A stretch of DNA of 64,000 bases, taken from positions 3,382 to 67,381 of IMG/VR virus record IMGVR_UViG_3300031885_000008; one strand, given 5' to 3'. The notes below the pieces were generated by a model. That model saw only the letters and a program-made list of their open reading frames with translations, had not been told where the DNA came from and did not search any database. How positions within the stretch are numbered: position 1 is the first letter of the stretch; each line of letters opens with the position of its first letter. This DNA is from a virus. Below are positions 1-64,000 of this stretch, in pieces. Both the position numbers and the translations under genes were made by a program.

Positions 1-331
1 TCCGAGACCGAACATTCTTGGCAACCTCCCAAATTCCAACACAGTCAGGCCAACTCGAGAAACTCGCCTCGCTTACGCACACCCGTAGCATGTTCGTAGC
101 CAACGTGACCTGATTCTCCTCAGACTTTCCAACTTCACGCGGAACATTTGAAACGCTAGGGAGGTAAGAAAATTCGGAAAAGTCTCTTGAGCTAGGCTGG
201 AATTCTCGACTCGAGAGATCCATGGAAATACTTCGAGGGGTTACCCCGAATAATTCGCCTCGCCCTCCACCTACCATCAAAAGCCCAACCCCCCCGCAAA
301 ACATATACCCCAACCACGTTGCCCATCTCAT
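1..331 (-). CDS. Partial ORF (runs off window), N-terminal hydrophobic anchor, possible cell-wall-hydrolase-like protein
   Basis: Not in the ORF track. ATG at 331 with GGAG RBS; open to position 1: MRWATWLGYMFCGGVGLLMVG...LATNMLRVCVSEASFSSWPDCVGIWEVAKNVRSR. Confidence 0.6.
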   Translation of the reverse strand, partial: MRWATWLGYMFCGGVGLLMVGGGRGELFGVTPRSISMDLSSREFQPSSRDFSEFSYLPSVSNVPREVGKSEENQVTLATNMLRVCVSEASFSSWPDCVGIWEVAKNVRSR

Positions 332-351
332 TGCTGCTCCTGTCCCCCGCC

Positions 352-380
352 TTGCGAAGCTTTGATTCTAGTGGTACTTT
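352..380 (+). promoter_or_regulatory. Sigma70-like promoter for 407..820
   Basis: TTGCGA-17bp-TACTTT with extended -10 TG. Confidence 0.55.
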
Positions 381-406
381 CCGATTTTCTCAAGTTTCTC
401 TAAGGA

Positions 407-820
407 GTGGAAATGCCTAGTGAATTTCGGACAGCTCTTTGGATATGCTCAGACTGCGGACGTTCCGCATCCGAACGAGTTCATCCAAAAACCGATGGAG
501 ACCTAACGAAACTACCCCCGCCCGACGGATGGTCGCAAACTGGAGACGCTCCACCGTACGACCTCGTCTGCCCGAGTTGCGTCAAAAAACATGAGCTAGC
601 CGTCCAACGCACCACCGCTGCGAAAACAGACGCGTCGATTGCAACAATCACTTATCGAGGAATGCCCCGCGAAGAAGCCCTTGCCAACTGGCGCGAGCAG
701 CACATCTGCCTACAGTGCGCCAACAAGCCAGTTTGCAAATTCGCACATACCGATCTGCCAGACTCGTCAGTCTGCCAAACAATTACGCGGTGTAAAGCAT
801 TCAGAATGCTGACAGATTGA
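407..820 (+). CDS. Cys-rich (Zn-binding) hypothetical protein
   Basis: AAGGAG RBS; CSDC, CPSC, CLQC motifs. Confidence 0.7.
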   Translation: MEMPSEFRTALWICSDCGRSASERVHPKTDGDLTKLPPPDGWSQTGDAPPYDLVCPSCVKKHELAVQRTTAAKTDASIATITYRGMPREEALANWREQHICLQCANKPVCKFAHTDLPDSSVCQTITRCKAFRMLTD

Positions 821-837
821 CGAAAAGCGGAGTACAA

Positions 838-1284
838 TTACTTCGCGCTGCCAATGGTATCGGACGCCTTCCCCACCGATTCTGTTGGCGGCGCCTCCTT
901 AGGCGTATTGGATGCATACTTAGGAGAGTGAAACGCGAGCAATTCAGGAAGGCCTGCCCCTTTGCGTTTCGCTAACGTCTTGATCACATCGTATACCCAG
1001 GTGCTCATAAGCCCGGCCGTCGCATAGTAGAGAACCCGCGAGGCCACCGACCTTGAGTCGAATCCTCCAGCGGGTATGCCAGGAATGAGCCCGAAAAGGC
1101 ATCCAAGAAAAACAGGATGCAAGGGAAGCATCTTGCGCCCCCACCACAAGAAGGTGCTCAAAAACCCAGCATGCAGAGTTCTCCTCGGCGCCCACACCGT
1201 CGTCTTCAGAACCTGCATCAAAACTGCAGCGATGCACGAAAATGCAATGAACGACCAGTGCCCAGCAAAAAATTCCTCAGTCAT
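838..1284 (-). CDS. Putative holin / small membrane protein
   Basis: Start MTEEFF after GGAGG; about three hydrophobic segments, hydrophilic tail; directly downstream of putative endolysin. Confidence 0.6.
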   Translation of the reverse strand: MTEEFFAGHWSFIAFSCIAAVLMQVLKTTVWAPRRTLHAGFLSTFLWWGRKMLPLHPVFLGCLFGLIPGIPAGGFDSRSVASRVLYYATAGLMSTWVYDVIKTLAKRKGAGLPELLAFHSPKYASNTPKEAPPTESVGKASDTIGSAK

Positions 1285-1298
1285 AGACGGCCTCCAAG

Positions 1299-2099
1299 CT
1301 AGGGCGAGCGTCTCAGAACCCGACCCCACTTCGACAAAACCTCCCACTGCTCGCGCGTGACGAATCCAGACGACCATCCTATCAGGGCTGAGATCGAAGA
1401 TGCACTGCCCATAAAGTGAGAAAGATGCTCGTGCAGCTCCGGCCCCGTCTTCGAGACGGCTGTCTTTGTCTCATCGCTTCCAGGAGCGGCAACGAACTTG
1501 TAGTTGCCAAAGCTCGGAATAATGACGTCGAAGCCAAGCTTTTTCCAGTCGGCAAGCCCTTGCTTCACCTGGGCTTCCCCAACCACGTAGAGCTGGGGGC
1601 TTCCATAATCGACCTCGACCTCCGCGTTGGAAACCCCAGGCTTGGCGAAGGCCTCGAATGGAAACGTCTTATGACCTCGCGGCAAACCGTAGCTTGTCAT
1701 CCCGAGCACACGGTCCGAACCGAGATACGCGCGAGACTGAGCAAATAGACTGTTCGCCTCGCGTACCTGATTCTTGAGACCCAGCTCTGGGTCGAGCAGC
1801 CAACCGTCGACGGAACCGTTTGTGCATTCGATCATGTTGTGGAGGAACAGATCAATCCGATCGTGCCAACAGTAGCCCCAAACGTGTGCCGACACCCCAG
1901 CGGTTTTGAAGGCGTCAGCGTAATTCTGCACTTGGATCGGCTTGTTGACCCAGACCGAATTGTTTTCGTCGTGCCAGGGGCCTCCAATCGCTACCCACGA
2001 AATGCCTCGCTTGGCGTACTGGTCGGCTAGACGTGGCGGATCCAATTTCTTTGAATCGAGGTGGCGGAGGTAGAGACCGATACCGGTTGGGATGCTCAT
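1299..2099 (-). CDS. Putative endolysin (TIM-barrel glycoside hydrolase, GH25-like)
   Basis: GISWVAI...VWGY...WLLDPE (DxE)...GMTSY...SPQLY pattern; between tail fibre and holin. Confidence 0.55.
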   Translation of the reverse strand: MSIPTGIGLYLRHLDSKKLDPPRLADQYAKRGISWVAIGGPWHDENNSVWVNKPIQVQNYADAFKTAGVSAHVWGYCWHDRIDLFLHNMIECTNGSVDGWLLDPELGLKNQVREANSLFAQSRAYLGSDRVLGMTSYGLPRGHKTFPFEAFAKPGVSNAEVEVDYGSPQLYVVGEAQVKQGLADWKKLGFDVIIPSFGNYKFVAAPGSDETKTAVSKTGPELHEHLSHFMGSASSISALIGWSSGFVTREQWEVLSKWGRVLRRSP

Positions 2100-2107
2100 G
2101 ATATTTA

Positions 2108-3982
2108 TTAGGCTCGTGTCAAGGAGTACCACAAATCGTAATTATCACAGATGACGAAACGTCCATTGACGTACTTTATGCAGTTAGGATACGCAATAGT
2201 TGCGGCTCCAGAAACATCACCAATCTCTGCCTCAGACCACACTTTACCGCCACCCGTAGAAACTTGTGAATGATGCGAACCAGCCGCAATGTTTACCGAC
2301 CTGTACGAAGCCACTCCATACACACTAGACGCAAGATTCGCAATCGTCCAGGTCGTCCCATCTTGTGACCAATACGCTTTCGTTCCGCCAACAGCAATGA
2401 ATCGGTCTGCGGTGCCATCGTAACAAACACCAAAGAGTTCAGATGGTGGGGAAGATAGGCCTCCAGATACATCGGTCCACGTCGTACCGTTCGTCGAACG
2501 CATGACGAATGCGGAGCTGCTTTTCGATCCGACAGCTACGATTATTCCATTGTTATTACTTGCGACGGAATTCAACGTTGTGATACTAGAAGGAACTGTT
2601 GCTGCAGACCACGACGTCCCAGCCCCGGAATACCATGCTTTGCTTTTACCAACAGCAACTACGAGGTTGGCATTCGGGTCATACGCGAAAGCGCGTATCT
2701 CATCTCCAGTAGTTGTTGATGCAACAGTCTGTGAAGTCCACGACGAACACGTTCCGGTATTTGCCGTCTCAACAATTGCACCAGAAGCATTCTTTCCACC
2801 AACAATCGTCAAACCAAGAGATGTAACATAAATGACGCCAGTGATAGCAGTTGGCGTACTACCGAAGGATCCGCAGGCAGCCCAGGTATAACCCAAATTC
2901 GAGTAGATTGCGTGACACGTTGGTCCTGCAGCAAACACGCCAATAAGGATATAGTTTGCTCCGTTGTGTGTAATATCGTAAGGCGCGTAGCTAGATCCAC
3001 CATACACATCATCGAATGGTACAGCTTCTCGTGTCCAGTTCCCTCCAATAAGCATCGCAAAATCGCGATTCACCGCACCAAGATGGTTGAGTATGGATTC
3101 TAGTTGATCGCCGATAGATGCCGCTGAGATCGGAAATTCAGGGTAATTTATGGGGGATATTGCTGCCGATCCAACTCGATCGGATCCAGCGTTGGCCACT
3201 AAGTCGGTCACAATCTTGTCAAGCTGCGCTTCAACCGTCGCAGCCGGGTTGGTTGTTGAATCTTTCCACACCGGCCCCCCTGCATAATTGACCGCTGAGG
3301 CCACATGCTCACTAGATGTACCAGCTTTGTGTAGCGCGAGATCGGAGCCACTTCCAGAAATTGCATCGGCGAGAACTTGGACCGCCGCTTCGGTTGTCCC
3401 TACACCAACACTCGTTCCACTTGTCGTAGTAATCGCCCACTGACGACGTGTTGTCAGTACGTTAGCATTCAGAATCTGGGTCTGCCCGTAAATGAGCGTG
3501 ATGTCCGCCAAGAGGATCTCGTCGGAACGAAGGACGGGCGGTGTCCCTGGCGGCGTGCCCTCGGCGCCCTGGGCCACGTGAATCTCGTAACTCTCCGCCT
3601 TGTCGAAGTAGACGGTTGCCCCTGCGAGATCGAGACGTGGGTCTGAAACAACACGCTTGAACTTCGCGAAGACGCTGAGCTTCTTCCCGTTTCCGGGCGT
3701 CGTCACCGCGGTCGAGTTGGCGTTCTCGTCCACCGAACAGTTGACGTTTAGTAGGGACGTCCAACAGATACGCTGCCCGAGCTGGTCGTAGATCGTCGCG
3801 CCTACAATATCGACCGTCATGTTTGTAGTGCCGGCATGCTGGGATACGCCTCCACCTGAGGTGATCCCGATAATGCCGTTGTCGAGCGCCCAGTTCTGTT
3901 GTGCGGCTTCACATGCGTCGAACGCTTGGCCCAATTCTTGCTCTGATACCTTTTGCCCCGAGAACCAATCATAACTTTGCAT
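2108..3982 (-). CDS. Tail fibre / receptor-binding protein with C-terminal beta-propeller
   Basis: Start MQSYDWF; Asp-box-like repeats STNGTTW, SQDGTTW, SNLGYTW, STGGGKVW; follows baseplate genes. Confidence 0.75.
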   Translation of the reverse strand: MQSYDWFSGQKVSEQELGQAFDACEAAQQNWALDNGIIGITSGGGVSQHAGTTNMTVDIVGATIYDQLGQRICWTSLLNVNCSVDENANSTAVTTPGNGKKLSVFAKFKRVVSDPRLDLAGATVYFDKAESYEIHVAQGAEGTPPGTPPVLRSDEILLADITLIYGQTQILNANVLTTRRQWAITTTSGTSVGVGTTEAAVQVLADAISGSGSDLALHKAGTSSEHVASAVNYAGGPVWKDSTTNPAATVEAQLDKIVTDLVANAGSDRVGSAAISPINYPEFPISAASIGDQLESILNHLGAVNRDFAMLIGGNWTREAVPFDDVYGGSSYAPYDITHNGANYILIGVFAAGPTCHAIYSNLGYTWAACGSFGSTPTAITGVIYVTSLGLTIVGGKNASGAIVETANTGTCSSWTSQTVASTTTGDEIRAFAYDPNANLVVAVGKSKAWYSGAGTSWSAATVPSSITTLNSVASNNNGIIVAVGSKSSSAFVMRSTNGTTWTDVSGGLSSPPSELFGVCYDGTADRFIAVGGTKAYWSQDGTTWTIANLASSVYGVASYRSVNIAAGSHHSQVSTGGGKVWSEAEIGDVSGAATIAYPNCIKYVNGRFVICDNYDLWYSLTRA

Positions 3983-4031
3983 GACCGACTCCATCTTGCG
4001 CGCGGTGACGTTCCGTGTTAGGTAGCAAAAG

Positions 4032-4892
4032 GTGGAACGAACACCAACAGGAATTTGTGAACGTTGTGGCGCCTCGTTCCGAAAGCGGCACAAACGCTCG
4101 CGTTTTTGTTCGAGAAGCTGCTTCGCCCAATGGAAATTTGGACGGGATAGCTACAATCAAGTCATCGACGTTCCAGGAAGCGAGCGTCTGCGCACTTGTA
4201 ACGTCTGTGCCAAGCCATTCGTGGGACGCCCCGACGCTATACGGGTGGGACGAGCGAAGTTCTGCTCGAAAGAATGTAGAATCATTGGAAGGGATTTCAA
4301 CACATACCAGGAATCCCGAACGGCTACTGATTGGTACCTGAACAACGGATGGAAGGCCACGCGGCAAAAGTTTCTTCTGGGCTTTCCAGCATGCTCGTTG
4401 TGCGGAGCGACTAAGCAGCTCCTCGTCCATCACGTCATTGACCCGTGGCCCACTAGAGATCTTGATCTGCTCAAAGACCCGGCCAATCTCCGAATGTTGT
4501 GTCGCGCATGTCACGGCCGTGTGCATCGGGCTCCACGAAAGCGCGCCACGTGCTTGTCCTGCGGAATCCCCTTCGAGTATTCTAGGAATCGCTCTGCGAA
4601 GTACTGTTCGCATTCCTGCTACGTGCAGCACAAGACGGTAAAAACGGTGCCTCGCTCGTGCATACGCTGTGGAAAGGTATTTCGACCTACCTGCGAGTCT
4701 GGCCGTTTTTGTAGTTGTGCGTGCGCGGCCAAAGAAATCGGCGAGACGAAGCTTGCTCGCCGACCACAGATCACATGCACGGTCTGCGGGCAAACCTTTA
4801 CCATGTCGCCAAGCCACTACGCGCGTCCTCGAAAGTTCCCTGCATGCTGCTCTCAGGCGTGCGTCCATAAACTTCGGTATCCTCTACGTTGA
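4032..4892 (+). CDS. HNH endonuclease flanked by five CxxC...[FY]CSxxC zinc-finger repeats
   Basis: CSLC...VHHV...NLRMLCRACHGRVH core; antisense insertion in the tail operon. Confidence 0.85.
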   Translation: MERTPTGICERCGASFRKRHKRSRFCSRSCFAQWKFGRDSYNQVIDVPGSERLRTCNVCAKPFVGRPDAIRVGRAKFCSKECRIIGRDFNTYQESRTATDWYLNNGWKATRQKFLLGFPACSLCGATKQLLVHHVIDPWPTRDLDLLKDPANLRMLCRACHGRVHRAPRKRATCLSCGIPFEYSRNRSAKYCSHSCYVQHKTVKTVPRSCIRCGKVFRPTCESGRFCSCACAAKEIGETKLARRPQITCTVCGQTFTMSPSHYARPRKFPACCSQACVHKLRYPLR

Positions 4893-6644
4893 CGCATGCA
4901 GTTTCCAGTTACCGCTCCGGATGCCGCCACCCAGCCACGAGTACCCGAGCACCAAGTGGTCAAGCTTCGCCTCTGGCAACGCCGGCTCGACGATGCGTAG
5001 CAAGTGCGTGTGCCCAGGCTTCATCAACTCGGCGATGTCCGTGATACGCTTTCGTTCGATGTCCGTCAGTGCCCGTAGGCTGACGATCTCGAACGTGTAC
5101 AGCATTCGCTGTGCGCCATGACCCAACGTCGCTGCGCCCGTCGGCTCCTCGGCAACACTCGACAACGGGTTGCCTACTACCTGTGGGCTCAGAGCGTCAA
5201 ATGTGGATTCGTTCGAGAGCGTCCAGCCAAGGCCATTGAAAATATTGATCGTAACTTCCAGCCCCAGAAAAAACCGAATCACGTTGCGGAGCCCAATCGA
5301 CGTACCCTTCTCCCGGTACATGTCGACGAGCACCTTCAGAAGACGCCGCTTGTCCACCACCTCGAGTTCCGAAAACGAAAAGGGGTTCCCGAGGTCGAGC
5401 AGCATCCAGTCGAGCCACTTCTCATCGGCGAGGTCCACGTCCAGAATTCGTGTCCAATCGTCGATGAGCTTGAGCAGCAAATCGCACACGTCCTGAAGGC
5501 AGCCGATGAACCGCGCCAGCTCACCGGTCACATCCTCAGTACGGTTGATCTGCGGTATGAACTCGAGCAACTGCCATCGGCGGCCCACAGGCCAGGGCTG
5601 GCTCAGCGTAACGAATATGGCCTCATCGTTTGGGGTGACGATGATATTCCCGTAAACGTCAGCGACATTTGCGACCGTGAGCAGATATTGGCAACCCCAG
5701 CTCAACTCCGTGTCGACTTCCACGTCCACCGTTCGGGTATCAACCGGGGTGACCTCGTAGGCCACGACCTCGACGGACGGAATCGACGCTCTTGAAAAAA
5801 CGTAGTTTGCTGGGTTGAGCGCGTCGTCAGTGTTTGTTGGGCTGACCTGCTTCACAGCCTCGTTGAACACAACTCGCACGAACGTCTGAGAACGCACTTC
5901 GGCGGAAACGAGCTGGGGCGTGATGTTGTCAGCGGTCCGAAACGTGTACTCGTCATCGAGGACCGTGGAGACCACCACGCCAACGGTATACTCTGTGTCC
6001 GGGTCGAAAACGCCCGTAGGGGCAAACACCAGACGAAGCGTGGCTGCGTTCGGGGTAGTGTCTGTCCCAGCCCAGCCCGCTTGCCAGTCCGCCCCGTCGA
6101 ACACCAGGGCGTCATTGACGCGAACCTCGACGTCCCCAAGCGTCGGGGCCACACCACTTCCAGAATGAAGCTCCAGCTCGATGTCGGCATCGGTCGGAAC
6201 TCCATACTCGGAATTTTCAGGAATTCTGTTGATAAGCTGGGTGACCGGAACGAAATTAGCACCGCGATGCAAAGCGGTATCAAACCCAAGAACTCCGTTT
6301 CCCGTCCCACCTGTAACCTGAACCGATGAGCCGTATCCCCAGGTTGCCGACGTAATTCGGATCGCCCCAGCTTCCCCACTCGCGACCGCTCCAGTAATTC
6401 CAGTCGACGCCCCCAACACCGCCAAAACTTCAGCCAGCGTTGCGTCGGCTACATCGACGAAATCGATGGCATGGAACGTAATCGTTTGCGTTCCACCCCC
6501 ATCGATCTGAACGGTAAGCGTGTCTCCGTCGACGAGCGCGAACGGCTCCACCCCACCAGACAACACAGTGCCCTGGGTTGCATCTCCAAGGTCTTCTCGG
6601 ATGAGGTCAATCTGAACCGAAGGGAGTTGAACTCGGATCGCCAT
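4884..6644 (-). CDS. Baseplate wedge / tail protein I-like with N-terminal beta-sandwich domains
   Basis: C-terminal WLDWMLLDLG...MYREKGT...KPGHT as in P2 gpI-like proteins; lies between gpJ and fibre. Confidence 0.75.
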   Translation of the reverse strand: MAIRVQLPSVQIDLIREDLGDATQGTVLSGGVEPFALVDGDTLTVQIDGGGTQTITFHAIDFVDVADATLAEVLAVLGASTGITGAVASGEAGAIRITSATWGYGSSVQVTGGTGNGVLGFDTALHRGANFVPVTQLINRIPENSEYGVPTDADIELELHSGSGVAPTLGDVEVRVNDALVFDGADWQAGWAGTDTTPNAATLRLVFAPTGVFDPDTEYTVGVVVSTVLDDEYTFRTADNITPQLVSAEVRSQTFVRVVFNEAVKQVSPTNTDDALNPANYVFSRASIPSVEVVAYEVTPVDTRTVDVEVDTELSWGCQYLLTVANVADVYGNIIVTPNDEAIFVTLSQPWPVGRRWQLLEFIPQINRTEDVTGELARFIGCLQDVCDLLLKLIDDWTRILDVDLADEKWLDWMLLDLGNPFSFSELEVVDKRRLLKVLVDMYREKGTSIGLRNVIRFFLGLEVTINIFNGLGWTLSNESTFDALSPQVVGNPLSSVAEEPTGAATLGHGAQRMLYTFEIVSLRALTDIERKRITDIAELMKPGHTHLLRIVEPALPEAKLDHLVLGYSWLGGGIRSGNWKLHAST

Positions 6645-7120
6645 CAGCCCGCACACCCTCGAAGCTGCAGCTCGTCAAACCAATCCAGTACCTTGGACTT
6701 CATCCCAGGGATGAATTCGTCTCCGGACATCTGCTCAACGGATTCCTTCATGAACCACCCAGAGTCCCCACTCAACAAAGCCGAGCCCACCTGAGCCTCA
6801 TACAAACAAAGGAATCGAATCCCGGGTATAATCCCACTTTTCCACGGAATTTCATAAAACTCGTGCACCCCGTGGAATGACACGACCAGTCCTAGCTCAG
6901 CTCGAAAAATTCTGCGCACCCCGTCCTGAAAAGTCTCATGCGCACGCAGGCACCCGCCACAGCCATCCCTACAACCCTGAACAAACTCTTGATCACCTGG
7001 CAAGCGTTGGAGCAACACCGACCACATGCCCTGCAATCGGCGGAAGCATAACCCCGACACGTGTACTTCGAGCGGAAGCGGCGCCTTCTCTCGAAGTTCC
7101 CGTACGGACATTGGTATCAT
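6644..7120 (-). CDS. Nudix-fold protein with degenerate Nudix box
   Basis: VHVSGLCF...VLLQR...GGCLRAHETFQDGVRRIFRAELGL (G-x5-E-x7-R...ELG); ATGA coupling to upstream gene. Confidence 0.65.
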   Translation of the reverse strand: MIPMSVRELREKAPLPLEVHVSGLCFRRLQGMWSVLLQRLPGDQEFVQGCRDGCGGCLRAHETFQDGVRRIFRAELGLVVSFHGVHEFYEIPWKSGIIPGIRFLCLYEAQVGSALLSGDSGWFMKESVEQMSGDEFIPGMKSKVLDWFDELQLRGCAG

Positions 7121-7515
7121 GCAGCCTCCAATGTCAGCCGGACAGAAATGGTGTTCGTGGCGCCCCCTGTTGCCCCAATCGTTGGAATGCAAATGTCAGC
7201 GAGCACGAGCCCTCTCTGCTCGGCTCGGAGATACCTTGTGTAACACGTTGTTGAATTCAGCCGCGCAGACAACTTCCAGACGGCCCCCTCCAGCACCAAT
7301 GGAAGGGCCACCTTGATTCGCAATCGTACTAGGGTCGCCTGGGAATCAAACGCGATAGACGACTGGGCAACCTGAACGTAGTTTCCAATTTCAAGGTAGA
7401 CGTCTTCTCGAATTTGCGAACCAAGCTCGAAAACGTAGACGCCGTCTGGAGCCCCCGATACAGCGAGCCTCCCAAACTTGCGACCCAATTCATGCTGGAA
7501 CGCGCTCAGTGCCAT
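7117..7515 (-). CDS. Virion structural protein (hypothetical)
   Basis: Tightly packed ORF in baseplate operon. Confidence 0.65.
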   Translation of the reverse strand: MALSAFQHELGRKFGRLAVSGAPDGVYVFELGSQIREDVYLEIGNYVQVAQSSIAFDSQATLVRLRIKVALPLVLEGAVWKLSARLNSTTCYTRYLRAEQRGLVLADICIPTIGATGGATNTISVRLTLEAA

Positions 7516-7530
7516 CCGCTGACGTCCCTA

Positions 7531-8262
7531 TTAAAGCTGCCTGGCAATTTCGATCGAATCAAGATACGCCCGTCTTGTCACGTCTTCGACTCGAAATGCA
7601 AACCCAGCACGTCCCGAGGTAAACGGAACAGATCCAGTGTTGATCCCGAGGGCATCGTCGACGAAGCCTTCCACGCTCGGAATCCGTGGGCCTTCCATTC
7701 CTGCGATGGTTTCCCATACTGGAGCCGTCACGGCATTCACCGTCAGGTCGTTCGCAAAACACTGCAGAACGACGTCGCCCGAGCCCTGCACGATAAAATC
7801 TAACCTCAGTTGGAGCCAAGTATCTTCCTCGAAAGTCTCGGTGCTCCGCATGAGAATGTGGCTTGTCCCGTCTGGATCGGCCGCCAGGTCTGGCAACCCG
7901 GTCAGAATCGATCCCTTCCGAAGCACGATATGATGGGGCGACTCATCCCCAAGCCCAAGAAGATAGCCGGAATCGGATACAGCTCCCCCTTGAAGGCCGA
8001 TAAAAAAGAACGGAGCAAACCCAATCGCGCCCCCTCCAGGAGCACGCTTGATAGCTCCTCGAATGGATCCCCCCTTGGCCATCGGTGCAAAGCCAGACAG
8101 GCTACAGCATAGCGCGACCGCGCCATCCACGATGGCCAGTGAGTTGAACCCGTAAACAAAGCTTCCCCCACCATTTGGGGGGACCACCCCAGCGGTCACA
8201 CCTCGTGCGACGCTCCCCGACCCCAACCCGCCTGTAAGAAATGCCCAGTCTGCCTGCGCCAT
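7531..8262 (-). CDS. Virion structural protein, Gly/aromatic-rich beta-sandwich
   Basis: RBS, 243 aa, operon position. Confidence 0.7.
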   Translation of the reverse strand: MAQADWAFLTGGLGSGSVARGVTAGVVPPNGGGSFVYGFNSLAIVDGAVALCCSLSGFAPMAKGGSIRGAIKRAPGGGAIGFAPFFFIGLQGGAVSDSGYLLGLGDESPHHIVLRKGSILTGLPDLAADPDGTSHILMRSTETFEEDTWLQLRLDFIVQGSGDVVLQCFANDLTVNAVTAPVWETIAGMEGPRIPSVEGFVDDALGINTGSVPFTSGRAGFAFRVEDVTRRAYLDSIEIARQL

Positions 8263-8269
8263 GATTCCC

Positions 8270-9190
8270 TCAGCTATCCAGCTCGGTCACCCAAAACGAC
8301 CGATCATCATGTACCACAAAATGCTCGCCAGATCCGAAGTCTCCTATCGAAATTGGAGACCCAGAAATTGTCCATGACACCTGAAACGTATCGGTCGTCT
8401 TGTTTTGCACGAAATAACGCATATTTGCATACACGCCTTCCGGAAGTTGGCCGTCTTCGTTCCGAAAGGTTATCCGCCACAGATCTGACAATCCATGGGA
8501 AAGACATGTAAACGTGTCCGTCGCCGGGTCTGCCGCCACCTCCCCGAGGTCTGGCTTCAACACGTTGAAGCTCTCAATCGTATCGGTCACCATGAAGGCA
8601 ATGAAAAACACAGCGAATGTCAGCTCGCTGCCAGCGCCGCTCGCTGGAAACTCCCAGTTGTAGACGTTGTTCCATAGCTCCTCGAAATCCTCTACCGTTT
8701 CCGAGGTGCCCGCAGAGTCAAAAATCGCAGCCGTTAGATCGGAAGGCTCAAACGCCCCATGGAACAAAGTCCCAGCAGGCCAGCCCTCGTCAAAATCCTC
8801 GACCGGCTCCGATCCAGAGGCCTCCGTCACGTCGACGGCGAAAAACTCACCGACGATGTGATCAAAATAGAAGACCCCCTGCGCCCCCAAGCTCCACAGG
8901 GTCTCAAAATTCTCGTACCGGGAAGGAGCACCAGCCGTGGAATTGAACGCCACAGGATCCAAATCGCTGTAGTAGCCCACAAAACCGTGCACAAGCCCCG
9001 TGCTGTAGCCTGACGGCCACTCCCCCTCGAACTCCTCACACGCCCCTGTCAAAGTTCCAGCGCCAAGAATCGAGACCACAAACTCAGCGTAGTCGAGCGC
9101 GGTCGACGTCTCCGTGACGCTCCAGCCATTTGCGTTCCCAGGCTGAATTCCCGTCGCTTGATCCTCGAAGCTTCCGTTCAAGATTGCCAC
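8270..9190 (-). CDS. Acidic baseplate-associated protein with E-x-F-[ED]-x-x-W repeats
   Basis: 306 aa, abuts the gpJ stop codon. Confidence 0.7.
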   Translation of the reverse strand: MAILNGSFEDQATGIQPGNANGWSVTETSTALDYAEFVVSILGAGTLTGACEEFEGEWPSGYSTGLVHGFVGYYSDLDPVAFNSTAGAPSRYENFETLWSLGAQGVFYFDHIVGEFFAVDVTEASGSEPVEDFDEGWPAGTLFHGAFEPSDLTAAIFDSAGTSETVEDFEELWNNVYNWEFPASGAGSELTFAVFFIAFMVTDTIESFNVLKPDLGEVAADPATDTFTCLSHGLSDLWRITFRNEDGQLPEGVYANMRYFVQNKTTDTFQVSWTISGSPISIGDFGSGEHFVVHDDRSFWVTELDS

Positions 9191-10702
9191 TTACAGCGCG
9201 CTCCCCGTCGAGCCGTTGAGCAACACGACGTTTCCGAGAGTTGGAAATTGCTGTACCCCAATCGAGACGTCGCTACGTTCCCCGTTTAGCAACAAAGCCC
9301 CGAGGGTGTCCCCAATCTTCCGAACGCCGGTCGTGTCGCGAATTACGTTGAACACGTCCGACCAGGCGATCTCGTTTATTGGGTCGCCATTCTCGTCCTG
9401 CATGTAGTAGCCAAAGTTTACGGTCGTGTTCGGGCTCCCGTCGTACGTCTCGATCGCAAAAAATGACGTCAAATTCGCAAGAATTCGAGCAGAAACGACA
9501 CTCGCTGTCTGACCCGCCGACAAAAACACGGTCGCCTGCACGTCGACTGGCAGATATTCAGGATCCTCCACGCTCACAAGGAACGTCAACGTGTTTGGAT
9601 AGGTCTCTGTAACCGACGTGAGCACAGCATCCTTGAGTAGCTGCGTCGGGAGACCACCCCCAGTTGGGATCACATGGAGCATGCCCTGGTTTTCTAGAAT
9701 CCCAGGACGTTCATTCGAGGTGAGCATCAAGGCACGGCTGACACCCGACACGCGCCGGGCGTTGATCTCATAGTCCTCACGACTGACCGTCCTCGTCAGC
9801 GTGCGCAAACTCTCAGGCCCGTAAATCCGAATCTGCTCGAGCCCATCCCGATTGAACCCGTTGCTCGCTGCGGCCGGATTCGTAACGGACATCACTACAG
9901 CATTCCCAAACTCGTCTTTGTATGGAGCATCCACCCTTACGATGGAGTTGCTCTCCACGTTCCCGTTCACGCCCCCACCTGTCTTGTAAAGCACCGAAAT
10001 GTTTCCGACAGGGACGCTACCGGAAATCCCGTTTCCAAACCGAATTGTAGCTCGGTCGTTCTCGTCAACGGTCACGGTAAAGTGGGCGCTCGTGGATAGC
10101 GAATCAAGAAAGTTATCAACCTGGGTGTACACTCCGTCTGCAGATACCCTCGCTGAACTGTCGAGATACGGGTAATCGTTCAGAATATATTCCTGATTCG
10201 GCAGCCCAGTCGATACGAAAACCTGTAAACTGAACGCACTATTCTCGACAATGATGGCCGCTACGGGCGGATTGGTTCCAGCAGGAATCGTTGTCGCAAG
10301 CAAGGTCTGAAAAATAACTGGCGTCGTAATCTGTTCCGTGCGAAATGTCGACCGGGCCGGAATGAGAACGTCACCGACTGGCACGGCTGCAAGAGTGACG
10401 GTCAGATTTGCCGTCGCCGCAGCCGATCCCCTCGGCAAGTACCCAATGAGCTTTGTCAGGGCCAGCATATTCTTTCGAAGTTGCGCCGTGCTGATTCTCG
10501 ATTCACGAGCTTGGTTGTCCTGGTAGAACAACAGCACGTCCCCAACGAACGCAAACAACTCAAGAAGAAGGTTGCCAAAATTCGCGACGTTGAAATCGGT
10601 CCACTCGGGGAACGCTGACCGCGCCAGGTTTATGAGACGCACACGAAGACTATCGAAATCTTTCTCGGAATACGTGAGGTTGGACCCGAGCAATGACGTC
10701 AT
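9191..10702 (-). CDS. Baseplate J/gp47 (T4 gp6-like) wedge protein
   Basis: KDFDSLR...WTDFNVANFGNLLLELFA...IRFGNG...RTVSREDYE. Confidence 0.9.
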   Translation of the reverse strand: MTSLLGSNLTYSEKDFDSLRVRLINLARSAFPEWTDFNVANFGNLLLELFAFVGDVLLFYQDNQARESRISTAQLRKNMLALTKLIGYLPRGSAAATANLTVTLAAVPVGDVLIPARSTFRTEQITTPVIFQTLLATTIPAGTNPPVAAIIVENSAFSLQVFVSTGLPNQEYILNDYPYLDSSARVSADGVYTQVDNFLDSLSTSAHFTVTVDENDRATIRFGNGISGSVPVGNISVLYKTGGGVNGNVESNSIVRVDAPYKDEFGNAVVMSVTNPAAASNGFNRDGLEQIRIYGPESLRTLTRTVSREDYEINARRVSGVSRALMLTSNERPGILENQGMLHVIPTGGGLPTQLLKDAVLTSVTETYPNTLTFLVSVEDPEYLPVDVQATVFLSAGQTASVVSARILANLTSFFAIETYDGSPNTTVNFGYYMQDENGDPINEIAWSDVFNVIRDTTGVRKIGDTLGALLLNGERSDVSIGVQQFPTLGNVVLLNGSTGSAL

Positions 10703-10730
10703 GGGGGCATCCTATCCCAAAGACCTTCAA

Positions 10731-11270
10731 TTAACCAAGAGGGATCGTCGCCTCAATGCCCGGCATCAACACAGCGTTGCTGGCGCTGTTTCTCGAAATG
10801 ATGTCAAATTGAGCGCGGACACCAATGGCTACCTCTCCCAAGCCCTCGACGTCCTCCGCGATGATCTCCACGTTCGTCACCTGAACCCTAGGCTCCCAGC
10901 GTGTAAGCGCCTCAACGACACCGATCCTAGCCAATTCCCTCGTGGTATCGTCGTTCGCTCGATGGCGTACCATGTACAACGACGATCCAAACTCATCCCT
11001 CCAGGGAAGCTCCCCTTGAAATCGTCCGGCTGCCGAACGCGTACCAAGCACCTGCCCTACGCACGAGGCAACCAAGCGCACCCCATTGGCCGACGCAAAA
11101 TCAAGCTTGCGGTCCCGGCGGAATGGACGGGTAAGGCCGCTTCCAAGAAAATCTCCGCCTCCAATGAGTGCCGGCCCCTCGCTCACCTGCGGCAAAACGG
11201 GGACGCCAACCGTCGGAGGAGTTGGTTCCGCAGGAATTGGTGGAGTGCTCCATGTCGAATCCATGCTCAT
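10731..11270 (-). CDS. Baseplate gp25/GPW-like protein
   Basis: LGTR...GELPWRDEFGS...ALTRWEPRVQV. Confidence 0.88.
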   Translation of the reverse strand: MSMDSTWSTPPIPAEPTPPTVGVPVLPQVSEGPALIGGGDFLGSGLTRPFRRDRKLDFASANGVRLVASCVGQVLGTRSAAGRFQGELPWRDEFGSSLYMVRHRANDDTTRELARIGVVEALTRWEPRVQVTNVEIIAEDVEGLGEVAIGVRAQFDIISRNSASNAVLMPGIEATIPLG

Positions 11271-11279
11271 GTATTTCTC

Positions 11280-11786
11280 CTATGCGCCTTCAATATTTCC
11301 AGCGGAATCAACTGCCCAAACGCGTACTCGAATTTGTGTCCCAGTGGGCCACCCATGGCGCCTTCGCACCACGTATTCAAACCCATTCTCAATAGCAGTT
11401 CTTGACGATCCCAATCGGTACATGGATGTAAACGATAGCCCATCATGAACCAATTCCTGAATACCCGTTGATATAATCTCCACAGCCGCAAGTATACGAT
11501 TCAAGTTTCCAGTCGAGTCTACTACAGAAAAAATGATCGGGTCGGCCACTCGTAACGTGTCTAGTTCTCCAGGATAAATATAGGTGACAACTGGACTGAT
11601 GACGTCAGCAGATGCAAGCGGAGCTACCCACTCGATTGCCTCTGGTACAAGTTCGCCGGCCCCCCAGTTTGGTGGTGGCAGATCTAAAAAGACAGTAGCC
11701 ACCGAAATACAATCGGCACTCGCCTGAGCTATCGAAGGTGGCATGTCGAGAAATACAACGTTTACCGCGTTCCACGAAGTCGCCAT
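11280..11786 (-). CDS. Virion protein (hypothetical, Ig-like C-terminus)
   Basis: Start MATSWN coupled to upstream stop; ends VRVWAVDSAGN. Confidence 0.6.
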   Translation of the reverse strand: MATSWNAVNVVFLDMPPSIAQASADCISVATVFLDLPPPNWGAGELVPEAIEWVAPLASADVISPVVTYIYPGELDTLRVADPIIFSVVDSTGNLNRILAAVEIISTGIQELVHDGLSFTSMYRLGSSRTAIENGFEYVVRRRHGWPTGTQIRVRVWAVDSAGNIEGA

Positions 11787-13474
11787 CAGATAACGACCCC
11801 CCTTCCGTGCCAAGCGTAACAAAGACCCTGCATAGCATGGAACCACTCCTTATTGGTTCCAAACGGAGACCACAACGCGAGATTCGTTCTGCAATGGCCG
11901 AAATTCTGATTCGTGGATTCTATCAAAGAGAACTGCCCCAGAAGGCCGGCCCAATCCACAAAGGCCATAAACGGGCGAACGGATTCTTTCCCACTCCAGG
12001 GATTCGCCTTCGCATTCGTCATCGCTTCTGTGACAGCCGTACTCGTCCCCATACCAGCCGACGCCAAACACGTTTGGGCGGCTAGCCCATATTTCCCGAA
12101 GGCACAGCCCCAGTACGTCCACGCGTATGTGAGATTGGCGAAATGCAGAGATGTGCAAATCTGCGAGCCGTCCTTTTGTTGTAGATGGACAAACGTGTCC
12201 GAAAAGGCCCTTCTGGTGTCCCCAAGAAAGCCCATGAAAAACGCCGAGTGTACCTGCGTCGCTCCAGTATAACGAAGCGTTCCAAGCGTAAATGTTTCGC
12301 CATCAGTCAAAAGACTAAATCGCACCGGCCATGCGGATACCTGTAAAGTACCAGTAAACCCATAGTAATCCGCAGCGGCCGGGCGATAGACTTCGCTCTT
12401 GTCAAGAGCTATATAGCGAGACGTTGAACGCTGGTCGTCGGTGTAGAACTGGAAAGTATCCGTGTTTAGAGCACAGTTTTCAGGCGATGATGCCCACCTT
12501 CCAAGTGGATAATCCGCACCACCTGTATAGGTGGTGCCAAGTCGATACTTCCAACGCCACTTTGAGCTGTGAGTAGACTCAAGGCAAAAACCAGAGCCAG
12601 ATCCTCCAACACTTGTAGGCCCCACTACTGGAATGTCTGCGGGATCTAAAATACGGAACGCGAGACCCGTGGCCGCAGTCAAAAACGATGTACCGTCGTC
12701 TCGAATGTCAAGAATAGCTTTAGCACCTGTGCGCGAAAGTACCTTGTAGATCCCGCTGTTCCCTACGTTCACCAAATCGACAAGACAGACAAAGCGTTCA
12801 GTCGTAATGTCAGCATCCGTGAATGAATAGCTAGCCGTTGAGAATGTGTTGTTCCCTGTCTCAATGACACCATCAGTACCGCTCCCGCGAACCTTTGCCT
12901 CATACCAGCTTCTACAAGTTGATGCGGAGTCAATGTACACCTGGCCGGCTAAGACTGTCCCATCCTCGTCAACAAGCTTGAACTTGCAAGCGGTCACCGT
13001 AGAGTGTGACGTGTAACCGAACTGATATTTTGTCCAGACGCCACCGTTGTCCGGGACAGCCCCAGCGAGCACGTAGCTACCATTCCCATTGTCTATGTAC
13101 ACCTTGAGCTGGTGCGTGCAGTTATTCCAAACCCAAATTGTGAATACGTACGCCTTGGAAGCTTCCATAGAGACAAAAGATGCGCTCTGAACTCCATCTC
13201 CCGTCGCGGACGTTGTGAAAGTCAGACTTCGATAGCCGGAATACTTCTGAGAATCGCTCTTTGCTCGAGTCGCGGTCCCCACAACCGACCAGTTAGCAAT
13301 ACCCGCGTCATCCATGCAGCCGTCAGTTATGTGACTACAAACTGTAATGCTTGCCGTATCGCACTCCGCCTCGAGCTTCCACCCCAAAAGTCGTAGAAAG
13401 TGGAATAGAAACCAGGCACTGCCTGAGTGTTTACTCACAGAGGACAAAGGAAGGTCTGTTATCCAATGATTCAT
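11786..13474 (-). CDS. Putative adsorption protein with carbohydrate-binding-module-like insert
   Basis: YSGYRSL...YVFTIWV...WTKY...YIDS jelly-roll pattern. Confidence 0.6.
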   Translation of the reverse strand: MNHWITDLPLSSVSKHSGSAWFLFHFLRLLGWKLEAECDTASITVCSHITDGCMDDAGIANWSVVGTATRAKSDSQKYSGYRSLTFTTSATGDGVQSASFVSMEASKAYVFTIWVWNNCTHQLKVYIDNGNGSYVLAGAVPDNGGVWTKYQFGYTSHSTVTACKFKLVDEDGTVLAGQVYIDSASTCRSWYEAKVRGSGTDGVIETGNNTFSTASYSFTDADITTERFVCLVDLVNVGNSGIYKVLSRTGAKAILDIRDDGTSFLTAATGLAFRILDPADIPVVGPTSVGGSGSGFCLESTHSSKWRWKYRLGTTYTGGADYPLGRWASSPENCALNTDTFQFYTDDQRSTSRYIALDKSEVYRPAAADYYGFTGTLQVSAWPVRFSLLTDGETFTLGTLRYTGATQVHSAFFMGFLGDTRRAFSDTFVHLQQKDGSQICTSLHFANLTYAWTYWGCAFGKYGLAAQTCLASAGMGTSTAVTEAMTNAKANPWSGKESVRPFMAFVDWAGLLGQFSLIESTNQNFGHCRTNLALWSPFGTNKEWFHAMQGLCYAWHGRGVVI

Positions 13475-13483
13475 GCTACGCTC

Positions 13484-14665
13484 CTATGTCAACGTTGTTA
13501 TTGGTGGGTACTTGTCAATACCAAAGGAGCCTGCGCTAGGAAGCAAAACAGCCCCTGGAGATGTCCTGAATGTATTCAAGGCGTTCATGAATCTCCAATC
13601 TTGCCAGTTCACGTTTATCAACCTGAATGGTAGCTTCCCTCGGCGGTAGCCACCAGCCAAAGCGTCGGGCATAACAACCCATGGATAGATTGTTGGGACT
13701 TTGATAGCGTCACACGTCATCCACCCGTACGGCGCAGAGATACCACCTGAAATCAAGTCATACGACCCAGCAGCAGATTCATCCGAAAAGGCTTTGGGAC
13801 GCTCCAGAACAGGGCTAATCTGTGTATCCGTGTAGCTGAGCATGTTTATCACGTTGAAGAATCCGTTTGTGGTCATTGGATTCCAGGAATTGGCGTAAGC
13901 GCACAAGCAACTTGTAAGAAAGCGAGGATATAAATCCGTCGGGGCTATTGTCGAAACATCTAGGGTTCCACCCGCTATGCCGTACCACGCTCCCTGGTGT
14001 TCTCCAGTATTGATGTAGTTGTTATTCCACACCATGAACAGATCTCCAGCAATATCCGCATTGATACGAACAACGCGAGTTTGCCACGAGTAGTCATGGT
14101 TGAAAACAGCCGTATACGTCTTAGCCCCTGCGTAGTCTCCCTTAGGTAGACAATCAATCACGAACCGATTGGCAGTTACTCCAGAGACGGTAAGTCGAAG
14201 CTGATATTGATTCCCAGAACCGGGGGCCTGAAGAACTGTCCACGCCCCATAGGCCAGCATCGCCGACTGTCCACCGATATGGATTCTTCCTGTGAGATTC
14301 GAAGCCGCTACCCACGGCTTCGTAACGCAATAGTCATCGAGGATGAGGGTATCCGTTCCAGCGACAGCTCGAATGTTCGCCATAATACAGTTTGCGTCGT
14401 TGTTCGGATCTCTGAGGGAGATTATACGCCCAACGTGAGCGGAAACATTTCCAGCGACTGTCTTGATTAGGCTCGGGCTAGCTGGGTCAACGTAGAAATC
14501 AGTGAGCGTCGTGATTACGTTGCTCGCCCAAGCCGCGTCTCCGTTGTTTGCCACTTCAGTCCAGCCCGCAAGAAGGAAAATCTCTCGGTAGAGCCAAGCC
14601 GTGAACTTCGCGCCGAAGTCTGTAGCTCCATAGAAAGGAGTCACGCAGTTTCTTATGTGAATCAT
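13484..14665 (-). CDS. Putative tail/adsorption protein, paralogue A
   Basis: Full-length similarity to 14678..15817. Confidence 0.7.
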   Translation of the reverse strand: MIHIRNCVTPFYGATDFGAKFTAWLYREIFLLAGWTEVANNGDAAWASNVITTLTDFYVDPASPSLIKTVAGNVSAHVGRIISLRDPNNDANCIMANIRAVAGTDTLILDDYCVTKPWVAASNLTGRIHIGGQSAMLAYGAWTVLQAPGSGNQYQLRLTVSGVTANRFVIDCLPKGDYAGAKTYTAVFNHDYSWQTRVVRINADIAGDLFMVWNNNYINTGEHQGAWYGIAGGTLDVSTIAPTDLYPRFLTSCLCAYANSWNPMTTNGFFNVINMLSYTDTQISPVLERPKAFSDESAAGSYDLISGGISAPYGWMTCDAIKVPTIYPWVVMPDALAGGYRRGKLPFRLINVNWQDWRFMNALNTFRTSPGAVLLPSAGSFGIDKYPPITTLT

Positions 14666-14677
14666 TAGGTGACCTCC

Positions 14678-15817
14678 CTAAAAAATCATCAGTGGTGGAT
14701 AAATATCACATCCTGTGATTCCTGCACTGTCCACGAGCAACTTTCCAGGAGCTGTGCGATGCTCTCCCTGAGCATCAGCGATCAACCAGTCTCCCCACTG
14801 TTCGTGAACAGTACGCCAAGGAAATCGCCCTCTTCGATAACCGCCACTTGGTACGTCACCAATCACAACAAATGGATACTGCCGGGCGGTACGCCCCTGA
14901 GAGTTGAACCACCGGTCTACGTGCCAAATCCCAGAAGTGTACGTGAGATCACTCATATACTTAAGCCCTTCGATGTAAGAGGCCACAGGCTTAGAAAGGT
15001 GGTCGAGCATGTACACTTGCCACTGGAACCAGTCCCATCCGGGGGTTGTTCCCGCCCACGACGTGTTTGCATTAGCCGCTATGAAGTAGGGGTATACGTC
15101 CTCGACAGGCGTATCAGTGAGTCTCCCTCCACACCAAATGTAGGGACCGTTGATAGCTGTACTGGTGTAACCGTTCCAATCAAATAACATGAAATTCTCT
15201 CCATCAATGTCTGCATTGATGAGAGAACGCCGCTCTGTCGTTCCGTACGCCCAGGTAAACCCTCCTGTTATACTCTTGAGCGTCGAATAATCACCCGTCG
15301 GGTATGCATAGATCCACGGTCTATTCGCAGTTGTTCCAACTTCCAATCGAATCTGAAATCTATCCGATTCCGTCCCAGGAGCAGCAAGAACGGTCCACGC
15401 ACCAGCCGTCAACAAATTCGTCTGCCCGAAAACATGAACCTTCCCAACGAGCCCAGTCGCGGAAATCATCGGCCTCGCAATGCTCGACATGTCAATGAAG
15501 AGTGTCTTCGTGTCGTAGCCGATAATATTTGCAATAAAGCAATTGGAGTCGTTCAATGGATCCTTCAAGGTCAAGGCAGAATTCGCAGGTGGTGTAGAGA
15601 AACCAGCCGCTCGAAATACCTTCCCTTGCTGGCTGGCGTCCACATACAAGTCAGAATACGAAGACGAATAATTTGAGGCCCAGGCTGCATCCGCATTATT
15701 CGCCACTTCCGTCCACCGGCCCGCAAGTAGCACCTCCCGATGAAACCACGTCGAAAACTTGTAGTGAGCACTGTCACTCCCATATATTGGCGTCTTGACG
15801 TTTCGTATGTAAATCAT
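14678..15817 (-). CDS. Putative tail/adsorption protein, paralogue B
   Basis: Shares WTEVANNxDAAWASN, GAWTVLxAPG, GGYRRG with 13484..14665. Confidence 0.7.
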   Translation of the reverse strand: MIYIRNVKTPIYGSDSAHYKFSTWFHREVLLAGRWTEVANNADAAWASNYSSSYSDLYVDASQQGKVFRAAGFSTPPANSALTLKDPLNDSNCFIANIIGYDTKTLFIDMSSIARPMISATGLVGKVHVFGQTNLLTAGAWTVLAAPGTESDRFQIRLEVGTTANRPWIYAYPTGDYSTLKSITGGFTWAYGTTERRSLINADIDGENFMLFDWNGYTSTAINGPYIWCGGRLTDTPVEDVYPYFIAANANTSWAGTTPGWDWFQWQVYMLDHLSKPVASYIEGLKYMSDLTYTSGIWHVDRWFNSQGRTARQYPFVVIGDVPSGGYRRGRFPWRTVHEQWGDWLIADAQGEHRTAPGKLLVDSAGITGCDIYPPLMIF

Positions 15818-16551
15818 ACCGGGATCAACTCCTTCATCTCACGAAAGGCAGCAATCAATTTGCGAATTTCAGTTGACGCCTTCGAGAGATCCTCATCGAT
15901 GGCCCCAACCTGGGGCACCTGAGGACATCCTGGGATCAAAGAAGCGAACGCGTTGAGCAGGTCGACCAGCGAACTCATTGGCTCGGACGCATTCCGGATA
16001 TTCTGAATCTGCGCGGCCTGCATTTCCGAGCAGCACTCCGCCCCCTGCTGCAAAAAGGTTAGGCCATGCGTCTGGGCCACCGCGACCGCACGTACGATGC
16101 GTGCCTCCTGCCGGCCTAGCGCATCGATCGCCGACGCGATTCCCTCAAGGTAGCCCAGCAGCACCTCGACCATATCGCAGAGCATGGCGGGTATGCAGAG
16201 CAGCGGCAGGAAGCTCGCGAGCTTCCCGAGCTTTTCGAACACCTCTTCGGCTTCCTTTGCCAGTTTGAAGGGATTCGTGATCAACGCCTTCACAAGCTCG
16301 CCGACGGCGAGCAGGCATCCAACGATGTCAAACAGTGGCTGGAGCGCGGCGATAGCAGCCGTTGACTGCGCCATGATTTGTTGAGCTAGATTCAACTTTG
16401 GCGCGTTGAGCCCTGGCAGTTGAACGGCGATGACCGCACCACCAGGAAATCGTATCCGTAGCCCACGGCTGTTCGTGGACAACTCCGGACAGAGTTGCCC
16501 TTCAGGCAAATAGTTGAACGGAGATATTGGGGCTAGAGGTCCTGTGGTCAA
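15814..16551 (-). CDS. Helical baseplate-associated protein (hypothetical)
   Basis: Overlaps both neighbours by 4 bp; follows spike gene. Confidence 0.65.
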   Translation of the reverse strand: MTTGPLAPISPFNYLPEGQLCPELSTNSRGLRIRFPGGAVIAVQLPGLNAPKLNLAQQIMAQSTAAIAALQPLFDIVGCLLAVGELVKALITNPFKLAKEAEEVFEKLGKLASFLPLLCIPAMLCDMVEVLLGYLEGIASAIDALGRQEARIVRAVAVAQTHGLTFLQQGAECCSEMQAAQIQNIRNASEPMSSLVDLLNAFASLIPGCPQVPQVGAIDEDLSKASTEIRKLIAAFREMKELIPV

Positions 16552-17129
16552 ATCGGTTCTCCGCTGGGCAACACAGGTCGCCCGTTGATAACGACGTTCA
16601 ATCCTTCGATGTTTATCGTACCGACAGAATTGATCGACAAACTTGCGGTGCTCAAGATTACCATCTGCCGGGTCAACCCGTTGTAGTCGATTCCATCACC
16701 TGAAACTTTGTCCTGCAACACCATTGCTGGGGTATCCGCGGAATCGTCCAAAACAATCAGCCATCGCTCGGTCTCGATGACTTTGACCTTCGGTGCTTCC
16801 GCTGGCGTTTTCCCAGTGATTCTCGCATTGAGTTGGCTTACCTGACCCGGAGCACTCCAATTTCCAGGCAGATAATTCACCTCGTCGACGTCGCCCTGAT
16901 GACACCAGACCGCAACCTCAGCCCCGACGTCCGGCACAAAGAAAATCCCCCGCTCAGGGGACCCTCCCCCGACCGCCATCGGAAGCGCCCACGAGCTTTG
17001 TGGCTCGAGCATCCCAGGAACCCGTACCCGTACTCTACCATTTCGGAGAGGGTCGGCGTTGTCCGTCACTACCCCTCGGTACAGAGCCGTGAAGCGTGGG
17101 TCGCCTGCATCGTCAAATTCATCCGGCAT
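16548..17129 (-). CDS. Baseplate spike gpV/gp5 OB-fold protein
   Basis: YRGVVTDNADP...GRVRVRVP...WA...FFVPDVGAEV. Confidence 0.9.
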   Translation of the reverse strand: MPDEFDDAGDPRFTALYRGVVTDNADPLRNGRVRVRVPGMLEPQSSWALPMAVGGGSPERGIFFVPDVGAEVAVWCHQGDVDEVNYLPGNWSAPGQVSQLNARITGKTPAEAPKVKVIETERWLIVLDDSADTPAMVLQDKVSGDGIDYNGLTRQMVILSTASLSINSVGTINIEGLNVVINGRPVLPSGEPI

Positions 17130-17141
17130 CGTATCGCTCTC

Positions 17142-18794
17142 CTACTCCGGGTCGTAAAAGTCGCTCTGAGTTACATCCGGCCACGGCTCAAACGCTGCCG
17201 AATTCGGCGTGACGCAATTACCCCGAGGCACAGATTGGGTTGGATCGGACTCCTGCCCGGTTGCTGGCCGAAATGCCGTAACTGCGTCTTCATCTTGCTG
17301 CGCCGTCGGCGTCAACGTTTGAGGCGGAGGAGCTGGACGGGTCACGTTCGCTGGGTTTCTGCGGGTTTCTGCCAACGGAGAACCATCTGCGTTGGTGTCA
17401 AGACACGGATCCATCGCCGGCGTCGTGTTCGTGGTCCCCGTGTTTGGAATCCCAGGCTCCAACAGCTCGAGGCCGACCGCAGAGCGACTCGTCGTCGAAT
17501 GGCCGCCCGAACCGTCGCTAATGCAATCCAACGAAATTGTGTAGCCTCCGGAATCAATTTTGTGAACAACCTCTTTCACGTAGTATTTGATCCCAAGCCG
17601 TCGACCCACCCCCTCAAGTTGGATTACGGTCTTCGCATACATCTCAGGGTCGCCAACAGCCTCCAACTTCATTTTGACTGCGGTTTCCTGATTTCTGCGC
17701 TGCAACGCCAAAGCTTCCCGACGAGCCTGCTCCGCTGAATTGCTCGAGGTTGGCTTCGTCACGGATTGCTGCGTCATTGAGTTCAGATTTGGATTTCCGA
17801 TCACGGATTGGTTTGTAGTCTCAAATGGCAACAGCGGATCCATCACACGCCACTGGCCATTCTCCATGACTTCATACACAGGCGCCTGTGTAGGTGCATT
17901 GGCCTGAGCTGCAGGAGAAGGATTTACAAGCGCTGTCAGCGCATCCGCCGCAGCCGCTTCCATCGCTGCGGGATCTGCCCCGCCAACGTCAGCCGTAGGC
18001 GTCAAGCTTGGAACGCTGTTCAGCTCGCCTGCGGTGGCCTCCCCCGAGGTGTCACACCCGTCTCTCGCATTTCGACCTTTGACGCGTACCCCTCCCGGCT
18101 TTACAGTCAAATCGTTCTCAATGCTGATGTTGATTATCTCTCCCCTACGGTCTGTGAAGTAACGAAAAACTCTGCAAGGCCGTTGCCCAGTACGTCTCCG
18201 ATGAAAATGAAACCCTTCGAAGTCAACGTAGAATTGAAACCCTTCCGCGGCCGCCAGTCGTCGAACGAACTGCGCGTCGGTGAGGCGTGCCTGGGTAATG
18301 TGTGGATGGACCACCTGTGTATCTTCGATGTCGAGCGTCTCCCATCCATTTTCCCCTGCAATAACACGAACTACGTCGGATCTCTTCGCATTCTCGAATA
18401 TTTGATTGTGCGTAACCCTGTTCATTAGGAGAGAAAGGGCCTTTGCCTCGATCTGCAGCTCGGTAAAACCAGTGACCTTTGTGATCACCAACTGGCGAGC
18501 AGCCGCCATACGCCCAGCGTACCCCCACGACACGTTCAGGCGGTTGCCTTTCTTCCAGACGGGATCGTCGAAATTCTTCAGGTTGTAGTTGTCAACACGC
18601 AGCTTGAGCGAATCAGCCTTCCGCTCGCTGTCTGTGTACTCGAAGGACAACACCCGAACAATATCCTCTTGCGCGGCACCCGCTGAGTAGTCCTCCATCG
18701 TGGTGGCTACCGGTATGCTCCGGCCACCCTCGTCAAGAACTGTTACCCAAAAATATGGGTACGCACGCAAACCAAGATTGCTCGGGAGTGTCAA
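17142..18794 (-). CDS. Baseplate hub, late control gene D (gpD)-like
   Basis: ADSLKL...VSWGY...TDAQFVRRLA...YYVKEVVHKI. Confidence 0.85.
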   Translation of the reverse strand: MTLPSNLGLRAYPYFWVTVLDEGGRSIPVATTMEDYSAGAAQEDIVRVLSFEYTDSERKADSLKLRVDNYNLKNFDDPVWKKGNRLNVSWGYAGRMAAARQLVITKVTGFTELQIEAKALSLLMNRVTHNQIFENAKRSDVVRVIAGENGWETLDIEDTQVVHPHITQARLTDAQFVRRLAAAEGFQFYVDFEGFHFHRRRTGQRPCRVFRYFTDRRGEIINISIENDLTVKPGGVRVKGRNARDGCDTSGEATAGELNSVPSLTPTADVGGADPAAMEAAAADALTALVNPSPAAQANAPTQAPVYEVMENGQWRVMDPLLPFETTNQSVIGNPNLNSMTQQSVTKPTSSNSAEQARREALALQRRNQETAVKMKLEAVGDPEMYAKTVIQLEGVGRRLGIKYYVKEVVHKIDSGGYTISLDCISDGSGGHSTTSRSAVGLELLEPGIPNTGTTNTTPAMDPCLDTNADGSPLAETRRNPANVTRPAPPPQTLTPTAQQDEDAVTAFRPATGQESDPTQSVPRGNCVTPNSAAFEPWPDVTQSDFYDPE

Positions 18795-19138
18795 CCGAAT
18801 TTCCTCCTCGAGAAGTTGAAGATTTCCTCTTCAAGCACGCGTCGGGACGGAACGACCATCACGGAACCTACCGTCAACTCAATCGTGGGATCGTGAATGC
18901 GCTGCGGCTGAAAATCAGCAATGACCCACCACAATCCAGCCGCACGAGGGTAAGGTCGGAAATACTTTCCAGCAAGCGAAAACAACGAATCCCCAGATTG
19001 AACAACATGAAATCTGTTGTCCGCCCGTTGCTGGAACGAAAACGGAATTCGATCCGTCAGCCACAATGTCTTCTCGCCACGGCTTCGTAGCTGTATCCCG
19101 TACGTAAACGAATGCCTAGAATATTGCCGAGGGGGCAT
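18791..19138 (-). CDS. LysM-like tail protein X
   Basis: HVVQSGDSLFSLAGKY...WWVIADF. Confidence 0.85.
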   Translation of the reverse strand: MPPRQYSRHSFTYGIQLRSRGEKTLWLTDRIPFSFQQRADNRFHVVQSGDSLFSLAGKYFRPYPRAAGLWWVIADFQPQRIHDPTIELTVGSVMVVPSRRVLEEEIFNFSRRKFG

Positions 19139-19141
19139 CCA

Positions 19142-19801
19142 TCACCTCACTGTCGTTTCATGAGGACGCGTTGACGCTGGCGGACTGTAGCGTTGCTGGG
19201 TATTTGCCCGCACGTCCGCGCTCAAAAGTCGGAAATCTCGAATTTCCTCGAAATTCACTGAAGCCTTGGCGATATAGGAACGACCCTGATAGTTGAATTG
19301 TGTATGTGTGAACTTCACTCCCGATACAACACACGTGCAGGAAATCATCTGCGGCCACACAAACAACACCCTCGGAGGACCGCTTCCTTCAATCGAATCC
19401 ACCTCGCCCTGCGGGTAACAAAGCGAAAAAAGAAACAACCGGTCTCGTCTCAGATTCCCAGCAGCCATCTGTGCAGACCCATTCCACCAAAACTCAGCCG
19501 GAAGTAGTAGGTTGTTGGTGTTGTTGTACTGGAGAACCTGATGGCTGAGGCCTGGAACCGTCAAACGATTCCAGGATACCTGCACCTCCTCATCAAGAAT
19601 TTCAGGATTGTGCGCAACATAGATTGTCTCAGCCGTCGCAACATTCGTCAGAGACATTCGTGTCGGACTATGCACGACCGATGGAGGTATCGTCACACGA
19701 ACTGGAGCAACTCTTTCTCGAGGAGTGTACGTTCCTTGTACATGGTGAGGCGTATACGCGACGGCCATCGGATCATGTTGTGGCGGCATCCTTGTAGGCA
19801 T
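19142..19801 (-). CDS. Tail tube initiator (CIS tube-like)
   Basis: NPE...PPRVLFVW...VKFTHTQF...VNFEE; follows TMP. Confidence 0.75.
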   Translation of the reverse strand: MPTRMPPQHDPMAVAYTPHHVQGTYTPRERVAPVRVTIPPSVVHSPTRMSLTNVATAETIYVAHNPEILDEEVQVSWNRLTVPGLSHQVLQYNNTNNLLLPAEFWWNGSAQMAAGNLRRDRLFLFSLCYPQGEVDSIEGSGPPRVLFVWPQMISCTCVVSGVKFTHTQFNYQGRSYIAKASVNFEEIRDFRLLSADVRANTQQRYSPPASTRPHETTVR

Positions 19802-19842
19802 TCTGTGTTACTCCTCACAATGCATAATTTCAAAATAAACCA

Positions 19843-22443
19843 TTACGGAATACCGTGTTCAGACGGTGTAGGAACCATTGAGAATGAAGTTTCATTCTCG
19901 TTACGTCGCACTTGTTCGGTTAGCCTCGCAAGAGACTGCCCGTCTACACTAATGTTTGAATGCAAAATTATTGTTTGCGTCGGCAATTCGGCACGAGGCG
20001 ATATTCTTGCCTTAGGAAGAGGCTCCGCAGCCGAAGGTGGCGGTAGTGTGTATCCAGTGTTACTACCAGTCCTTGCAGATCGCGAACGTTGCACAGCTTC
20101 TTCTGCTAGCAACGCTCGACCTGTTAAGGGAGAAGGTGGAGGTGTATGAAGGGGGGCCGGACTTGGTTCAGGGATGGATCCTACTTTGCGAGGACTCGGA
20201 GCCGATTCTGAACGTAGCAATCGCGCATATCTATCTAGCACCCACGATGTCTCACGCTGTGCAATTCCAACTGGAGACCATCGTTGAAGTCCAACATCTG
20301 GACTAAACATCCATTTTATTGCAGCTCCAATGGTTATCATCACAGAAAGCATTGAGGTAATCATTGCAAACAAGCGAAGCAAAGAGTTTACAGCCGGAAG
20401 AATGTCATTAGCCAAAGTCGCTCCAAATCCTTTAGCTTCTGTATTCGCACCTCGCATCGCTGGTCCGAGCCCTGCATAATGTAGCGCGCCCCCTAAATCT
20501 CGGAAACTCTGCGCAATAAGATCCCACGAAATTCTAAATTCTTCTGCATATCCGTGCGCCACAACCATGAAAGTTGTAAAGGTTAGAGACAACCATGCAA
20601 CCTTATTGATAACACTCGCCAAAGCATTCCCAATCCACCGACCAATATTCTCACCAAATCGACGCCACCTTACAGCAGGAGCTTCTGCAGCGTCAGTAAC
20701 GTCTGCTGTATAAAGCCCAAGCATTTCAAGAAGCGGTCGAAACGTATCCCGAAGACCGCCGATTGCATGCCCAACTCTCCGAAATGTGAACTCAAATCCA
20801 TGCCTAATTCCATCCCACATCACCCGAAGACCTTGATATATGCGCCAAACCTTTGTGGCAAAATCACGAACTCCAAGATTCTCTTCGAGTCGAGAGGTTA
20901 GGCTCGTCTCCTCGGTCAAACCGCCAGTCGTAAACAACTCCTTCATCATTCGGAAGAACAGCCTGACATGCCGAATTAGCCGCGTAAAGTAGGTTCCTAT
21001 TCCCCCAATGTTGAACTTTGCAGCAATCCCAATCCCAACTAGACCAGCTACAAGAATCCCAAATGCGGCAACAAGAGGAAACACAAGAATCGACAGCGCA
21101 GCAAACGTCGCCAGTACAGTTGTGAACATTGGAATTACCAGGGCAATTCCAAACACAGAAACCATGAACGCGCCCATCGCAATCGTCGCCACGGAAATTC
21201 CAATGAATAGTCCGGCCAGCACCTTGCGAGTTATTGGGGACAAGGAGTCAAACGCGAGTGCAATTGCCCCCAGAAGTTTCCAGACGACTTTCAGCCCTGG
21301 GGCGAGCACTTGGCCAAGCGACTCCCCAAAGACGTCTCGAAGCGTCCCGGCCGCAGCAACCAAGCGATCACGTACCCCTATGAACGACTCCTCGACGATT
21401 CGCCGAAATACCTCTGCTGTCCCCCCTGCCTCGCGTTGCGCTTGAGCTAGATAGGCAACCGCCTCGGCATTCTGTACGACCTCTCCCGTCGGAAGAGTTA
21501 TCCCTCGCTCTATCTGCCGTTTGATGCCCATGACCGCTGTCATGCCATACCGACCGACAAGGGCATTGGCTACCGCAGCACGCTCAGCCTCATTCGTGAT
21601 GCCGTTCAACGCCGTCCCAAGATCCACAGCTATTTCCATGAAATCTCGGAATCGCCCCGTCGTCTCGTCGGTCAGACTGACTCCAAGTCGCTGCTTGACC
21701 TCCCCAGCACGCGTTGACAGATGGATGAGGGCGCTCGACACAGAGGCCGCCGCGACGGACGCAGCAACGCCTGTATTCCGAACCAGGCCTACAGCCGTAA
21801 GCATGGTCTCCAAACTCTGATGGGCCGCCCCAGCACCTCGGGACACGTTTCCTAACGCGATCTGCAATTCGTCGGCAGACAAAGCCGTCGTGTTGGAAAT
21901 TGCCAGCAGACGATCGACGGCCCAACCAGCCTGATCGGCACTCAACCCAAACGAATTGAGAGCGGCCCCAACCGTTGCCGAAGCACGCTCGAGGTCAATC
22001 ATCCCTCCAACTGCGAGATCAAGCGTAGCTGGCAAGGCAGCAATCGTCTCCCGAGCTGTGAGACCCAAGGCCGCCAATTCTCGTTCGGCCGTCGCTGCTT
22101 GAGCAGGAGAAAACCACGTTGTCGTGCCCGACACGAGTGTCGCCGCACGAAGCTGCACCATTTCTGCAGCAGTTGCCTGGCTGACTGCTCGCACCCTCGT
22201 GAGCTGCTGTTCCCACTCCCCCGCCACGTTTGCCGCCTGAAGCCCGGCACGCAAGCTCAGGATGCCGGCGGCCATTGTCGCAATGCCGGAAGTGACCCCC
22301 AGCATACCTGCCTGAAAAGCAACACCGGATAGCCGAGCACGCAACGCAGCCCTGTCGAGCGAAACACCAACGCCTTGAATTACTCGGCTGGCCCGATCAC
22401 GGGCAGTCAAAATAAAGCCTAGCGAAAAATTGTTGAGTGCCAT
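19843..22443 (-). CDS. Tape measure protein (TP901-like core)
   Basis: Ala-rich; FSPAQAA...TLDLA core; hydrophobic central segment; 866 aa. Confidence 0.92.
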   Translation of the reverse strand: MALNNFSLGFILTARDRASRVIQGVGVSLDRAALRARLSGVAFQAGMLGVTSGIATMAAGILSLRAGLQAANVAGEWEQQLTRVRAVSQATAAEMVQLRAATLVSGTTTWFSPAQAATAERELAALGLTARETIAALPATLDLAVGGMIDLERASATVGAALNSFGLSADQAGWAVDRLLAISNTTALSADELQIALGNVSRGAGAAHQSLETMLTAVGLVRNTGVAASVAAASVSSALIHLSTRAGEVKQRLGVSLTDETTGRFRDFMEIAVDLGTALNGITNEAERAAVANALVGRYGMTAVMGIKRQIERGITLPTGEVVQNAEAVAYLAQAQREAGGTAEVFRRIVEESFIGVRDRLVAAAGTLRDVFGESLGQVLAPGLKVVWKLLGAIALAFDSLSPITRKVLAGLFIGISVATIAMGAFMVSVFGIALVIPMFTTVLATFAALSILVFPLVAAFGILVAGLVGIGIAAKFNIGGIGTYFTRLIRHVRLFFRMMKELFTTGGLTEETSLTSRLEENLGVRDFATKVWRIYQGLRVMWDGIRHGFEFTFRRVGHAIGGLRDTFRPLLEMLGLYTADVTDAAEAPAVRWRRFGENIGRWIGNALASVINKVAWLSLTFTTFMVVAHGYAEEFRISWDLIAQSFRDLGGALHYAGLGPAMRGANTEAKGFGATLANDILPAVNSLLRLFAMITSMLSVMITIGAAIKWMFSPDVGLQRWSPVGIAQRETSWVLDRYARLLRSESAPSPRKVGSIPEPSPAPLHTPPPSPLTGRALLAEEAVQRSRSARTGSNTGYTLPPPSAAEPLPKARISPRAELPTQTIILHSNISVDGQSLARLTEQVRRNENETSFSMVPTPSEHGIP

Positions 22444-22492
22444 GGCCCGTCGTTGCCTCTCTACTTTATCTATGCTACTTGCCCGAATTTAT

Positions 22493-23796
22493 CCAGAAGA
22501 TTGTCGTCTTTAGGCGACAGGTGAATGGCGTTTTACTTGCGTTTGCTGAAAAAGGAATATACTGTAAGCCATGTTCACCGCAACGCGCATCCGCCTTTAT
22601 CCAAACGCCACGCAGGAGAATGCCATGGTACGACAGTTTGGGTGTGTGCGGTGGGCGTGGAACGACGCACTTGCGGAGACGCGGCGTTTGTATCAGGAGA
22701 CAGGCAAAGGACTCGGATACGAATCCATGGCCGGTCGCCTTCCCATACTGAAACAAGAGCATGAGTGGCTCAAAGAGGCCAATGCGCAATCCTTGCAGCA
22801 GTCACTACGCAACCTTTCCCGGACGTTTGTAAACTTCTTTGAGCGGCGTGCAGGGTATCCACGATTCAAATCTAAATTTGGTTCGCAGTCGATCCAGTTC
22901 CCTCAGGGCGTCAAGGTCAACGAGAAGCGCGTCTTCTTACCCAAAGTAGGGTGGTTCAAGGCGGTCATCCATCGCCCTATCGTGGGCGAAATCAAGACGG
23001 TCACGGTGACGCGCGAGCCATGTGGCCACTACTACGCCTCGATTTTGGTGGATGATGGTCGACCAGTTCCAGCAGCGTCGTTTAATGGTCCAGTCCTTGG
23101 GATAGACGTGGGACTCATCGACTTCGCCGTGACGAGCGACAAGAATCATTTTGCAAATCCCAAACACTTAAAGCTGGCGGAAAAGAATCTGAAGCGCAAG
23201 CAACAGAAGCTCACGCGCAAGGTCAAGGGCTCCAGCGGGCGCGATAAAGCACGTCGATTGGTGGCGCGGGTGCACGAGCGAGTCAAAAATAGGCGCAAGG
23301 ACTTTGTGCACAAGGTTTCGACACGGCTGGTTAACAAAAACCAAGTGATCGCCGTGGAAGACTTGAACGTCAAGGGTATGCTGTGCAATCATAGCTTGGC
23401 GAAGGCCATCGCAGACGTGGGGTGGGGCGTGTTCACGCAATTTCTGAAATACAAGACGGCCCGGGCAGGGAAGGGATTGATCAAGGTCAATCGTTTCTAT
23501 CCCTCGTCCAAGGCATGCAATGCGTGCGGGTGCGTTCGGTACAATCTTGATCTGTCGGTACGATTTTGGACGTGTGGCGACTGTGGGGCCAGCCATGATC
23601 GTGATGAGAACGCGGCGCGCAACATCCGAGATGAGGCGCAACGCATGATATGGGCTGGGATCATCCCGGCCTCTGCCCCGGGGACCGGGGCGGCTGCCGC
23701 TGGAGGGAACGTGAGTCGGGGCCGAGGGCGGAAGTCCTCGATCACGCAGATCCCGGTGAAGGCGGAAGCTGTCGCATTCATGCGACAGTAGTTCAC
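22493..23796 (+). mobile_element. IS605/IS1341-type tnpB-only element 1
   Basis: Preceded by TTTAT (candidate TAM); left-end hairpin TTGTCGTC-TTTA-GGCGACAG; right-end hairpin CTGTCGCA-TTCA-TGCGACAG ending TTCAC; no tnpA. Confidence 0.85.
22571..23791 (+). CDS. tnpB: RNA-guided endonuclease TnpB
   Basis: RLYPN HTH start; RuvC GIDVG / VEDL / DRDENAARNI; CxxC...CxxC ribbon. Confidence 0.95.
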   Translation: MFTATRIRLYPNATQENAMVRQFGCVRWAWNDALAETRRLYQETGKGLGYESMAGRLPILKQEHEWLKEANAQSLQQSLRNLSRTFVNFFERRAGYPRFKSKFGSQSIQFPQGVKVNEKRVFLPKVGWFKAVIHRPIVGEIKTVTVTREPCGHYYASILVDDGRPVPAASFNGPVLGIDVGLIDFAVTSDKNHFANPKHLKLAEKNLKRKQQKLTRKVKGSSGRDKARRLVARVHERVKNRRKDFVHKVSTRLVNKNQVIAVEDLNVKGMLCNHSLAKAIADVGWGVFTQFLKYKTARAGKGLIKVNRFYPSSKACNACGCVRYNLDLSVRFWTCGDCGASHDRDENAARNIRDEAQRMIWAGIIPASAPGTGAAAAGGNVSRGRGRKSSITQIPVKAEAVAFMRQ

Positions 23797-23822
23797 TTCA
23801 CTCCAAGTGAAAAGGTAAGACG

Positions 23823-24398
23823 ATGGCCCAGTCTTTCCCCACGAAGACAACAACGCCTCCACCGGAAAGATGGAGACCGGTTCCGGACTACGAAACACTC
23901 TACTCCGTTTCAAGCGATGGGCAGGTACGCCGCGAACTGACACGCACCAGCGGAAAACAGGGTACGCTGAAAACGGTCGGCCCAGACTCCGCCGGGTTCC
24001 AATGCGTCTGCCTCAGCCGTCCAAACGACAGAGGCCGGCAAATTGCGGTCCATCGATTGGTTTGGAAAGCATTTAGGGGACCAATCCCAATCAACAAAAT
24101 CATTGTCCACATCGACGGCAACCGGCTCGACAACAGCCTTGCAAATCTCAAAGAGGTTCCCCGCGGATCGCTAGCTCGCCGGAATGTCCAAAACGCAAAA
24201 GCAAAAAATGAGAAGCTCGACGACAAAGACGTCGAAAACATTCGCCTTGACCGTGCAGGTGGACTCACAATTCGACAGCTCGCCACCAATTATGGAGTCT
24301 CAATTGTACACGCCAGAAATGTCGTTCTTGGGCGAGCGTGGAAAAATAGAGGTGGCCCGATAACACGGCCTCGCTACAGACCTAACGGTGTCGTGTAG
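23823..24398 (+). CDS. NUMOD4-HNH homing-endonuclease-like protein with C-terminal HTH
   Basis: WRPVPDYETLYSVSSDGQVR; VHRLV...HIDGNRLDNSLANL; IRQLATNYGVS. Confidence 0.85.
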   Translation: MAQSFPTKTTTPPPERWRPVPDYETLYSVSSDGQVRRELTRTSGKQGTLKTVGPDSAGFQCVCLSRPNDRGRQIAVHRLVWKAFRGPIPINKIIVHIDGNRLDNSLANLKEVPRGSLARRNVQNAKAKNEKLDDKDVENIRLDRAGGLTIRQLATNYGVSIVHARNVVLGRAWKNRGGPITRPRYRPNGVV

Positions 24399-24687
24399 CC
24401 CGTGCGATAGCATCAGACTCGAGCTGTCGTTGCTCAGTCAACCACTCTACCGCAGCGAACATCTCGCCCAAGCTCATGTCCAGAATATCCCTTCGGCAAA
24501 AAGAATATCCGGATCCGCCGTTTGGCATGTAACAAAGAACTCGAGTAAGCTGCCATAAATCCTCAGTTGAAAGAAACTGAAAACAACCGAACAAAGTCAG
24601 GTTTGCGTTTGACCTTGTGCCTGTTTGGCCCGCTGCCGCTTCCTCCTCAGCTTGGAGGGCGCGAACATGGCCTGCAAGTCCAAAGGG
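24382..24687 (-). CDS. Tail assembly chaperone C-terminal (T-like) segment, probably reached by -1 frameshift
   Basis: -1 frame opens just before C CCT TTG (24687-24681) and stays open to 24382. Confidence 0.65.
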   Translation of the reverse strand, partial: PFGLAGHVRALQAEEEAAAGQTGTRSNANLTLFGCFQFLSTEDLWQLTRVLCYMPNGGSGYSFCRRDILDMSLGEMFAAVEWLTEQRQLESDAIARATRHR

Positions 24688-25376
24688 AGTTCAATCTCCC
24701 ATTCGTACTGGCATCCCTGACAGAATACCTCGATGGATGTTTCTATCCCGCCGTCGATCTCATCGAAGGATGAAATCAAACTCTCAACATCTCCCATTGA
24801 GAGTTCTGCGAGAAACTTCGGGAGATCCCGCGCCTTCACGTTCTCCACCTCGAGCACGCGTGTCTGCAATGACGCCGTGACCAGATCGGTAGAATTCTCT
24901 CGAATTACCTTCAGAGCACGCAACTGATCGAGTCCGTCCATCAGGCGAAACCATACCTTCCGCCCATCTCTCAAAGCTGTCTCAAATTTGTTCGTACCCA
25001 TCGCGACCGCATTTCGAGAGGCCGTTGGAAGCAAACGCATTGGAAGCTGCGAAAGCGGAACGTCCCATATGAATTTATTTGTGCACCCGGGGCATCGCAG
25101 ATCCAGCTCGTAGGATTCTCCAAACGTCTCAACTCGAATCATCACAAGAAGGTACGTCTTGTCACACGACAGTACCCGATCCCAGTTGAGCTTGCCTTGC
25201 GAATCCAATGTATATGGACCCGCATTCGTTGTTTCAACCCAGCAGGAATTCAAAATGCGGTCCGCTGCATGCCCTGCACGCAATTCTCGCGCGTTTCCAA
25301 GTACCCCAGCAGCCTCCGCTGCGAGGTACTTGATACGCCCTGAAAGTCCAGACGGACATTCGATGATGTCACTCAT
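24597..25376 (-). CDS. Tail assembly chaperone (T4 gp26-like, two CxxC)
   Basis: DKTYLLVMIRVETFG..Y...CPGC...CQGC; between tube and TMP. Confidence 0.8.
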   Translation of the reverse strand: MSDIIECPSGLSGRIKYLAAEAAGVLGNARELRAGHAADRILNSCWVETTNAGPYTLDSQGKLNWDRVLSCDKTYLLVMIRVETFGESYELDLRCPGCTNKFIWDVPLSQLPMRLLPTASRNAVAMGTNKFETALRDGRKVWFRLMDGLDQLRALKVIRENSTDLVTASLQTRVLEVENVKARDLPKFLAELSMGDVESLISSFDEIDGGIETSIEVFCQGCQYEWEIELPLDLQAMFAPSKLRRKRQRAKQAQGQTQT

Positions 25377-25446
25377 GAATTCGCCTTCCCCTTTATTCGT
25401 TAGGAGCCGACGATGAAACTATCATACGTTGATAGGTCGGGCAAGC

Positions 25447-25908
25447 TCAGGCAAGCTCGGGATAGTCGTAGGCAAGTACGAGCGTCTCGATCACATTCTC
25501 ATCCGCGCCGTTGTCCCACGCACCGGCCACAAATCGCTTTGGCCAGGCATTATTCAATCGCCACGTCCGCAACGTATTGTTGTCACGGTCGAGCTGTTTG
25601 ATTTCAACGGTGCGCTTGTAGTCCTCATCGACGAGACCCGCGTGCGCCGAGGCGTCTGCCATCGACAGGAACCAATTGTAGACGTCTTCGTCCTGTGTGG
25701 CCCCACGCTCAAGCGTGATGTCATCCACCGTCAGCCGTCCAGGAGCCTTGTTGGAAATCAACACGCCGCCTTCCCACTGCTCCACGACGGCGGCTTCCAT
25801 GGCGACCTCAGAACACGTCTGAAACGCAGCACTTCCGAACCTATCAATATCCACCAGAAACTTGAATTTCTTGTGGAAACTTCGCGGACCTCCAATTATT
25901 TCGGCCAT
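25447..25908 (-). CDS. Tail tube protein (T4 gp19-like)
   Basis: FQTCS...DITLERG...WRLNNAWP...IETLVLAYD. Confidence 0.93.
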   Translation of the reverse strand: MAEIIGGPRSFHKKFKFLVDIDRFGSAAFQTCSEVAMEAAVVEQWEGGVLISNKAPGRLTVDDITLERGATQDEDVYNWFLSMADASAHAGLVDEDYKRTVEIKQLDRDNNTLRTWRLNNAWPKRFVAGAWDNGADENVIETLVLAYDYPELA

Positions 25909-25923
25909 AGTCTGTTTTCCTCC

Positions 25924-28179
25924 TTACGCGGTCGCCGCCGCGAGTTCCTCTTCCAATGCCCTGGTATCCTGGGAGACGCGAATGATGATGAACTCCGCCG
26001 GCTTCTTCGTCGCAAGCCCTATGCGAATGTTCATCTTCATCGCAAACTGCTCAGAAGGAGGGTTGAGCCCCAAGCCGGTATCCACGAAGAAGCTCGCCGC
26101 AGGCGTCGTCCCGCGAAATGCCTTGTTGTTGAACTGCACCAGCAAAAACGCAGCGATCGTTCGGTTGACTCGCGCACGGCTCGTGTCCGTGTTGTCCCCA
26201 TGGCGAGCAAATTGCGTTCCTCTCTTGATCGACTGCTCGATGTACGTCACGCCACGTCGCTCGGCGACCGTTGGGAAGTTGCTTGACGTCTTGAGGGCAT
26301 AGACACCGTCGATATGCAGCGGAAGTCCGGGGGCCGTCGTGAGCGGATTGATGTGCTTCGGGTAGATGAGGTCCCTGCAGGTCTCCTGCTTGACGTCGTC
26401 ATCCTCGAAGCCAACGACACCCCGAAGAATTCCACGCTCGATCCCAGCCGGTTGGTTGTATACGCCGCCAGGCTGAGACGCATCCGTACGCGCGTAAACG
26501 CCTGCGATGTGCCCCGAGGGTGGAACGATGATCGTGTCATCCAGCCCGAACAAATTCTTGTTCGGATTGATCACCTTGACTTGCGGCCAGTAAATCGCCG
26601 CGAATTCTGACAACTCGTAGAGTGCAGCCGTGGTGTCCACGTACGTGCAAATGTCCGTCTTGCTGTATCCGGCCGGCGGATCCAAGATGGCGAACACCTG
26701 CCCGTCACGAATTGTCTCGCAGTAGGTGATCATCGCGTTGTGCATGGTGGACCCTTGCATGTCGGGCACGGCCAACAGCGCAAGGTCCAACGACTGATCC
26801 AGCACACGCAACCCAGTCGGGCCGCCCACGTCACCGACGAAGTCAGCAGCGGTGATGTCGTCGATCCCGTCCAGGCCTCCGGCCAACGGACCATGATGAA
26901 CCGTGACGGTTACCGCAGGACGACGTTGCGCCGTCGTCCCAACAGCATCCACGTCCTCGGCCGACACCAACTGAGACCCGGTCTTGGCGTGGTTCACGAT
27001 GGTCTCGACATAGCGATCCGCTGTCGAATCCATCGTCAGGTTGGCGAAATTCTCCATCACCAACCCGCCATCCAACACCCTGAGATTGAACTCGCTGGCG
27101 ACCCCGCTCGACGCGTTGGAAATTGCGACCGTAACGTCGTTCACGTACGTCCCGTCGTACTTCCCCCACATCTTCAACGTGCTCTGCGCCGCTCCGCTGG
27201 TGCCGGAATGCGTAGCGTTGTCAAAGCCGAGTTCGTCGTCTGAGGTTGAGGGCGCGGTCACCTGCACCGAGTAGGACGCCCCTGCCGAATTTCTGGTGAT
27301 CTTGGCGTATCCACCGGAATTGGAAACAGTCACGCCTGCCACTGCCAACTCGACAACCGTCTTGACTTCGGCAATCGAAACAGCGTCAATCGCTGCCACG
27401 TTGCCCGTTCCAGCTACGCTGCCAGTCGAAAAGCCAAGGATCGCGTTTGCAGTTCCGCCCGTGATGTGCACAACGGATGCAGTCCCTCGGGTATCCGAGG
27501 TGATCGTGACCTTGGTGCCTCCGGAGGTCACCGTGGCGTGTGCACCGATGCACTTGGCGTTGATCACCGCAGCAACTTCTTCTGCGGTGGCCGCCCCGAT
27601 GCTCACGAATTCCGACGTGAGGAATGCAATCGTCTGCTCGGCTGCTGCGTCAATGTGGAAAATCAGCGTGTAGCCGTTGACCAATGCATAATTCTCAGCC
27701 GTCGCGCACTGCACAGCCGCAGCCACCGCAGTGAAGGTCGCTGTCGTCCCTCCGGCGCCGTCGACCGCGACAATCAGCGTGTCGGAAGGCTCCAGATTGA
27801 ACGGCGCCAGGGCGGTGCCGAGAACCGATCCGGCCGTTGCGGACGTAGCCGCGGTCGGAATCGTATATGAGCCCTTATCGCTGTGCTTTGAGCTGACCAC
27901 CGAGGCGTCGGTGAAATGCACCGTCCGGACGAAATCGAGAACCTGCCCGCCATTCTGGAAGAAGCCTCGAACGGCGTGGCTAGCCTCGCCATTCAGAATG
28001 TCGCCTCCAAAGTAGGAGGCCCATTCCTCGAAGGAGAGCACTCGCTTCAATTCAGCGATGGGTCCGCGTTCGGTGATTCCAATCATGCCGAGCACGTTCG
28101 TGGGCACGCCCTGAATTTGGCGAATCCGTGGCTCTTCCTCAAGAATGATGGTTTTGGACGCAAGTAGTTCTTTTGCCAT
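25924..28179 (-). CDS. Tail sheath protein
   Basis: GITERGP...FFQNGG...VPPSGHIAGVYARTD...KPAEFIIIR. Confidence 0.96.
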   Translation of the reverse strand: MAKELLASKTIILEEEPRIRQIQGVPTNVLGMIGITERGPIAELKRVLSFEEWASYFGGDILNGEASHAVRGFFQNGGQVLDFVRTVHFTDASVVSSKHSDKGSYTIPTAATSATAGSVLGTALAPFNLEPSDTLIVAVDGAGGTTATFTAVAAAVQCATAENYALVNGYTLIFHIDAAAEQTIAFLTSEFVSIGAATAEEVAAVINAKCIGAHATVTSGGTKVTITSDTRGTASVVHITGGTANAILGFSTGSVAGTGNVAAIDAVSIAEVKTVVELAVAGVTVSNSGGYAKITRNSAGASYSVQVTAPSTSDDELGFDNATHSGTSGAAQSTLKMWGKYDGTYVNDVTVAISNASSGVASEFNLRVLDGGLVMENFANLTMDSTADRYVETIVNHAKTGSQLVSAEDVDAVGTTAQRRPAVTVTVHHGPLAGGLDGIDDITAADFVGDVGGPTGLRVLDQSLDLALLAVPDMQGSTMHNAMITYCETIRDGQVFAILDPPAGYSKTDICTYVDTTAALYELSEFAAIYWPQVKVINPNKNLFGLDDTIIVPPSGHIAGVYARTDASQPGGVYNQPAGIERGILRGVVGFEDDDVKQETCRDLIYPKHINPLTTAPGLPLHIDGVYALKTSSNFPTVAERRGVTYIEQSIKRGTQFARHGDNTDTSRARVNRTIAAFLLVQFNNKAFRGTTPAASFFVDTGLGLNPPSEQFAMKMNIRIGLATKKPAEFIIIRVSQDTRALEEELAAATA

Positions 28180-28187
28180 GGTGTCGC

Positions 28188-28553
28188 CTATTCAACCTTT
28201 CGCGTCTTGACGCCGTTTTTCTCGACCCGGACGCTTCCGTTCTTCGGCGGCTCTAGCACCGCATGAATCTCGTCGACCAGCATCAGGAGTCCCGCACGCA
28301 CCAACCTGACCACGTCCGGCACCGCCGCGATGGCGTCCGGGAATCCTGACTTGGACGCCCCGGCCAACAAAGACAGCGTCCCCGAGCACGCCTTGCGCTG
28401 CTCGAGTCGGCCCACCTGTCCATTTCGCGGATTCAGCTCATTCGTACAGACGAGTTGTCGGGTGAAGCCCCAAGACCGCCGATGAAATTCTGGGTGATCC
28501 AGGGAAATCATGCACCGACGTCGCCCTACATTGACCAACGTCTTCATCTTCAT
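28188..28553 (-). CDS. Small virion protein upstream of sheath
   Basis: ATGA coupling; operon position. Confidence 0.6.
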   Translation of the reverse strand: MKMKTLVNVGRRRCMISLDHPEFHRRSWGFTRQLVCTNELNPRNGQVGRLEQRKACSGTLSLLAGASKSGFPDAIAAVPDVVRLVRAGLLMLVDEIHAVLEPPKNGSVRVEKNGVKTRKVE

Positions 28554-29797
28554 CCTCCTGGGCTTGGGCCAACGTCGTAGCTCTCGCCCGTCTGATCCAG
28601 AGAAGTAACTATTTCGTCAATCATCTGGGTGACCTCGACGATACTCTCTCCGGTAAATCCAGCAAGCTCCTCCAGGTCGAACCCTCGAATAACGACACTA
28701 CCAGAAAATGCTCGGATGTTTGAGACGCTCTCAAGCGACATCATGCTAAAGCTTCCACCAGCAACAAAATCAAACTCATACCGAACCTGGCCCAGGCTTG
28801 GATCGTCTTCGTCTCGATCCAGGTAAATGAACGGATTTCGATCTACAACCTGAGTTGCCAACGCCATCAGGTTGAGTAGCTCAACCTGAGAATCGCTCAC
28901 GCCGACGACAGCAAATATCAAATCAACCGTATACGGAGCGGGGCGCAACACAATCTCCCCGCTCGGAAGCACGGTTGTGAGCATGCCGTTCAAACTGAAA
29001 AAGCGATCCTCTACCAACTCTGGGCCATTCAGCGCGATCCCAGGAAGCTCGGCAAGAAGTAGAGTATTCAGCCGGTCTCCGGTCTCGGCGTCGTATTCCG
29101 TATGGGTTCCAATGACGACGTTCGGAATTATTTGTTTCCGGAATTCTCGAATGAGCCTCCGAACCAACCGAGCCAATCCTGTCTCTGTCGCAAGCTGAAC
29201 ACGAGCATACGTGTAAGCGTCGGTCGCCGTGACAGATTCTCCGGGAATCAAAACTCCCTGATCATCCAAATTACGCACGACAACGTCGACTTTACCCTCC
29301 CCGTACGCATGGGAATCTATCTCTACCCCGGCAGTAAGGCTCTCCGCCGTCAGAATTCCAGCCGCTGTCAAGGTCAACGTCGATGGGGATACCGTCCCTA
29401 GGCGAAACGTTGCATTGTTATGTAGGCTTTTGTCTACATGAATGTACTGTCCAGGGCAAAACCCATCTGCTCGCCACGAACCAGCACTCCGAACAAGCGT
29501 ATCAGGCACCGTGTGTGCAAAGGTTACAAGTGGATTTCCAACCATGCGAATGGTCGTGTCCGCAATTGGAGACGGAGGAGCCAGCACAAACAAACGATTT
29601 GACCGCAATACCCTGGCGCTCGAGCACGCCTCGCCCCCGAAGAGGACTTCCACTGTGGGGCCAAGATCGGGCGCAACCCCAGGAGCAGCCCAGTCTACTT
29701 TTCGAATGCGGAAATTATCCCCGTAAATATGCACACCAGAGCGACCTGTCGTCGGCCCTCGGCTAGGGGTGATGGTAAAAATGACGGGCGTCGCCAT
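28550..29797 (-). CDS. IPT/TIG-domain tail terminator-like protein
   Basis: ITPSRGPTTG...IYGDNF IPT start; located before sheath. Confidence 0.65.
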   Translation of the reverse strand: MATPVIFTITPSRGPTTGRSGVHIYGDNFRIRKVDWAAPGVAPDLGPTVEVLFGGEACSSARVLRSNRLFVLAPPSPIADTTIRMVGNPLVTFAHTVPDTLVRSAGSWRADGFCPGQYIHVDKSLHNNATFRLGTVSPSTLTLTAAGILTAESLTAGVEIDSHAYGEGKVDVVVRNLDDQGVLIPGESVTATDAYTYARVQLATETGLARLVRRLIREFRKQIIPNVVIGTHTEYDAETGDRLNTLLLAELPGIALNGPELVEDRFFSLNGMLTTVLPSGEIVLRPAPYTVDLIFAVVGVSDSQVELLNLMALATQVVDRNPFIYLDRDEDDPSLGQVRYEFDFVAGGSFSMMSLESVSNIRAFSGSVVIRGFDLEELAGFTGESIVEVTQMIDEIVTSLDQTGESYDVGPSPGG

Positions 29798-29865
29798 GTC
29801 GCTGCCAGTCTAACAAAGAAAACTCTCGAACCGCCACTCCAATCCATCCCAAAATGCGCAAGCTC

Positions 29866-30543
29866 CTAAGGAATCCCGAATTTTCCCCCCAGCTTCAACT
29901 GCAACGCGCCACAAATACGTCGGTCCAATCCAGGAAGCAACTGCTGAGCTGTCGGATGCATGAATGGCCTTTTCGGAATGAACGTTACCAAAACCCCACC
30001 TGGCTGAAAACTAGGCCTAGCCCCACTCATAGACGCACTTTTCCCAAAAACTTTAGCAAATGAAGCACGCATGAGACCGGCTTTGGATAAATTTCGCATT
30101 CGCCAAAAGAACCAACGAGCTTGCTTTGCGGTAATTGTCTGGATAATGATCCGTCCGTATTCATGTAATCGTGCGACTTTACCAGCGTCGGCGTCAACAA
30201 CCCCTGCAAAAAACTCCATCTGTGCAAGGCGAAGCGCACGTATCGATCTAAGCAGCTTCCTCGTCTGAATTAGAACCTTTTTGCTGCGTTTGAACTCAAC
30301 TGTGAGCGGCTTTAAAGGGGTAAAGGCCTTCCCACCAGGAGCCTGTCCTTCGATCCCGCGTCGTAAAAACTCAGCCCAAATGTCCGCCTCATCCTTGAGA
30401 GCCGCATGCATTGCTCTGCGTAGCTTTCCTCCACCTCGAAAACCTGCCAAGTAAGCCCTAGCTAAGGTCCACCCAGGAGAAAGCTGCACATGAAACGATG
30501 TAAGAGGAGTTCCCGCTGGAGAGCTAGCAGACTGAATCGTCAT
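29866..30543 (-). CDS. Neck / virion morphogenesis protein
   Basis: Basic; LIQTRKLLRSI...ARLHEYG...IPKRPFM. Confidence 0.7.
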   Translation of the reverse strand: MTIQSASSPAGTPLTSFHVQLSPGWTLARAYLAGFRGGGKLRRAMHAALKDEADIWAEFLRRGIEGQAPGGKAFTPLKPLTVEFKRSKKVLIQTRKLLRSIRALRLAQMEFFAGVVDADAGKVARLHEYGRIIIQTITAKQARWFFWRMRNLSKAGLMRASFAKVFGKSASMSGARPSFQPGGVLVTFIPKRPFMHPTAQQLLPGLDRRICGALQLKLGGKFGIP

Positions 30544-31067
30544 TGCACAACCGACAACGTTCTAGCTTCAAACGATAGTCGCAATAAATTACGAGTCCCA
30601 CTTAGCCCATCCAGGCGCGGCTGCACCTCCACACAAAAAAGACCTGGAGGGTTTGGAATCGTTTGAATCAACGTACCGTTTTTGTTGTAGACGGCAGCCA
30701 GCCGATCGCTCAGCCTAAACGGAGTGGATCCGTCCGCTGAAACCATCCCCCGTTGCTCAAGCTCTTTGAAATGCACGTAACATCGAAGGCGCCCCGACGG
30801 AGAGTTTCCCGTCGCCATCATCGAAACCAAATCGAACGTGTCGTCCTCAAACTGAGCGAAAACTCGGACCAGCGTCTCAACACGTCGTACCACGCCACGA
30901 CTCGAGGCCCCTTCCTCCGCTGGAGGAACGATCACTGGTTCCCGGAAATCGTCGTCGTACCCTCGCGTCAACGGACCCGCCCCATCTGGATCCGCTGCAG
31001 TCGCGTCGGTGTCGAGCTGGGCTATCTCAATCTGCACTGGGAAAATGAGTCGGCCTCTCATCATCAC
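30540..31067 (-). CDS. Head-closure protein (putative)
   Basis: Position after adaptor; GYDDDFREP motif. Confidence 0.6.
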   Translation of the reverse strand: MMMRGRLIFPVQIEIAQLDTDATAADPDGAGPLTRGYDDDFREPVIVPPAEEGASSRGVVRRVETLVRVFAQFEDDTFDLVSMMATGNSPSGRLRCYVHFKELEQRGMVSADGSTPFRLSDRLAAVYNKNGTLIQTIPNPPGLFCVEVQPRLDGLSGTRNLLRLSFEARTLSVVQ

Positions 31068-32050
31068 ACCGCCCGAATCTGCGAAGGCCTTCGATACCTA
31101 GCGAGGATCGTATCGATCCTCGGGTCGCCGGTGAAGATGCCGATGACCGACCGCACCGTAGACCCCGCTGTCGGAACGAAAAACCCAACCTGCTGATCCC
31201 GGGTCTTGCGATAGGCCGTCTTCCACTCCGAAGCGACGTCCGCGGCATCCGGAGACGCTGCCCCGGCCAGCTCCCGAAGAGCAATGAGCTTGCACGCGTG
31301 ACGAATCATCAGTGGAATTTTCCCGGTCACGGTGCCGTCATAGTCGGTATACCCGAACGTACCGACAACACGCACATTCTGCTGACCCTGAGGAAACCAC
31401 CTACAACCAGTCCCGCCCACCGAAGCAAAGTCGTAGCCAAACGTCTGAAACAGCTCGATGCGAGGATTCTCCCTATCGTCTGGGTTCGTCAAACCCGTCA
31501 TGTGCCGGTTGTAGATGATCAAGTCGGTCAGGGCGATTTCAACTGTACCAACGTATACGTTGGAAATCTCGATGATGGGCTGCTCGAGATGGATGCTCCG
31601 CGCATTGCGGCCGTCTGCCAAAAAATCCAGACTCCTGGGCTCGAACCAACGCCCAGTGAACATCTCAATCTGTTGGCTCGCCAACGAAATCGCCATGCTT
31701 ACCCTGGCGTCAGAATACTGAGCTGCCGACACGCCTTCGTCACGAATGTCGGAAATCGTACAGTATTGGCCCTGGGCGCCTTCCGGCTGAATAGCCTCCG
31801 ACGACGAGCCTTCGGCTGCCGTCCCGGAATCATAGAAGGCAAACTTGTACCAGAAGGCGGGATCGCCACTCCCGTCGATGAATTCGTACAGCGTGACATC
31901 GACCACCAGCGTCAATCGCGTGCCAGGGCCGGTGACCTCGACGAACGGGCCAGCCTCATCCGTGATCGATCTGTAAACCTTGATCTCGTCGAACACCAAC
32001 ATCACGTTCGATAGTTCGTTGACGAGAATCCGAAGTTTGATGGCGGCCAC
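31064..32050 (-). CDS. Head-tail adaptor/connector
   Basis: YCTISDIR...ASQQIEMFTGRWF...P.MIRHAC...IDTILARYRR. Confidence 0.75.
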   Translation of the reverse strand: MAAIKLRILVNELSNVMLVFDEIKVYRSITDEAGPFVEVTGPGTRLTLVVDVTLYEFIDGSGDPAFWYKFAFYDSGTAAEGSSSEAIQPEGAQGQYCTISDIRDEGVSAAQYSDARVSMAISLASQQIEMFTGRWFEPRSLDFLADGRNARSIHLEQPIIEISNVYVGTVEIALTDLIIYNRHMTGLTNPDDRENPRIELFQTFGYDFASVGGTGCRWFPQGQQNVRVVGTFGYTDYDGTVTGKIPLMIRHACKLIALRELAGAASPDAADVASEWKTAYRKTRDQQVGFFVPTAGSTVRSVIGIFTGDPRIDTILARYRRPSQIRAV

Positions 32051-32052
32051 CG

Positions 32053-32502
32053 TTAGACCTCCTCCGCGCTCAGAGGCCGGGGCACCAAGTCAAGAGCGTG
32101 CGCCGGCATCGGTATCAGATTGATAGCGCGAACAGGCTCAGGTGTCGAACCTGCCACATCCAAATTTTCACCGATCACCGCTCTCGGCAACAAATTCACC
32201 GCCGACCCTGCCACGGGTTCCAGTACAAGAGCCATGTACAGCTCGGGCGCCACAGGGAATGCAACGGCCGTTGACCCACGTTCCTGGTAGTAGAAATGTA
32301 CCCGAGAATTGGTAAGGGGAGCCCGCTTCATGCGGACGGAATTCCCGCCTAGCTCTATCGGCCCGTCGTCATCCGACTTTCGAATGAGCTGACCATCAAG
32401 GTACGCCCACAGAGACCCAGGATAGTAAGGGCTGAACGTCGTGAAATCGGTATTCACGCCGTCGATGCTTCCGGCCGCCTCGCATAGGATTGGATCGCTC
32501 AA
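32053..32502 (-). CDS. Virion protein (small beta domain)
   Basis: N-terminal domain paralogous to 32499..32732. Confidence 0.65.
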   Translation of the reverse strand: MSDPILCEAAGSIDGVNTDFTTFSPYYPGSLWAYLDGQLIRKSDDDGPIELGGNSVRMKRAPLTNSRVHFYYQERGSTAVAFPVAPELYMALVLEPVAGSAVNLLPRAVIGENLDVAGSTPEPVRAINLIPMPAHALDLVPRPLSAEEV

Positions 32503-32732
32503 GCTTCGAGATACCTCACGGTCAACGTATCACCAACACGCCATGGGATGCGAGTTTCAAATTCCCGTTCCCCAATTTCTAGCCATCCGTCATCGTCGCT
32601 CGCCAAAATGAGAGTTCCGTTACGAAATACAAACAACGACTCACTCTGAAACACATACTCGGTTGTGAACGTAACGTTGGAGCCGTCAACAGGCTCTGTA
32701 GGACTCTCAAAGTGCTCATCACCGATAGCCAC
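32499..32732 (-). CDS. Virion protein (small beta domain)
   Basis: DGSNVTFTT...SLFVFRNG...SDDDG. Confidence 0.65.
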   Translation of the reverse strand: MAIGDEHFESPTEPVDGSNVTFTTEYVFQSESLFVFRNGTLILASDDDGWLEIGEREFETRIPWRVGDTLTVRYLEA

Positions 32733-32733
32733 G

Positions 32734-33042
32734 CTACTTACCGTTTCTTCCAGATGAAGTTTTCTGGAGCCTATCGTAGGACATTACGCCACAAAGACGC
32801 CCGCGTTCTCTACACAATCCGGTCAACTCAGCGAGGGCGACCCCCTGATGTACCTGAGCGTCTCGAATTAGCTCAATCGATGCGTGCATACGGTCTACAT
32901 CAGAACGCAGGGCTAATATCTCAGCCAACATCTGATCTGAAATGTTGACAACTGATGTGACACCATTGGTATCGTCATCATCTTGTACTTCCTCAAGCGA
33001 CGCGAGTTCTTCGTCAGAGGAACTCTTCGAATATGAGTCCAT
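32734..33042 (-). CDS. Coiled-coil hypothetical protein
   Basis: RBS, operon packing. Confidence 0.55.
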   Translation of the reverse strand: MDSYSKSSSDEELASLEEVQDDDDTNGVTSVVNISDQMLAEILALRSDVDRMHASIELIRDAQVHQGVALAELTGLCRERGRLCGVMSYDRLQKTSSGRNGK

Positions 33043-33062
33043 GAAAATCCCCCGTAATAGAC

Positions 33063-33752
33063 CTATTCATTGGGATCCACTGGATTAGCTCTTGGAGGAA
33101 AGATCTGTCCCAAGGTTGGACGCGAAACCGGAGCGTGTAATCTGTCAAATCGTTCCATTATTTGAACTTGATCTCGTTGCCGTTGGCTCGCTTCCAATTC
33201 CAGAGTTTTAGCCATTTGGGCCACGTACCAAATAGCACCTCCTACCGCTCCAAGAAACGCAATCAGAACACCTACAATATAAAAAATCAACTCGCGTCGT
33301 CGGCCTGCATTCCGTGCGATATTCTGACTCAAATGCATTATAGCCGTATCAGACGCAGAAAGTCGCTCTCGCACAGCAACAACTTCATTCGAGAATGTCG
33401 ACAACGTTTGAGCCTGATTTCGTAATAGCGTAACAAGATCAATAACGGGTTTCTCTTGAACACACACATGTGGTGCAGATACAGCAGATTCCATACGTGC
33501 CAAACGGCCATCCAACGACTCGACAGCCACAGTGCAACGCGCTGATTGAATTTGCGCATCATGGGTGTTATCTTGCATCTCTGGAATTACTCCGTCCAAC
33601 GCCTCGGCGACGGCCGCCACGCGATTGACGGCAGCCGCAATACGCACAATCTGCTCCCAGGCCTGCCCCCAATCCTCAATTGGAGTTATGGCGGGCGGAG
33701 GCGTAAGTGTAAGCCGACGCCGACTAGGAATTCTGCTTGTACGGTCGGTCAC
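33063..33752 (-). CDS. Coiled-coil protein with one transmembrane helix
   Basis: LIFYIVGVLIAFLGAVGGAIWYVA. Confidence 0.65.
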   Translation of the reverse strand: MTDRTSRIPSRRRLTLTPPPAITPIEDWGQAWEQIVRIAAAVNRVAAVAEALDGVIPEMQDNTHDAQIQSARCTVAVESLDGRLARMESAVSAPHVCVQEKPVIDLVTLLRNQAQTLSTFSNEVVAVRERLSASDTAIMHLSQNIARNAGRRRELIFYIVGVLIAFLGAVGGAIWYVAQMAKTLELEASQRQRDQVQIMERFDRLHAPVSRPTLGQIFPPRANPVDPNE

Positions 33753-33775
33753 CCCCTAATTTTAGCAGATGACCG

Positions 33776-35000
33776 GTCAACTACCATCGCCTAAAGGCAA
33801 CAGCTTGTAACTGAAGGAGAACGAAAAGCGTGCCCACTCGCTACCATTGGCTGGTTGACAGCAGCCCTGGCTCTCGAACGGATGTTCAAGGCCGCGATGT
33901 GGTCTGCGAGGCCAGCGAGCCCGCACGACCGACAGAGGAACTCGGCTTGAGACTTTCGATTGGCCTTTTCGACATGCCCACACGATGGGCATTCTCGGCT
34001 GGTGTTGCGCGGGTCGACGAAGGCCACAGGAACACCAGAAAGCCGGGCCTTGTACGAGACGAACATGCGGAGCTGAAAGAACGACCAGTTCGACAGGCGT
34101 GCCCGCTGGCGCTTCCGAGCCGTTACCCGTTCGCGAATGCCTTTGAGATTTTCGAGGGCAATACCGCGACCGGTGCGTTGAGCGTTCGACACGAGTGTCT
34201 TGCTGATCTTGTGGTTGATGTCCTTTTGATAGCGAGCTTGCTTGCCGCTGACCTTCAACAACTTGCGTGTGGCAGACCGCGTGCACTTGCGCTGAAGATT
34301 GCGCCTGCGATGGGCGGACTTGCGGCGGTTCTTTTCGACGGCAGCTCCCGAGTAGACGTTCCCATCGCTATCCGTGGCAATGTTGATGATGCCAAGGTCG
34401 ACACCAAGCACGTCCGTGGTCTTGATCAACTCTGGATCGTCAACCTCGCAAACAGCCGACAGATAGAATATGCCGCGGACAAAGAGAAGATCGGTTTCGC
34501 CCTTGCGTCGCGCGAGCAGCGCACGCTGACGCTCTCCGCAGGTGAACGGCACGACTTGACGCCCATCGACAGTCCAGATCGAGACGCGATCGTCGGATTT
34601 GAAGCGCAGGATACGGTCGTCGTAGGCGAGAGCGCCCTGAGGACGGAAGGTGCGTCGGGCCTTTCGGTCGAGTTTGTAGGCGTCGGCAACCTTTTTGATG
34701 CATTGCACGACGACCTGGGCTGTGAGCCCGGAGCTGGTTCGTACGCCGTGATAAACGAGCTTGTGCAAAGCATACTGTCCGAAAACGTGCTGGTCCCAAG
34801 CGATCGTGCTGATCTCGTTGCAGATCGCGTTGGCCTGTTCGAGCGTGCGCTTCAGGGTCGTATGCTGCTCCTTGGTCGGCTTGAGCTTGAGATTGACGAC
34901 GAGCCGCATGGTTTTAGCTTGTGTTTAGACGAGCGATTTGTCAAGAATAGAAAGGAGACGGGCACTTCCTCCGCCAGCTAAAGTAGGTGGATTCCGTGCC
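33776..35000 (-). mobile_element. IS605/IS1341-type tnpB-only element 2
   Basis: Left end GGCAC-GGAA-hairpin(TTTA loop)-GGAA-GTGCC; right end CTGTTGCC-TTTA-GGCGATGG-TAGTTGAC; left boundary approximate. Confidence 0.8.
33791..34909 (-). CDS. tnpB: RNA-guided endonuclease TnpB
   Basis: GVDLG / ALENL / ADHIAALNI; CPSC...CRSC. Confidence 0.93.
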   Translation of the reverse strand: MRLVVNLKLKPTKEQHTTLKRTLEQANAICNEISTIAWDQHVFGQYALHKLVYHGVRTSSGLTAQVVVQCIKKVADAYKLDRKARRTFRPQGALAYDDRILRFKSDDRVSIWTVDGRQVVPFTCGERQRALLARRKGETDLLFVRGIFYLSAVCEVDDPELIKTTDVLGVDLGIINIATDSDGNVYSGAAVEKNRRKSAHRRRNLQRKCTRSATRKLLKVSGKQARYQKDINHKISKTLVSNAQRTGRGIALENLKGIRERVTARKRQRARLSNWSFFQLRMFVSYKARLSGVPVAFVDPRNTSRECPSCGHVEKANRKSQAEFLCRSCGLAGLADHIAALNIRSRARAAVNQPMVASGHAFRSPSVTSCCL

Positions 35001-35127
35001 GAGGAGACTATTTGAGCAATATCTAGTTGTGCTGGATTCCGCCTAGAACCAAATACAAGCTGTTCAGGCTAAGGTACGGTGACTGATGCTGTTCGCGACG
35101 AGGACGCGGACTTCCCCAAAATCCAGT

Positions 35128-35361
35128 CTACTTAAGCGGTGGCGGGTTCCCCGTATGAGTGTTGACGATTGAAAGAAGCAGTGTGACATCGGCTTCTGAC
35201 AATAGCGCACTGAAAAACAGCATGCAGGCATCGCTGATTACGTTCATGTACTCATAGGAAGCAGACAAGATATTTGTCTGAATCGAATCCTCCAGAGTCT
35301 CTGGGCAGATCCGATGGTTTGGAAAATCCGTTGCTATGCTGTAGACGTACGACTGGGACAT
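35128..35361 (-). CDS. Small virion protein (hypothetical)
   Basis: Start MSQSY overlaps upstream stop. Confidence 0.55.
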   Translation of the reverse strand: MSQSYVYSIATDFPNHRICPETLEDSIQTNILSASYEYMNVISDACMLFFSALLSEADVTLLLSIVNTHTGNPPPLK

Positions 35362-36035
35362 TAGGAAACCCTCCATATAGTGATGTAGGCTGAAAGCATG
35401 ATTACGTTTCCATTACCGCTAGCTTTGAAAATATCAAAGTCTATGTTATGTGTACCAGCGGTCAAAGTTACTGTACGAACGCCTATGAGTTGAGAGCTAC
35501 CCCCAACGTACGCCACAGGCCCAACAAACCGAGCAAAGGTTGTAGTGTCGTCAATCTGTACCCTGGCGTCAGTCACGTTTCCAGCGTTCGAGCAGTCGAG
35601 GTTAGCGAGCGAAACGAGAAAATAGTTACCCGCAGGGACTGAGGTAGTCGTATATCTGTAGACCTGTTGGTAAGTCCCCGCTGAGGTAGAAAATGGAGTC
35701 GTGTACTCGCCAGATTGCAAGTTTGGCGGGTAGGCTTCGACGTAATCAACTAAAGCTATTCCCCCAGCACCATCTGTCTGAAATGTCTTGTTTGCTGGAG
35801 CAGCCCCACTCGATAGAGACTGCGCTGTCAGCGCATCTGATTGACTTTTGTTATGTGTCGAAGCGTGGGGAGATACAAAAGTCTTTGGGTTGAATACTTC
35901 CGTACCATCTTTGAAACGAAACGACCCAGAGACGTACCTCATCCCTCCAACAACAGTAGGATCTGAATCCCCTCCAAGGATGATTCCTTCGTCCTCTTGA
36001 AGCTCTCCTGGAGTCCTGTCTGGGGTCCGAGTCAT
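35361..36035 (-). CDS. Virion fibre/decoration-like protein
   Basis: Thr/Ser/Gly-rich; C-terminal LTAGTHNIDF beta-sandwich. Confidence 0.65.
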   Translation of the reverse strand: MTRTPDRTPGELQEDEGIILGGDSDPTVVGGMRYVSGSFRFKDGTEVFNPKTFVSPHASTHNKSQSDALTAQSLSSGAAPANKTFQTDGAGGIALVDYVEAYPPNLQSGEYTTPFSTSAGTYQQVYRYTTTSVPAGNYFLVSLANLDCSNAGNVTDARVQIDDTTTFARFVGPVAYVGGSSQLIGVRTVTLTAGTHNIDFDIFKASGNGNVIMLSAYITIWRVS

Positions 36036-36866
36036 CTACCTACGTCTCCCACGCTTCCCGCCAAACTGTACCACCTTCTGAACCGACACGCTCGGCTGAG
36101 CAATCGAAGCGGGGCTGTCAACTTGCTCCACGTGCTCCGTCATGAATTCATTCTTTGAAACAGCCTCAACGATTTGCTCTACCAGGGATACTTCTGTTGT
36201 CTCTTCGGCAGGCTTCTCACACGAATCTGCAGCCGCTACTATGCTGTCAGAAATACATGAATTGGAAACACTCACTTCAACGTTTTCCTCTAGCGGATCT
36301 GCTGGAGTGCTTACCTCTGCATTGACGACACCACCACCTACGGTCGGCATCACAACTTCTTTCGCGTTCACTGGTATATCCTCAGACTGAACGCTAGAGG
36401 CGACATCCTCTCCCTTCCCTCTTAAAGCTCGCTCGGCATCCATCTCAACTTTCTGCCGAATCTTCCTACTCTCTTCGTTCAACTTGTTTGCCAGCAGCTT
36501 TGAAACAAGATCGACCTGCTTCTGAACAGCTCGAGATTCCCCCTTGAGCATCACGTATTCGGTAGCCGCGTTGGAATGATACGTCTCAATGAGTCGCTTG
36601 GCCTTGAGCACAATATCCCTGCGAGCCATCGCTTCTGCCCCGTCGACGTTCCCAGCTTCGGCCTCACTCCTCACTTCTGCAATTATGCCGTTCATCTGGG
36701 CACTCAAGGTTTTGCACGCTTCTTGTTTGCCAAGCTCTACCGGCATTTGCTCTCGCAGCAGCAAGTCCGATGACTTCTTGACGTGCTCTACCACAGCCTT
36801 CAGAGCCTGCGTATAGCCGAAAATCATTGGGTCTGCCTGGATCACATCGATGGGAACGTCCGACAT
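36036..36866 (-). CDS. Helical protein with acidic disordered tail
   Basis: GGAGG RBS; start MSDVPI. Confidence 0.65.
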   Translation of the reverse strand: MSDVPIDVIQADPMIFGYTQALKAVVEHVKKSSDLLLREQMPVELGKQEACKTLSAQMNGIIAEVRSEAEAGNVDGAEAMARRDIVLKAKRLIETYHSNAATEYVMLKGESRAVQKQVDLVSKLLANKLNEESRKIRQKVEMDAERALRGKGEDVASSVQSEDIPVNAKEVVMPTVGGGVVNAEVSTPADPLEENVEVSVSNSCISDSIVAAADSCEKPAEETTEVSLVEQIVEAVSKNEFMTEHVEQVDSPASIAQPSVSVQKVVQFGGKRGRRR

Positions 36867-36926
36867 GGTTGCCTCCTCCACGTGCAGACGATACCACGGG
36901 CATGTTTTGATGGGAAAGAACTAGGT

Positions 36927-38774
36927 TCACGTCGTCGAGAATTGAAGCGCGATGAACACGTCCCCGGCCTTCACGCCTCCAGGATGGTCCACCATGATGT
37001 CTCCGTTTGCGGGTGTCGTGCCCACGTAAACCTCATTCATGTCAGTTCCGTTCCCACCAAGCGCAAGACCTCGGTTCCAGAAAACAAGCGTGTCCACCCC
37101 AGACGGAGTGTTCATGTCGAGGCTGTGCGGGGAGGCCAGACTGATACCCCCAGTACCCGCAGGAATGTTTGTGTTGCGAGCGATGGGAGCTGGACACACA
37201 TGCACGCCCAAATTGAACGTCCCGTGCTCAATGGCGTACTTGATGGCGGCAGAAACTGATGCGAAGGTCTGTCCTGCCAAGGCTGAAATCGGACCCGCTG
37301 TGGCGTCGTCGAGGGGAAGCGCGGTCTGCCGGGTCGTCACGAACTCCAAATCCGTTGCGGCCGACAGCGTCAAATCCCCGGAAGCGGTAGAGACCGTTCC
37401 GGCGGCGCTTCCAACGGTCACGCCATTCCACGTCGCATCGTAGGTCGAGCCGTCCACGTCACCCAGTATCGTGACGCCGCCGGGGGCGAGCATTCGGATG
37501 GCGTCACCACCAGTGGTCGCCTTGGCTACCACCGCGAAAATCTCATCCGTCCCGGTCGAGTCGCGCACTTCAAACAGGCGACCGTCCGTCAGGCGGAAAT
37601 CAACATCGGTGGAGTCGACGTTGACCAGCGACCCGCCATCGTAGGCGGTGTCCAACGTGACGGAAATCGCGGACGCACTGAGATCCACCAGAACGGTGTC
37701 TCGTCGGAAATCACCCTGGGACCACAGATGCAGGGACTCGCGATCGGGATAGGAGTAGTTGATTGACAGTCCCTGCACGTCCGCTGCGGGGCACAGCTCA
37801 AGGTCGTCGTACGTTGCGTTCGGTCGCACGAACGTGAGCTGAAGCTGATTCGTGGCATCGTCGGGGGCAAGCCCGTCCGTGGCGGTCGACTCCGCCTGCA
37901 GCAGCGCGTAGACTTTGCGTGCGCTGGACGTCACAGGGTCTCCGGTGCTGCCATTGACGACCATGCAGATATTGTTGGGGGTCAGCGCATTGTCCCCGGT
38001 GATGTCCGTCAGGCTTGCTCGCCCAACCAACGTTGACAACTGAGCGCACACCATGCCGGAGGTCGTCGTGGCCAGCGAAATGTTCCTCGTCGCTGGAACA
38101 TCAGTTCCGGCCACCGACAGAACGACCATGTCTCCGGCACCGCCCGTCATACCAGTCACGGCCCAATCTGAATCTGCGATGGTCGACGAAATCGGAATGT
38201 TCCCGAAGGAGCCTTTGACGTCGTTCGTCAGGGTGAGCACTGGCGATCCGCCAGCCGCCGCTGTGATTGCCAGGGTCGGAGCCGCATTGATCGCCGCGCG
38301 AGTCGCCGCATGCACCGTCGCTGCGGAATCCCCAGCGGTGAAGACAACCGCACGCAGCGTCGGTGTTTCCACGACGCTAGCATTGCTGTCGTATTCAAAG
38401 GTCACAGCCGCGTTCACGCCGTCATTGAGGACGAACAATTCTCCGTCGATCAACTCAGCGCCGCTGACAACGGTCAGCGTTCCGCCAGCCGCCACTTCGG
38501 CCGGAATTGTGATGTCGTGCAGGAGCAGCCTGCTGCGAATGCGCTTCACGTCTGACAGCCACGTCCTGGCCGCCATGGTCGCGATGGACAGATCGGGCGC
38601 CGCCTCCCAAGTCGTCTCACCAGTGATGTCAGCGAGTTGCGAAGCGATGTAGTCAATGGTGTCCTGAAGACTGACGGCTGAAGCGTCGTGGCTCGTCGGG
38701 GTCCGGTTGTCCGTGATCCCTGAACCCAAAGTCCAGATATGGTCTTGCCTCATGCGGGTGAGCGTGCTTGCCAT
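36927..38774 (-). CDS. Large virion structural (head/neck fibre-like) protein
   Basis: GGAGG RBS; 615 aa, Ala/Thr/Asp-rich. Confidence 0.75.
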   Translation of the reverse strand: MASTLTRMRQDHIWTLGSGITDNRTPTSHDASAVSLQDTIDYIASQLADITGETTWEAAPDLSIATMAARTWLSDVKRIRSRLLLHDITIPAEVAAGGTLTVVSGAELIDGELFVLNDGVNAAVTFEYDSNASVVETPTLRAVVFTAGDSAATVHAATRAAINAAPTLAITAAAGGSPVLTLTNDVKGSFGNIPISSTIADSDWAVTGMTGGAGDMVVLSVAGTDVPATRNISLATTTSGMVCAQLSTLVGRASLTDITGDNALTPNNICMVVNGSTGDPVTSSARKVYALLQAESTATDGLAPDDATNQLQLTFVRPNATYDDLELCPAADVQGLSINYSYPDRESLHLWSQGDFRRDTVLVDLSASAISVTLDTAYDGGSLVNVDSTDVDFRLTDGRLFEVRDSTGTDEIFAVVAKATTGGDAIRMLAPGGVTILGDVDGSTYDATWNGVTVGSAAGTVSTASGDLTLSAATDLEFVTTRQTALPLDDATAGPISALAGQTFASVSAAIKYAIEHGTFNLGVHVCPAPIARNTNIPAGTGGISLASPHSLDMNTPSGVDTLVFWNRGLALGGNGTDMNEVYVGTTPANGDIMVDHPGGVKAGDVFIALQFSTT

Positions 38775-38840
38775 AGTTCCTCCGTTCTACAACGAGAGTA
38801 TCATGCCAAGCTCAAAATCAATCAGATCAATGCGCAGAGG

Positions 38841-38870
38841 GGGCGGCGTCGGGCGACGTCGGGAGGCGTC
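38841..38870. repeat. Three imperfect 10-bp direct repeats
   Basis: GGGCGGCGTC GGGCGACGTC GGGAGGCGTC. Confidence 0.6.
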
Positions 38871-38881
38871 GGACTGAAATT

Positions 38882-39460
38882 CTAGGCAACTCCCTTGAGA
38901 AGCTCAATCAATCCGGTCTTCTTCATTCGGTGATCGAATTCTATGTTCTTGGAGTCCGCCATGGAAATCAGCTCCTCCCTTGTCATGTGCTCAAGGTCAA
39001 ACGAAGGAGACACCTGAGGGGAGACGCCAGCCGACATCACGATATTCTGCATTGCAGGAACGAGATCCTGCGCCGCAGCTCGAGCCGCAGTGACATGATC
39101 GACTTCTTTTGCAGCAATTTTGCCAAAGGACGAGGCGATTTTCTCGCCCTCGTGCTTAGGCTGGGCCGAAGGCGCGACGGTCTTCGGCTGGAACATGTCG
39201 GCGAGCGCGGCCCCTGCCGGACCGGCCATTGCCATGGCCAGCTCCCGCCGATTGATCTCCCGCCACTCCTCCTCCGTCTCCGCGATCTGCATGTAGGGCG
39301 TACCAGTTCCCTGCTTCAGAGGACGTAGCATTTTCACATGTTCCGCCGCCAGTTGATACCAACGGCCTTCCTCAAACAACATCCCTCCAACCGTGAATCG
39401 ACGACACAAGGCCCCCTTTGCCACGTCGAAAGGTTGCAGCCGAATGTACAGCATACCCAT
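38882..39460 (-). CDS. Protein with C-terminal Rho-N/HeH-like domain
   Basis: DLEHMTREELISMA...MKKTGLIELL. Confidence 0.7.
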   Translation of the reverse strand: MGMLYIRLQPFDVAKGALCRRFTVGGMLFEEGRWYQLAAEHVKMLRPLKQGTGTPYMQIAETEEEWREINRRELAMAMAGPAGAALADMFQPKTVAPSAQPKHEGEKIASSFGKIAAKEVDHVTAARAAAQDLVPAMQNIVMSAGVSPQVSPSFDLEHMTREELISMADSKNIEFDHRMKKTGLIELLKGVA

Positions 39461-39518
39461 TGTCTCTCCTTATGCGAGGGACTAGCCCCTCGCCGCCTTC
39501 CCCGAGTTCGATAGGCCT

Positions 39519-39908
39519 CTAACCCTTTGTGGTTCGGATGGCCGTAGGCCGAGGTGCCATCAAAACTGCGGCAGCCGTCACCGCGTCGGTCGCGTTGAAC
39601 AACAGCGTAGCCACGCCAGCAGTGAATGTCACTCGAACGTAGCCCGCTGACGGAGCTGCCGTCGACTGCATGATTTTCGCACCGGCGGACGTGGCCGTGG
39701 TAGCCTCCACCGCAACGGGGACACCTGCTCGAGGCAGCGTCACCGTGTGTGAGGCAACCACGAGGCCGGTCGTCCACGCCGCAGCCACGCCCGCCAGGTC
39801 TCCGATGTCATCGGCCACGTCGCGCAGTGCTGTGGCCAAGCTTGGAGTCCCGTGACCGGGCTGCAACCCGACGCCGCCTTCTCCGAAAGTCGTCTTTATC
39901 GCGCTCAT
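39519..39908 (-). CDS. Head decoration-like protein
   Basis: Ala/Thr-rich; downstream of MCP. Confidence 0.6.
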   Translation of the reverse strand: MSAIKTTFGEGGVGLQPGHGTPSLATALRDVADDIGDLAGVAAAWTTGLVVASHTVTLPRAGVPVAVEATTATSAGAKIMQSTAAPSAGYVRVTFTAGVATLLFNATDAVTAAAVLMAPRPTAIRTTKG

Positions 39909-39932
39909 CGAAGCACCCTTTCCTTTCCTCGC

Positions 39933-40259
39933 CTAGTAGCCAGTCCAGAAAAGGTCGACGTTGGCGTGTCCCGACACGTTGACCGCTGCGGTCGTCTCCG
40001 CTCCGGGAGCACCGTTTGTGCTGACGAACGCTTGCACCTTGCCCACCGAGGAAATCTGAAGCCACCGAAGGGCCGACCCGTCATAGTGCGGAATGGGCGC
40101 TGTCGGAATGACTGTGATGCCCGGCGGCAGACTTGCAGTGATGTCATACCCACCAGTGGGGTACGACGTATCAAGCGTCACTCGGATCCTCCCGCTCATC
40201 AGCGGTGCCGACGGCTGTCGCCCTGAATCAACGGGAGTTCCAATGATCGAAATGGCCAT
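39933..40259 (-). CDS. Head decoration-like protein
   Basis: LDTSYPTGG motif; AGGAG RBS; directly after MCP. Confidence 0.65.
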   Translation of the reverse strand: MAISIIGTPVDSGRQPSAPLMSGRIRVTLDTSYPTGGYDITASLPPGITVIPTAPIPHYDGSALRWLQISSVGKVQAFVSTNGAPGAETTAAVNVSGHANVDLFWTGY

Positions 40260-40339
40260 TTCTTTTCTCCTCTACCCCGTAGCAATATTTTGCACCATAC
40301 GGCTGGGTGCCAAAAATTACTTCGGAAACGCGCGCGCTA

Positions 40340-41272
40340 TCAGACGGCGCGAACTCCAGTTGCCTTCACCACTGCGGGCTCATGGGCGAATCGGAAATCC
40401 ACCCGAGCCGTCACCACGATGATGTACACGCCGGCCGAGGCGTCCTTGTCGGTGTCGATTCGGATATTCCTCCAAATGCCGAAAAGCATGTTCGCGGGAT
40501 CCGTGAAAAGCACCACTGTCTCGTTGGTGCTTCCGCCGAGATTCACCGGGAAAATCGGAACGCCAATCACAGGAATTCCCTGGAACGGACGAGATTCCGA
40601 AGCCTGAACTTGCTCATCACCCAGAGGCGTCGCGCGATCGCCGAGGCTCTCCTGGTAATCGATATTGGCCTCATCCGCGGTGAAGAAGCGAAGGCTTCTT
40701 CGATCACGCCGAAACGCCGACGGCATGGTCTTCAACGCGTCTTTCAGCACTGACCGCTGAAGCGTAGCGCCACCGGCCGCGACAGTGTTCGTGAACGCCG
40801 ACGTGATGAACCCGTTCAGCGTCTTGAGCAGCTCATCGCTGGACGAGGTGATCCCGTTGAATGCCAACTCCTCCAGCTCCAACGCGATCTTGGCAGCCAT
40901 CGTCTCCTGTACGGTTTGCTCGAACCGCTGCCGCTCGATCGAATCCTCCAACGCCTCAAACGAAAGTCTCGTCTCCGCCTTCACGAGTTGGGCGTCCAGC
41001 TCCACCTTGCTGGTGGTCGGAACAGAACGCTGTGCGTAGGGCAGTGCCGTCGCTTCGGTTCCCTTCCTCAGCGTCCGACCCTCATACCGAATCTTCTCCC
41101 TCAATTCCTTTGGTGACGTCATGTCCACACGCGTCATCATGGGAATCACAACTGCCTGATCGATGAGCAGTTGAATGAACCGATCTCGCTGCGCCGACTG
41201 AAGAAGGCCGCCGGGCGCGAAATTCGACAGAAGAAAATCTGCCTTTTGGACTATGAACCTGTTGTCTTCCAT
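40340..41272 (-). CDS. Major capsid protein (HK97 fold)
   Basis: Start MEDNRF after GAGGAG; GGLL...RFI...ALEDSIE...ELAFNG...TARVD. Confidence 0.9.
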   Translation of the reverse strand: MEDNRFIVQKADFLLSNFAPGGLLQSAQRDRFIQLLIDQAVVIPMMTRVDMTSPKELREKIRYEGRTLRKGTEATALPYAQRSVPTTSKVELDAQLVKAETRLSFEALEDSIERQRFEQTVQETMAAKIALELEELAFNGITSSSDELLKTLNGFITSAFTNTVAAGGATLQRSVLKDALKTMPSAFRRDRRSLRFFTADEANIDYQESLGDRATPLGDEQVQASESRPFQGIPVIGVPIFPVNLGGSTNETVVLFTDPANMLFGIWRNIRIDTDKDASAGVYIIVVTARVDFRFAHEPAVVKATGVRAV

Positions 41273-41285
41273 TTCACGCGCTCCT

Positions 41286-42554
41286 CTACATAATCCATGG
41301 CGATTTGAGAACGCCACGGCGATCCGCATTTGCCTCAGGCTTGCCCTCGGGGCGGCTCGCTGGAATCTGCGGTGTGGATGCAATCTTCTCCACCGTAGAC
41401 ACCAACGCGTCAAGCCGCTTCATCACCGATGCAAGCACGCCTTCACCCTTGCTGGCCGGATCATCTCCGGTCGGACCCACCCCAACGTTGGGAAGAACCC
41501 CGGACTCGACCGCCGGTGGTATCGGCTGGTCCACCATGGCCCGCTTCTCAGCCGTCGTGATCAGCGCATCGACACGCCTCTTCAGCTCTTCCACAACCTT
41601 TGTCAACTGATCCACCAGCAGGGTTTGAGCAGCCGTCGGCTCTTCTGCGTTTGCCGATTCAGGCAAAAGCGCCTTCGTGACGCCGCACATCTCGACCTGC
41701 AAGGCGGCCAATGCCTCGGGGTCCGGCGCCTCAGCGATTCGCTGAATCACCGAAGCCAGCACTTTCATTTTGTCTGCGAATTCCGTTCCCAGAGCGGAAA
41801 GGGAAGCGACCACAGGCGCATCCGGAGGACTCGCTTGGGTCTCCTCTGCCTTTTGCTCCAGGGCCACAGGAGTTTCTTCCATGACATTCTCCTCGACCTT
41901 GGCAACCTCAGCACCTGAGGTCGGCGATGGATATTTCTCAACCAACGTATTCAGAGCTATTGCGAGCTGCCGAATTTTCGTGATGCAGTCTGACGCGAGT
42001 GAATCTTCCTGCGCCGCCTGCTTAGACAGCTCCAACGCTTGCTCGCCAATGGCGGCTAGGGTTGTGGCGACGACGCCCTCCGCCTTTGCAACCGGCGAAG
42101 GATACCGCGAAATTACACTCCCCAACAGATCGGCGATTGCCTTGATCTCTACACCGAGGGCGTTGTCCAGCGGAGCGTCCGAGGCTGCCGTTGTCTCTTC
42201 CGAATCCTTCACCATGTTGGCAACGGATACGGTACGCTCCAACACCTCGGTCAAAATGCGCAAGATGCCCTCCTTCACCGTCGAGGGCATCCCCGCCGAG
42301 CCACTTCCTTCAGCCGAGCTTCCCTCCGGAGACGTAGCTGGCTGCCCAACTTCTTCTGCCTTATTGATATTGTCCACGGATCCACCTCGTTGCTTGACCA
42401 CAAGGAAACGGCGTCGATTGGCGGCTCGGTCAACGATTGAAACCTCTTCCACAAGGATGTCGTGCAATCGAAACGCGGCTTCGTCCTCGTCGGGACTCCC
42501 TCCGAGGAACGCTCTCGCAACAGCTAGCACGCTATCCAGTTTTCTGATTTCCAC
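41286..42554 (-). CDS. Scaffold protein carrying an N-terminal prohead-protease fragment
   Basis: RLHDILVEEVSIVDRAAN...FLVVK, then Ala/Glu/Pro-rich helical region; precedes MCP. Confidence 0.75.
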   Translation of the reverse strand: MEIRKLDSVLAVARAFLGGSPDEDEAAFRLHDILVEEVSIVDRAANRRRFLVVKQRGGSVDNINKAEEVGQPATSPEGSSAEGSGSAGMPSTVKEGILRILTEVLERTVSVANMVKDSEETTAASDAPLDNALGVEIKAIADLLGSVISRYPSPVAKAEGVVATTLAAIGEQALELSKQAAQEDSLASDCITKIRQLAIALNTLVEKYPSPTSGAEVAKVEENVMEETPVALEQKAEETQASPPDAPVVASLSALGTEFADKMKVLASVIQRIAEAPDPEALAALQVEMCGVTKALLPESANAEEPTAAQTLLVDQLTKVVEELKRRVDALITTAEKRAMVDQPIPPAVESGVLPNVGVGPTGDDPASKGEGVLASVMKRLDALVSTVEKIASTPQIPASRPEGKPEANADRRGVLKSPWIM

Positions 42555-42562
42555 GTTGTTGA

Positions 42563-45500
42563 CTATATCTCGCGATTGTTACAGGACGAAAGCTTTTCTC
42601 GCAATGCTGTGCCGCCCATTGAAAATCCAGTAAACTCACCCGCCTGAATGGCCGCCCATATTTTGTCGTCTCTAACTCTGGAAGCCAAGAACCATGTTCC
42701 AGTCGGAAACGTTTCTTCCCCGTGCGTCTCTGGTTGCTTGGAGAGGTAGGACTCCAAAACTTGTATGCCCTCGATCGGCTCACCTTGGTGCATAACCCGG
42801 AACTTTCCGCCGAAAAATTCCAAAAACGAATGAGCAGCTTTGCGTACGTCCGCAGCCGTGTACACGTCGCCCTGCGCATCAGTCTCATCTGGAATCAGCA
42901 CCACGCCAAACACATATCGCTCTGAGGTGTCCTTGGTTGGCTCCACAGCCTTCACGATACGCACTGCACGGCCATTCTTGCGAACGTTTTTCATGTCCGC
43001 CTCTCCAGCCTCCAAGGCATCTTTTGAACCAGAGGAGATCTCTCCTGGACGAAGCAACGCCTTCAACTCCGAAATCGTTGTCGGAGGCATATCAACTTTC
43101 GCCAGTGCCTGCGCCGGCCCAAACCACCTAATGCGAATCGGAGGCCCCTCCTCGAAAAATATTTCGGTCGTTGTCGTCGCGATAACGTCTCCGACATTCG
43201 CATCCAGTTTACGGTTTCCCGTCCGACCGACCATCACCCAATGCTTCCCGTTCAGCTCGACAGGCTCAGCCCACTGAGACAGCTCCCCCTCTGGAATTGG
43301 ACCGATGGCGCCAACAAAATTGTAAACGCCAGGCGACCCTTTCACCTCGTGCCGTTCAACAACCATCGCGAGAATTTCCCGGACGACTTTCACCTTCACC
43401 CACAAATCCTGCTCCCCACCGAGCGAGTAGGTGGAGCCGATCTGTTTGAGCATCGCCCCCTCAGACCCGGGCTTTGCACTCATCACCTTCATCCGCTGAA
43501 GGAGTTCCTCCCGAGAAACCGCAAGCAACCCGGGAGCCTTCAAAATGTGGGGAGCCGAATCCTTATGTTCGAGCAACCAGGCGCCCAAACTCGCTTCGCG
43601 TTTTGCCAGCGGTTGCGCAAGTAGGTTCCCCAACGTGGGGTGATACAGCATGTCAAACACAACAAACCGAAGCTGCTCATCGTCAGCCGGCGCTGTCCCT
43701 CGGAACTGCGCCAAATCTGCACGGGGGAGAAACTCATCGGTGGTACCTGGCACGAGCGCCATAATCTCACCGTCGAGAATGAAGCTCCCCCCGAGGCCTT
43801 CCAAATCCTTTGTCAGGCCAGGCAGGATCTTAGCGAGGTCGCGCTGCGCGTCCTCCGTATAAATCATCACCCCCTCATCCAAAACGTCATCGTCGAGACC
43901 GGCCTCCCATCGTTCCGCGATTGCTCGAAAGCCGTTGTACTTTGGCTCAACTCGAACGCCATCCGCAAGTAGGGCGTCGGTGAAGGCTTCGCGAGCGGCC
44001 GTCTCGGGATCTGTGAATCGATTGGAGGGACGCGGCGCAGGTTTCATCGGCTGAAACAAAGCTGGAGGCCGAAGTTTCTCGCGGTCTCCCCCCCGGTCGT
44101 CAGTCTCAGACCTCGATGCAATGTCCCACATTTGCATTCCGTCCTCCCGCACCCGAACGGACTTCTCTATCGAGGGCACATTCCTGGACGGCACACTTCC
44201 AGGCGAAAAAATCCAAAAGTCGCTTCCGACTTCTTCCAGGACCAGCGTAAACAAGCCCTTCAGTTTGGACCCCCGAAACCGAAGCTTCTTGAAGGTTGGC
44301 TGATCGTCCAACACGTCGACCTTTCCCTGGTCGATTATCTTCATTGTCGAAGGAGTCGCCTTTGTATTGTTCAGACGAATTCCGCCAACTTCAAGCCCTG
44401 GCGAGGCATCCCCCTCGAACGTCAGAAGCTCATCGCTGCCCTCAACCAAAACCGCCAAAATTGATTCCTCACCTGATAAAGGATCAATTTGCAGTTGAAA
44501 ATCTTGTACACGCCCTCCCGCTGGAACAGGAAGCATCAGGTGGAAAATTTGCCTACTGGGTGTCCCACGAACAACGGTCTGCCCCTTCCAATATTGCCAG
44601 GACAGTACAAAGTCCGAAACACGAACCTGCTTATCAAGCTGCTCGACGTCGATGGCGTCGGAACGCACCTTGGTGGAGATTCTCGTGTAATCTCCGTCGA
44701 CGAAACGAACGTTCTCCTCAGTGAAAAACTTGGAGGACACCAACGCATCCCGAATTTTTCGGGCCTCAGCTTCCCCGTCAGCCTCCCAAAACCGAAACTC
44801 ACGTGGCGTGATTGCCATCAACGACGAGGGCATCGCCGACTGCCCAAGCGGAGGCATCGCGCCAGTCTCCACCGAACGACTGCGAAGGATCGAAGGCAAC
44901 GCAACCTTGGCAAATCCGGACGTCCAGAACATCTCGCCCGTGCCAGTGAGATCTTCAGTAGACCGGCTGACGCCGCCTTCGAGCATGCGGAACGTCAAGG
45001 TCCCCTCAAACTCTGGCGTACCAAACACAAAATACTCGTGAAAATGGGGATCTTGTTTGCCCCATTCGACTTTGAGCTTCGCCAGCTCGACGTAAACGCC
45101 TGCCTCAAATCGCGTCGCTCCAACCGACCCTGGCTCGAACACAACGTCCCCAATCGTCAGCCACTCGAGAGGCTGCCTCGACTTCGGAACGGCGTAGACA
45201 CGGCTCGGAAGGATCATCGCCTTGTTGGCCGCCGACCCCTCCATATCAAATGGAGCCATGACACGATTGGCTTCCTCAATCGTATCCACTTTCCCAGTAA
45301 TTCCAGGCTTCATCGCCGCAATCGTCCATCCAACCAGATAGTCGGCGACCTGCATACGGAGGTCGAGATGATAGCCCGACCCCCTAAAATGAGCCTGTAG
45401 AACTCCGGACCGCTCCCCAAGCTTCTTCGGCCAATCTAAAAGCGGGTCGTCTTGCTTCGCTACCATCTCGATCTGGACTTTTCTGGCATGCGGAACCAGC

Positions 45501-46600
45501 ACCAGATCGTACAACGGAACGTGGGTCGTGAACGGACCCCCCTGCGAATCGTCATGAAACTGAACACGGGAAGACAGCCGAGGGGGCAATGCGCGGCCAA
45601 GCCGAAACTTGATCACATGCCTGGTCTCTTCATCCAACGGACCCCGAATGAGCACGTCAATATCATTGTCCGACTTCCGATGGTTGCACAATGACCCCAC
45701 CAAAAAGACCGCCGGCATTCGCAGAGCCATCGGTTGGGACCAGTGCGCCAGCACCTCGTCCAAGGTCGCCGGGTCATCGTGATGCTTCCCAAGTCCGCTC
45801 GGATGAATCACCGCAAACTTTGAACCAATAACAGACTTGAGAACTGCAGCCGCCCCATCCAATCCAGGATCGGACGTCAACTCGAGTCCCCTCCGGCGAC
45901 CTTCCTCCATTACGAAAATGTAAGCGTTGACTACGTCTTCCCGTGAAGCGCCGCCTCCACTGTTAGCCGAGTTCCCCGCAAAAAATTCCGTAAACCACAG
46001 GATCAAATCTTTCTGGGCAGTCCTCAAATCCTCATCTGAGAGAGAGCGTAGTCGCTCAGGATCGGGTGCGGCAACAAACTGCATCACGTCAAACGCTACG
46101 GCCTTGACCACATCCTGGTCAAAGTCGACCTCGCCGCCGAAGCGTCGTCCTTCTGGAGCTTGCCGAAGCTTCAACGGAGGATCAAACACAACCACGAGCT
46201 GTAGCGGCAAATACCAGATGTTCTTCTCGGTTGAAAATTCCTCGGCCGTCAGCGGGTCTATTCCAGCTCGCTGCTCCTTGGACAGTTCAACCATTGAAGC
46301 CATGGCTATCGGAGCGTCTTGAGCGACAACGGCCCATACGAACACGCTCTTCGGGTTGCTCTGGGAAAGCTCGTTCACGAGCGCCTGGGGATCTCCAACT
46401 CGTTCGGTGCGCTGGCGACGAGAAAGCAACGCTGCGGACTCCCCCTGGCGCAGCCGTCTTACAAGGAATTGGGGATCCGGAACTTTGAGCGCCGGCAGCA
46501 CGCCACGAGGTGGCTCAAATTTGCTCACCCGAAACGCTCCCTGCCCTGAAATAGTTTCCGTGGTCAAACCCGTCACCGCCGCTGGAAAAGAATCTTCCAT
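42563..46600 (-). CDS. Polyprotein: ASCH-like + DenV-like + nucleotidyltransferase + two LigD-PE-like + ATP-dependent DNA ligase + XkdF-type prohead protease
   Basis: VFLVGSL...SDNDIDVLI; LQAH...HLDLR; EPKYNGFR / LDGEI / FVVFD / EGAMLK / WVKVK; FGVVLIPD..DAQGD...MHQG...GFSMGG. ASCH and DenV calls are weaker than the rest. Confidence 0.85.
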   Translation of the reverse strand: MEDSFPAAVTGLTTETISGQGAFRVSKFEPPRGVLPALKVPDPQFLVRRLRQGESAALLSRRQRTERVGDPQALVNELSQSNPKSVFVWAVVAQDAPIAMASMVELSKEQRAGIDPLTAEEFSTEKNIWYLPLQLVVVFDPPLKLRQAPEGRRFGGEVDFDQDVVKAVAFDVMQFVAAPDPERLRSLSDEDLRTAQKDLILWFTEFFAGNSANSGGGASREDVVNAYIFVMEEGRRRGLELTSDPGLDGAAAVLKSVIGSKFAVIHPSGLGKHHDDPATLDEVLAHWSQPMALRMPAVFLVGSLCNHRKSDNDIDVLIRGPLDEETRHVIKFRLGRALPPRLSSRVQFHDDSQGGPFTTHVPLYDLVLVPHARKVQIEMVAKQDDPLLDWPKKLGERSGVLQAHFRGSGYHLDLRMQVADYLVGWTIAAMKPGITGKVDTIEEANRVMAPFDMEGSAANKAMILPSRVYAVPKSRQPLEWLTIGDVVFEPGSVGATRFEAGVYVELAKLKVEWGKQDPHFHEYFVFGTPEFEGTLTFRMLEGGVSRSTEDLTGTGEMFWTSGFAKVALPSILRSRSVETGAMPPLGQSAMPSSLMAITPREFRFWEADGEAEARKIRDALVSSKFFTEENVRFVDGDYTRISTKVRSDAIDVEQLDKQVRVSDFVLSWQYWKGQTVVRGTPSRQIFHLMLPVPAGGRVQDFQLQIDPLSGEESILAVLVEGSDELLTFEGDASPGLEVGGIRLNNTKATPSTMKIIDQGKVDVLDDQPTFKKLRFRGSKLKGLFTLVLEEVGSDFWIFSPGSVPSRNVPSIEKSVRVREDGMQMWDIASRSETDDRGGDREKLRPPALFQPMKPAPRPSNRFTDPETAAREAFTDALLADGVRVEPKYNGFRAIAERWEAGLDDDVLDEGVMIYTEDAQRDLAKILPGLTKDLEGLGGSFILDGEIMALVPGTTDEFLPRADLAQFRGTAPADDEQLRFVVFDMLYHPTLGNLLAQPLAKREASLGAWLLEHKDSAPHILKAPGLLAVSREELLQRMKVMSAKPGSEGAMLKQIGSTYSLGGEQDLWVKVKVVREILAMVVERHEVKGSPGVYNFVGAIGPIPEGELSQWAEPVELNGKHWVMVGRTGNRKLDANVGDVIATTTTEIFFEEGPPIRIRWFGPAQALAKVDMPPTTISELKALLRPGEISSGSKDALEAGEADMKNVRKNGRAVRIVKAVEPTKDTSERYVFGVVLIPDETDAQGDVYTAADVRKAAHSFLEFFGGKFRVMHQGEPIEGIQVLESYLSKQPETHGEETFPTGTWFLASRVRDDKIWAAIQAGEFTGFSMGGTALREKLSSCNNREI

Positions 46601-46601
46601 G

Positions 46602-46979
46602 TCACTCTACGCCGGACGCCGTTTTGCTGTCTGGGTCACTCCTATCTGGACTCCAGCCTCTATCCGCCGCTGGAGGAGTCCATGATTCCTTTCGCAGAGT
46701 CGTCCGCAATGCTCTCGGAAGCAGGTCGAACGTTTTTTGCATCGAAAAATGCATGTCGCCACGCATTCTCAGAAACCAATCCAGGCAAATATTGGTGCGT
46801 TCCTGAATTTCAGCCCGCGTTGCAGGAGCCTGCAGCAGAATGATCCGTCCCGCAGGCTGGCGATCGTTCTCAAACGACGCCTGCACAATCGCAGCAATCC
46901 TCATCGTTATCAGATCTCGCTGCGCCTGATCCGAAGCAAGACTGTACACCAATGCCTGCCGTGACATCCCAACCGTCAA
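46602..46979 (-). CDS. Hypothetical protein
   Basis: Packed between portal and polyprotein. Confidence 0.6.
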   Translation of the reverse strand: MTVGMSRQALVYSLASDQAQRDLITMRIAAIVQASFENDRQPAGRIILLQAPATRAEIQERTNICLDWFLRMRGDMHFSMQKTFDLLPRALRTTLRKESWTPPAADRGWSPDRSDPDSKTASGVE

Positions 46980-47416
46980 GATTTTTCCCTCCGCGCTCGA
47001 GTACCACCTGTGACCTTGAGCTGCACCTTGTCCGCTGTTCCAAGCGTCAACGCTGTAATACGGAAGGCAGCATCATGCCCTCGAACGGCTGCCAACGCAG
47101 TGATGCCTGTGGTCAACGAGGCAACCGTCGAAAGAATTCTCCATCGCCGCCCAACCGTCGAAATAGCATCGGGCGTCGCGATGAGAATTTCAATAGTTAG
47201 CGCCCCTCCAACGTCGGCCACCCCCAGCTTTTCCCAGTCAGCTACAAGCTGGACGTCGTCCCACTCTCGAGCGTCCAAGGTAACTGCCTCGGAGATAACT
47301 CCCGCAGAAATCTCCCCGGCGCTCAAATTATCAGGCGTCCAATCTGCAGCATCCGAAGCAGCTCGATTTGGCCGAACGACTACCGCAGCGTCTTGGCTGT
47401 AAAGCCTCTTTTTCAC
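46976..47416 (-). CDS. Hypothetical beta-rich protein
   Basis: GTGA overlap with portal stop; GAGGAGG RBS. Confidence 0.6.
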   Translation of the reverse strand: MKKRLYSQDAAVVVRPNRAASDAADWTPDNLSAGEISAGVISEAVTLDAREWDDVQLVADWEKLGVADVGGALTIEILIATPDAISTVGRRWRILSTVASLTTGITALAAVRGHDAAFRITALTLGTADKVQLKVTGGTRARREKS

Positions 47417-49203
47417 TGAGCATCCTCCTCATTCGATTTTCGAGAGAGCCTCCCGACAGCCTCGTCAAGATCCTGAAGCGTCGTATCCGCCACCTGCGGC
47501 AATGCTGGACCAGCAATTCCGACAAACGGTTGGGCCGGCTGTCGTTGCACCCCCGGCAGCGACGAATTCGTGTCACCCATGGTCAGCTCCACCATGGTCA
47601 ACTGCAGCGGTTGCTTTGCCCAATCCTGTTCGATGGGCGCAAACGCGCATCCCATAATGTCACTTGCCAACTCCCGACCTTCGTTCGGCGTAATAACACC
47701 GACCTTTGACAAACTCGAAATAACCTCAGCCCCGGTGCTCTGATCTCGAGATTGGGGTCCGTTCGTCCGAAATAGCCATAACAAAATTCCAAGCTCGGAA
47801 AATACAACTCTATTTACCCACGAATCGAACTCTGTACGTTCCGGATTGAATACTTGCTCATCGGCAAAGCGTAGGGAACTTTCAGCCGTCCCGCGGTTGA
47901 AATCACGAACGTCTCCTCTCAACAACCTAGGCAGTCGAAAAGAAGATCCAACCTTGTCGGTATTTCTCTCGTCGTATTTTTGAAACAGCGCATCCCCTTG
48001 CTGGGCGTCGGTGAGCCGTTCCATCTTGATCACGGGGTTTTCTCGAGGAGACAACGGATCGTTATCTGTCTCAGCCTCTATCACGAGAATCTTGTGAAAA
48101 TTCTCTCTGCCACGCAAATTGTCTCGAATGTAGGTCTCAATCGTGGCTACGGATTCCGCCGCAAGCCGACCACCAGACACGAGCAAGGCCAGAGGAGGAA
48201 CGGATTTGTTGTCAAAATAATTGTAGTTCACTTCCTCTGAGGCTCGCGACCCCAACACCGACAACAAACTTCCAATCCAACGAGGTTGCCCGTACGGCTC
48301 GCCCGTGGCGTATATCTTGAAGTGCGCAATTTCAGTTGCAGGTTGATCGTGCTGCCCGGCATGCTTCGTAAACGTGGCAATATCCGAATAGACGTAGCCT
48401 GTATCCCGCGATACAACCCTCGGATCTCCGAGTTCCTTGAACCAAACAAGCTTTGCCCCAATGGCTTGAACGTATCGCCTGAAAAAACGAGGTTGTCGGA
48501 TTGTTTCCCAACTCAGCCCATGTCGAACCCGCTCCGTCACAATAATCGGATCGACATCCAAACCTGTACAACGCATGTATGAGGGTGGCACGTGTACAAA
48601 TCGAGCAAGCCGTCCTTGCCGATCCCTCAAACATTCCCAGTAACCATTTCCGGTTATCTCAATATCCTGCCGGGTTATTCTCCTAAGCGTAACGAACGAA
48701 CTCGACGGGCTGACATGCTCAAAAAATGACACGAGCTTTCCATACTCAAGCCGTGCACGAATTTTGAGACCCTCGATAGCCAGGGCGACCTCCGCATCGG
48801 AGGGTCGCAAATGCACAGGGTCATTTGCGTTTGGCTGAAGGGATGACCCAGGAAGACTGACATGCTCCTCCGCTTCAGAAACACGCTCAAGCCACATAGC
48901 GTCGCGAACGCGCTCAAACGAAGCGTCAGAGTTCAAATCAATTCGTGGCGCAAACCGATGCCCAAGACCATCAATGTTCGTAACGTACGCCTGCACATTT
49001 GGGCCGAGCGCCCCAGAATTCTCGTACCACCGAATGAGAACCAACGGATCGTAAACTGGCGCAAGAACCTGGGCTTGACGAAAAAGTCCCCCAAGGATGT
49101 CCGCCTGCTCGTCCTGTATTGACGCTGGCGCATGGACGTCAGCGCCGGCAATCCGAGCCTTCACCGTCGTGTGCCTCGGAAACTCTCGCGACGTATCAGT
49201 CAT
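47413..49203 (-). CDS. Portal protein (PBSX family)
   Basis: DIEITGNGYWE...EIAHFK...YGQPRW...YFDNKSVP...FNRGTAE...TPNEGR. Confidence 0.93.
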   Translation of the reverse strand: MTDTSREFPRHTTVKARIAGADVHAPASIQDEQADILGGLFRQAQVLAPVYDPLVLIRWYENSGALGPNVQAYVTNIDGLGHRFAPRIDLNSDASFERVRDAMWLERVSEAEEHVSLPGSSLQPNANDPVHLRPSDAEVALAIEGLKIRARLEYGKLVSFFEHVSPSSSFVTLRRITRQDIEITGNGYWECLRDRQGRLARFVHVPPSYMRCTGLDVDPIIVTERVRHGLSWETIRQPRFFRRYVQAIGAKLVWFKELGDPRVVSRDTGYVYSDIATFTKHAGQHDQPATEIAHFKIYATGEPYGQPRWIGSLLSVLGSRASEEVNYNYFDNKSVPPLALLVSGGRLAAESVATIETYIRDNLRGRENFHKILVIEAETDNDPLSPRENPVIKMERLTDAQQGDALFQKYDERNTDKVGSSFRLPRLLRGDVRDFNRGTAESSLRFADEQVFNPERTEFDSWVNRVVFSELGILLWLFRTNGPQSRDQSTGAEVISSLSKVGVITPNEGRELASDIMGCAFAPIEQDWAKQPLQLTMVELTMGDTNSSLPGVQRQPAQPFVGIAGPALPQVADTTLQDLDEAVGRLSRKSNEEDAQ

Positions 49204-49433
49204 GTTGGCGACGCTATCACGAAGATCTCCGAATCGCACGTGTCGTCCCACAAATTATCTTGGAAGCTGTCATCGATCACCACCTCATCACCACCAAATA
49301 TTTCCGATCCCACCAGGAAACAACAAACGACAGCTACAGCAATAACGAGTGCAAAAATATCTACAGTCCACCTCGAACGCGCCAGGTCCCAAGGTTCAGA
49401 CGTACGTCGACGTCTATAGCTCTCCAGCTCCAT
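49200..49433 (-). CDS. Small membrane protein
   Basis: GGAGGAGGAG RBS; IFALVIAVAVVCCFLVG; ATGA overlap with portal start. Confidence 0.55.
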   Translation of the reverse strand: MELESYRRRRTSEPWDLARSRWTVDIFALVIAVAVVCCFLVGSEIFGGDEVVIDDSFQDNLWDDTCDSEIFVIASPT

Positions 49434-49665
49434 TTTCAGGCTCCTCCTCCAAAACACCCCAGGATACCGACGGCTCCAACCCGCAAAAACGTATCCGAAG
49501 CTGCGCCTCGCACACCGCAGAGCACACGTGAAACTGACCCACCACCGAAGCAACTTCGAATCCCTTCCAGGGGAACGGAAGCTGACGACAGTACACGGCC
49601 GAAAGGTCACCGAGGCGATGCCCACAAACGTCACAAATCAAAGTTACAGTCGTTACATTTGACAT
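49414..49665 (-). CDS. Small zinc-finger protein
   Basis: CDVC...HVCSAVC. Confidence 0.55.
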   Translation of the reverse strand: MSNVTTVTLICDVCGHRLGDLSAVYCRQLPFPWKGFEVASVVGQFHVCSAVCEAQLRIRFCGLEPSVSWGVLEEEPENGAGEL

Positions 49666-49688
49666 GACGCACGAAAATTCTATAGACT
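49659..49688 (+). promoter_or_regulatory. Sigma70-like promoter, antisense to the packaging operon
   Basis: TTGACA-18bp-TAGACT. Confidence 0.5.
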
Positions 49689-49694
49689 CTGCAC

Positions 49695-49853
49695 CCGAGC
49701 TACCGCTTCGATGGAAAGCTGGCAGCCTGCCACGTGACCGTCACCTCGGCGCCGGTCACCCCCTGGCTCGTCGCTGAGCTACCGTCACGTGGTAGCCAGG
49801 AGGCCCGCCCGGAGGTCAACCCCCCCGCGTCTGGGCGGGTCTCCAACTATTTT
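49695..49853 (+). ncRNA. Candidate structured non-coding RNA
   Basis: 12-bp, 6-bp and 15-bp stems whose only non-Watson-Crick pairs are G-U on the + strand; promoter upstream. Confidence 0.45.
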
Positions 49854-51892
49854 CCCAAAATCCTTACGTTGCTCTGTGCCGACTGTCGTTCCTTACGCTT
49901 TCGACGATGCGTCTCATACATGCGCGATGCTTCTCTCGCAAACCAACTGTTATGCACGGCAATCCCCTCGACCACAAAAGATTCATCATGCTTGACGTGC
50001 AAGTTGCAGACAAGCCCCTCGTACATCACATGACGTGCGTACTCAATACGCACAACATCACCAGCGCCATCCTCCTGCATGCCGTCTGGAACCCCCGGGG
50101 CAAAGACGAAATCACTCTGCGGTCCTTCTCCAGCACGAAGTGACACGGCTGAACGGAAATCCCATGCATGCGGAACCGCCCTAGTCTCATGCTCAGGGTT
50201 GACCCATGGCAACGCCGACCATACCGGATGCTCCGCAGTCATGAGAATCTCTACAAACCCGCAGGCGCGCAACCGGACCGCATCCCCTCGATACCATGTG
50301 CACGTCGTCCCAGTGACCTCCTGCCACCTCGACTTGTGGGTGAGGACGAAGTCCCCTCGAACAACTTGCTCAATCGGGACAAGGCCGCGCTTCGTCACCA
50401 CGAGATACCCAGGTGCGATGCATGCCATGAGCAGGTCGCCGGTATGCCTGCCAGGATCGTACCCGACGAGGTCAGAAATCCATTTCCCAACCTGAGGGTC
50501 TACAATACGGTTTCCTTGCTGGCATGGAATGATCCACCGACCAGCCGCAAGCTCCCCCGCAAGACTCTCCACACCATACTCGGGCGAGAGCTTATTCCTC
50601 CCTGTCGTGAACGACCGGACGCGGAGACCAGGATATTTCTCCCTTGTCCACTGCAAAATAAACTCTTGGGCCGCATTATTCTCTACAACCATTACTGATC
50701 GAAACCGGTCGTGCACCGAAGCAAGCCGGTCGATGATCTCTGGTCCCTGCCACCTACCAGACTGAATTTCAAGAATCTGTCGAGACCCATCCGGCCAGGT
50801 CAACAGCGTAAAAATCACTGACAAATCCGACTTCTCTCGCCCGGTCGACACGTCCACACCAGAAACAACCATCACATTATCGGGCAAACCTCCCATAGCC
50901 AGGATCGAATCATTGATCTGAAATGCCTCTGCAAGCATCGGATACCGAGCCGCCAAGTCGTTCAGGTCCTGCACCAGCGGATGACCCTCCCCACGAGCTA
51001 GGCACGTCTCAATCCATTCCCTCTTGAACCTCGCCGTGCTCTCGTCCCGTGGCTGACAAAGCATCTGCCTCGAGAACTCCACCGGCCCCAGCGTCTTCGT
51101 GCGAACATGCTCGATGCGAGACAACGGCCAGCGTTCCGGCCACGTCGAGCGCCCAACGTCGTCGATCACGGGATACCGTTTTGCCCACCACCCTTGCCGC
51201 TCGAGAACATGCGCCATGTCATCCGGATGCCACGCGTTCGTCAGGAATGCGATCCACGCATCCTCCGACAGTCGCGTAAACGCCGATGAGCGGATCCACT
51301 CCTCTATCTTCTCCCGCTGATACCTCGTCCGCGTGTTGTTCTCGTTGAGGACGTCGTCAACGATGAGACCGTCCAGCCTGGCCCCCTGCATATTCCCACC
51401 CTCGGGCGAGTAGGCCTGCACCGATGGATCCTTTATGCCGCTCGGACGCCGCACTTCGATAGCCGAATCGGTCCAAAACAATCCCCGTCGGAGATTGGGG
51501 AACACATCGCGAAGGGTCTTGCTGTTCACGATGTAGCCTTGAATCGTACGGATGACCTTCTTCGCAGCATTCTGCGTGGCACTCAACACAGCAATTCGCT
51601 GGCGAGGATCACGCCCAAGAACCCACAACGGCCGGGCGATAGCCATCAACGAGGTCTTCCCGGCATCTGGATGCGTCCAGAGCACCACGTTCCGATTCTT
51701 CTCGAGCACGTCGCTCCACTCGAAATGGAACGGCATGAGCGTAATCGGCTCCCCCTTCTCTTCGTCCCGCAATACAAGGGAGCAAAAAGTCGGAAAATCC
51801 ACACGGGCACACTGAAGAAGCGAGGAGTACGCTGACGCCGACGCGGCCAGCAGAGGATGCAGGTCTTCCGACAGGTCAAGCCCAACTGACAT
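49847..51892 (-). CDS. terL: Terminase large subunit (intein-containing)
   Basis: Walker A HPDAGKT, Walker B LIVDD, nuclease GVDVS...VENN...GDLLMA. Confidence 0.93.
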   Translation of the reverse strand: MSVGLDLSEDLHPLLAASASAYSSLLQCARVDFPTFCSLVLRDEEKGEPITLMPFHFEWSDVLEKNRNVVLWTHPDAGKTSLMAIARPLWVLGRDPRQRIAVLSATQNAAKKVIRTIQGYIVNSKTLRDVFPNLRRGLFWTDSAIEVRRPSGIKDPSVQAYSPEGGNMQGARLDGLIVDDVLNENNTRTRYQREKIEEWIRSSAFTRLSEDAWIAFLTNAWHPDDMAHVLERQGWWAKRYPVIDDVGRSTWPERWPLSRIEHVRTKTLGPVEFSRQMLCQPRDESTARFKREWIETCLARGEGHPLVQDLNDLAARYPMLAEAFQINDSILAMGGLPDNVMVVSGVDVSTGREKSDLSVIFTLLTWPDGSRQILEIQSGRWQGPEIIDRLASVHDRFRSVMVVENNAAQEFILQWTREKYPGLRVRSFTTGRNKLSPEYGVESLAGELAAGRWIIPCQQGNRIVDPQVGKWISDLVGYDPGRHTGDLLMACIAPGYLVVTKRGLVPIEQVVRGDFVLTHKSRWQEVTGTTCTWYRGDAVRLRACGFVEILMTAEHPVWSALPWVNPEHETRAVPHAWDFRSAVSLRAGEGPQSDFVFAPGVPDGMQEDGAGDVVRIEYARHVMYEGLVCNLHVKHDESFVVEGIAVHNSWFAREASRMYETHRRKRKERQSAQSNVRILGK
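49949..50422 (-). mobile_element. Mini-intein (158 aa) in terL
   Basis: CIAPGYLVVTKRGLVPIE...TAEHPV...VCNLHV...FVVEGIAVHN followed by Ser; no endonuclease domain. Confidence 0.92.
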
Positions 51893-51908
51893 GCGTCTAC
51901 CTTCCTTC

Positions 51909-53140
51909 GGGCAGAGGGCTGTTGCCTTCAGGCGACAGATGAATGCCCGCTCCAACAAACACAATTTTTTGCCAAGCAGCTATCTTTATGCTAGCTTTCT
52001 CATGGTGCGTAAGACCTTCAAGTACCGACTATATCCGACCAAGGCACAAGCCAGCAAATTCGGCGCGATCCTTGAAGAATGTCGCTGGCTGTACAACAAA
52101 ATGCTGGAGGAGCACAAGTACACCTGGGAAGTCGAGTAGAAGGTGATTGGCCTGTACGACCAGCATGCTCGACTGCCTGCGCTCAAGTCGGCCAGGCCGT
52201 CTTTGGAAACAGCACACAGCCAGGTTCTCCAGAACGTCTGCCTCCGGCTTGACCTCGCATTCAAGGCTTTCTTCCGGCGGGTCAAAGCGGGTGAAGCACC
52301 CGGCCACCCGCGCTTCAAGAGCTTCGGCCGGTACGACAGCTTCACGTTCCCGCAAGCCCCGTCCGGATGCCAACTTCGTGGCGAAAAGCTGGTCGTGTCC
52401 AAGGTCGGTCCAGTCAAGATAGTCCTGCACCGTCCGGTCGAAGGCGTCGTCAAGACAGCGACGATCCGGCGCACAGCGACGGGCAAGTGGTTCGCGTTCT
52501 TCTCTTGCGAGCTTGAGCCAAAGCCCTTGCCAACCAGCACCGAGCGCGCAGGAATCGACGTCGGCCTCATGACGTTCGCGACCCTGTCGAACGGCGAGAA
52601 GATCGAAAACCCTCGGTTCTTTCGACGGGAAGAGAAGGCGCTCGCGCAAGCTCAGCGCAAGCTCTCGGCAACGCCTAAAGGCACGCCCAAGCGGGTCAAA
52701 CTTCGCAAGGCTGTTGCCCGTGTTCACGAGCGCAGCACGAACCGGCGGCACGACTTCATCCATCAGCAGAGCCGCAGGCTCGTCAACAGGTTCGGCCTGA
52801 TCGCAGTCGAAGACCTGAATGTCAACCGCATGGGAAGAGAGCGAAAGTTCTCCAAGAGCATTCACGACGCGGCGTGGTCGATGTTCTTCGCGTGCCTGTC
52901 CTTCAAAGCGGAAGAAGCTGGTCGGACGATGGTCGCGGTGAATCCGGCGTACACCTCGCAGGACTGTTCGCGGTGCGGACAGCGACAGCTCATGCCCTTG
53001 GCAGAGCGTGTCTACCGCTGTCCTTCCTGCGGGCTCGAACTCGATCGGGATCATAACGCGTCGCTCAACATTCTAGCCGTGGGGCTGCACGGCCTGGGCT
53101 TGCCCTAGAAGCCCTCGGCTTTAGCCGAGGGAGCAGTCAC
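51909..53140 (+). mobile_element. IS605/IS1341-type tnpB-only element 3
   Basis: Left end GGGCA-GAGGG-CTGTTGCC-TTCA-GGCGACAG-ATGAA-TGCCC; right end CCCTCGGC-TTTA-GCCGAGGG-AGCAGTCAC. Confidence 0.82.
52002..53108 (+). pseudogene. tnpB: TnpB interrupted by one in-frame TAG (52137-52139)
   Basis: MVRKTFKYRLYP...WEVE*KVIGLY in one frame; GIDVG / VEDL / DRDHNASLNI intact; TTGCCA-17-TAGCTT promoter. Confidence 0.85.
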
Positions 53141-53172
53141 CAAAGCAAACACGAAAGACCCAGGGCTGTTCC

Positions 53173-53433
53173 CTAAAAAGGAACAGATGGACGATAGGAA
53201 TGCATCGTCATCAGATCTGCTGGATCGCACACAACAGCCAGCAATCCGTGCAATTTGACCTGATTCGTACGGGTAGACTCACAGTCCAAGCAAACGTGGT
53301 CCCCCCCAAAACCAGAAACACGAAGGTCGCCGTCCATCTCCGACGCACCACAATCAAAGCAGGTCACGCCACGTTCTACTTTTGAGCACCTTTGCATACA
53401 ATTCCTCCTATAAGACGAAGAGCTACAAGGCAA
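53173..53433 (-). CDS. Small Zn-finger hypothetical protein
   Basis: CFDC...CLDC; start uncertain. Confidence 0.45.
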   Translation of the reverse strand: MPCSSSSYRRNCMQRCSKVERGVTCFDCGASEMDGDLRVSGFGGDHVCLDCESTRTNQVKLHGLLAVVCDPADLMTMHSYRPSVPF

Positions 53434-53507
53434 TAGAGCTACCCTGCCGCCCCATAGCTCGACCTGGCAAGTGGATTCAAGAAGGATTTGAAATGCAGAG
53501 GGTTAGG

Positions 53508-53741
53508 CTACTCGTCCAGCTCGACGATACGCTGCCAGCCACGCTCTATGGAGACATGACGTAGAGCTTTGAGCGCGACATCCGACACGGCGCCTTGAAG
53601 CATGAACGTGTCATACGAAGACATGGCGTCGTCGAATGAAAAGCACGAACGGTATTCGTCGACCATCTCGGAAAACGTCAACACGCGTTTTCTGCGAGAC
53701 CCTCTATACGGCTCTTGCATGGAGGCGGCGTACACCTGCAT
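53508..53741 (-). CDS. Hypothetical protein
   Basis: ORF next to AT-rich intergenic region. Confidence 0.4.
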   Translation of the reverse strand: MQVYAASMQEPYRGSRRKRVLTFSEMVDEYRSCFSFDDAMSSYDTFMLQGAVSDVALKALRHVSIERGWQRIVELDE

Positions 53742-53839
53742 ACTCCCAAGTTTAGCTCACCCACCAGATAAAGAAAAGAAAATACGAAACAGTTACGAAA
53801 ATCTCTAAGAAAATGTGACAACAAGCGCAATAACCTAGA

Positions 53840-54292
53840 ATGAAACCTTGGGAAATGGAAGTCATCTACGCCTACTTTGAAGACGACCTAGACGATGCGC
53901 AGAAAGCAAAGACGCTACTGCTCCCCGTCCACACGACCGTATACTACAACGGCGAGACCCTCACGATTGAAGTCCACCACGTTATGACCAACACCGCTCC
54001 AAACCTTCTAAAGCCACTCGAAGACGCAAACTGGCTGCGCATCACCGCTGGCGGTATCATTGCGACGTTCATGGTCGACCGCTCAAAAAAGACACTCCAA
54101 ATACAACTCGGAACCGTATCCAGAGGCGTGCGCTACCGTGTTGTGGAATTGATAAGCGTGGAGCCTGTGAACAAGGACGCCATCGTCCCCGACCCGGAAA
54201 TCAAACCAGAGCTGCCCACCCTCCAAGGCTACCAGCCCTCATCTCGCCGGCGACCTCCAGCAAAACGAACAGTCTCAAAAAAATCGCTTTAG
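53840..54292 (+). CDS. Hypothetical protein
   Basis: 150-aa ORF with no competing long ORF. Confidence 0.6.
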   Translation: MKPWEMEVIYAYFEDDLDDAQKAKTLLLPVHTTVYYNGETLTIEVHHVMTNTAPNLLKPLEDANWLRITAGGIIATFMVDRSKKTLQIQLGTVSRGVRYRVVELISVEPVNKDAIVPDPEIKPELPTLQGYQPSSRRRPPAKRTVSKKSL

Positions 54293-54777
54293 CCGGACTT
54301 CGGGCTAGACTGGATAAATTCCTCCCCCTCGCCAAGCTTGAAGTAAACGACGGACACGCCCGCCTCGGAAAATAAGGCCAGCGCAAGAATCAGATCTGGT
54401 CCCCATTTCTCAGACTGCAACCAATCGAAGGACGGCTCGAAACAGCAAACCCTCGAAATTCCCGATTGGATTAGCCCCGCTGCACAAACCGAACAAGGAG
54501 GACGCATGGTGTAGATGGTGCAGCCCTTCAACGCTACCCCCACCCGAGCAGCATGAAAAATCGCGTTGGCCTCGGCGTGCACAATCATGGAATATTTCAC
54601 AGGTCGGTTGGCGTATCTGTCTGGTAGGTCGTCGACCCCCCTCGGAAACCCGTTGAATCCTGTCGTACGTACTTCGTTATCCGGACCTACGACGACGCAA
54701 CCGACCTTTGTCGAGGGATCCCGGCTCTTGGCTGAAATCCATTCGCACATCCGAAAAAAGTACGTGTCCCAGTTCAT
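54289..54777 (-). CDS. dCMP deaminase
   Basis: KSRDPSTKVGC...GFNGFPRG...HAEANA...PCSVC. Confidence 0.93.
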   Translation of the reverse strand: MNWDTYFFRMCEWISAKSRDPSTKVGCVVVGPDNEVRTTGFNGFPRGVDDLPDRYANRPVKYSMIVHAEANAIFHAARVGVALKGCTIYTMRPPCSVCAAGLIQSGISRVCCFEPSFDWLQSEKWGPDLILALALFSEAGVSVVYFKLGEGEEFIQSSPKSG

Positions 54778-55382
54778 GGAGGCGAAGAAACCCTTCCGAT
54801 TTTCAACGAGAGGTTTGTCGATCCATTCTTCAGCTTCACCAAAAGCGAGCAGAGCTTTTGAATTGCCGCCCTGGCATAAACGACTTTGCTCGGAAACACA
54901 ACCCCAACCCGCTCTATTCCGAGCGTATGGCAGGCTTCGTCAATATACTCCCACGCCGCACACTCACGAACCAACCCTATTGCGATACGAAGCATATCTT
55001 GATCCAAGGCACAGTCGGCCCGATATTGCTCGAGTTGGTAGGCAGCAGTCCCGTAATACCGCTCGTCTGCGATCCCACAACCTATCTTGGCTTTGCTCAC
55101 GGCGTAGTCCACCTCACTCGTAGCCACCCATTCTAGAGCGCCTTCGGCACGCCGGAGCAGATCCATTGGCGCATACGCGAAAGTCACAGAGTCAAGGTCA
55201 CCCCACACCCCTACCGCACCAGCATGAAAGACAACGACCTCCGCCCAGTACGATGAATGCCGTGAGCTGCGGATTCCCCAGTGCCCTTCGTGATACGCCA
55301 CAGCTTGGTCATGCTCAAGAAAAGCACGCTCGGCCGCCTCACAAAGCTGGCTGTTGTATTCCTCCGTCGATAGTAACTTCAC
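54774..55382 (-). CDS. Hypothetical protein
   Basis: GTG at 55382 chosen to limit overlap with the methyltransferase; start uncertain. Confidence 0.55.
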   Translation of the reverse strand: MKLLSTEEYNSQLCEAAERAFLEHDQAVAYHEGHWGIRSSRHSSYWAEVVVFHAGAVGVWGDLDSVTFAYAPMDLLRRAEGALEWVATSEVDYAVSKAKIGCGIADERYYGTAAYQLEQYRADCALDQDMLRIAIGLVRECAAWEYIDEACHTLGIERVGVVFPSKVVYARAAIQKLCSLLVKLKNGSTNLSLKIGRVSSPP

Positions 55383-55908
55383 TTTCTCCAACCTTTCCCC
55401 ACGTAGTCCACCCAACCCGAGGGCCACTCGCAAACATTTCGAGGCGTGGTTCCGGCGATGCTTGCTCAATAATCCGAATCACCTCAACCGGCTTTTCAGA
55501 ATGACGACGTTTCGGCGCATGAATCAAAGTGCCCAACGTTCGAAGCGTAGGCTGCATGAATTTTCCAACTACACCAAATAAGCACAGCTCATGCTGCCCA
55601 CGAAAATATCGACCGAGTCCATAACTCGGCTTCGCCCAGCACAAATTCGTAACGTACCGAAATCCGAGCCTTCCCATCAGAACGAGCCCGTCGGGGAGAT
55701 GATTGTTGGTTACCCACAAATAAAGATGCGCCCCATCCAATTCCGGATTGAACGCACCGCTTCGACGGATTACCTGCTCGATCTCCTCCACTGTCTTGAT
55801 CAAGGTATAATGTCTATCCGCGCCACGTTTGCAAACTCCAGCACCCTGTTCGTGCCACGGCGGGTCTATCATAATCGTCCGAAAGCCGGTCAATTCGTCG
55901 CCTGCCAT
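55339..55908 (-). CDS. MT-A70 family adenine methyltransferase
   Basis: IDPPW...LYLWVTN...GRYFRGQHELCLFG...HSEKP...LEMFA. Confidence 0.92.
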   Translation of the reverse strand: MAGDELTGFRTIMIDPPWHEQGAGVCKRGADRHYTLIKTVEEIEQVIRRSGAFNPELDGAHLYLWVTNNHLPDGLVLMGRLGFRYVTNLCWAKPSYGLGRYFRGQHELCLFGVVGKFMQPTLRTLGTLIHAPKRRHSEKPVEVIRIIEQASPEPRLEMFASGPRVGWTTWGKVGESEVTIDGGIQQPAL

Positions 55909-56408
55909 CGCAAGAAGTTTGGGAACCCCTCGGGAATCTCAACCTGACTTTGAACACGTCTCCACGGGGTCAATCGCCCCGTCTTCATGTTGGCTGTGTA
56001 TATTCGCTGGGTGTCGAAATCCTTATGCTGGCAAACAGTCACGAGACATAGGCCATTCTTCACAGCATCCTCAACGGCAATTGGAATCATGTCAGTCTTG
56101 ACAGCCAACGTGAAAATAATGGCTCCAACTGCATGAAGCTCATCCGCCATTTTCTCGGAATACTTCAGAAGGGTAGCGAGCCCGGTACCTTCCTCTGGAA
56201 CGTTCAACACCACAATGTCGCTCAACGCATGTTCTGGATCGTTATTCTTTTGGGGTATGAGAATGACTAGGTCTCGAAGGCCGTCGTCACTCTTATATTC
56301 GTTGCACGCCCATTGTAGAATGTTCTTCCGAACTGATTCAAACCCATCTTCGGTCCATGGTTGAACACTGGGCGCCAATTTGATGTATGCAGATGTGACC
56401 GCTCCCAT
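55890..56408 (-). CDS. Hypothetical protein
   Basis: AGGAGG RBS and its own promoter. Confidence 0.7.
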   Translation of the reverse strand: MGAVTSAYIKLAPSVQPWTEDGFESVRKNILQWACNEYKSDDGLRDLVILIPQKNNDPEHALSDIVVLNVPEEGTGLATLLKYSEKMADELHAVGAIIFTLAVKTDMIPIAVEDAVKNGLCLVTVCQHKDFDTQRIYTANMKTGRLTPWRRVQSQVEIPEGFPNFLRWQATN

Positions 56409-56428
56409 ATGCTAGTCCTCCTACAAAA

Positions 56429-56457
56429 AGTCTAGCATTCCACAAACAATTGTGCAA
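56429..56457 (-). promoter_or_regulatory. Sigma70-like promoter
   Basis: TTGCAC-17bp-TAGACT with extended -10 TG. Confidence 0.65.
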
Positions 56458-56478
56458 TGTAAAAAATTGATGCCTCAA

Positions 56479-56742
56479 TTATTTATCCTTTCCAGTGACA
56501 GCGAGCAAATACTCACCATTTCTTACAGCACCTTTCCGGAGCACCGTGCCACGCCCTCGAAGCCGGGCTAGGTGATACCAGAGAGTTCCATTTGACGCCC
56601 CAGTTCGTTCCCGAAGCTGGGACACGGTCAGATGATCCCCATGCTGCAACGCTGAAATGATTTTGGCTTCAATACCGCAATCTGTCACAGGTCTTCCCCT
56701 TCCATAATAATTCACAGGACGCCTACAAATAAAGTAGTACAA
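56479..56742 (-). CDS. Winged-helix DNA-binding protein
   Basis: LTVSQLRERTGASNGTLWYHLARLRGRG. Confidence 0.7.
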   Translation of the reverse strand: MYYFICRRPVNYYGRGRPVTDCGIEAKIISALQHGDHLTVSQLRERTGASNGTLWYHLARLRGRGTVLRKGAVRNGEYLLAVTGKDK

Positions 56743-56863
56743 TCAAAATGCTGCAAAAAGCAACCCCATGAATTTATTTTTGTGGGAATATGTAGCCAAC
56801 GCGCTCAAACAATACTACACACTGTTTACAACGACACAATAACCTACATACTTCACTCAGCCC

Positions 56864-57547
56864 CTAATGTGAACTCAACTTCAACTCTACAAACTCCCCC
56901 TCTGGAAGAAACTCGAGCGCAACCCATGTATGAATTCCAACTTCCCATATTGGAATCCACAAACATTCAACTACATTTTCAATTACTTGAGGGGTATCCA
57001 CGACAAGAAATAGAAAGCAATCGTCTGATGGAAACGCACACTCCACATTGAACGAAGGAATCTTTCCATTGAGACCCCGAAGCGCCCCAATGCTGACCTT
57101 TTGGGCCGATACCAAAATCCGCGACTCGCGTGTTACGAAATCGGAATATTTCGTCCAAAACAGCTTCTCACACGCAGACCGCCCTGACGCATTCTTCGCT
57201 ACATCCGAAAGCAGCCATCCTCGAATCACATCTCGAGGAGCAGCCCCAACCTTGATAGCCTCTCGAATCATATCCCAACTGACGAAATCGCAGAGGATCC
57301 ATTGAAAAATATCCGCAGGGAGGCGTCCTGCCGCAGAGAGTCCAGCTTTTTGGTCCGCCCCCAAAGCCTCTGTAATCCTCAATATCGTCTCAACCCTTGG
57401 AGATGAAATCTCTGGATGTAACTCAAACCTGGAAATCAAAGCAGCAGAAACACCAGCCTTCCGAGCCAGCTCACGCGTAGTTATCTTCGCAATCCGACGC
57501 TGCTCTGCCAGCCACACTCCAAAGGTTCGCTGTACATTTGGGGACAC
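56864..57547 (-). CDS. XRE-family HTH transcriptional regulator
   Basis: FGVWLAEQR...TRELARKAGVSAALISRFE. Confidence 0.8.
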   Translation of the reverse strand: MSPNVQRTFGVWLAEQRRIAKITTRELARKAGVSAALISRFELHPEISSPRVETILRITEALGADQKAGLSAAGRLPADIFQWILCDFVSWDMIREAIKVGAAPRDVIRGWLLSDVAKNASGRSACEKLFWTKYSDFVTRESRILVSAQKVSIGALRGLNGKIPSFNVECAFPSDDCFLFLVVDTPQVIENVVECLWIPIWEVGIHTWVALEFLPEGEFVELKLSSH

Positions 57548-57574
57548 CTATCACCTTCCTTCCAAGTTGAGCAG

Positions 57575-57823
57575 CTACGGAAACCTACTGGGATCCGGAC
57601 GCCACCCAAAGTCATTCTCTACGATGAAACGAATACGAGTTTGTGCGCGTGGATAAACAGACTCAACCTGCTTCCAAGCCTGGTCCTGAGTCTCCGCATT
57701 GATGTACGCGCACATTGTTTCCGCATCTTCCGCGCCCCACCCGGTGTACCAAATCTGAAACGTCGCAGCCTCTTCTGCTATGAATGGCTCGAACTCGTAC
57801 CACGACAGCCAAAATGTTTTCAT
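57575..57823 (-). CDS. Hypothetical protein
   Basis: Start MKTFWLSW, ATGA coupling. Confidence 0.6.
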   Translation of the reverse strand: MKTFWLSWYEFEPFIAEEAATFQIWYTGWGAEDAETMCAYINAETQDQAWKQVESVYPRAQTRIRFIVENDFGWRPDPSRFP

Positions 57824-58035
57824 AAATCCTCTAAATCTGCACAGCGTACACAACGAGTAGGTCCGCCGGCCACGAGGCAGGAACAGTCACGACATTCCCG
57901 AATCGTTCCAAGCCCTGGAAGAAAACTCTGAGGAATACCGGGAGGCTCCTGAGGCGGTCCCTCGTGCTGTCGTCTATGCCACTCTTCAAGCCCCTGTAGG
58001 GATAGTTGCTCGGGCCACTCGTCAGACTGTTCCAT
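57820..58035 (-). CDS. Small Cys-rich hypothetical protein
   Basis: GGAGG RBS; CRDC...CVRC. Confidence 0.55.
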   Translation of the reverse strand: MEQSDEWPEQLSLQGLEEWHRRQHEGPPQEPPGIPQSFLPGLGTIRECRDCSCLVAGGPTRCVRCADLEDL

Positions 58036-58324
58036 TCAACCCTCCAACGAAAACGAGGTGATATTTTTGGTACGGCAAACGTCCAAGTTTGCGCATTGTT
58101 TCTTCCCCAAGTCTCACCCCTGTTCGAGGATCCCCGCAGCCTCCAGTTGAGATGCACTCGTCGCATTCGATGTTCCCAGCATTCTCATACTCACAATCGA
58201 AATCGCTTCCGTCTATCGTGTGAGTCCACCGTCCCAAACAAGGTATATTGAAACTCTCCTTGTTGAGAGAGCTGGGATTGAGGCCCCTTGACTTATGCCT
58301 AAATACTCCTCTTCCCTTTCCCAT
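58022..58324 (-). CDS. Hypothetical protein
   Basis: GAGGAG RBS. Confidence 0.55.
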   Translation of the reverse strand: MGKGRGVFRHKSRGLNPSSLNKESFNIPCLGRWTHTIDGSDFDCEYENAGNIECDECISTGGCGDPRTGVRLGEETMRKLGRLPYQKYHLVFVGGLNGTV

Positions 58325-58334
58325 GGCTCCTCCT

Positions 58335-58742
58335 CTAATCTTCTGCCGTCAAATGCGTTGGATGTATCTTCCTCAGTCGCTCGACCTCGGCCTCGGCACG
58401 TTCCGCACGCTCCTGAGCTTGCTTCACACACCACGAACAGGCACCGCAAGGGCCACGACCCGCAGCACGGGCCTCCGCACAAAATTCACCACCGCTGACC
58501 GCTGCAAGCGCGAGCGCATTCTGAAGCCGCTCCACAGCCTGCTTGACACGTTCGATCTCCTCCTGAGCGTAGCTCACAGGATAATCTCCAATCTGATACC
58601 CGCTCACGTAGAAGGAAACACCCCCAATATCTAGGCCCACCGGGATGTCTGTCTCATGCCCTGGACATCCGTTCGGTGTACATGTAGTCCAACAGTCGTA
58701 CTCGTAATACTCCACCAAATCAAGTTGAAGTGGCTTCTTCAT
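58335..58742 (-). CDS. Hypothetical protein
   Basis: Start MKKPLQ right after upstream stop. Confidence 0.55.
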   Translation of the reverse strand: MKKPLQLDLVEYYEYDCWTTCTPNGCPGHETDIPVGLDIGGVSFYVSGYQIGDYPVSYAQEEIERVKQAVERLQNALALAAVSGGEFCAEARAAGRGPCGACSWCVKQAQERAERAEAEVERLRKIHPTHLTAED

Positions 58743-58743
58743 C

Positions 58744-58974
58744 TCAACCTTTCCCCGCCACGAGTTGAAGCTGCCCCTCGTCGTCAAGTTTAGCGACGTA
58801 CACAAGATGCTTGAGCGGCACAACCCCCCCAAATCTCCAGAGTTGGATAACGGACTCTGGATGGACACGGGACGTGTCGTGGAACACTGGATTATCATGA
58901 TCGATATGAAAGTCACAGTCCTCATCCGGCGTTCCTTCACACATTACTTTCCCATCGAGAGTTACAATATACAT
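58744..58974 (-). CDS. Hypothetical protein
   Basis: AAGGAG RBS. Confidence 0.55.
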   Translation of the reverse strand: MYIVTLDGKVMCEGTPDEDCDFHIDHDNPVFHDTSRVHPESVIQLWRFGGVVPLKHLVYVAKLDDEGQLQLVAGKG

Positions 58975-59028
58975 TCAATCTCCTTTATCGGTACGCTTTT
59001 CTTTTTTGACTGGCACTTCTTGACTTCC

Positions 59029-59313
59029 TCACCACGAATTCACGAAACGAATAACCGTTATATTCTCTGGGAGTTTCTCCAGAATAACCTCAATCCCATC
59101 TTCTGCTCCGTTGCCATCGTGATACCCTCGTCTACATTCTGGAGGGATCTCTATCAAGGTTCCGGCTTCAGATGGCGCTCTCCAATCAAAAAACTTTCTG
59201 ATGTCCTCTGGCACGGGTAGATCGGCCGCAACATAAGCATCGTAAATTGCCTTCACCTTCACCCATCTCTCGTCCGGAGGATGAAATCCGTATACGTGCG
59301 TTGACATACTCAT
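59029..59313 (-). CDS. Hypothetical protein
   Basis: GAGGAG RBS; ends IRFVNSW. Confidence 0.65.
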   Translation of the reverse strand: MSMSTHVYGFHPPDERWVKVKAIYDAYVAADLPVPEDIRKFFDWRAPSEAGTLIEIPPECRRGYHDGNGAEDGIEVILEKLPENITVIRFVNSW

Positions 59314-59708
59314 TGTGATCTCCTCTCAGAATGTGCTGCGCGCCACTCAGCAACGTTGACTTCGATAGCGGCTACCTTTTCGCAAACAAAAACCTCGTAC
59401 TCATTTACGACAGTACGAACGAATTCCCGAGCAGCCGCAACGCCAGACGGTTGACGATCCGTCCCCTCGTCAAAATTCCCGTAATCGTCGTCTAGTTTCT
59501 CAAGAATACAGTCCAACATGTCGTTTGCAAGAGCCTCGCGGTAGGTATCCGAAATTTCCTCCTTTGGAACAAAACCGTAAATCGTGATCTTCTCTGCGAA
59601 AGCGGGATGCCGCAAATCCACGACCTCCTGAATCGCATCATCCAGAGTTCTGTGAAAGTATTTCTCGGCCTTCTCGTCGTACGTATAGAATTGTGGTTCT
59701 CGTTGCAT
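59310..59708 (-). CDS. Acidic hypothetical protein
   Basis: Start MQREPQF right after thyX stop. Confidence 0.65.
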   Translation of the reverse strand: MQREPQFYTYDEKAEKYFHRTLDDAIQEVVDLRHPAFAEKITIYGFVPKEEISDTYREALANDMLDCILEKLDDDYGNFDEGTDRQPSGVAAAREFVRTVVNEYEVFVCEKVAAIEVNVAEWRAAHSERRSQ

Positions 59709-59709
59709 A

Positions 59710-60411
59710 TTATCCACACAGCCCCTCGAGTAGATTGTCCGTCGCCTCGGCGAGCATGGAGCGTACCTTGCCAAAGATGAACTGCATCTCGGGCGCCGCC
59801 GCCTTGCCCGTACGCAGGTGGATCATATGAGTCCACTGGCGAATGTTGGTGGTGTGGACGAGCGACGTGGCAAGCGCATGGGGCAGCACATAGCGAGCCT
59901 GCTCCCGCTTACTGCCAGCAGCCCGCAGGTCATGGTAGGCGCGTACAGAGGAAAAGCAGGTGAAAGCCCAGGAAGGAAAGCCATCTGGGAATTGCTCGCC
60001 CCTCACGTCGAACACCTTTGTCTCGTCCATGGTGGGCGAGACGAGGTGGAGCGTTCTATCCTGCTCGATAAAACGCGTGCTCGACTGCGTCGGCGACCCA
60101 ATTCGATGCCGCACGAACTCGTGCGAGGCTACCCTCGACATCAAAAACGCAAAGGTCACGTTGGCGTGCTCGATGACCGTCGCATGCGGCGGCCGCGCAG
60201 CAAGTCGCCGCCTCAGGAATTCCAACGTCTCCACATGACCCTCACCCCTCCCCGACAGCAGCCTATCAATCTCGGGCTGCTCCCACAGCAGGTGATGGGA
60301 CCGACGGCCAGCAAACTCACAAATCGCCAACTGCCGATGGATTTCTCGTAGCGGCGTCAGGCACACGACGAGCGGCTGGTGAATTACAACCTTCTCTACA
60401 ATATCAGTCAT
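59710..60411 (-). CDS. thyX: FAD-dependent thymidylate synthase
   Basis: HATVIEH...SRVASHEFVRHRIGSPTQSSTRF (RHR-x7-S)...EQARYVLP. Confidence 0.93.
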   Translation of the reverse strand: MTDIVEKVVIHQPLVVCLTPLREIHRQLAICEFAGRRSHHLLWEQPEIDRLLSGRGEGHVETLEFLRRRLAARPPHATVIEHANVTFAFLMSRVASHEFVRHRIGSPTQSSTRFIEQDRTLHLVSPTMDETKVFDVRGEQFPDGFPSWAFTCFSSVRAYHDLRAAGSKREQARYVLPHALATSLVHTTNIRQWTHMIHLRTGKAAAPEMQFIFGKVRSMLAEATDNLLEGLCG

Positions 60412-60754
60412 TGTGCTCGTATTCCTCTTCCCAGATGTATTCCTCCGGGGGCCTCCTCGTGAAAATTCCCTGCTCGACCAGCTTCGGTCCTATGCACCGC
60501 CATACCCCACGCCAGCAACCCAAATCCGGGTCGTGGTCTGGATTGTTGTGCAAATGGCAGGGGGTCTCCTCAAAAAACTCCTCGTCGTGAATTGTGCAGC
60601 TCGCCTGCCCCTCCTCCAAAAGAAGGTAGGGGCATAGCACATCGTTCGGCTTGTACACGTAATCCATCGTGCCGTCCGAAAGAACTCGAGGTATGACGAC
60701 CGACAGATAAACGCAGCAGTACCCACACCGTCGACATCCAAACACCTCAGGCAT
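60404..60754 (-). CDS. YkgJ-like CxxCxxCC cysteine-cluster protein
   Basis: CRRCGYCC...CPYL...CTIH...PC. Confidence 0.75.
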   Translation of the reverse strand: MPEVFGCRRCGYCCVYLSVVIPRVLSDGTMDYVYKPNDVLCPYLLLEEGQASCTIHDEEFFEETPCHLHNNPDHDPDLGCWRGVWRCIGPKLVEQGIFTRRPPEEYIWEEEYEHND

Positions 60755-60767
60755 CAATCCCTGCTCT

Positions 60768-62018
60768 CTAATTTGTGCGCAAACGTGCGCACGGTTTAGT
60801 TCCCACTTCAGCGATCTCGCTTGCTCGACTGGCAGGGGCCAACCGAGTAGAGGCGTGATCATCCATGGGCGTTCGGGCCTGCCGGCCCCAGTTCCCCAGA
60901 AGCCCTGGGTACTGTTCCAAGTTCACTGCGGCGTTCAGATCGCGATCTTCACTCGCTTCACACGCCGCGCACCGATACACTCTGTCGGCAAGGCCAAGGC
61001 GGCCGTCACCCGTCTTGACGTTGCCGCACCGTGAACACCGCTGTGTGCTCGGGAAGAGGCGATCAGCGACAACGACCTGCCCGCCAAGCGCCTTCGCCTT
61101 GTACAGCATCAACGGATTGAACATGCCTAGACTGACATCCGATGCCGCTCTCGCCAGCTTCCTGTTGCGCAACATGAAGGCCATGCTCAAGTCCTCGATC
61201 ACCACCGTTTGGTTCTCGCGGCAGAGATCGGTCGTGACTTGATGCCAAAAGTTCTTGCGCACGTTCGCGATTCGCTGATGCAGGCGAGCAAGACGAGCAC
61301 GAGCCTTCGCCCGGTTCTTGCCGCCCTTCTCACGCCGGGACACCACACGGGCCGCTCGCTTGAGCCGCTGCAAGCAACGCTTCAACGGTTTGGGCGCGTC
61401 GATTGCCTCGCCGTGGGAGGTGACGACGGCCGTCTTGAGCCCGAGGTCGACGCCGACGATCGCGTGCGGGTGCGTGTGTTGCACGGGTTCGACCGCGACC
61501 TCGACGTTGACTGCAATGAACCAGTGATCGGCTTGGCGATACACATGGCCAGACATGATCTTACCCTGGAAGCGAAGATGCTCGAACGTCTTCACGTCGC
61601 CGATGACCGGCAGACGAACGACACCACGCTTGCCTCTGCGACGAAGCGAGAACTTGTCGTTCGACACGTAGAACGCATCGTGCTGGCCCCGCCTGCGGAA
61701 CTGCGGGTAGCCTAGCTTCTTGCCCTTACGCTTCCCGCTGCACGATACAAAGAAGTTGCTGAACGCGCTGTTCAAGTCTGCGAACGCTTGACTATTCGCG
61801 TCACGGGGGCTCTCGTAGACCCAAGGGAACCGCTCGCCCTTCACGGCGTTGAACTGCTTCTTGAGCTTGGCCGCGGACGGCTTCTCACCAGCACGGTACT
61901 GTCTGGTCCACTCCGCGAGCGCCCAGTTGTACGTAAACCGCGAGACGCCAGCAGCGCGTGCAAGAGCGTTCGCCTGCTTGACCGTTGGGTCCAAGCGTAT
62001 GACGTGTCCGCGAATCAT
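60768..62018 (-). CDS. tnpB: RNA-guided endonuclease TnpB (IS607 type)
   Basis: HVIRLDPT...RFTYNWAL; GVDLG / IEDL / DRDLNAAVNL; CSRC...CAAC. Confidence 0.95.
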   Translation of the reverse strand: MIRGHVIRLDPTVKQANALARAAGVSRFTYNWALAEWTRQYRAGEKPSAAKLKKQFNAVKGERFPWVYESPRDANSQAFADLNSAFSNFFVSCSGKRKGKKLGYPQFRRRGQHDAFYVSNDKFSLRRRGKRGVVRLPVIGDVKTFEHLRFQGKIMSGHVYRQADHWFIAVNVEVAVEPVQHTHPHAIVGVDLGLKTAVVTSHGEAIDAPKPLKRCLQRLKRAARVVSRREKGGKNRAKARARLARLHQRIANVRKNFWHQVTTDLCRENQTVVIEDLSMAFMLRNRKLARAASDVSLGMFNPLMLYKAKALGGQVVVADRLFPSTQRCSRCGNVKTGDGRLGLADRVYRCAACEASEDRDLNAAVNLEQYPGLLGNWGRQARTPMDDHASTRLAPASRASEIAEVGTKPCARLRTN

Positions 62019-62116
62019 GAGGCCAGTGCCGCCTTGAGCGTCTTGCGGTAGTTACGCAATCCGTAGAGCCTCGACGAGAAGCAGTGGACGATGGTCATCA
62101 GGTCTTCGACCATCTC
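62015..62116 (-). pseudogene. tnpA: C-terminal remnant of IS607 serine-recombinase TnpA
   Basis: EMVEDLMTIVHCFSSRLYGLRNYRKTLKAALAS*; in-frame TGA directly upstream. Confidence 0.85.
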
Positions 62117-62176
62117 TCACTCTAAACTCAACTTCTCCACATCCGATCCGATCCCTCCACACTTCTCCATCCCTCC

Positions 62177-63001
62177 TCAGTACATCGAAACGTCGCTTGT
62201 GCCTTTCGTAGCACTCATCGTAAGGAATTTACGTACACCACCATTATTGAATCGTTTCGCAAAATACAACGACAGCCCATTCCGTCTTCCAAATTCGAGT
62301 GCCTTGAAATACAGCCGCCCCCTCACCCCCTCAATCGCCAGCATCCCAGCCCCACCAAACAAAGCGTCCGCCTCCATCACTCGCACCCACGTCGGTGCAC
62401 GTTCGTCCGCCAACCACCCCACAACCTCACCCAACACACGCACGGCCATGTCATGCTCTAAATCCGCCACCAAGCACTGCGTCTCCGTCGACTGGCTTTT
62501 GTCTAAATAATCCCATTTGGAATTATCTATTTCCCCACGTGCTTTCAAATATCTCACCTCCTCCGCATAATCGTGAGATACGCTCTTGTCTGCCCGCCCC
62601 CTAAATATCCCAGCCAACGCGTTCAACATCCACAGAGGCCCAAACCATATCGGCTTCGCCCGACCGTGCGCCGTCACCCCGCCCCAATCTCGATGTACCC
62701 CAGCCCCAGCATCCCGCATATATTCAAGTATCCTCACCTCCGACGAAGCATAGGAAAATGCCTCCTCGTGGAACGCAACGTTCCCCAACTTCCTCTCCCG
62801 ATTCCGTACCGTCATCGCGTAACATTGCTCGGATCCTAAATGCCACCCAACCATCGGGTAACGCACGCCACACCGTATGCACTGCTCCGCTCGGGAAGTT
62901 ATTACCCCCTCCCCTAACACACATACGCTGTACGCCAACGCAGCCGCATACCGCTCCTCATCCGTTATCGGTGGATCAAACTTCAACTCCAATTTGTCCA
63001 T
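62177..63001 (-). CDS. Hypothetical protein, tandem copy 1
   Basis: Start MDKLELKFDPP; paralogous to 63001..63813. Confidence 0.7.
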   Translation of the reverse strand: MDKLELKFDPPITDEERYAAALAYSVCVLGEGVITSRAEQCIRCGVRYPMVGWHLGSEQCYAMTVRNRERKLGNVAFHEEAFSYASSEVRILEYMRDAGAGVHRDWGGVTAHGRAKPIWFGPLWMLNALAGIFRGRADKSVSHDYAEEVRYLKARGEIDNSKWDYLDKSQSTETQCLVADLEHDMAVRVLGEVVGWLADERAPTWVRVMEADALFGGAGMLAIEGVRGRLYFKALEFGRRNGLSLYFAKRFNNGGVRKFLTMSATKGTSDVSMY

Positions 63002-63813
63002 CACCCACGCCCCAACAAAATGTCGCCCGTACCAGTCGATGTGGCGCACATCGTCAGATATTGTTGTAGTAACTTGTTGAATCGTTTTGTAAAATACAAA
63101 GACAACCCATTCGCCCGCCCAAATTCAAGTGCCCTGAAATACAACTTCCCCCGAATCCCAGAAATCGCCAGCCCCTCAAAACCAGCAACCCCACCATATA
63201 CCAAACTCTCCCCCATCACCTTCACCGACGTCGGTGAACCATCCTTAGCCAACCAACCAACTACCTCCCCCAATACCCGTACCGCCATGTCATAATCCAA
63301 ATCCGCGACCAAACTCCGCATCAACGTCGAATGAGTCCGGTCCAAAGGCTCCCAATTGGTATTGTCTATCCCCATCCTCGCTTTCAAATATTCCACCTCC
63401 TCGTGAAAATCATGACCACCACTCCTCAATATCCCGTCCACCGCCCCCACCCTGCCCCAAACCATATCAGCTTCGCCTCCCCCCTCGGTGTCTCCCCTCC
63501 CCATTCCTCATGTGCCTCCATCCCTACCCTACGAAAATATTCAAGTACCCTCCCCCCAGGAAATGATGTCTCGTCCAATGCACGATTCCCCATCGCCTTC
63601 TCACGATTTCGTACCGTTCGTGCATAACATCTCTCGGATCCTAAATGATTACGGGTTATTGAATAATTTGCCCCCACATGGCCCCATCCTTGCCCCTACC
63701 CCACCATTCCCTCCACGATCACCTAACGCCCATATACTGTACGCCCTCGCCGCTTCCTCCACCTCACCCTCCCCTATCGGTGGCTCAAATACCATCTCTA
63801 ACTTCTTCTCCAT
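63001..63813 (-). pseudogene. Tandem copy 2, split over three frames (pseudogene or sequencing error)
   Basis: MEKKLEMVFEPP / HLGSERCYARTVRNREK / DMAVRVLGEVVGWLA...GLSLYFTKRFN match copy 1 in order. Confidence 0.65.
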
Positions 63814-64000
63814 CCCCTTCCTATTACGCCCTACCTCGCAAAATCTCAAAAATCTCCCCACCCCAAAAATCCTATACAAAATATTTTCCAAAATGTACCC
63901 CCCCACCCCCAACAAACATACCCCCCACCCCTCCCCACCCCAAACCAATACCCCCACCCCATCCCTTTACTTACCTTTACCTTTTCATACCAAATGAAGA

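Follow-up and report, generated by a model that had tools for sequence, protein, structure and literature searches.

A V/I/L-x-Lys motif in the linkers of a phage multi-enzyme protein as a candidate processing site of its C-terminal XkdF-type prohead protease

The capsid protein of phage HK97 is cut between K103 and S104, according to the accessible text of the source (PMC10275583). The sequence at the cut is F-N-K|S. [quoted passage not shown] The HK97 protease is a free protein of 225 residues without enzyme cargo.

The cleavage motif is A-x-E for SPN3US and L/I-x-E for T4. The proteases of these phages, gp245 and gp21, respectively, read short P3-x-P1 motifs with a preference at P1′ at many sites, including those in packaged ejection proteins, and cut after Glu, with X at P2 (accessible text of PMC10052503). 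Several cuts fall within one propeptide, N-terminal targeting propeptides are removed from separate cargo proteins, and the substrates are packaged and ejected into the host (same text). Polyvalent proteins, surveyed by Iyer, Burroughs, Anand, de Souza, and Aravind in 2017 (J Bacteriol, PMC5512222), are multi-enzyme chains of phages or plasmids; those with an assemblin-like peptidase have it at the very C-terminus, and the chain described here is, like them, encoded in the neighbourhood of head genes. As far as the accessible text of the survey goes, C-terminal assemblin-like peptidases occur in proteins thought to be delivered with DNA, and neither a cleavage motif nor a linker-by-linker processing scheme is described. 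The only ligases mentioned in that text are RNA ligases, as not found with polyvalent proteins, and a LigD-like set (phosphoesterase, nucleotidyltransferase, and ATP-dependent DNA ligase) was not seen in it, although the figures or supplement may list one. The general idea is already in print in the survey, while a linker code was not found in the literature searched, nor was a measured cleavage site for any XkdF-type protease.

The window (the whole analysed stretch of 64,000 nucleotides) carries the module for head assembly of a tailed phage, whose genome of 67,381 bp has 77 other called ORFs besides the three head proteins described here. The module runs in the order terminase, portal, two small ORFs, a 1345-residue protein of 148 kDa, scaffold, and HK97-fold capsid protein (Table 1). 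The GTG start of the scaffold gene lies 8 nt past the polyprotein stop in another frame. The capsid start at ATG 41272 is backed by 34 aligned homologues, with a longer TTG start at 41413 possible in the ORF listing. The order of protease-bearing protein, scaffold, and capsid is found again in 48 IMG/VR loci, which include 34 non-redundant ones. In these 34 loci, the polyprotein gene is placed between portal and scaffold, that is, in a late head operon.

Table 1. Positions of the head proteins, domains, and motif sites in the window
Feature	Coordinates	Strand	Basis or location
Polyvalent protein P0001, 1345 aa, seven domains, C-terminal prohead protease	42563..46600	-	ORF, translation, Pfam, AlphaFold2 half-models
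Domain 1, aa 30-160, beta-rich, ASCH/PUA-like (weak assignment)	46121..46513	-	AF2 model
Linker 1 site VVKA (K166)	46100..46111	-	follows strand 154-159, precedes helix 172
Domain 2, aa 172-259, helical, no family	45824..46087	-	AF2 helices 172-259
Linker 2 site VLKS (K255)	45833..45844	-	last helix end of domain 2
Domain 3, aa 270-365, MNT-like nucleotidyltransferase	45506..45793	-	AF2 model, weak Foldseek
Linker 3 site VAKQ (K382)	45452..45463	-	within pLDDT<50 segment 378-384
Domain 4, aa 386-643, LigD-type 3′-phosphoesterase fold + helical part	44672..45445	-	Foldseek
Linker 4 site LDKQ (K657)	44627..44638	-	within pLDDT<50 segment 654-657
Domain 5, aa 658-809, beta-rich, unnamed	44174..44629	-	AF2 strands, model positions 21-161
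Linker 5 site IEKS (K813)	44159..44170	-	within pLDDT<50 segment 810-814
Domain 6, aa 879-1190, ATP-dependent DNA ligase, adenylation + OB domains	43031..43966	-	Pfam, Foldseek
Linker 6 / pre-protease site IVKA (K1217)	42947..42958	-	short modelled strand
Domain 7, aa 1222-1334, XkdF-type prohead serine protease	42599..42937	-	Pfam PF14550, PHROG
Scaffold P0002, 422 aa, GTG start, six motif sites	41286..42554	-	between protease and capsid
Scaffold N-terminal element, aa 26-55, ends at invariant K54	42390..42479	-	predicted protease-docking strand
Scaffold motif sites VVKQ K54, INKA K65, VAKA K157, LSKQ K178, VTKA K294, VLKS K417	42390-42401, 42357-42368, 42081-42092, 42018-42029, 41670-41681, 41301-41312	-	motif search
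HK97-fold major capsid protein P0003, 310 aa	40340..41272	-	Pfam Phage_capsid; phrog_1623 E 1.9e-78
Capsid N-terminal site VQKA (K10)	41240-41251	-	counted from ATG at 41272

AlphaFold2, run as two half-models (mean pLDDT 79.5 and 79.1), divides the 1345-residue protein into about seven domains and six linkers. Polyvalent proteins carry two to fifteen unrelated domains, and about seven are found here, four of them with named folds. Foldseek matches of domain 1 to ASCH proteins are weak (5y6b, E 0.05, prob 0.98; 2kku; 2eve), as are those of domain 3 to MntA (7bxo, 7aer, and 6m6u; E about 0.1). In domain 3, N312, D313, and D315 are nearly invariant among the aligned homologues, and one homologue bears the source name 'predicted nucleotidyltransferase'. 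Domain 4 matches 3p43 (E 2.2e-5, TM 0.77 on target) as well as 3n9d and 3n9b (E<1e-3). Its residues H404, H411, D413, and R415 are invariant in the alignment and may have a catalytic role. No family was found for domain 5 in Pfam or PHROG searches. Domain 6 is matched by Pfam PF01068 (DNA_ligase_A_M, 57.8 bits, aa 879-1071) and by DNA ligases in Foldseek at E about 1e-13. Its K-x-N-G sequence has N889 and G890 invariant among homologues, with the motif I lysine, K887, nearly so. The NCBIfam full-length ligase and LigD models match domain 6 weakly, all far below their cut-offs, and it is therefore not an orthologue of bacterial LigD. The phosphoesterase fold with the His/Asp/Arg set and the ligase adenylation domain are shared with LigD-like end-repair enzymes. 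However, the primase-polymerase domain of bacterial LigD is absent from the Pfam, NCBIfam, and Foldseek output for the 1345-residue protein, which has the MNT-like nucleotidyltransferase in the chain instead.

The protease domain is matched by Pfam PF14550 (Peptidase_S78_2) with 89 bits against a cut-off of 24 over profile positions 7-124 of 126, and by PHROG head maturation protease families at E 7e-27. The putative catalytic residues H1271 and S1327, the latter in GFSMGG, are invariant in 22/22 and 32/32 sequences. Judging from the Pfam score and these residues, the protease looks active. When the 32-sequence profile is compared with HK97 gp4 by hhalign, H1271 and S1327 align to H65 and S114, which we take to be the catalytic residues of gp4, though the match is weak (E 0.063, 97 columns). 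PF04586 (Peptidase_S78, the HK97 gp4 family proper) was not reported by the Pfam search of the window proteins. The two systems are alike in the Pfam name group S78/S78_2, in the aligned His and Ser, and in a cut (here predicted) after Lys, which in HK97 is followed by Ser, and the suggested link in specificity rests on the family name and this weak profile match. The protease ends 11 residues ahead of the polyprotein stop, and the domain lies within 25 residues of the C-terminus in 133 of 146 representatives. In 140 of 142 diverse representatives, [VILMF]xK is found at most 21 residues upstream of the protease core; the P1′ residue there is A, T, G, S, or R.

The positions of the motif in the polyprotein should be noted. 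The original prediction held that [VIL]-x-K-[ASQ] marks every domain junction and serves as a self-processing code. All the sites that it listed in the polyprotein, scaffold, and capsid are present at the residues named, with coordinates checked, and in the AlphaFold2 models each of the six linkers has one of the six polyprotein lysines within it or at its edge. K255 is located 4 residues ahead of the pLDDT<50 segment 259-269 and K1217 directly after the segment 1191-1213, while the K166 linker (block pLDDT 74) is above the pLDDT<50 threshold. However, the motif is not confined to junctions. Four polyprotein matches that had been passed over, VPKS K473, ILKA K1021, VRKA K1254, and LSKQ K1288, are all within confidently folded parts, so the motif alone, with four of ten matches there, is not sufficient. 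Moreover, two of these are conserved, K473 in every aligned sequence and K1254 in 15 of 22, indicating that conservation alone is no mark of a cut site.

Compared with 5000 shuffles of each protein, the strict motif is in excess in the polyprotein (10 sites vs 2.63 expected, P=0.0002), the scaffold (6 vs 1.45, P=0.002), and the capsid protein (3 vs 0.57, P=0.016). Most of the other 77 ORFs of the genome have 0 or 1 match. When linkers are defined objectively as internal pLDDT<50 segments extended by 5 residues, which together make up 186 of 1302 residues, five of the ten polyprotein lysines fall inside them (binomial P=0.008), and the chance that 10 random sites hit all six hand-drawn linker windows (138 residues) is about 2-3e-6; both P values are optimistic, since the motif was chosen after the data, and the hand-drawn windows after the sites, had been seen. 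Separately, the ORF at 36036-36881 contains four matches against 1.1 expected.

The same distribution is observed among homologues, of which 24 were listed and 21 aligned (35-57% identity), giving 22 sequences with the window's own. The linkers contain 81 strict sites vs 9.9 expected (8.2 times) and the domains 77 vs 54.6 (1.4 times), though homologues share ancestry and these counts are not independent events. The core [VIL]xK occurs at 2.9 times expectation in linkers and 0.92 in domains. At linker 1, [VIL]xK is present in 20 of 21 homologues; the position aligned with K166 is K in 17/22 sequences and has the strict motif in 9/22. Strict and core motifs are found in 8 and 14 of the 21 homologues at linker 2, in 11 and 12 at linker 3, and in 14 and 18 at linker 4. 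The low strict counts at linkers 2 and 3 weigh against cutting at every linker. K813 is K in 18/22 sequences despite large His-rich inserts immediately upstream, and the K1217 position has [VIL]xK in 21/22. The near-universal conservation at K1217 could be structural, as the modelled strand is attached to the protease.

An unbiased scan of 400 gapped dipeptides over 114 linker segments, with the window protein excluded, ranks VxK 4th (z 7.6), LxK 8th, and IxK 13th, and the top K-x pairs are K-Q (4.2 times) and K-A (2.1 times). V, I, or L occupies P3 of 46% of linker lysines vs 22% of domain lysines, and the preference for A/S/Q after Lys in linkers is absent in domains. The domain content differs among homologues, including a Dam methylase (PF02086) and 2H phosphoesterases (PF02834 and PF13563) in Pfam. 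Junctions seen only in homologues carry sites at or near the ends of methylase-, 2H-phosphoesterase-, and ASCH-like-sized inserts; inserted domains are mostly bracketed by new sites, as are the methylase-sized inserts at the place of linker 4. Over the 34 non-redundant loci, the strict motif exceeds expectation 2.26, 2.88, and 3.24 times in the polyprotein, scaffold, and capsid, respectively, and 1.46 times in 196 control ORFs. The most enriched P1′ residues in the polyproteins are A, Q, and S.

In the scaffolds of the family, which share only 16% mean identity, V41, A45, and K54 are invariant (31/31). K54 is in most cases followed by R rather than by A, S, or Q. The capsid site also has counterparts: all 34 family capsids have [VILM]-x-K-A at the aligned N-terminal position, around residues 7-16. 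Two further capsid matches, LVKA K98 and VVKA K303, were missing from the original prediction, and the K98 site, in the folded part, is conserved too. The recurrence of the motif in the scaffold and at the capsid N-terminus thus holds, and the proposed code agrees with the enrichment, linker position, conservation, family-wide recurrence, and the HK97 K103/S104 cut, except that its P1′ position is looser than [ASQ]. Neither a lack of enrichment nor a lack of conservation in the linkers of homologues, the two computational results that the original prediction named as refuting, was observed.

Complex prediction for protease 1195-1345 with scaffold 1-75 gives a score of 0.86, while the best of three controls gives 0.00. 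Scores at this level were obtained for 58 of 80 solved complexes and for 2 of 110 mismatched pairs, counts that apply only roughly because custom alignments were supplied for the present prediction. The predicted interface is scaffold 26-55; at least 73% of contacts are shared between runs, with a partner pLDDT of 52 or more. As a model, this supports binding between protease and scaffold. On the other hand, in PBP180, whose XkdF-like protein is a single chain, residues 10-29 of that protein match the scaffold element (E 3e-4). Because PBP180 has the element and the protease in one protein, the docking may mirror the single-chain fold of such relatives, that is, likeness rather than binding. 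The original prediction had also implied that the scaffold N-terminus continues the protease C-terminus, which is contradicted by PBP180, where the corresponding element precedes the protease.

The motif is also found with cultured relatives. In the PBSX-like Bacillus phage PBP180 (ORF10, KC847113), the protease core is homologous to that of the window (35% identity over 108 aa, E 1e-15), and the motif stands before the core and throughout the scaffold part as in the window family, with 10 sites vs 1.5 expected in the XkdF-scaffold protein. Element, protease, and scaffold form one chain in PBP180, whereas they are split over two proteins in the window phage. The scaffold-like protein of DLP5 has nine sites vs 2.0 expected. 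The proteases and capsids of DLP5 and RcZahn begin with I-K-K-[AS] or L-Q-K-A, and the capsid N-terminal [VILM]-x-K-A is likewise present in both phages. The capsids of the cultured relatives belong to the same family as the window's (phrog_1623) with 34-36% identity. However, the protease of DLP5 and RcZahn is a free protein of ~200 residues, whereas ~1200 enzyme residues are fused ahead of the protease in the window phage. HK97 differs in the same respect, and the scaffold of the window phage, unlike that of HK97, is a separate protein.

From the architecture, motif statistics, linker positions, and conservation, together with the predicted docking, we consider it fairly probable that the motif sites are cut sites of the C-terminal XkdF-type protease, which would dissect the packaged polyvalent protein in the prohead. 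Proteases of this class would recognise V/I/L-x-Lys, followed mostly by Ala, Ser, or Gln, and cleave behind the Lys. The same protease might instead work in the cytoplasm and process either its own chain or other free chains, much as RNA-virus polyproteins are processed; the ligase, phosphoesterase, and nucleotidyltransferase would then act in replication, and only the freed protease, or nothing of the chain, would enter the prohead. DNA ligases are commonplace among phage enzymes of the replication phase, cutting at the nearly universal pre-protease site would free the protease from upstream fusions, and the free protease of the cultured relatives indicates that the enzyme works without cargo. 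We regard cytoplasmic cutting as rather unlikely, however, as the gene lies in the late head operon in all 34 non-redundant loci and the predicted docking would draw the rest of the chain into the shell. In addition, prohead proteases of this kind are generally held to act after assembly, as described for the HK97 pathway (accessible text of PMC12749128 and PMC10275583), and the survey text places C-terminal assemblin-like peptidases in proteins presumed to be delivered with the DNA (PMC5512222).

V/I/L-x-K could also be structural or serve for binding, as a strand end with a helix cap at domain borders, a peptide that binds scaffold or capsid, or a lysine retained for some other chemistry such as HK97-type isopeptide cross-links, with the polyprotein packaged and delivered whole as is the N4 virion RNA polymerase, another polyvalent protein, which is packaged unprocessed (accessible text of PMC5512222). 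The AlphaFold strand 1214-1218 packed on the protease, the scaffold segment ending in K54 being itself the predicted docking surface, and the conserved copies in folded domains (K473 and K1254; capsid K98) fit such a role. Nevertheless, four of the six linker sites are in short pLDDT<50 segments where the flanks vary freely and the three-residue core persists, and the core is kept even when inserts of up to ~400 residues flank the sites. A structural role is unlikely also in that the motif is piled up in highly divergent scaffolds and coincides with the known HK97 cut, and that a residue preference after Lys limited to linkers is unexpected for a border element. Among cellular serine proteases, specificity for lysine at P1 is the most common, and a host or other trypsin-like protease might make the cuts; alternatively, the motif might be a functionless by-product of composition and shared ancestry, as could be argued from its definition after the fact and the background excess in the control ORFs. 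Both possibilities appear very doubtful, since the enrichment survives shuffling, is confined, within this genome, to head proteins, is stronger in linkers than in domains (~8 vs 1.4 times expectation), and is recovered by the scan that excluded the window protein. The motif further travels with the protease family through PBP180, DLP5, RcZahn, and HK97, whose hosts are unrelated.

If the sites are cut in the prohead, the protease domain would dock on the conserved scaffold N-terminal element and carry the whole polyprotein into the procapsid. Concentrated there, it would cut its own chain at the exposed linker sites, yielding the predicted pieces 1-166, 167-255, 256-382, 383-657, 658-813, 814-1217, and 1218-1345, chop the scaffold at its six sites, and remove the first 10 capsid residues. 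Unlike in T4 and SPN3US, cargo and protease form a single chain, the motif has Lys at P1 instead of Glu, and the predicted cuts part whole enzyme domains. The small scaffold peptides could exit the shell, whereas the enzyme domains of 10-45 kDa would be too large and stay in the virion. The gene position and the predicted scaffold docking suggest delivery of the polyvalent protein into the host with the DNA, where the retained domains, if active, may act as an end-healing and sealing kit.

The 1345-aa polyprotein is encoded within a tailed-phage head module, directly ahead of a 422-aa ORF at the scaffold position and the gene for the capsid protein. Pfam assigns an ATP-dependent DNA ligase domain to residues 879-1071 (57.8 bits) and the XkdF-type phage serine protease, Peptidase_S78_2, to the end of the chain (residues 1222-1334, 89 bits, cut-off 24). 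The 422-aa protein belongs to no Pfam family; it is weakly conserved and rich in Ala, Glu, and Lys. Its GTG start is located 8 nt past the TAG stop of the polyprotein, in a different frame. A programmed frameshift joining the two products was rejected, because a TAA (42579-42581) closes the scaffold frame 16 nt before the end of the polyprotein stop codon and leaves no room for such a shift; no slippery heptamer is visible by eye near the junction. Read-through of the TAG was also rejected, since that frame is unrelated to the scaffold. The two proteins are separate ORFs in all 34 non-redundant loci of the wider family, the stop and start often overlapping.

Two further features are found around the large terminase gene. 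Just upstream and antisense, a TnpB / IS605 OrfB-type gene (HTH_OrfB_IS605, OrfB_IS605, Cas12f1-like TNB) is interrupted by one in-frame TAG (52140-52142), for which a pseudogene, an error of sequencing, and read-through are all conceivable; elsewhere, the standard code gives a good reading of the genome, with ORFs covering 92.8%. The terminase itself shows a weak Hint_2 match at residues 515-551 (20.8 bits, below the cut-off of 28.4) and carries about 190 extra C-terminal residues, which may represent an intein or a Hint remnant.

Features of the window and domains of the polyprotein
Feature	Position	Strand	Assignment
TnpB-type gene	51891-53108	plus	
Large terminase	49847-51964	minus	tailed-phage head module
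Portal	47413-49251	minus	tailed-phage head module
Two small ORFs	between portal and 1345-aa ORF	minus	head module, no family
Polyprotein ORF (1345 aa)	42563-46600	minus	head module
Scaffold-position ORF (422 aa)	41286-42554	minus	head module
Major capsid protein	40340-41272	minus	head module, HK97 fold
281-aa ORF	36036-36881	minus	no family
Disordered N-terminus	aa 1-27		AlphaFold model
D1	aa 30-160		beta-rich; weak Foldseek matches to ASCH/PUA-like proteins
D2	aa 172-259		helical; AlphaFold model
D3	aa 270-365		weak Foldseek matches to MNT-type nucleotidyltransferases
D4	aa 386-643		LigD 3'-phosphoesterase fold; Foldseek 3p43, E 2.2e-5
D5	aa 658-809		beta-rich, unnamed; AlphaFold model
D6	aa about 880-1190		DNA ligase; Foldseek E about 1e-13
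D7	aa 1214-1330		protease; AlphaFold model

The original prediction held that a [VIL]-x-K-[ASQ] motif marks every domain junction of the polyprotein and recurs in the scaffold and the capsid as a candidate self-processing code. All the sites that it named are present in the three proteins. Compared with 5000 shuffles per protein, the motif is in excess in the polyprotein (10 observed, 2.63 expected, P=0.0002), the scaffold (6 and 1.45, P=0.002), and the capsid (3 and 0.57, P=0.016), and most other ORFs in a crude call of 79 ORFs on the 67,381-bp genome have 0 or 1 match. Matches beyond those named are K473, K1021, K1254, and K1288 in the polyprotein and K98 and K303 in the capsid. The latter two (LVKA and VVKA, respectively) are within the folded body of the capsid protein; the region around K98, L-D-A-Q-L-V-K-A-E, is conserved across the family, and a similar F-S-K-Q context is found in the HK97 sequence at the lysine that we take to be the cross-linking one. 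The 281-aa ORF contains 4 matches (1.1 expected) and may encode another protease substrate or an internal head protein.

To locate the sites in the chain, the two halves of the polyprotein were modeled with AlphaFold from alignments of homologues (24 found, 21 aligned with the window protein at 35-57% identity), giving mean pLDDT values of 79.5 and 79.1. Foldseek with the C-terminal half gave no structural match for the protease or D5, as the output was dominated by ligases, and a PDB sequence search with the protease domain found no solved relative (best E 0.53). Internal segments with pLDDT below 50 are 259-269, 293-295, 366-369, 378-384, 547-550, 640-657, 672-681, 810-814, 835-837, and 1191-1213. 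K382, K657, and K813 are within such segments, K255 is 4 residues ahead of one, K1217 is 4 residues past one, and K166 is in the short D1-D2 connector, a block with a pLDDT of 74. The four additional lysines are in D4, D6, and D7, within strands, helices, or loops modeled with confidence. The description of one motif in each linker between seven domains is therefore correct on these half-models. When linkers are defined objectively as the segments with pLDDT below 50 widened by 5 residues, they make up 14.3% of the chain and contain 5 of the 10 sites (P=0.008). For six linker windows of our own choice, random placement would put a site in every window with a probability of about 2-3e-6, a value for which both the windows and the motif were chosen with knowledge of the data.

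The linker sites are conserved in the homologues, which are 1220-2087 aa in length and differ by whole domains, including a Dam methylase or a 2H phosphoesterase in some. In the six linker windows mapped through the alignment, window protein included, the strict motif occurs 81 times in 5356 residues versus 9.9 expected (8.2 times), whereas in the remaining 29,061 residues it occurs 77 times versus 54.6 expected (1.4 times); the corresponding ratios for the [VIL]xK core are 2.9 and 0.92. The core is present at L1 in 20 of 21 sequences, L2 in 14 of 21, L3 in 12 of 21, L4 in 18 of 21, L5 in 17 of 22, and L6 in 22 of 22, and the strict motif in 10, 8, 11, 14, 10, and 15 of the same sequences, respectively, L2 and L3 being the least conserved linkers. 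Close relatives (97% and 92% identity) keep all the sites but carry no information. Conservation alone is not specific to linkers, since two lysines outside the linkers are also retained, K473 in all sequences and K1254 in 15 of 22 (K1021 in 1 of 22); the linker sites are marked by conservation combined with variable flanks.

All 400 gapped dipeptides were scanned in 114 linker segments, with the window protein excluded and inserts longer than 100 residues moved to the domain pool. VxK ranks 4th (54 versus 20.1 expected), LxK 8th, and IxK 13th; those above VxK are HxH, from a His-rich insert, YxL, and NxN. V, I, or L is found two places upstream of 46% of linker lysines versus 22% of domain lysines, and the leading K-x pairs in linkers, K-Q (4.2 times) and K-A (2.1 times), are both at expectation in domains. 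Inserts that create junctions absent from the window protein, sized like methylase, ASCH-like, and 2H-phosphoesterase domains, mostly have sites at or near both ends.

Two recurring elements of the homologues were observed in addition. Repeats rich in His (G-H-V-H, H-x-H) and 60-130 residues long are present in many of them (P0005-P0016 and P0025) immediately before the conserved lysine of the D5-ligase linker (about 44150-44180 in the window), and N-terminal extensions contain repeats of a similar kind; no gapped dipeptide is more enriched in linkers than HxH, and the repeats may form a module that binds metal. A second recurring module, about 110 aa long and presumably ASCH-like judging from the signature G-x-K-T-L-[VL]-V-K-[ST]-[RK], occupies varying positions, in inserts and N-terminal extensions, in five homologues (P0013, P0018, P0020, P0021, and P0005) and is always followed by a V/L-x-K-[AS] site. 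Its distribution points to domain shuffling within the family.

A pattern scan of IMG/VR with the homologue alignment gave 78 loci, 48 of which have a protease-bearing ORF, a scaffold-position ORF, and a capsid gene in order; 34 non-redundant loci remain after capsids at least 80% identical are dropped. The strict motif exceeds the composition-based expectation 2.26 times in the polyproteins, 2.88 times in the scaffolds, and 3.24 times in the capsids; the value for 196 control ORFs from these loci is 1.46 times. The background excess of 1.4-1.5 times in both domains and control ORFs makes part of the signal generic. Two places past V/I/L, Lys is the most enriched residue in polyproteins and scaffolds and the second in capsids, after the rare Cys, and the three residues most enriched after [VIL]xK in polyproteins are A, Q, and S. 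The motif at the capsid N-terminus recurs throughout the family, [VILM]-x-K-A being found in 34 of 34 capsids at an aligned position (about residues 7-16) immediately before a conserved acidic/hydrophobic stretch. A full HMMER search found 5902 representative proteins with the protease domain. Among the best 146 of these, the domain is at most 25 residues from the C-terminus in 133, at least 150 residues precede it in 117 and at least 400 in 56, and [VILMF]xK is present at most 21 residues before the protease core in 140 of the 142 with enough upstream sequence. These long upstream parts indicate that enzyme-protease fusions of this kind are common in metagenomes.

It is fairly probable, from sequence and by analogy, that the linker sites are cleaved by the C-terminal protease. 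The protease looks active, His1271 and Ser1327 being invariant. In a weak alignment with HK97 gp4 (hhalign E 0.063), these two residues fall on His65 and Ser114, which we take to be catalytic. HK97 also offers a measured precedent, its capsid protein being cut at K103/S104 (PMC10275583); the sequence there is F-N-K|S. The 103-residue scaffold domain that is digested in HK97 has four strict motifs versus 0.58 expected and the mature part has none. Cultured relatives with the same capsid family show a comparable pattern. Bacillus phage PBP180 has a single-chain XkdF-scaffold protein with 10 motifs versus 1.5 expected, one directly before the protease core, and Stenotrophomonas phage DLP5 has a scaffold-like protein with 9 versus 2.0; in DLP5 and RcZahn, the proteases start with I-K-K-[AS] and the capsids with I-K-K-A or L-Q-K-A. 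Prohead proteases are known to recognize short P3-x-P1 motifs at numerous positions, both in propeptides that resemble scaffolds and in ejection proteins packaged in the head; for SPN3US, nine substrates with a total of 14 sites are reported, the propeptides carrying several motifs each (PMC10052503). Overall, the motif pattern is confirmed, and its reading as a cleavage code is partly supported. Structure could account for the conservation of the strand modeled at 1214-1218 and of the scaffold element that ends in K54. Whether cutting would take place in the prohead or the cytoplasm, how complete it would be, and whether the fragments would be retained and active are matters of inference. As a separate observation, a ParB-like nuclease domain gene of DLP5 (MG189906, 1892-3232) is flanked by the genes for the portal and the free XkdF protease, at the site of the fused cargo of the window phage, and has 3 motif matches versus 1.75 expected.

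The scaffold contains an N-terminal element common to 31 of 31 aligned scaffolds (consensus E-V-S-L-V-D-R-A-A-N-x-R-x-F-L-V-V-K), in which V41, A45, and K54 are invariant and the residue after K54 is mostly R. In the PBP180 protein, the counterpart of the element is residues 10-29 (E 3e-4), ahead of the protease core; residues 50-153 of that protein match polyprotein 1226-1332 (E 1e-15). Both parts are in one chain in PBP180, whereas the window phage, DLP5, and RcZahn carry the element on the scaffold and the protease on a separate protein. The possibility that the element supplies a missing C-terminal strand of the protease was rejected as stated, since the polyprotein itself already matches the Pfam profile up to position 124 of 126 and the PBP180 element is N-terminal to the protease. 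Complex prediction for protease 1195-1345 with scaffold 1-75 scored 0.86, and the best of three controls 0.00; 58 of 80 solved complexes attain that mark, as do 2 of 110 mismatched pairs, both counts being approximate because the alignments supplied were our own. At least 73% of contacts are shared between runs, with a partner pLDDT of at least 52, and the predicted interface joins scaffold 26-55 to a large part of the protease core, including the stretch around Ser1327 (1322-1337). The model supports binding as a prediction, but its score may reflect the single-chain fold of the relatives, since these carry both parts in one chain, and it speaks for likeness rather than for binding itself. 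Docking, if real, would suggest that the protease needs the scaffold to be complete, and would explain the loading of the 148-kDa chain. At the other end of the scaffold (41286-41312, minus strand), W420 is nearly invariant, and [VILMF]xK is found in the last 15 residues of 12 of 34 scaffolds (V-L-K-S-P-W-I-M in the window scaffold); this C-terminus may be a capsid-binding tail freed by the last cut.

A prohead protease with a short motif and polyvalent cargo are already known. According to Iyer et al. 2017 (PMC5512222), polyvalent proteins always have their assemblin-like peptidase at the C-terminus, and it probably processes them in virion assembly, and the architecture of the polyprotein fits that description. 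Searches of article text found neither a measured cleavage site or proposed specificity for XkdF-type proteases nor a linker cleavage code for such polyproteins; they gave nothing on the specificity of the HK97 protease and no phage paper on pb8 and pb11 cleavage in T5. They also found no DNA ligase-prohead protease fusion or LigD-like cargo; supplementary architecture lists of polyvalent proteins may include ligase forms. What we propose as new is the domain-by-domain dissection of protease-fused cargo with Lys at P1 and the docking element borne by the scaffold.

A more speculative scheme, rather unlikely as a whole, would combine a split protease with assembly-triggered release. The scaffold strand would hold the polyprotein protease and perhaps complete it or switch it on, so that cutting at the V/I/L-x-K linker code would start only on co-assembly in the procapsid. 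The chain would be separated into free ASCH-like, nucleotidyltransferase, 3'-phosphoesterase, and DNA ligase enzymes, which would be trapped in the head, injected with the genome, and heal and seal nuclease damage caused by host defences. The code would also make cargo domains easy to gain or lose in evolution, each insertion requiring a domain together with a site; the inserted domains of homologues are indeed mostly bracketed by sites.

If the sites are real cuts, this would be a dsDNA phage family with a polyprotein strategy inside the capsid, in which one late gene delivers several enzymes in a fixed ratio and a three-residue linker code sets the points of separation. The specificity proposed for the XkdF-type protease family would be hydrophobic-x-Lys, with the same pattern in HK97, PBP180, DLP5, and RcZahn. 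Such a rule would allow the mature virion proteins of thousands of uncultured phages to be predicted from sequence, serve the annotation of packaged anti-defence or repair cargo, and guide the design of cargo for loading into and release from phage heads.

Follow-up and report, generated by a model that had tools for sequence, protein, structure and literature searches.

An open reading frame of 1345 aa on the minus strand (P0001, 42563..46600) of a 64,000-nucleotide stretch of viral DNA, referred to here as the window, raises the question of why a set of DNA end-repair domains is fused to a prohead protease. The source contig is a metagenomic assembly of an uncultured phage and is 63% complete. 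From the N to the C terminus, the ORF encodes an ASCH-like domain, a helical linker, a Pol-beta-type nucleotidyltransferase, two phosphoesterase copies (PE1 and PE2), a DNA ligase with an OB domain, and an XkdF protease. Apart from the ASCH-like domain and the linker, these domains had been named in the original prediction, and profile, structure and motif evidence showed all of its domain calls to be right. Misassembly had been named as a possible source of the fusion. Contigs L003 (6816-10853) and L004 hold an ORF of the identical length of 1345 aa with 95-98% identity, and fused relatives recur widely; the fusion is therefore not a misassembly. Of the cluster representatives in the protein library, 1175 matched the polyprotein at E ≤ 1e-3, 246 of them also at E ≤ 1e-30, with XkdF present in 93 of the 150 matches listed. 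A scan of viral contigs found 96 relatives, from which 80 loci and 71 distinct PE-bearing ORFs were retained. XkdF was located in the same ORF in 31 of the 71, in 20 of them together with the ligase. It was absent from 40, and a neighboring XkdF gene was detectable for only 3 of these by phmmer with the proteins of the window as the only queries.

The C-terminal domain (aa 1206-1345, 42566..42985, minus strand) was assigned as an XkdF-type prohead serine protease with H1271 and S1327. The Pfam family Peptidase_S78_2/XkdF matched aa 1222-1334 with an E value of 3.1e-25 (89 bits, cut-off 24), the PHROGs annotation of the C terminus was head maturation protease, and H66 and S122 in domain numbering were invariant in 30 sequences. 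A search for three protease families yielded no S78 or ClpP protease in the contig, and the only XkdF was that of the polyprotein. On the minus strand, TerL is followed in order by the portal protein (47413..49251; PHROG 12, E 1.7e-31; Pfam Phage_portal, E 3.1e-17), two small ORFs of 146 and 125 aa, the polyprotein, an acidic, Ala/Glu/Val-rich scaffold-like protein of 422 aa (41286..42554), and an HK97-type major capsid protein (40340..41413; PHROG 1623, E 2.6e-78; Pfam Phage_capsid). The scaffold-like protein was assigned from its sequence and its conserved place ahead of the capsid gene. The true start of the capsid ORF is probably near its aa 48; the ORF is 310 aa long in L004 and L006. The predicted protease position between portal and scaffold thus holds, although two small ORFs intervene and the polyprotein gene is therefore not directly adjacent to the portal gene. 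Among the 31 XkdF-fused loci, the capsid gene followed downstream in 29 and a relative of the scaffold-like gene directly downstream in 24. The module without the fusion was found directly after the portal gene in L039-L042 and L045, i.e. also in the head-gene block.

The scaffold-like protein contains a conserved N-terminal peptide (aa 25-55, 42390..42482, minus strand, ...RLHDILVEEVSIVDRAANRRRFLVVK...) that is predicted to dock to the protease. The peptide was present at all 37 loci having both genes, and residues E37, S39, V41, A45 and K54 were invariant in 30 sequences. Complex prediction for the XkdF domain with scaffold aa 1-85, based on our own alignments, gave a score of 0.83 compared with 0.00 for the best of three controls; of 80 solved complexes, 58 attained this level, as did 2 of 110 mismatched pairs. 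In the predicted interface, aa 25-55 of the scaffold face protease residues near S122 of the domain. The docking runs agreed in at least 78% of contacts, with a partner pLDDT of at least 50. In other phages, protease and scaffold form one chain (phrog_3017, 402 positions, XkdF at 45-158), and the docking score therefore shows likeness only. A passing score could simply mean that the next gene supplies the final strand of the protease fold in the form of this peptide.

The adenylation domain of the ligase (aa 871-1075, 43376..43990, minus strand) was recognized by Pfam, NCBIfam, comparison with PDB ligases, and conservation in 76 sequences. Pfam DNA_ligase_A_M matched aa 879-1071 with an E value of 1.6e-15 (57.8 bits, cut-off 26.2). 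The ligase motifs were assigned to K887 (motif I, KYNG, within EPKYNG), D943/E945 (III), E1047/K1052 (IV) and K1069/K1071 (V). Conservation was high throughout, with K887 retained in 72 of the 76 sequences, E945 in 73, G890 and E1047 in 74, K1069 in 75, and G1048 and K1052 in all. Motif I departs from the common KxDG form by reading KYNG; among the 76 relatives, 47 have N and 24 have D at this position. The adjoining OB domain (aa ~1076-1205, 42986..43375, minus strand) is supported because the family profile aligns through the OB domains of the archaeal ligases 4eq5, 9dfa and 3rr5; the match to 4eq5 had an E value of 8.9e-18 and covered chain residues 257-562 of 571. The complete ATP-dependent ligase with K887 and a probable OB domain that had been described from the sequence was thus recovered, and it was the only ATP-dependent ligase detected in the contig.

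PE1 was assigned as a divergent LigD-PE-like domain (44651..45415, minus strand) with a barrel at aa 396-566 and a helical tail to aa 650. The motif Q-x-H...H-x-D-L-R reported for the first copy was found, with H404, H411, D413 and R415 as its key residues. In 40 sequences, D413, H521 and E522 were invariant, H404, H411 and R415 were conserved in at least 90%, and H521 and E522 belong to an invariant H521-E522-Y523 block. Two PE catalytic residues, the fifth and the sixth, were missing at the expected position. The best PDB sequence match in profile searches, 3p4h, aligned at the catalytic motif with a nonsignificant E value of 1.2, and PF13298 (LigD_N) had no match anywhere in the contig at E ≤ 10. 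In three relatives, inteins or inserts of ~350-380 aa interrupt PE1 at aa ~507-518, just ahead of the His-Glu-Tyr block, and relative P0022 shows Hint and LAGLIDADG domains. Inteins usually occupy functionally important sites. Judged by its sequence, PE1 is likely active.

PE2 (X2, aa ~661-803, 44192..44620, minus strand) showed the LigD-PE fold in structure and profile matches. VIA comparison gave Z scores of 16.7 to 3p43 (rmsd 2.3 over 120 residues), 16.0 to 3p4h and 14.3 to 3n9d, Foldseek matches to solved LigD PE structures had E values of 7e-7 to 3e-6, and a profile of X2 only matched 3p43 with E 3.3e-11. I685, H687 and M689 align with His, Asp and Arg of the HxDxR motif of MbaPE, so that the catalytic positions are replaced, in agreement with the degenerate second copy predicted at aa ~660-800. 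The role of PE2 is probably binding only. The two copies are related, with an hhalign probability of 94.8% and an E value of 4.9e-8 over 89 columns. The picture drawn in the original prediction was therefore refined: the first copy keeps the motif but is divergent, and the resemblance to solved PEs lies in the dead second copy.

The nucleotidyltransferase (aa ~281-380, 45461..45760, minus strand; G302, S303, D313, D315, D351) contains the predicted GS...DxD motif of the Pol-beta type. In 110 relatives, the motif G302-S303...D313-x-D315 was retained as G in 107, G/S in 106, D in 108 and D in 104 sequences. Foldseek yielded weak matches to MntA/MNT nucleotidyltransferases (7bxo_E, E 0.12, probability 0.87), and a language-model atlas pointed to PF01909/PF18765 clusters with scores of 0.84-0.87, which served as leads only. 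Fold and language-model support for a small Pol-beta-type enzyme is weak. The N-terminal domain N1 (aa ~32-167, 46100..46507, minus strand; model pLDDT 86.2) resembled ASCH proteins, with VIA Z scores of 9.4 to 6kir and 9.2 to 5guq (ZmASCH) and BFVD matches to ASCH-domain phage proteins at E 7.9e-4. Its identity as an ASCH/PUA-like domain has moderate support from these model comparisons; the domain had no counterpart in the original prediction. The following helical region N2 (aa ~174-260, 45821..46081, minus strand) matched only helical hairpins, e.g. ribosomal L29 with Z about 7, a common arrangement. In 41 sequences, R237 was invariant and E221, N225, A226 and E233 were conserved in at least 90%. 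No Pfam match was obtained at E ≤ 10 for six segments of the chain (aa 1-280, 271-400, 391-580, 571-670, 651-880 and 1068-1222).

The chain contains 10 sites of the form [VIL]xK[ASQ], compared with 2.6 expected, a number reached in none of 2000 shuffles. Six are located at domain junctions (aa 164, 253, 380, 655, 811 and 1215) and four inside domains. In 93 relatives, the density of the motif was 0.93 per 100 residues in linkers vs 0.37 within domains; it was found at 28 of 54 OB|XkdF and 24 of 50 PE|X2 junctions, and at only 2 of 46 LIG|OB junctions. The motif is loose, and only about half of the relatives' junctions have it. In some relatives the same chain carries further domains: a D12 adenine methyltransferase is inserted in P0003 and P0008, and P0022 has a Tad3-like Thoeris-inhibitor domain (E 1.8e-7, 31.4 bits, cut-off 27). 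Both inserts fit counter-defense cargo.

The observed architecture, active-site conservation, gene position and recurrence are best explained by a head-assembly polyprotein, i.e. a DNA repair kit that is loaded into the head, processed by the protease and delivered to the host; we give this reading as a whole about an even chance. Head incorporation, processing, ejection and substrate are what we infer in it. The C-terminal XkdF domain would be the prohead protease of the phage, tethered to the scaffolding protein through that protein's conserved N-terminal peptide, and the tether would bring the entire 1345-residue chain into the procapsid. Capsid loading is plausible because of the protease slot, the presence of the contig's sole ligase and head protease in one chain, the predicted scaffold docking and the junction motif. 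The interpretation given in the original prediction is thus partly supported: its capsid loading has indirect support, and the injection, genome circularization and resealing of nuclease cuts that it proposed are hypothetical. The protease would probably cut the chain at [VIL]-x-K-[ASQ] linker sites and free the ASCH-like module, the nucleotidyltransferase, the PE pair and the two-domain ligase. The released enzymes may remain in the head beside the DNA and would most likely accompany it into the next host. In the new cell, 3' ends could be cleaned and a nucleotide added where needed, and the ligase could seal nicks or join the genome ends ahead of phage gene expression. In HK97-type systems the protease degrades itself and exits the head, so retention of the cargo is not assured. 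The fusion would probably serve to equip the virus head with a DNA repair kit.

The same evidence for head association would equally serve enzymes that are loaded into the prohead and act there or during packaging, with no delivery to the next host; nicks in the incoming DNA, for instance, could be closed by a ligase that is already adenylated, together with an enzyme that cleans ends. The sequence is silent on passage through the tail, and the full cargo of ~1200 residues is bulky. However, the methyltransferase and Tad3-like domains of the relatives make most sense inside a new host, and known packaged enzymes such as T4 Alt are injected according to PMC5512222; a role confined to the head seems rather unlikely. 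We assign a low probability to a fusion that serves co-expression only, in which the chain would be cleaved in the cytoplasm, the freed enzymes would mature replicated DNA, and the protease alone would enter the head. A ligase for replication or maturation must come from somewhere, and the polyprotein holds the only ATP-dependent one detected; also, the module works unfused in the ORFs that lack XkdF. Against this, another ligase may exist, since the contig is incomplete, and the unfused module stays in the head block directly after the portal gene. Outside the assembled prohead, prohead proteases are normally inactive.

A substrate of RNA instead of DNA is very unlikely. PE1 would then remove 2',3'-cyclic or 3'-phosphates, the nucleotidyltransferase would rebuild 3' ends, and the ligase would reseal tRNAs cut by host anticodon nucleases, with the ASCH-like domain as the RNA-binding part. 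The motif I sequence KxNG instead of KxDG is compatible with such a kit, and CCA- and poly(A)-adding enzymes are found among the small Pol-beta nucleotidyltransferases. ASCH relatives include, by their structure titles, the RNA-binding ribonuclease ZmASCH and the ac4C amidohydrolase YqfB, and LigD PE is described as acting at ribonucleotide 3' ends (PMC3082917). The ligase and its OB domain nevertheless match DNA ligase families, the added methyltransferases are DNA adenine methyltransferases, and Pfam, NCBIfam, PHROGs and segment searches revealed no 5'-kinase domain in the polyprotein. That the fusion is an assembly artifact, or that the upstream domains are functionless, decayed remnants, is barely credible. 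The contig is indeed metagenomic and PE2 is catalytically dead, but two other contigs contain the same ORF and hundreds of relatives retain frame and catalytic residues. As far as sequence data reach, this explanation was rejected on the L003 and L004 copies and the conserved relatives.

Literature searches found no description of a prohead protease fused to DNA-repair enzymes. The analogy to LigD, the bacterial NHEJ ligase with PE, ligase and polymerase domains, made in the original prediction stood for the PE fold (Z 16.7 to 3p43) and the ligase, but not for the nucleotide-adding domain, a Pol-beta-type fold of ~100 aa where LigD has a primase-polymerase. No Ku was found in the 63% complete contig either, and the polyprotein is therefore LigD-like in logic but not a LigD. 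It shares with LigD the two-domain ATP-dependent ligase and a nucleotide-adding domain in the same chain as the PE, and the two His, Asp and Arg of the PE metal/phosphate site are also present in PE1. The PE beta-barrel is shared with bacterial LigD and stand-alone archaeal PEs (3N9B, 3P43, 3P4H, 5DMP; PMC3082917). In contrast to LigD, the PE is duplicated, with an active-looking PE1 that has a ~40-aa insert and the new invariant His-Glu-Tyr block and a canonical-looking but dead PE2, and the ligase has its nearest matches among archaeal and eukaryotic Lig1-type enzymes. In GenBank, the module occurs in a single phage record, the ANMV-1 virus "ATP-dependent DNA ligase" AJP62006.1 (KP703175.1), with 27.5-29% identity. 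It has the same four modules in the permuted order nucleotidyltransferase, ligase-OB, PE1, PE2, but neither XkdF nor the ASCH-like domain, and its gene lies outside any evident head module. Together with the 40 of 71 ORFs without XkdF, it indicates that the enzyme module is able to work without the protease. Conversely, the nearest cultured phages by capsid protein (about 36% identical), Rhodobacter phage RcZahn (gp17) and Stenotrophomonas phage DLP_5 (DLP05_004), have a stand-alone XkdF of 200-214 aa with no N-terminal cargo. The protease family and slot are the same, in the order portal, protease, 408-474-aa hypothetical protein, capsid.

The closest concept in print, as set out in the main text of Iyer, Burroughs, Anand, de Souza and Aravind 2017 (PMC5512222), is that of the polyvalent proteins of phages and conjugative elements. 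These likewise join unrelated enzyme domains in one chain, including Pol-beta nucleotidyltransferases and an in-built peptidase, are encoded among virion genes, and were proposed to be packaged, cut and injected. In that description their anchors are MuF or portal, with other peptidase types, whereas in the polyprotein the prohead protease itself is the anchor of a cargo that consists of a DNA end-repair set. The main text contains neither XkdF nor LigD, and "ligase" occurs three times, for RNA ligases and in references only; the supplementary architecture lists may hold such fusions. Head-loaded, protease-trimmed proteins delivered with the DNA are described for T4 (Alt and internal proteins), P1 (Dar/DdrB) and SPN3US (ejection proteins) in PMC5512222, PMC7411985 and PMC10052503; according to PMC5512222, T4 Alt is injected after being packaged in the head, and processing of P1 DdrB precedes its packaging. 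Among the cargoes compared from these accounts there was no ligase, end-healing set or protease fusion. As described there, they are separate proteins with short targeting sequences, whereas the cargo of the polyprotein is fused to the protease.

The 1345-aa polyprotein ORF (42563–46600, minus strand) lies within the head-gene block of a linear IMG/VR virus contig of 67,381 bases, which was estimated by CheckV to be 63% complete. On the same strand, the block contains the large terminase (705 aa, 49847–51964), the portal (47413–49251), a pair of short ORFs (146 and 125 aa) without family match between portal and polyprotein, the polyprotein itself, a 422-aa ORF (41286–42554), and an HK97-type major capsid protein (40340–41413). 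The 422-aa protein is acidic, with abundant Ala, Glu, and Val and repeated sequence blocks of helical appearance; it is named by no library and looks like a scaffolding protein. The terminase ORF is long, and a weak match to Hint_2 at aa 515–551 (E = 5.3e-4), whose 20.8 bits fall short of the 28.4-bit cut-off, may represent an intein or intein remnant. After the head genes, a 192-aa ORF (38882–39460, minus strand) was observed, of which the C-terminal ~40 residues match Arc-like repressor and "endonuclease VII" PHROGs with E values of 5e-6 to 1e-4.

In the cultured phages nearest by capsid (~36% identity), the position of the polyprotein is occupied by a stand-alone XkdF of 200–214 aa, followed by a 408–474-aa hypothetical protein and the capsid gene. 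Because the slot is held by the stand-alone protease in these phages, the window gene corresponds to that protease with ~1200 residues in front. The original prediction had placed an XkdF-like protease between portal and scaffold, and both the gene order and the Pfam search agree with it. PF14550 (Peptidase_S78_2/XkdF) matched aa 1222–1334 (E = 3.1e-25), scoring 89 bits where 24 are required and covering 7–124 of 126 model positions. H1271 and S1327 of the polyprotein, which correspond to domain positions H66 and S122, are invariant in 30 sequences. The domain was assigned as an XkdF prohead protease by its Pfam model, its His and Ser residues, and its position between the portal and the scaffold/capsid genes. 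A second XkdF, an S78 or ClpP protease, or a second ATP-dependent ligase was not detected in the contig, which is incomplete. In Stenotrophomonas phage DLP_5 (locus L085, 1892–3232), a ParB-like nuclease domain protein is encoded between portal and XkdF, where the window has the two small ORFs.

The only other Pfam match of the polyprotein at E ≤ 1 was the ligase adenylation domain PF01068 (aa 879–1071, E = 1.6e-15), with 57.8 bits in the protein search against a cut-off of 26.2 and 62.5 bits in a six-frame search. ATP-dependent DNA ligases carry the motif I lysine in the signature KxDG, together with motifs III, IV, and V. Among 76 relatives, the corresponding residues are largely kept: K887 in 72, G890 in 74, D943 in 63, E945 in 73, E1047 in 74, K1052 in all 76, K1069 in 75, and K1071 in 60. 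Motif I reads KYNG compared with KxDG, and its third position is Asn in 47 and Asp in 24 of the 76 sequences. In the archaeal ligases 4eq5, 9dfa, and 3rr5, the alignment of the family profile runs on past the adenylation domain and takes in the OB domain up to its end, and a phmmer search of the PDB with the single protein returned ligases only. The Pfam model, the motifs, and the C-terminal OB domain thus identify the region, at the sequence level, as an ATP-dependent DNA ligase, as had been predicted from K887 and a probable OB domain.

No Pfam match at E ≤ 10 was obtained for the segments aa 1–280, 271–400, 391–580, 571–670, 651–880, and 1068–1222. Structures were predicted for aa 396–870 (mean pLDDT 86.8) and aa 1–395 (mean pLDDT 86.2), and alignments of relatives were built. 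The model of PE2 (aa 661–803), the second of two domains resembling the 3′-phosphoesterase (PE) of LigD, superimposed in VIA on 120 of the 124 residues of 3p43 with a Z-score of 16.7 and an rmsd of 2.3, and Z-scores of 16.0 and 14.3 were obtained with 3p4h and 3n9d. Foldseek matched PE2 to PE structures with E values of 7e-7 to 3e-6 and a probability of 1.0, and a profile of PE2 alone matched 3p43 (E = 3.3e-11) and 3p4h (E = 9.5e-10). The predicted structure clearly has the eight-stranded beta barrel of the LigD 3′-phosphoesterase. According to the mutational data published for PE, six residues are essential: two His and one Asp on the metal, an Arg and a His on the phosphate, and a Tyr (PMC3082917). 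In the alignment of PE2 to 3p4h, the H-x-D-x-R motif of MbaPE faces I685, H687, and M689. Trp or Gln stands at the position of the first His, and no conserved residue is found opposite the His and Tyr that follow later. Since residues that these data mark as essential are replaced, PE2 should be without phosphoesterase activity, which is in line with the degenerate second copy proposed originally.

PE1 comprises aa 396–566 and a helical tail to aa 650. It carries the motif Q-x-H...H-x-D-L-R noted originally. Among 40 relatives, D413 never varies, and conservation reaches 90% or more at H404, H411, and R415. Comparison of the two domain profiles with hhalign (probability 94.8%, E = 4.9e-8, 89 columns) indicates that PE1 is related to PE2. 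When 177,635 PDB sequences were searched with a profile of PE1 alone, the best match was 3p4h, aligned exactly on the catalytic motif of MbaPE, at a non-significant E value of 1.2. PF13298 (LigD_N) gave no match in the contig at E ≤ 10. In the fold search, the best alignment of each PE chain went to PE2, so that PE1 was barely probed. By eye, the stretch facing the fifth and sixth catalytic residues of PE (His and Tyr, ~32–36 residues after the Arg) reads PKSRQPLEW and contains neither His nor Tyr; K473, P477, and W480 are conserved in it. On a later strand, the block G514-x-Q516...H521-E522-Y523-F524 has invariant H521 and E522 and a conserved Y523 (n = 40), and this His-Glu-Tyr may replace the missing pair. 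Inserts of ~350–380 residues were found in three relatives at aa ~507–518, directly before the H521-E522-Y523 block. The insert in the 2190-aa relative P0022, which has two intein-like inserts with Hint and LAGLIDADG domains, can be regarded as an intein on the basis of these domains, and insertion of this type points to a functionally important site in PE1. We read the tandem as a derived, probably active PE followed by a dead copy whose role may be limited to binding of the DNA end. PE1 would then define an uncharacterized branch, altered in its active site, within the end-healing PE superfamily, and a tandem of enzyme and dead enzyme would be of biochemical interest.

Nucleotidyltransferases of the Pol-beta type carry the signature G-[GS]-x(9-13)-D-x-[DE] and a third carboxylate. 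In an alignment of 110 sequences, G302 is kept in 107, Gly or Ser at 303 in 106, D313 in 108, D315 in 104 (with Glu in 4 more), and Asp or Glu at 351 in 85. The fold matches are weak: Foldseek returned MntA (7bxo_E) with an E value of 0.12 and a probability of 0.87, the profile comparison with Pol X gave an E value of about 2, and the domain was absent from the 50 best VIA rows. Atlas clusters of PF01909 and PF18765 scored 0.84–0.87, under the mark of 0.9. The NT domain (aa ~281–380) is therefore described, mainly from its motif, as a probable small MNT/Pol-beta-type nucleotidyltransferase; the GS...DxD motif that had suggested a pol-beta-type enzyme is conserved, and the weak fold and language-model matches point the same way. 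Near the N terminus, the model of aa ~32–167 has an ASCH/PUA-like fold (VIA Z-scores of 9.4 to 6kir and 9.2 to 5guq) and matched phage ASCH proteins in BFVD, as well as one "ART-PolyVal-like" phage protein (E = 1.8e-4). Foldseek of aa 1–395 against the PDB gave no match at E ≤ 0.001. Residues 174–260 are helical and matched common helical hairpins only. An Atlas lead to AstA for aa 28–270 was dropped, as its score of 0.77 lies below noise.

Next to the fusion itself, its distribution was examined. With aa 1–880 as query, 1175 cluster representatives matched at E ≤ 1e-3, and 246 of them still did so at E ≤ 1e-30; among the best 150 of the 1175 library proteins, 93 carry XkdF. Two further IMG/VR contigs contain the same 1345-aa ORF with the same neighbors at 95–98% identity over the tested part. 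The ORF of identical length in both contigs rules out misassembly, which had been named as an outcome that would speak against the fusion. Gene context was read from related viral loci. A pattern scan of viral contigs yielded 96 relatives, and 80 loci were kept. These hold 71 distinct PE-bearing ORFs, of which 31 include XkdF, 26 the ligase, and 20 both; in 40 of the 71, no protease is present in the same ORF. A capsid gene lies downstream of 29 of the 31 XkdF-fused ORFs, and a relative of the 422-aa protein directly downstream of 24; neighbors were counted by phmmer with the proteins of the window, so that portals, capsids, and proteases of distant sequence are missed, and a number of loci are truncated at the end of their contig.

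Two architectures were distinguished. The window type reads (ASCH)-NT-PE1-PE2-ligase-OB-XkdF, and a permuted type reads NT-ligase-OB-PE1-PE2, to which XkdF may or may not be added. The sole match among 50,697 GenBank phage records, an "ATP-dependent DNA ligase" of 866 aa from ANMV-1, an uncultured virus of archaea, belongs to the permuted type. In two loci (L036, 8969–10333; L037, 10218–11645), a separate NT-PE1-PE2 gene of 726–749 aa is directly followed by an XkdF-bearing gene of 455–476 aa, an arrangement that is the unfused form of the same pair. The closest genomic relatives (47–49% identity) are on contigs binned as Myxococcales. Distant relatives (26–33%) fall into bins of Methanosarcinales, Archaeoglobales, Methanospirareceae, Thermoprotei, and others. 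The bin assignment of viral contigs is uncertain throughout. On JACPVI010000063.1 (105,832 bases, Myxococcales bin), a PE-domain relative lies near each end (L087 and L088, 876–19631 and 94451–105832); either a pair of prophages or a phage genome whose assembly ran on beyond its end may explain this.

The relation of the protease to the scaffold-like protein was investigated at the N terminus of the latter, where a peptide ...RLxDILVEEVSLVDRAANRRRFLVVK... is present in all 37 loci with both genes. Five residues of this peptide (42390–42482, minus strand; core EVSLVDRAAN) are invariant in 30 sequences. Complex prediction with the protease domain and aa 1–85 of the scaffold-like protein scored 0.83, compared with 0.00 for the best of three controls; of 80 solved complexes 58 attain this mark, as do 2 of 110 mismatched pairs. 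Between runs, at least 78% of the contacts agree, with a partner pLDDT of at least 50. In the predicted complex, aa 25–55 of the scaffold-like protein lie against the protease strand that carries the catalytic serine, which supports binding of the peptide to the protease. A simple reason for the passing score may be that the peptide supplies the final strand of the protease fold, which in other phages forms one chain with the scaffold (phrog_3017). Whether docked or completing a strand, the peptide would tie the protease and its fused parts to the scaffold, which suggests a location inside the procapsid. At the gene border, the pair looks split, with the peptide seeming to complete or dock on the XkdF of the preceding gene. 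A frameshift fusion of polyprotein and scaffold was rejected as unlikely: a TAA lies eight codons before the scaffold GTG, and no slippery run was seen up to the polyprotein TAG.

Possible processing sites were searched with the motif [VIL]-x-K-[ASQ]. The polyprotein contains 10 sites, compared with 2.6 expected, and none of 2000 shuffled sequences reached 10; six of the ten lie at domain junctions. In 93 XkdF-bearing relatives, the density was 0.93 per 100 residues in linkers and 0.37 in domains, a 2.5-fold difference. The motif was found at 28 of 54 OB/XkdF junctions and 24 of 50 PE1/PE2 junctions, compared with 2 of 46 ligase/OB junctions, and the last of these should stay intact. The pattern fits self-processing, with a loose motif that is missing from about half of the junctions.

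As a tentative reading, rated as less likely than not, uncultured tailed viruses that infect bacteria and archaea may in many cases carry a portable, Ku-independent end-joining kit in the capsid. It would hang on the scaffold through the prohead protease, be cut free by it, and circularize or repair the incoming genome. The kit would consist of the ligase, perhaps pre-adenylated, a PE of a new subfamily whose active site has been rebuilt (His-His-Asp-Arg plus His-Glu-Tyr), and a minimal nucleotidyltransferase; the dead PE copy, paired with the rebuilt one, would hold the DNA end. Circularization or repair could be completed before any phage gene is expressed, blunting restriction, CRISPR, and other nucleases and removing the dependence on host ligase.

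Three other roles were weighed. The predicted tie to the scaffold would place the enzymes in the prohead, and they might act there, during packaging; we regard this as rather unlikely. The relatives P0003 and P0008 carry a D12 adenine methyltransferase in the same chain, and P0022 contains a Tad3-like type I Thoeris inhibitor domain (aa 1588–1647, E = 1.8e-7, 31.4 bits, cut-off 27). These modules favor a cargo meant for the new host. Release of the enzymes in the producing cell, with the fusion serving co-expression only, appears more doubtful still. Repair of RNA in place of DNA, by a chain whose ligase matches DNA ligase families with an OB domain, is the least probable of these roles.

If the enzymes are indeed carried in the capsid, DNA end repair and ligation would form a new class of virion-delivered phage function, joining injected polymerases, ADP-ribosyltransferases, and anti-restriction proteins. 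Fusion to a scaffold-docking prohead protease would represent a simple, general loading rule, and the same principle could serve to bring other proteins of choice into capsids. As the module is common and occurs on contigs binned with Myxococcales and with several archaeal orders, it would bear on the start of infection by uncultured viruses in both domains.

The polyprotein shares its logic of end cleaning, nucleotide addition, and sealing with bacterial LigD. However, it is not a LigD, as it lacks the LigD polymerase type, a Ku partner, and the Pfam PE model. No AEP-type (primase-polymerase) domain was found in the polyprotein with Pfam, NCBIfam, and PHROGs, and the contig, at its 63% completeness, gave no match to Ku (PF02735) at E ≤ 1. 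The original interpretation, repair domains fused to the prohead protease, loaded into the capsid and injected, was supported in part: the fusion and the protease slot held, with position and recurrence in their favor, whereas the nucleotidyltransferase is not of the LigD type and Ku was not found. Mycobacteriophage genomes are reportedly circularized by NHEJ, in work ascribed to Pitcher and colleagues in 2006. In the literature covered, largely the main texts of open-access articles, no description was found of XkdF or a prohead protease carrying a fused ligase or PE. The main text of Iyer et al. 2017 (PMC5512222) on polyvalent proteins does not mention XkdF, LigD, or DNA ligase. Polyvalent proteins, which combine several unrelated enzymatic domains with an in-built peptidase in a context of virion genes, are the closest concept, and the polyprotein has this architecture: it lies in a head-gene block and comprises seven or eight modules, one of them a peptidase.
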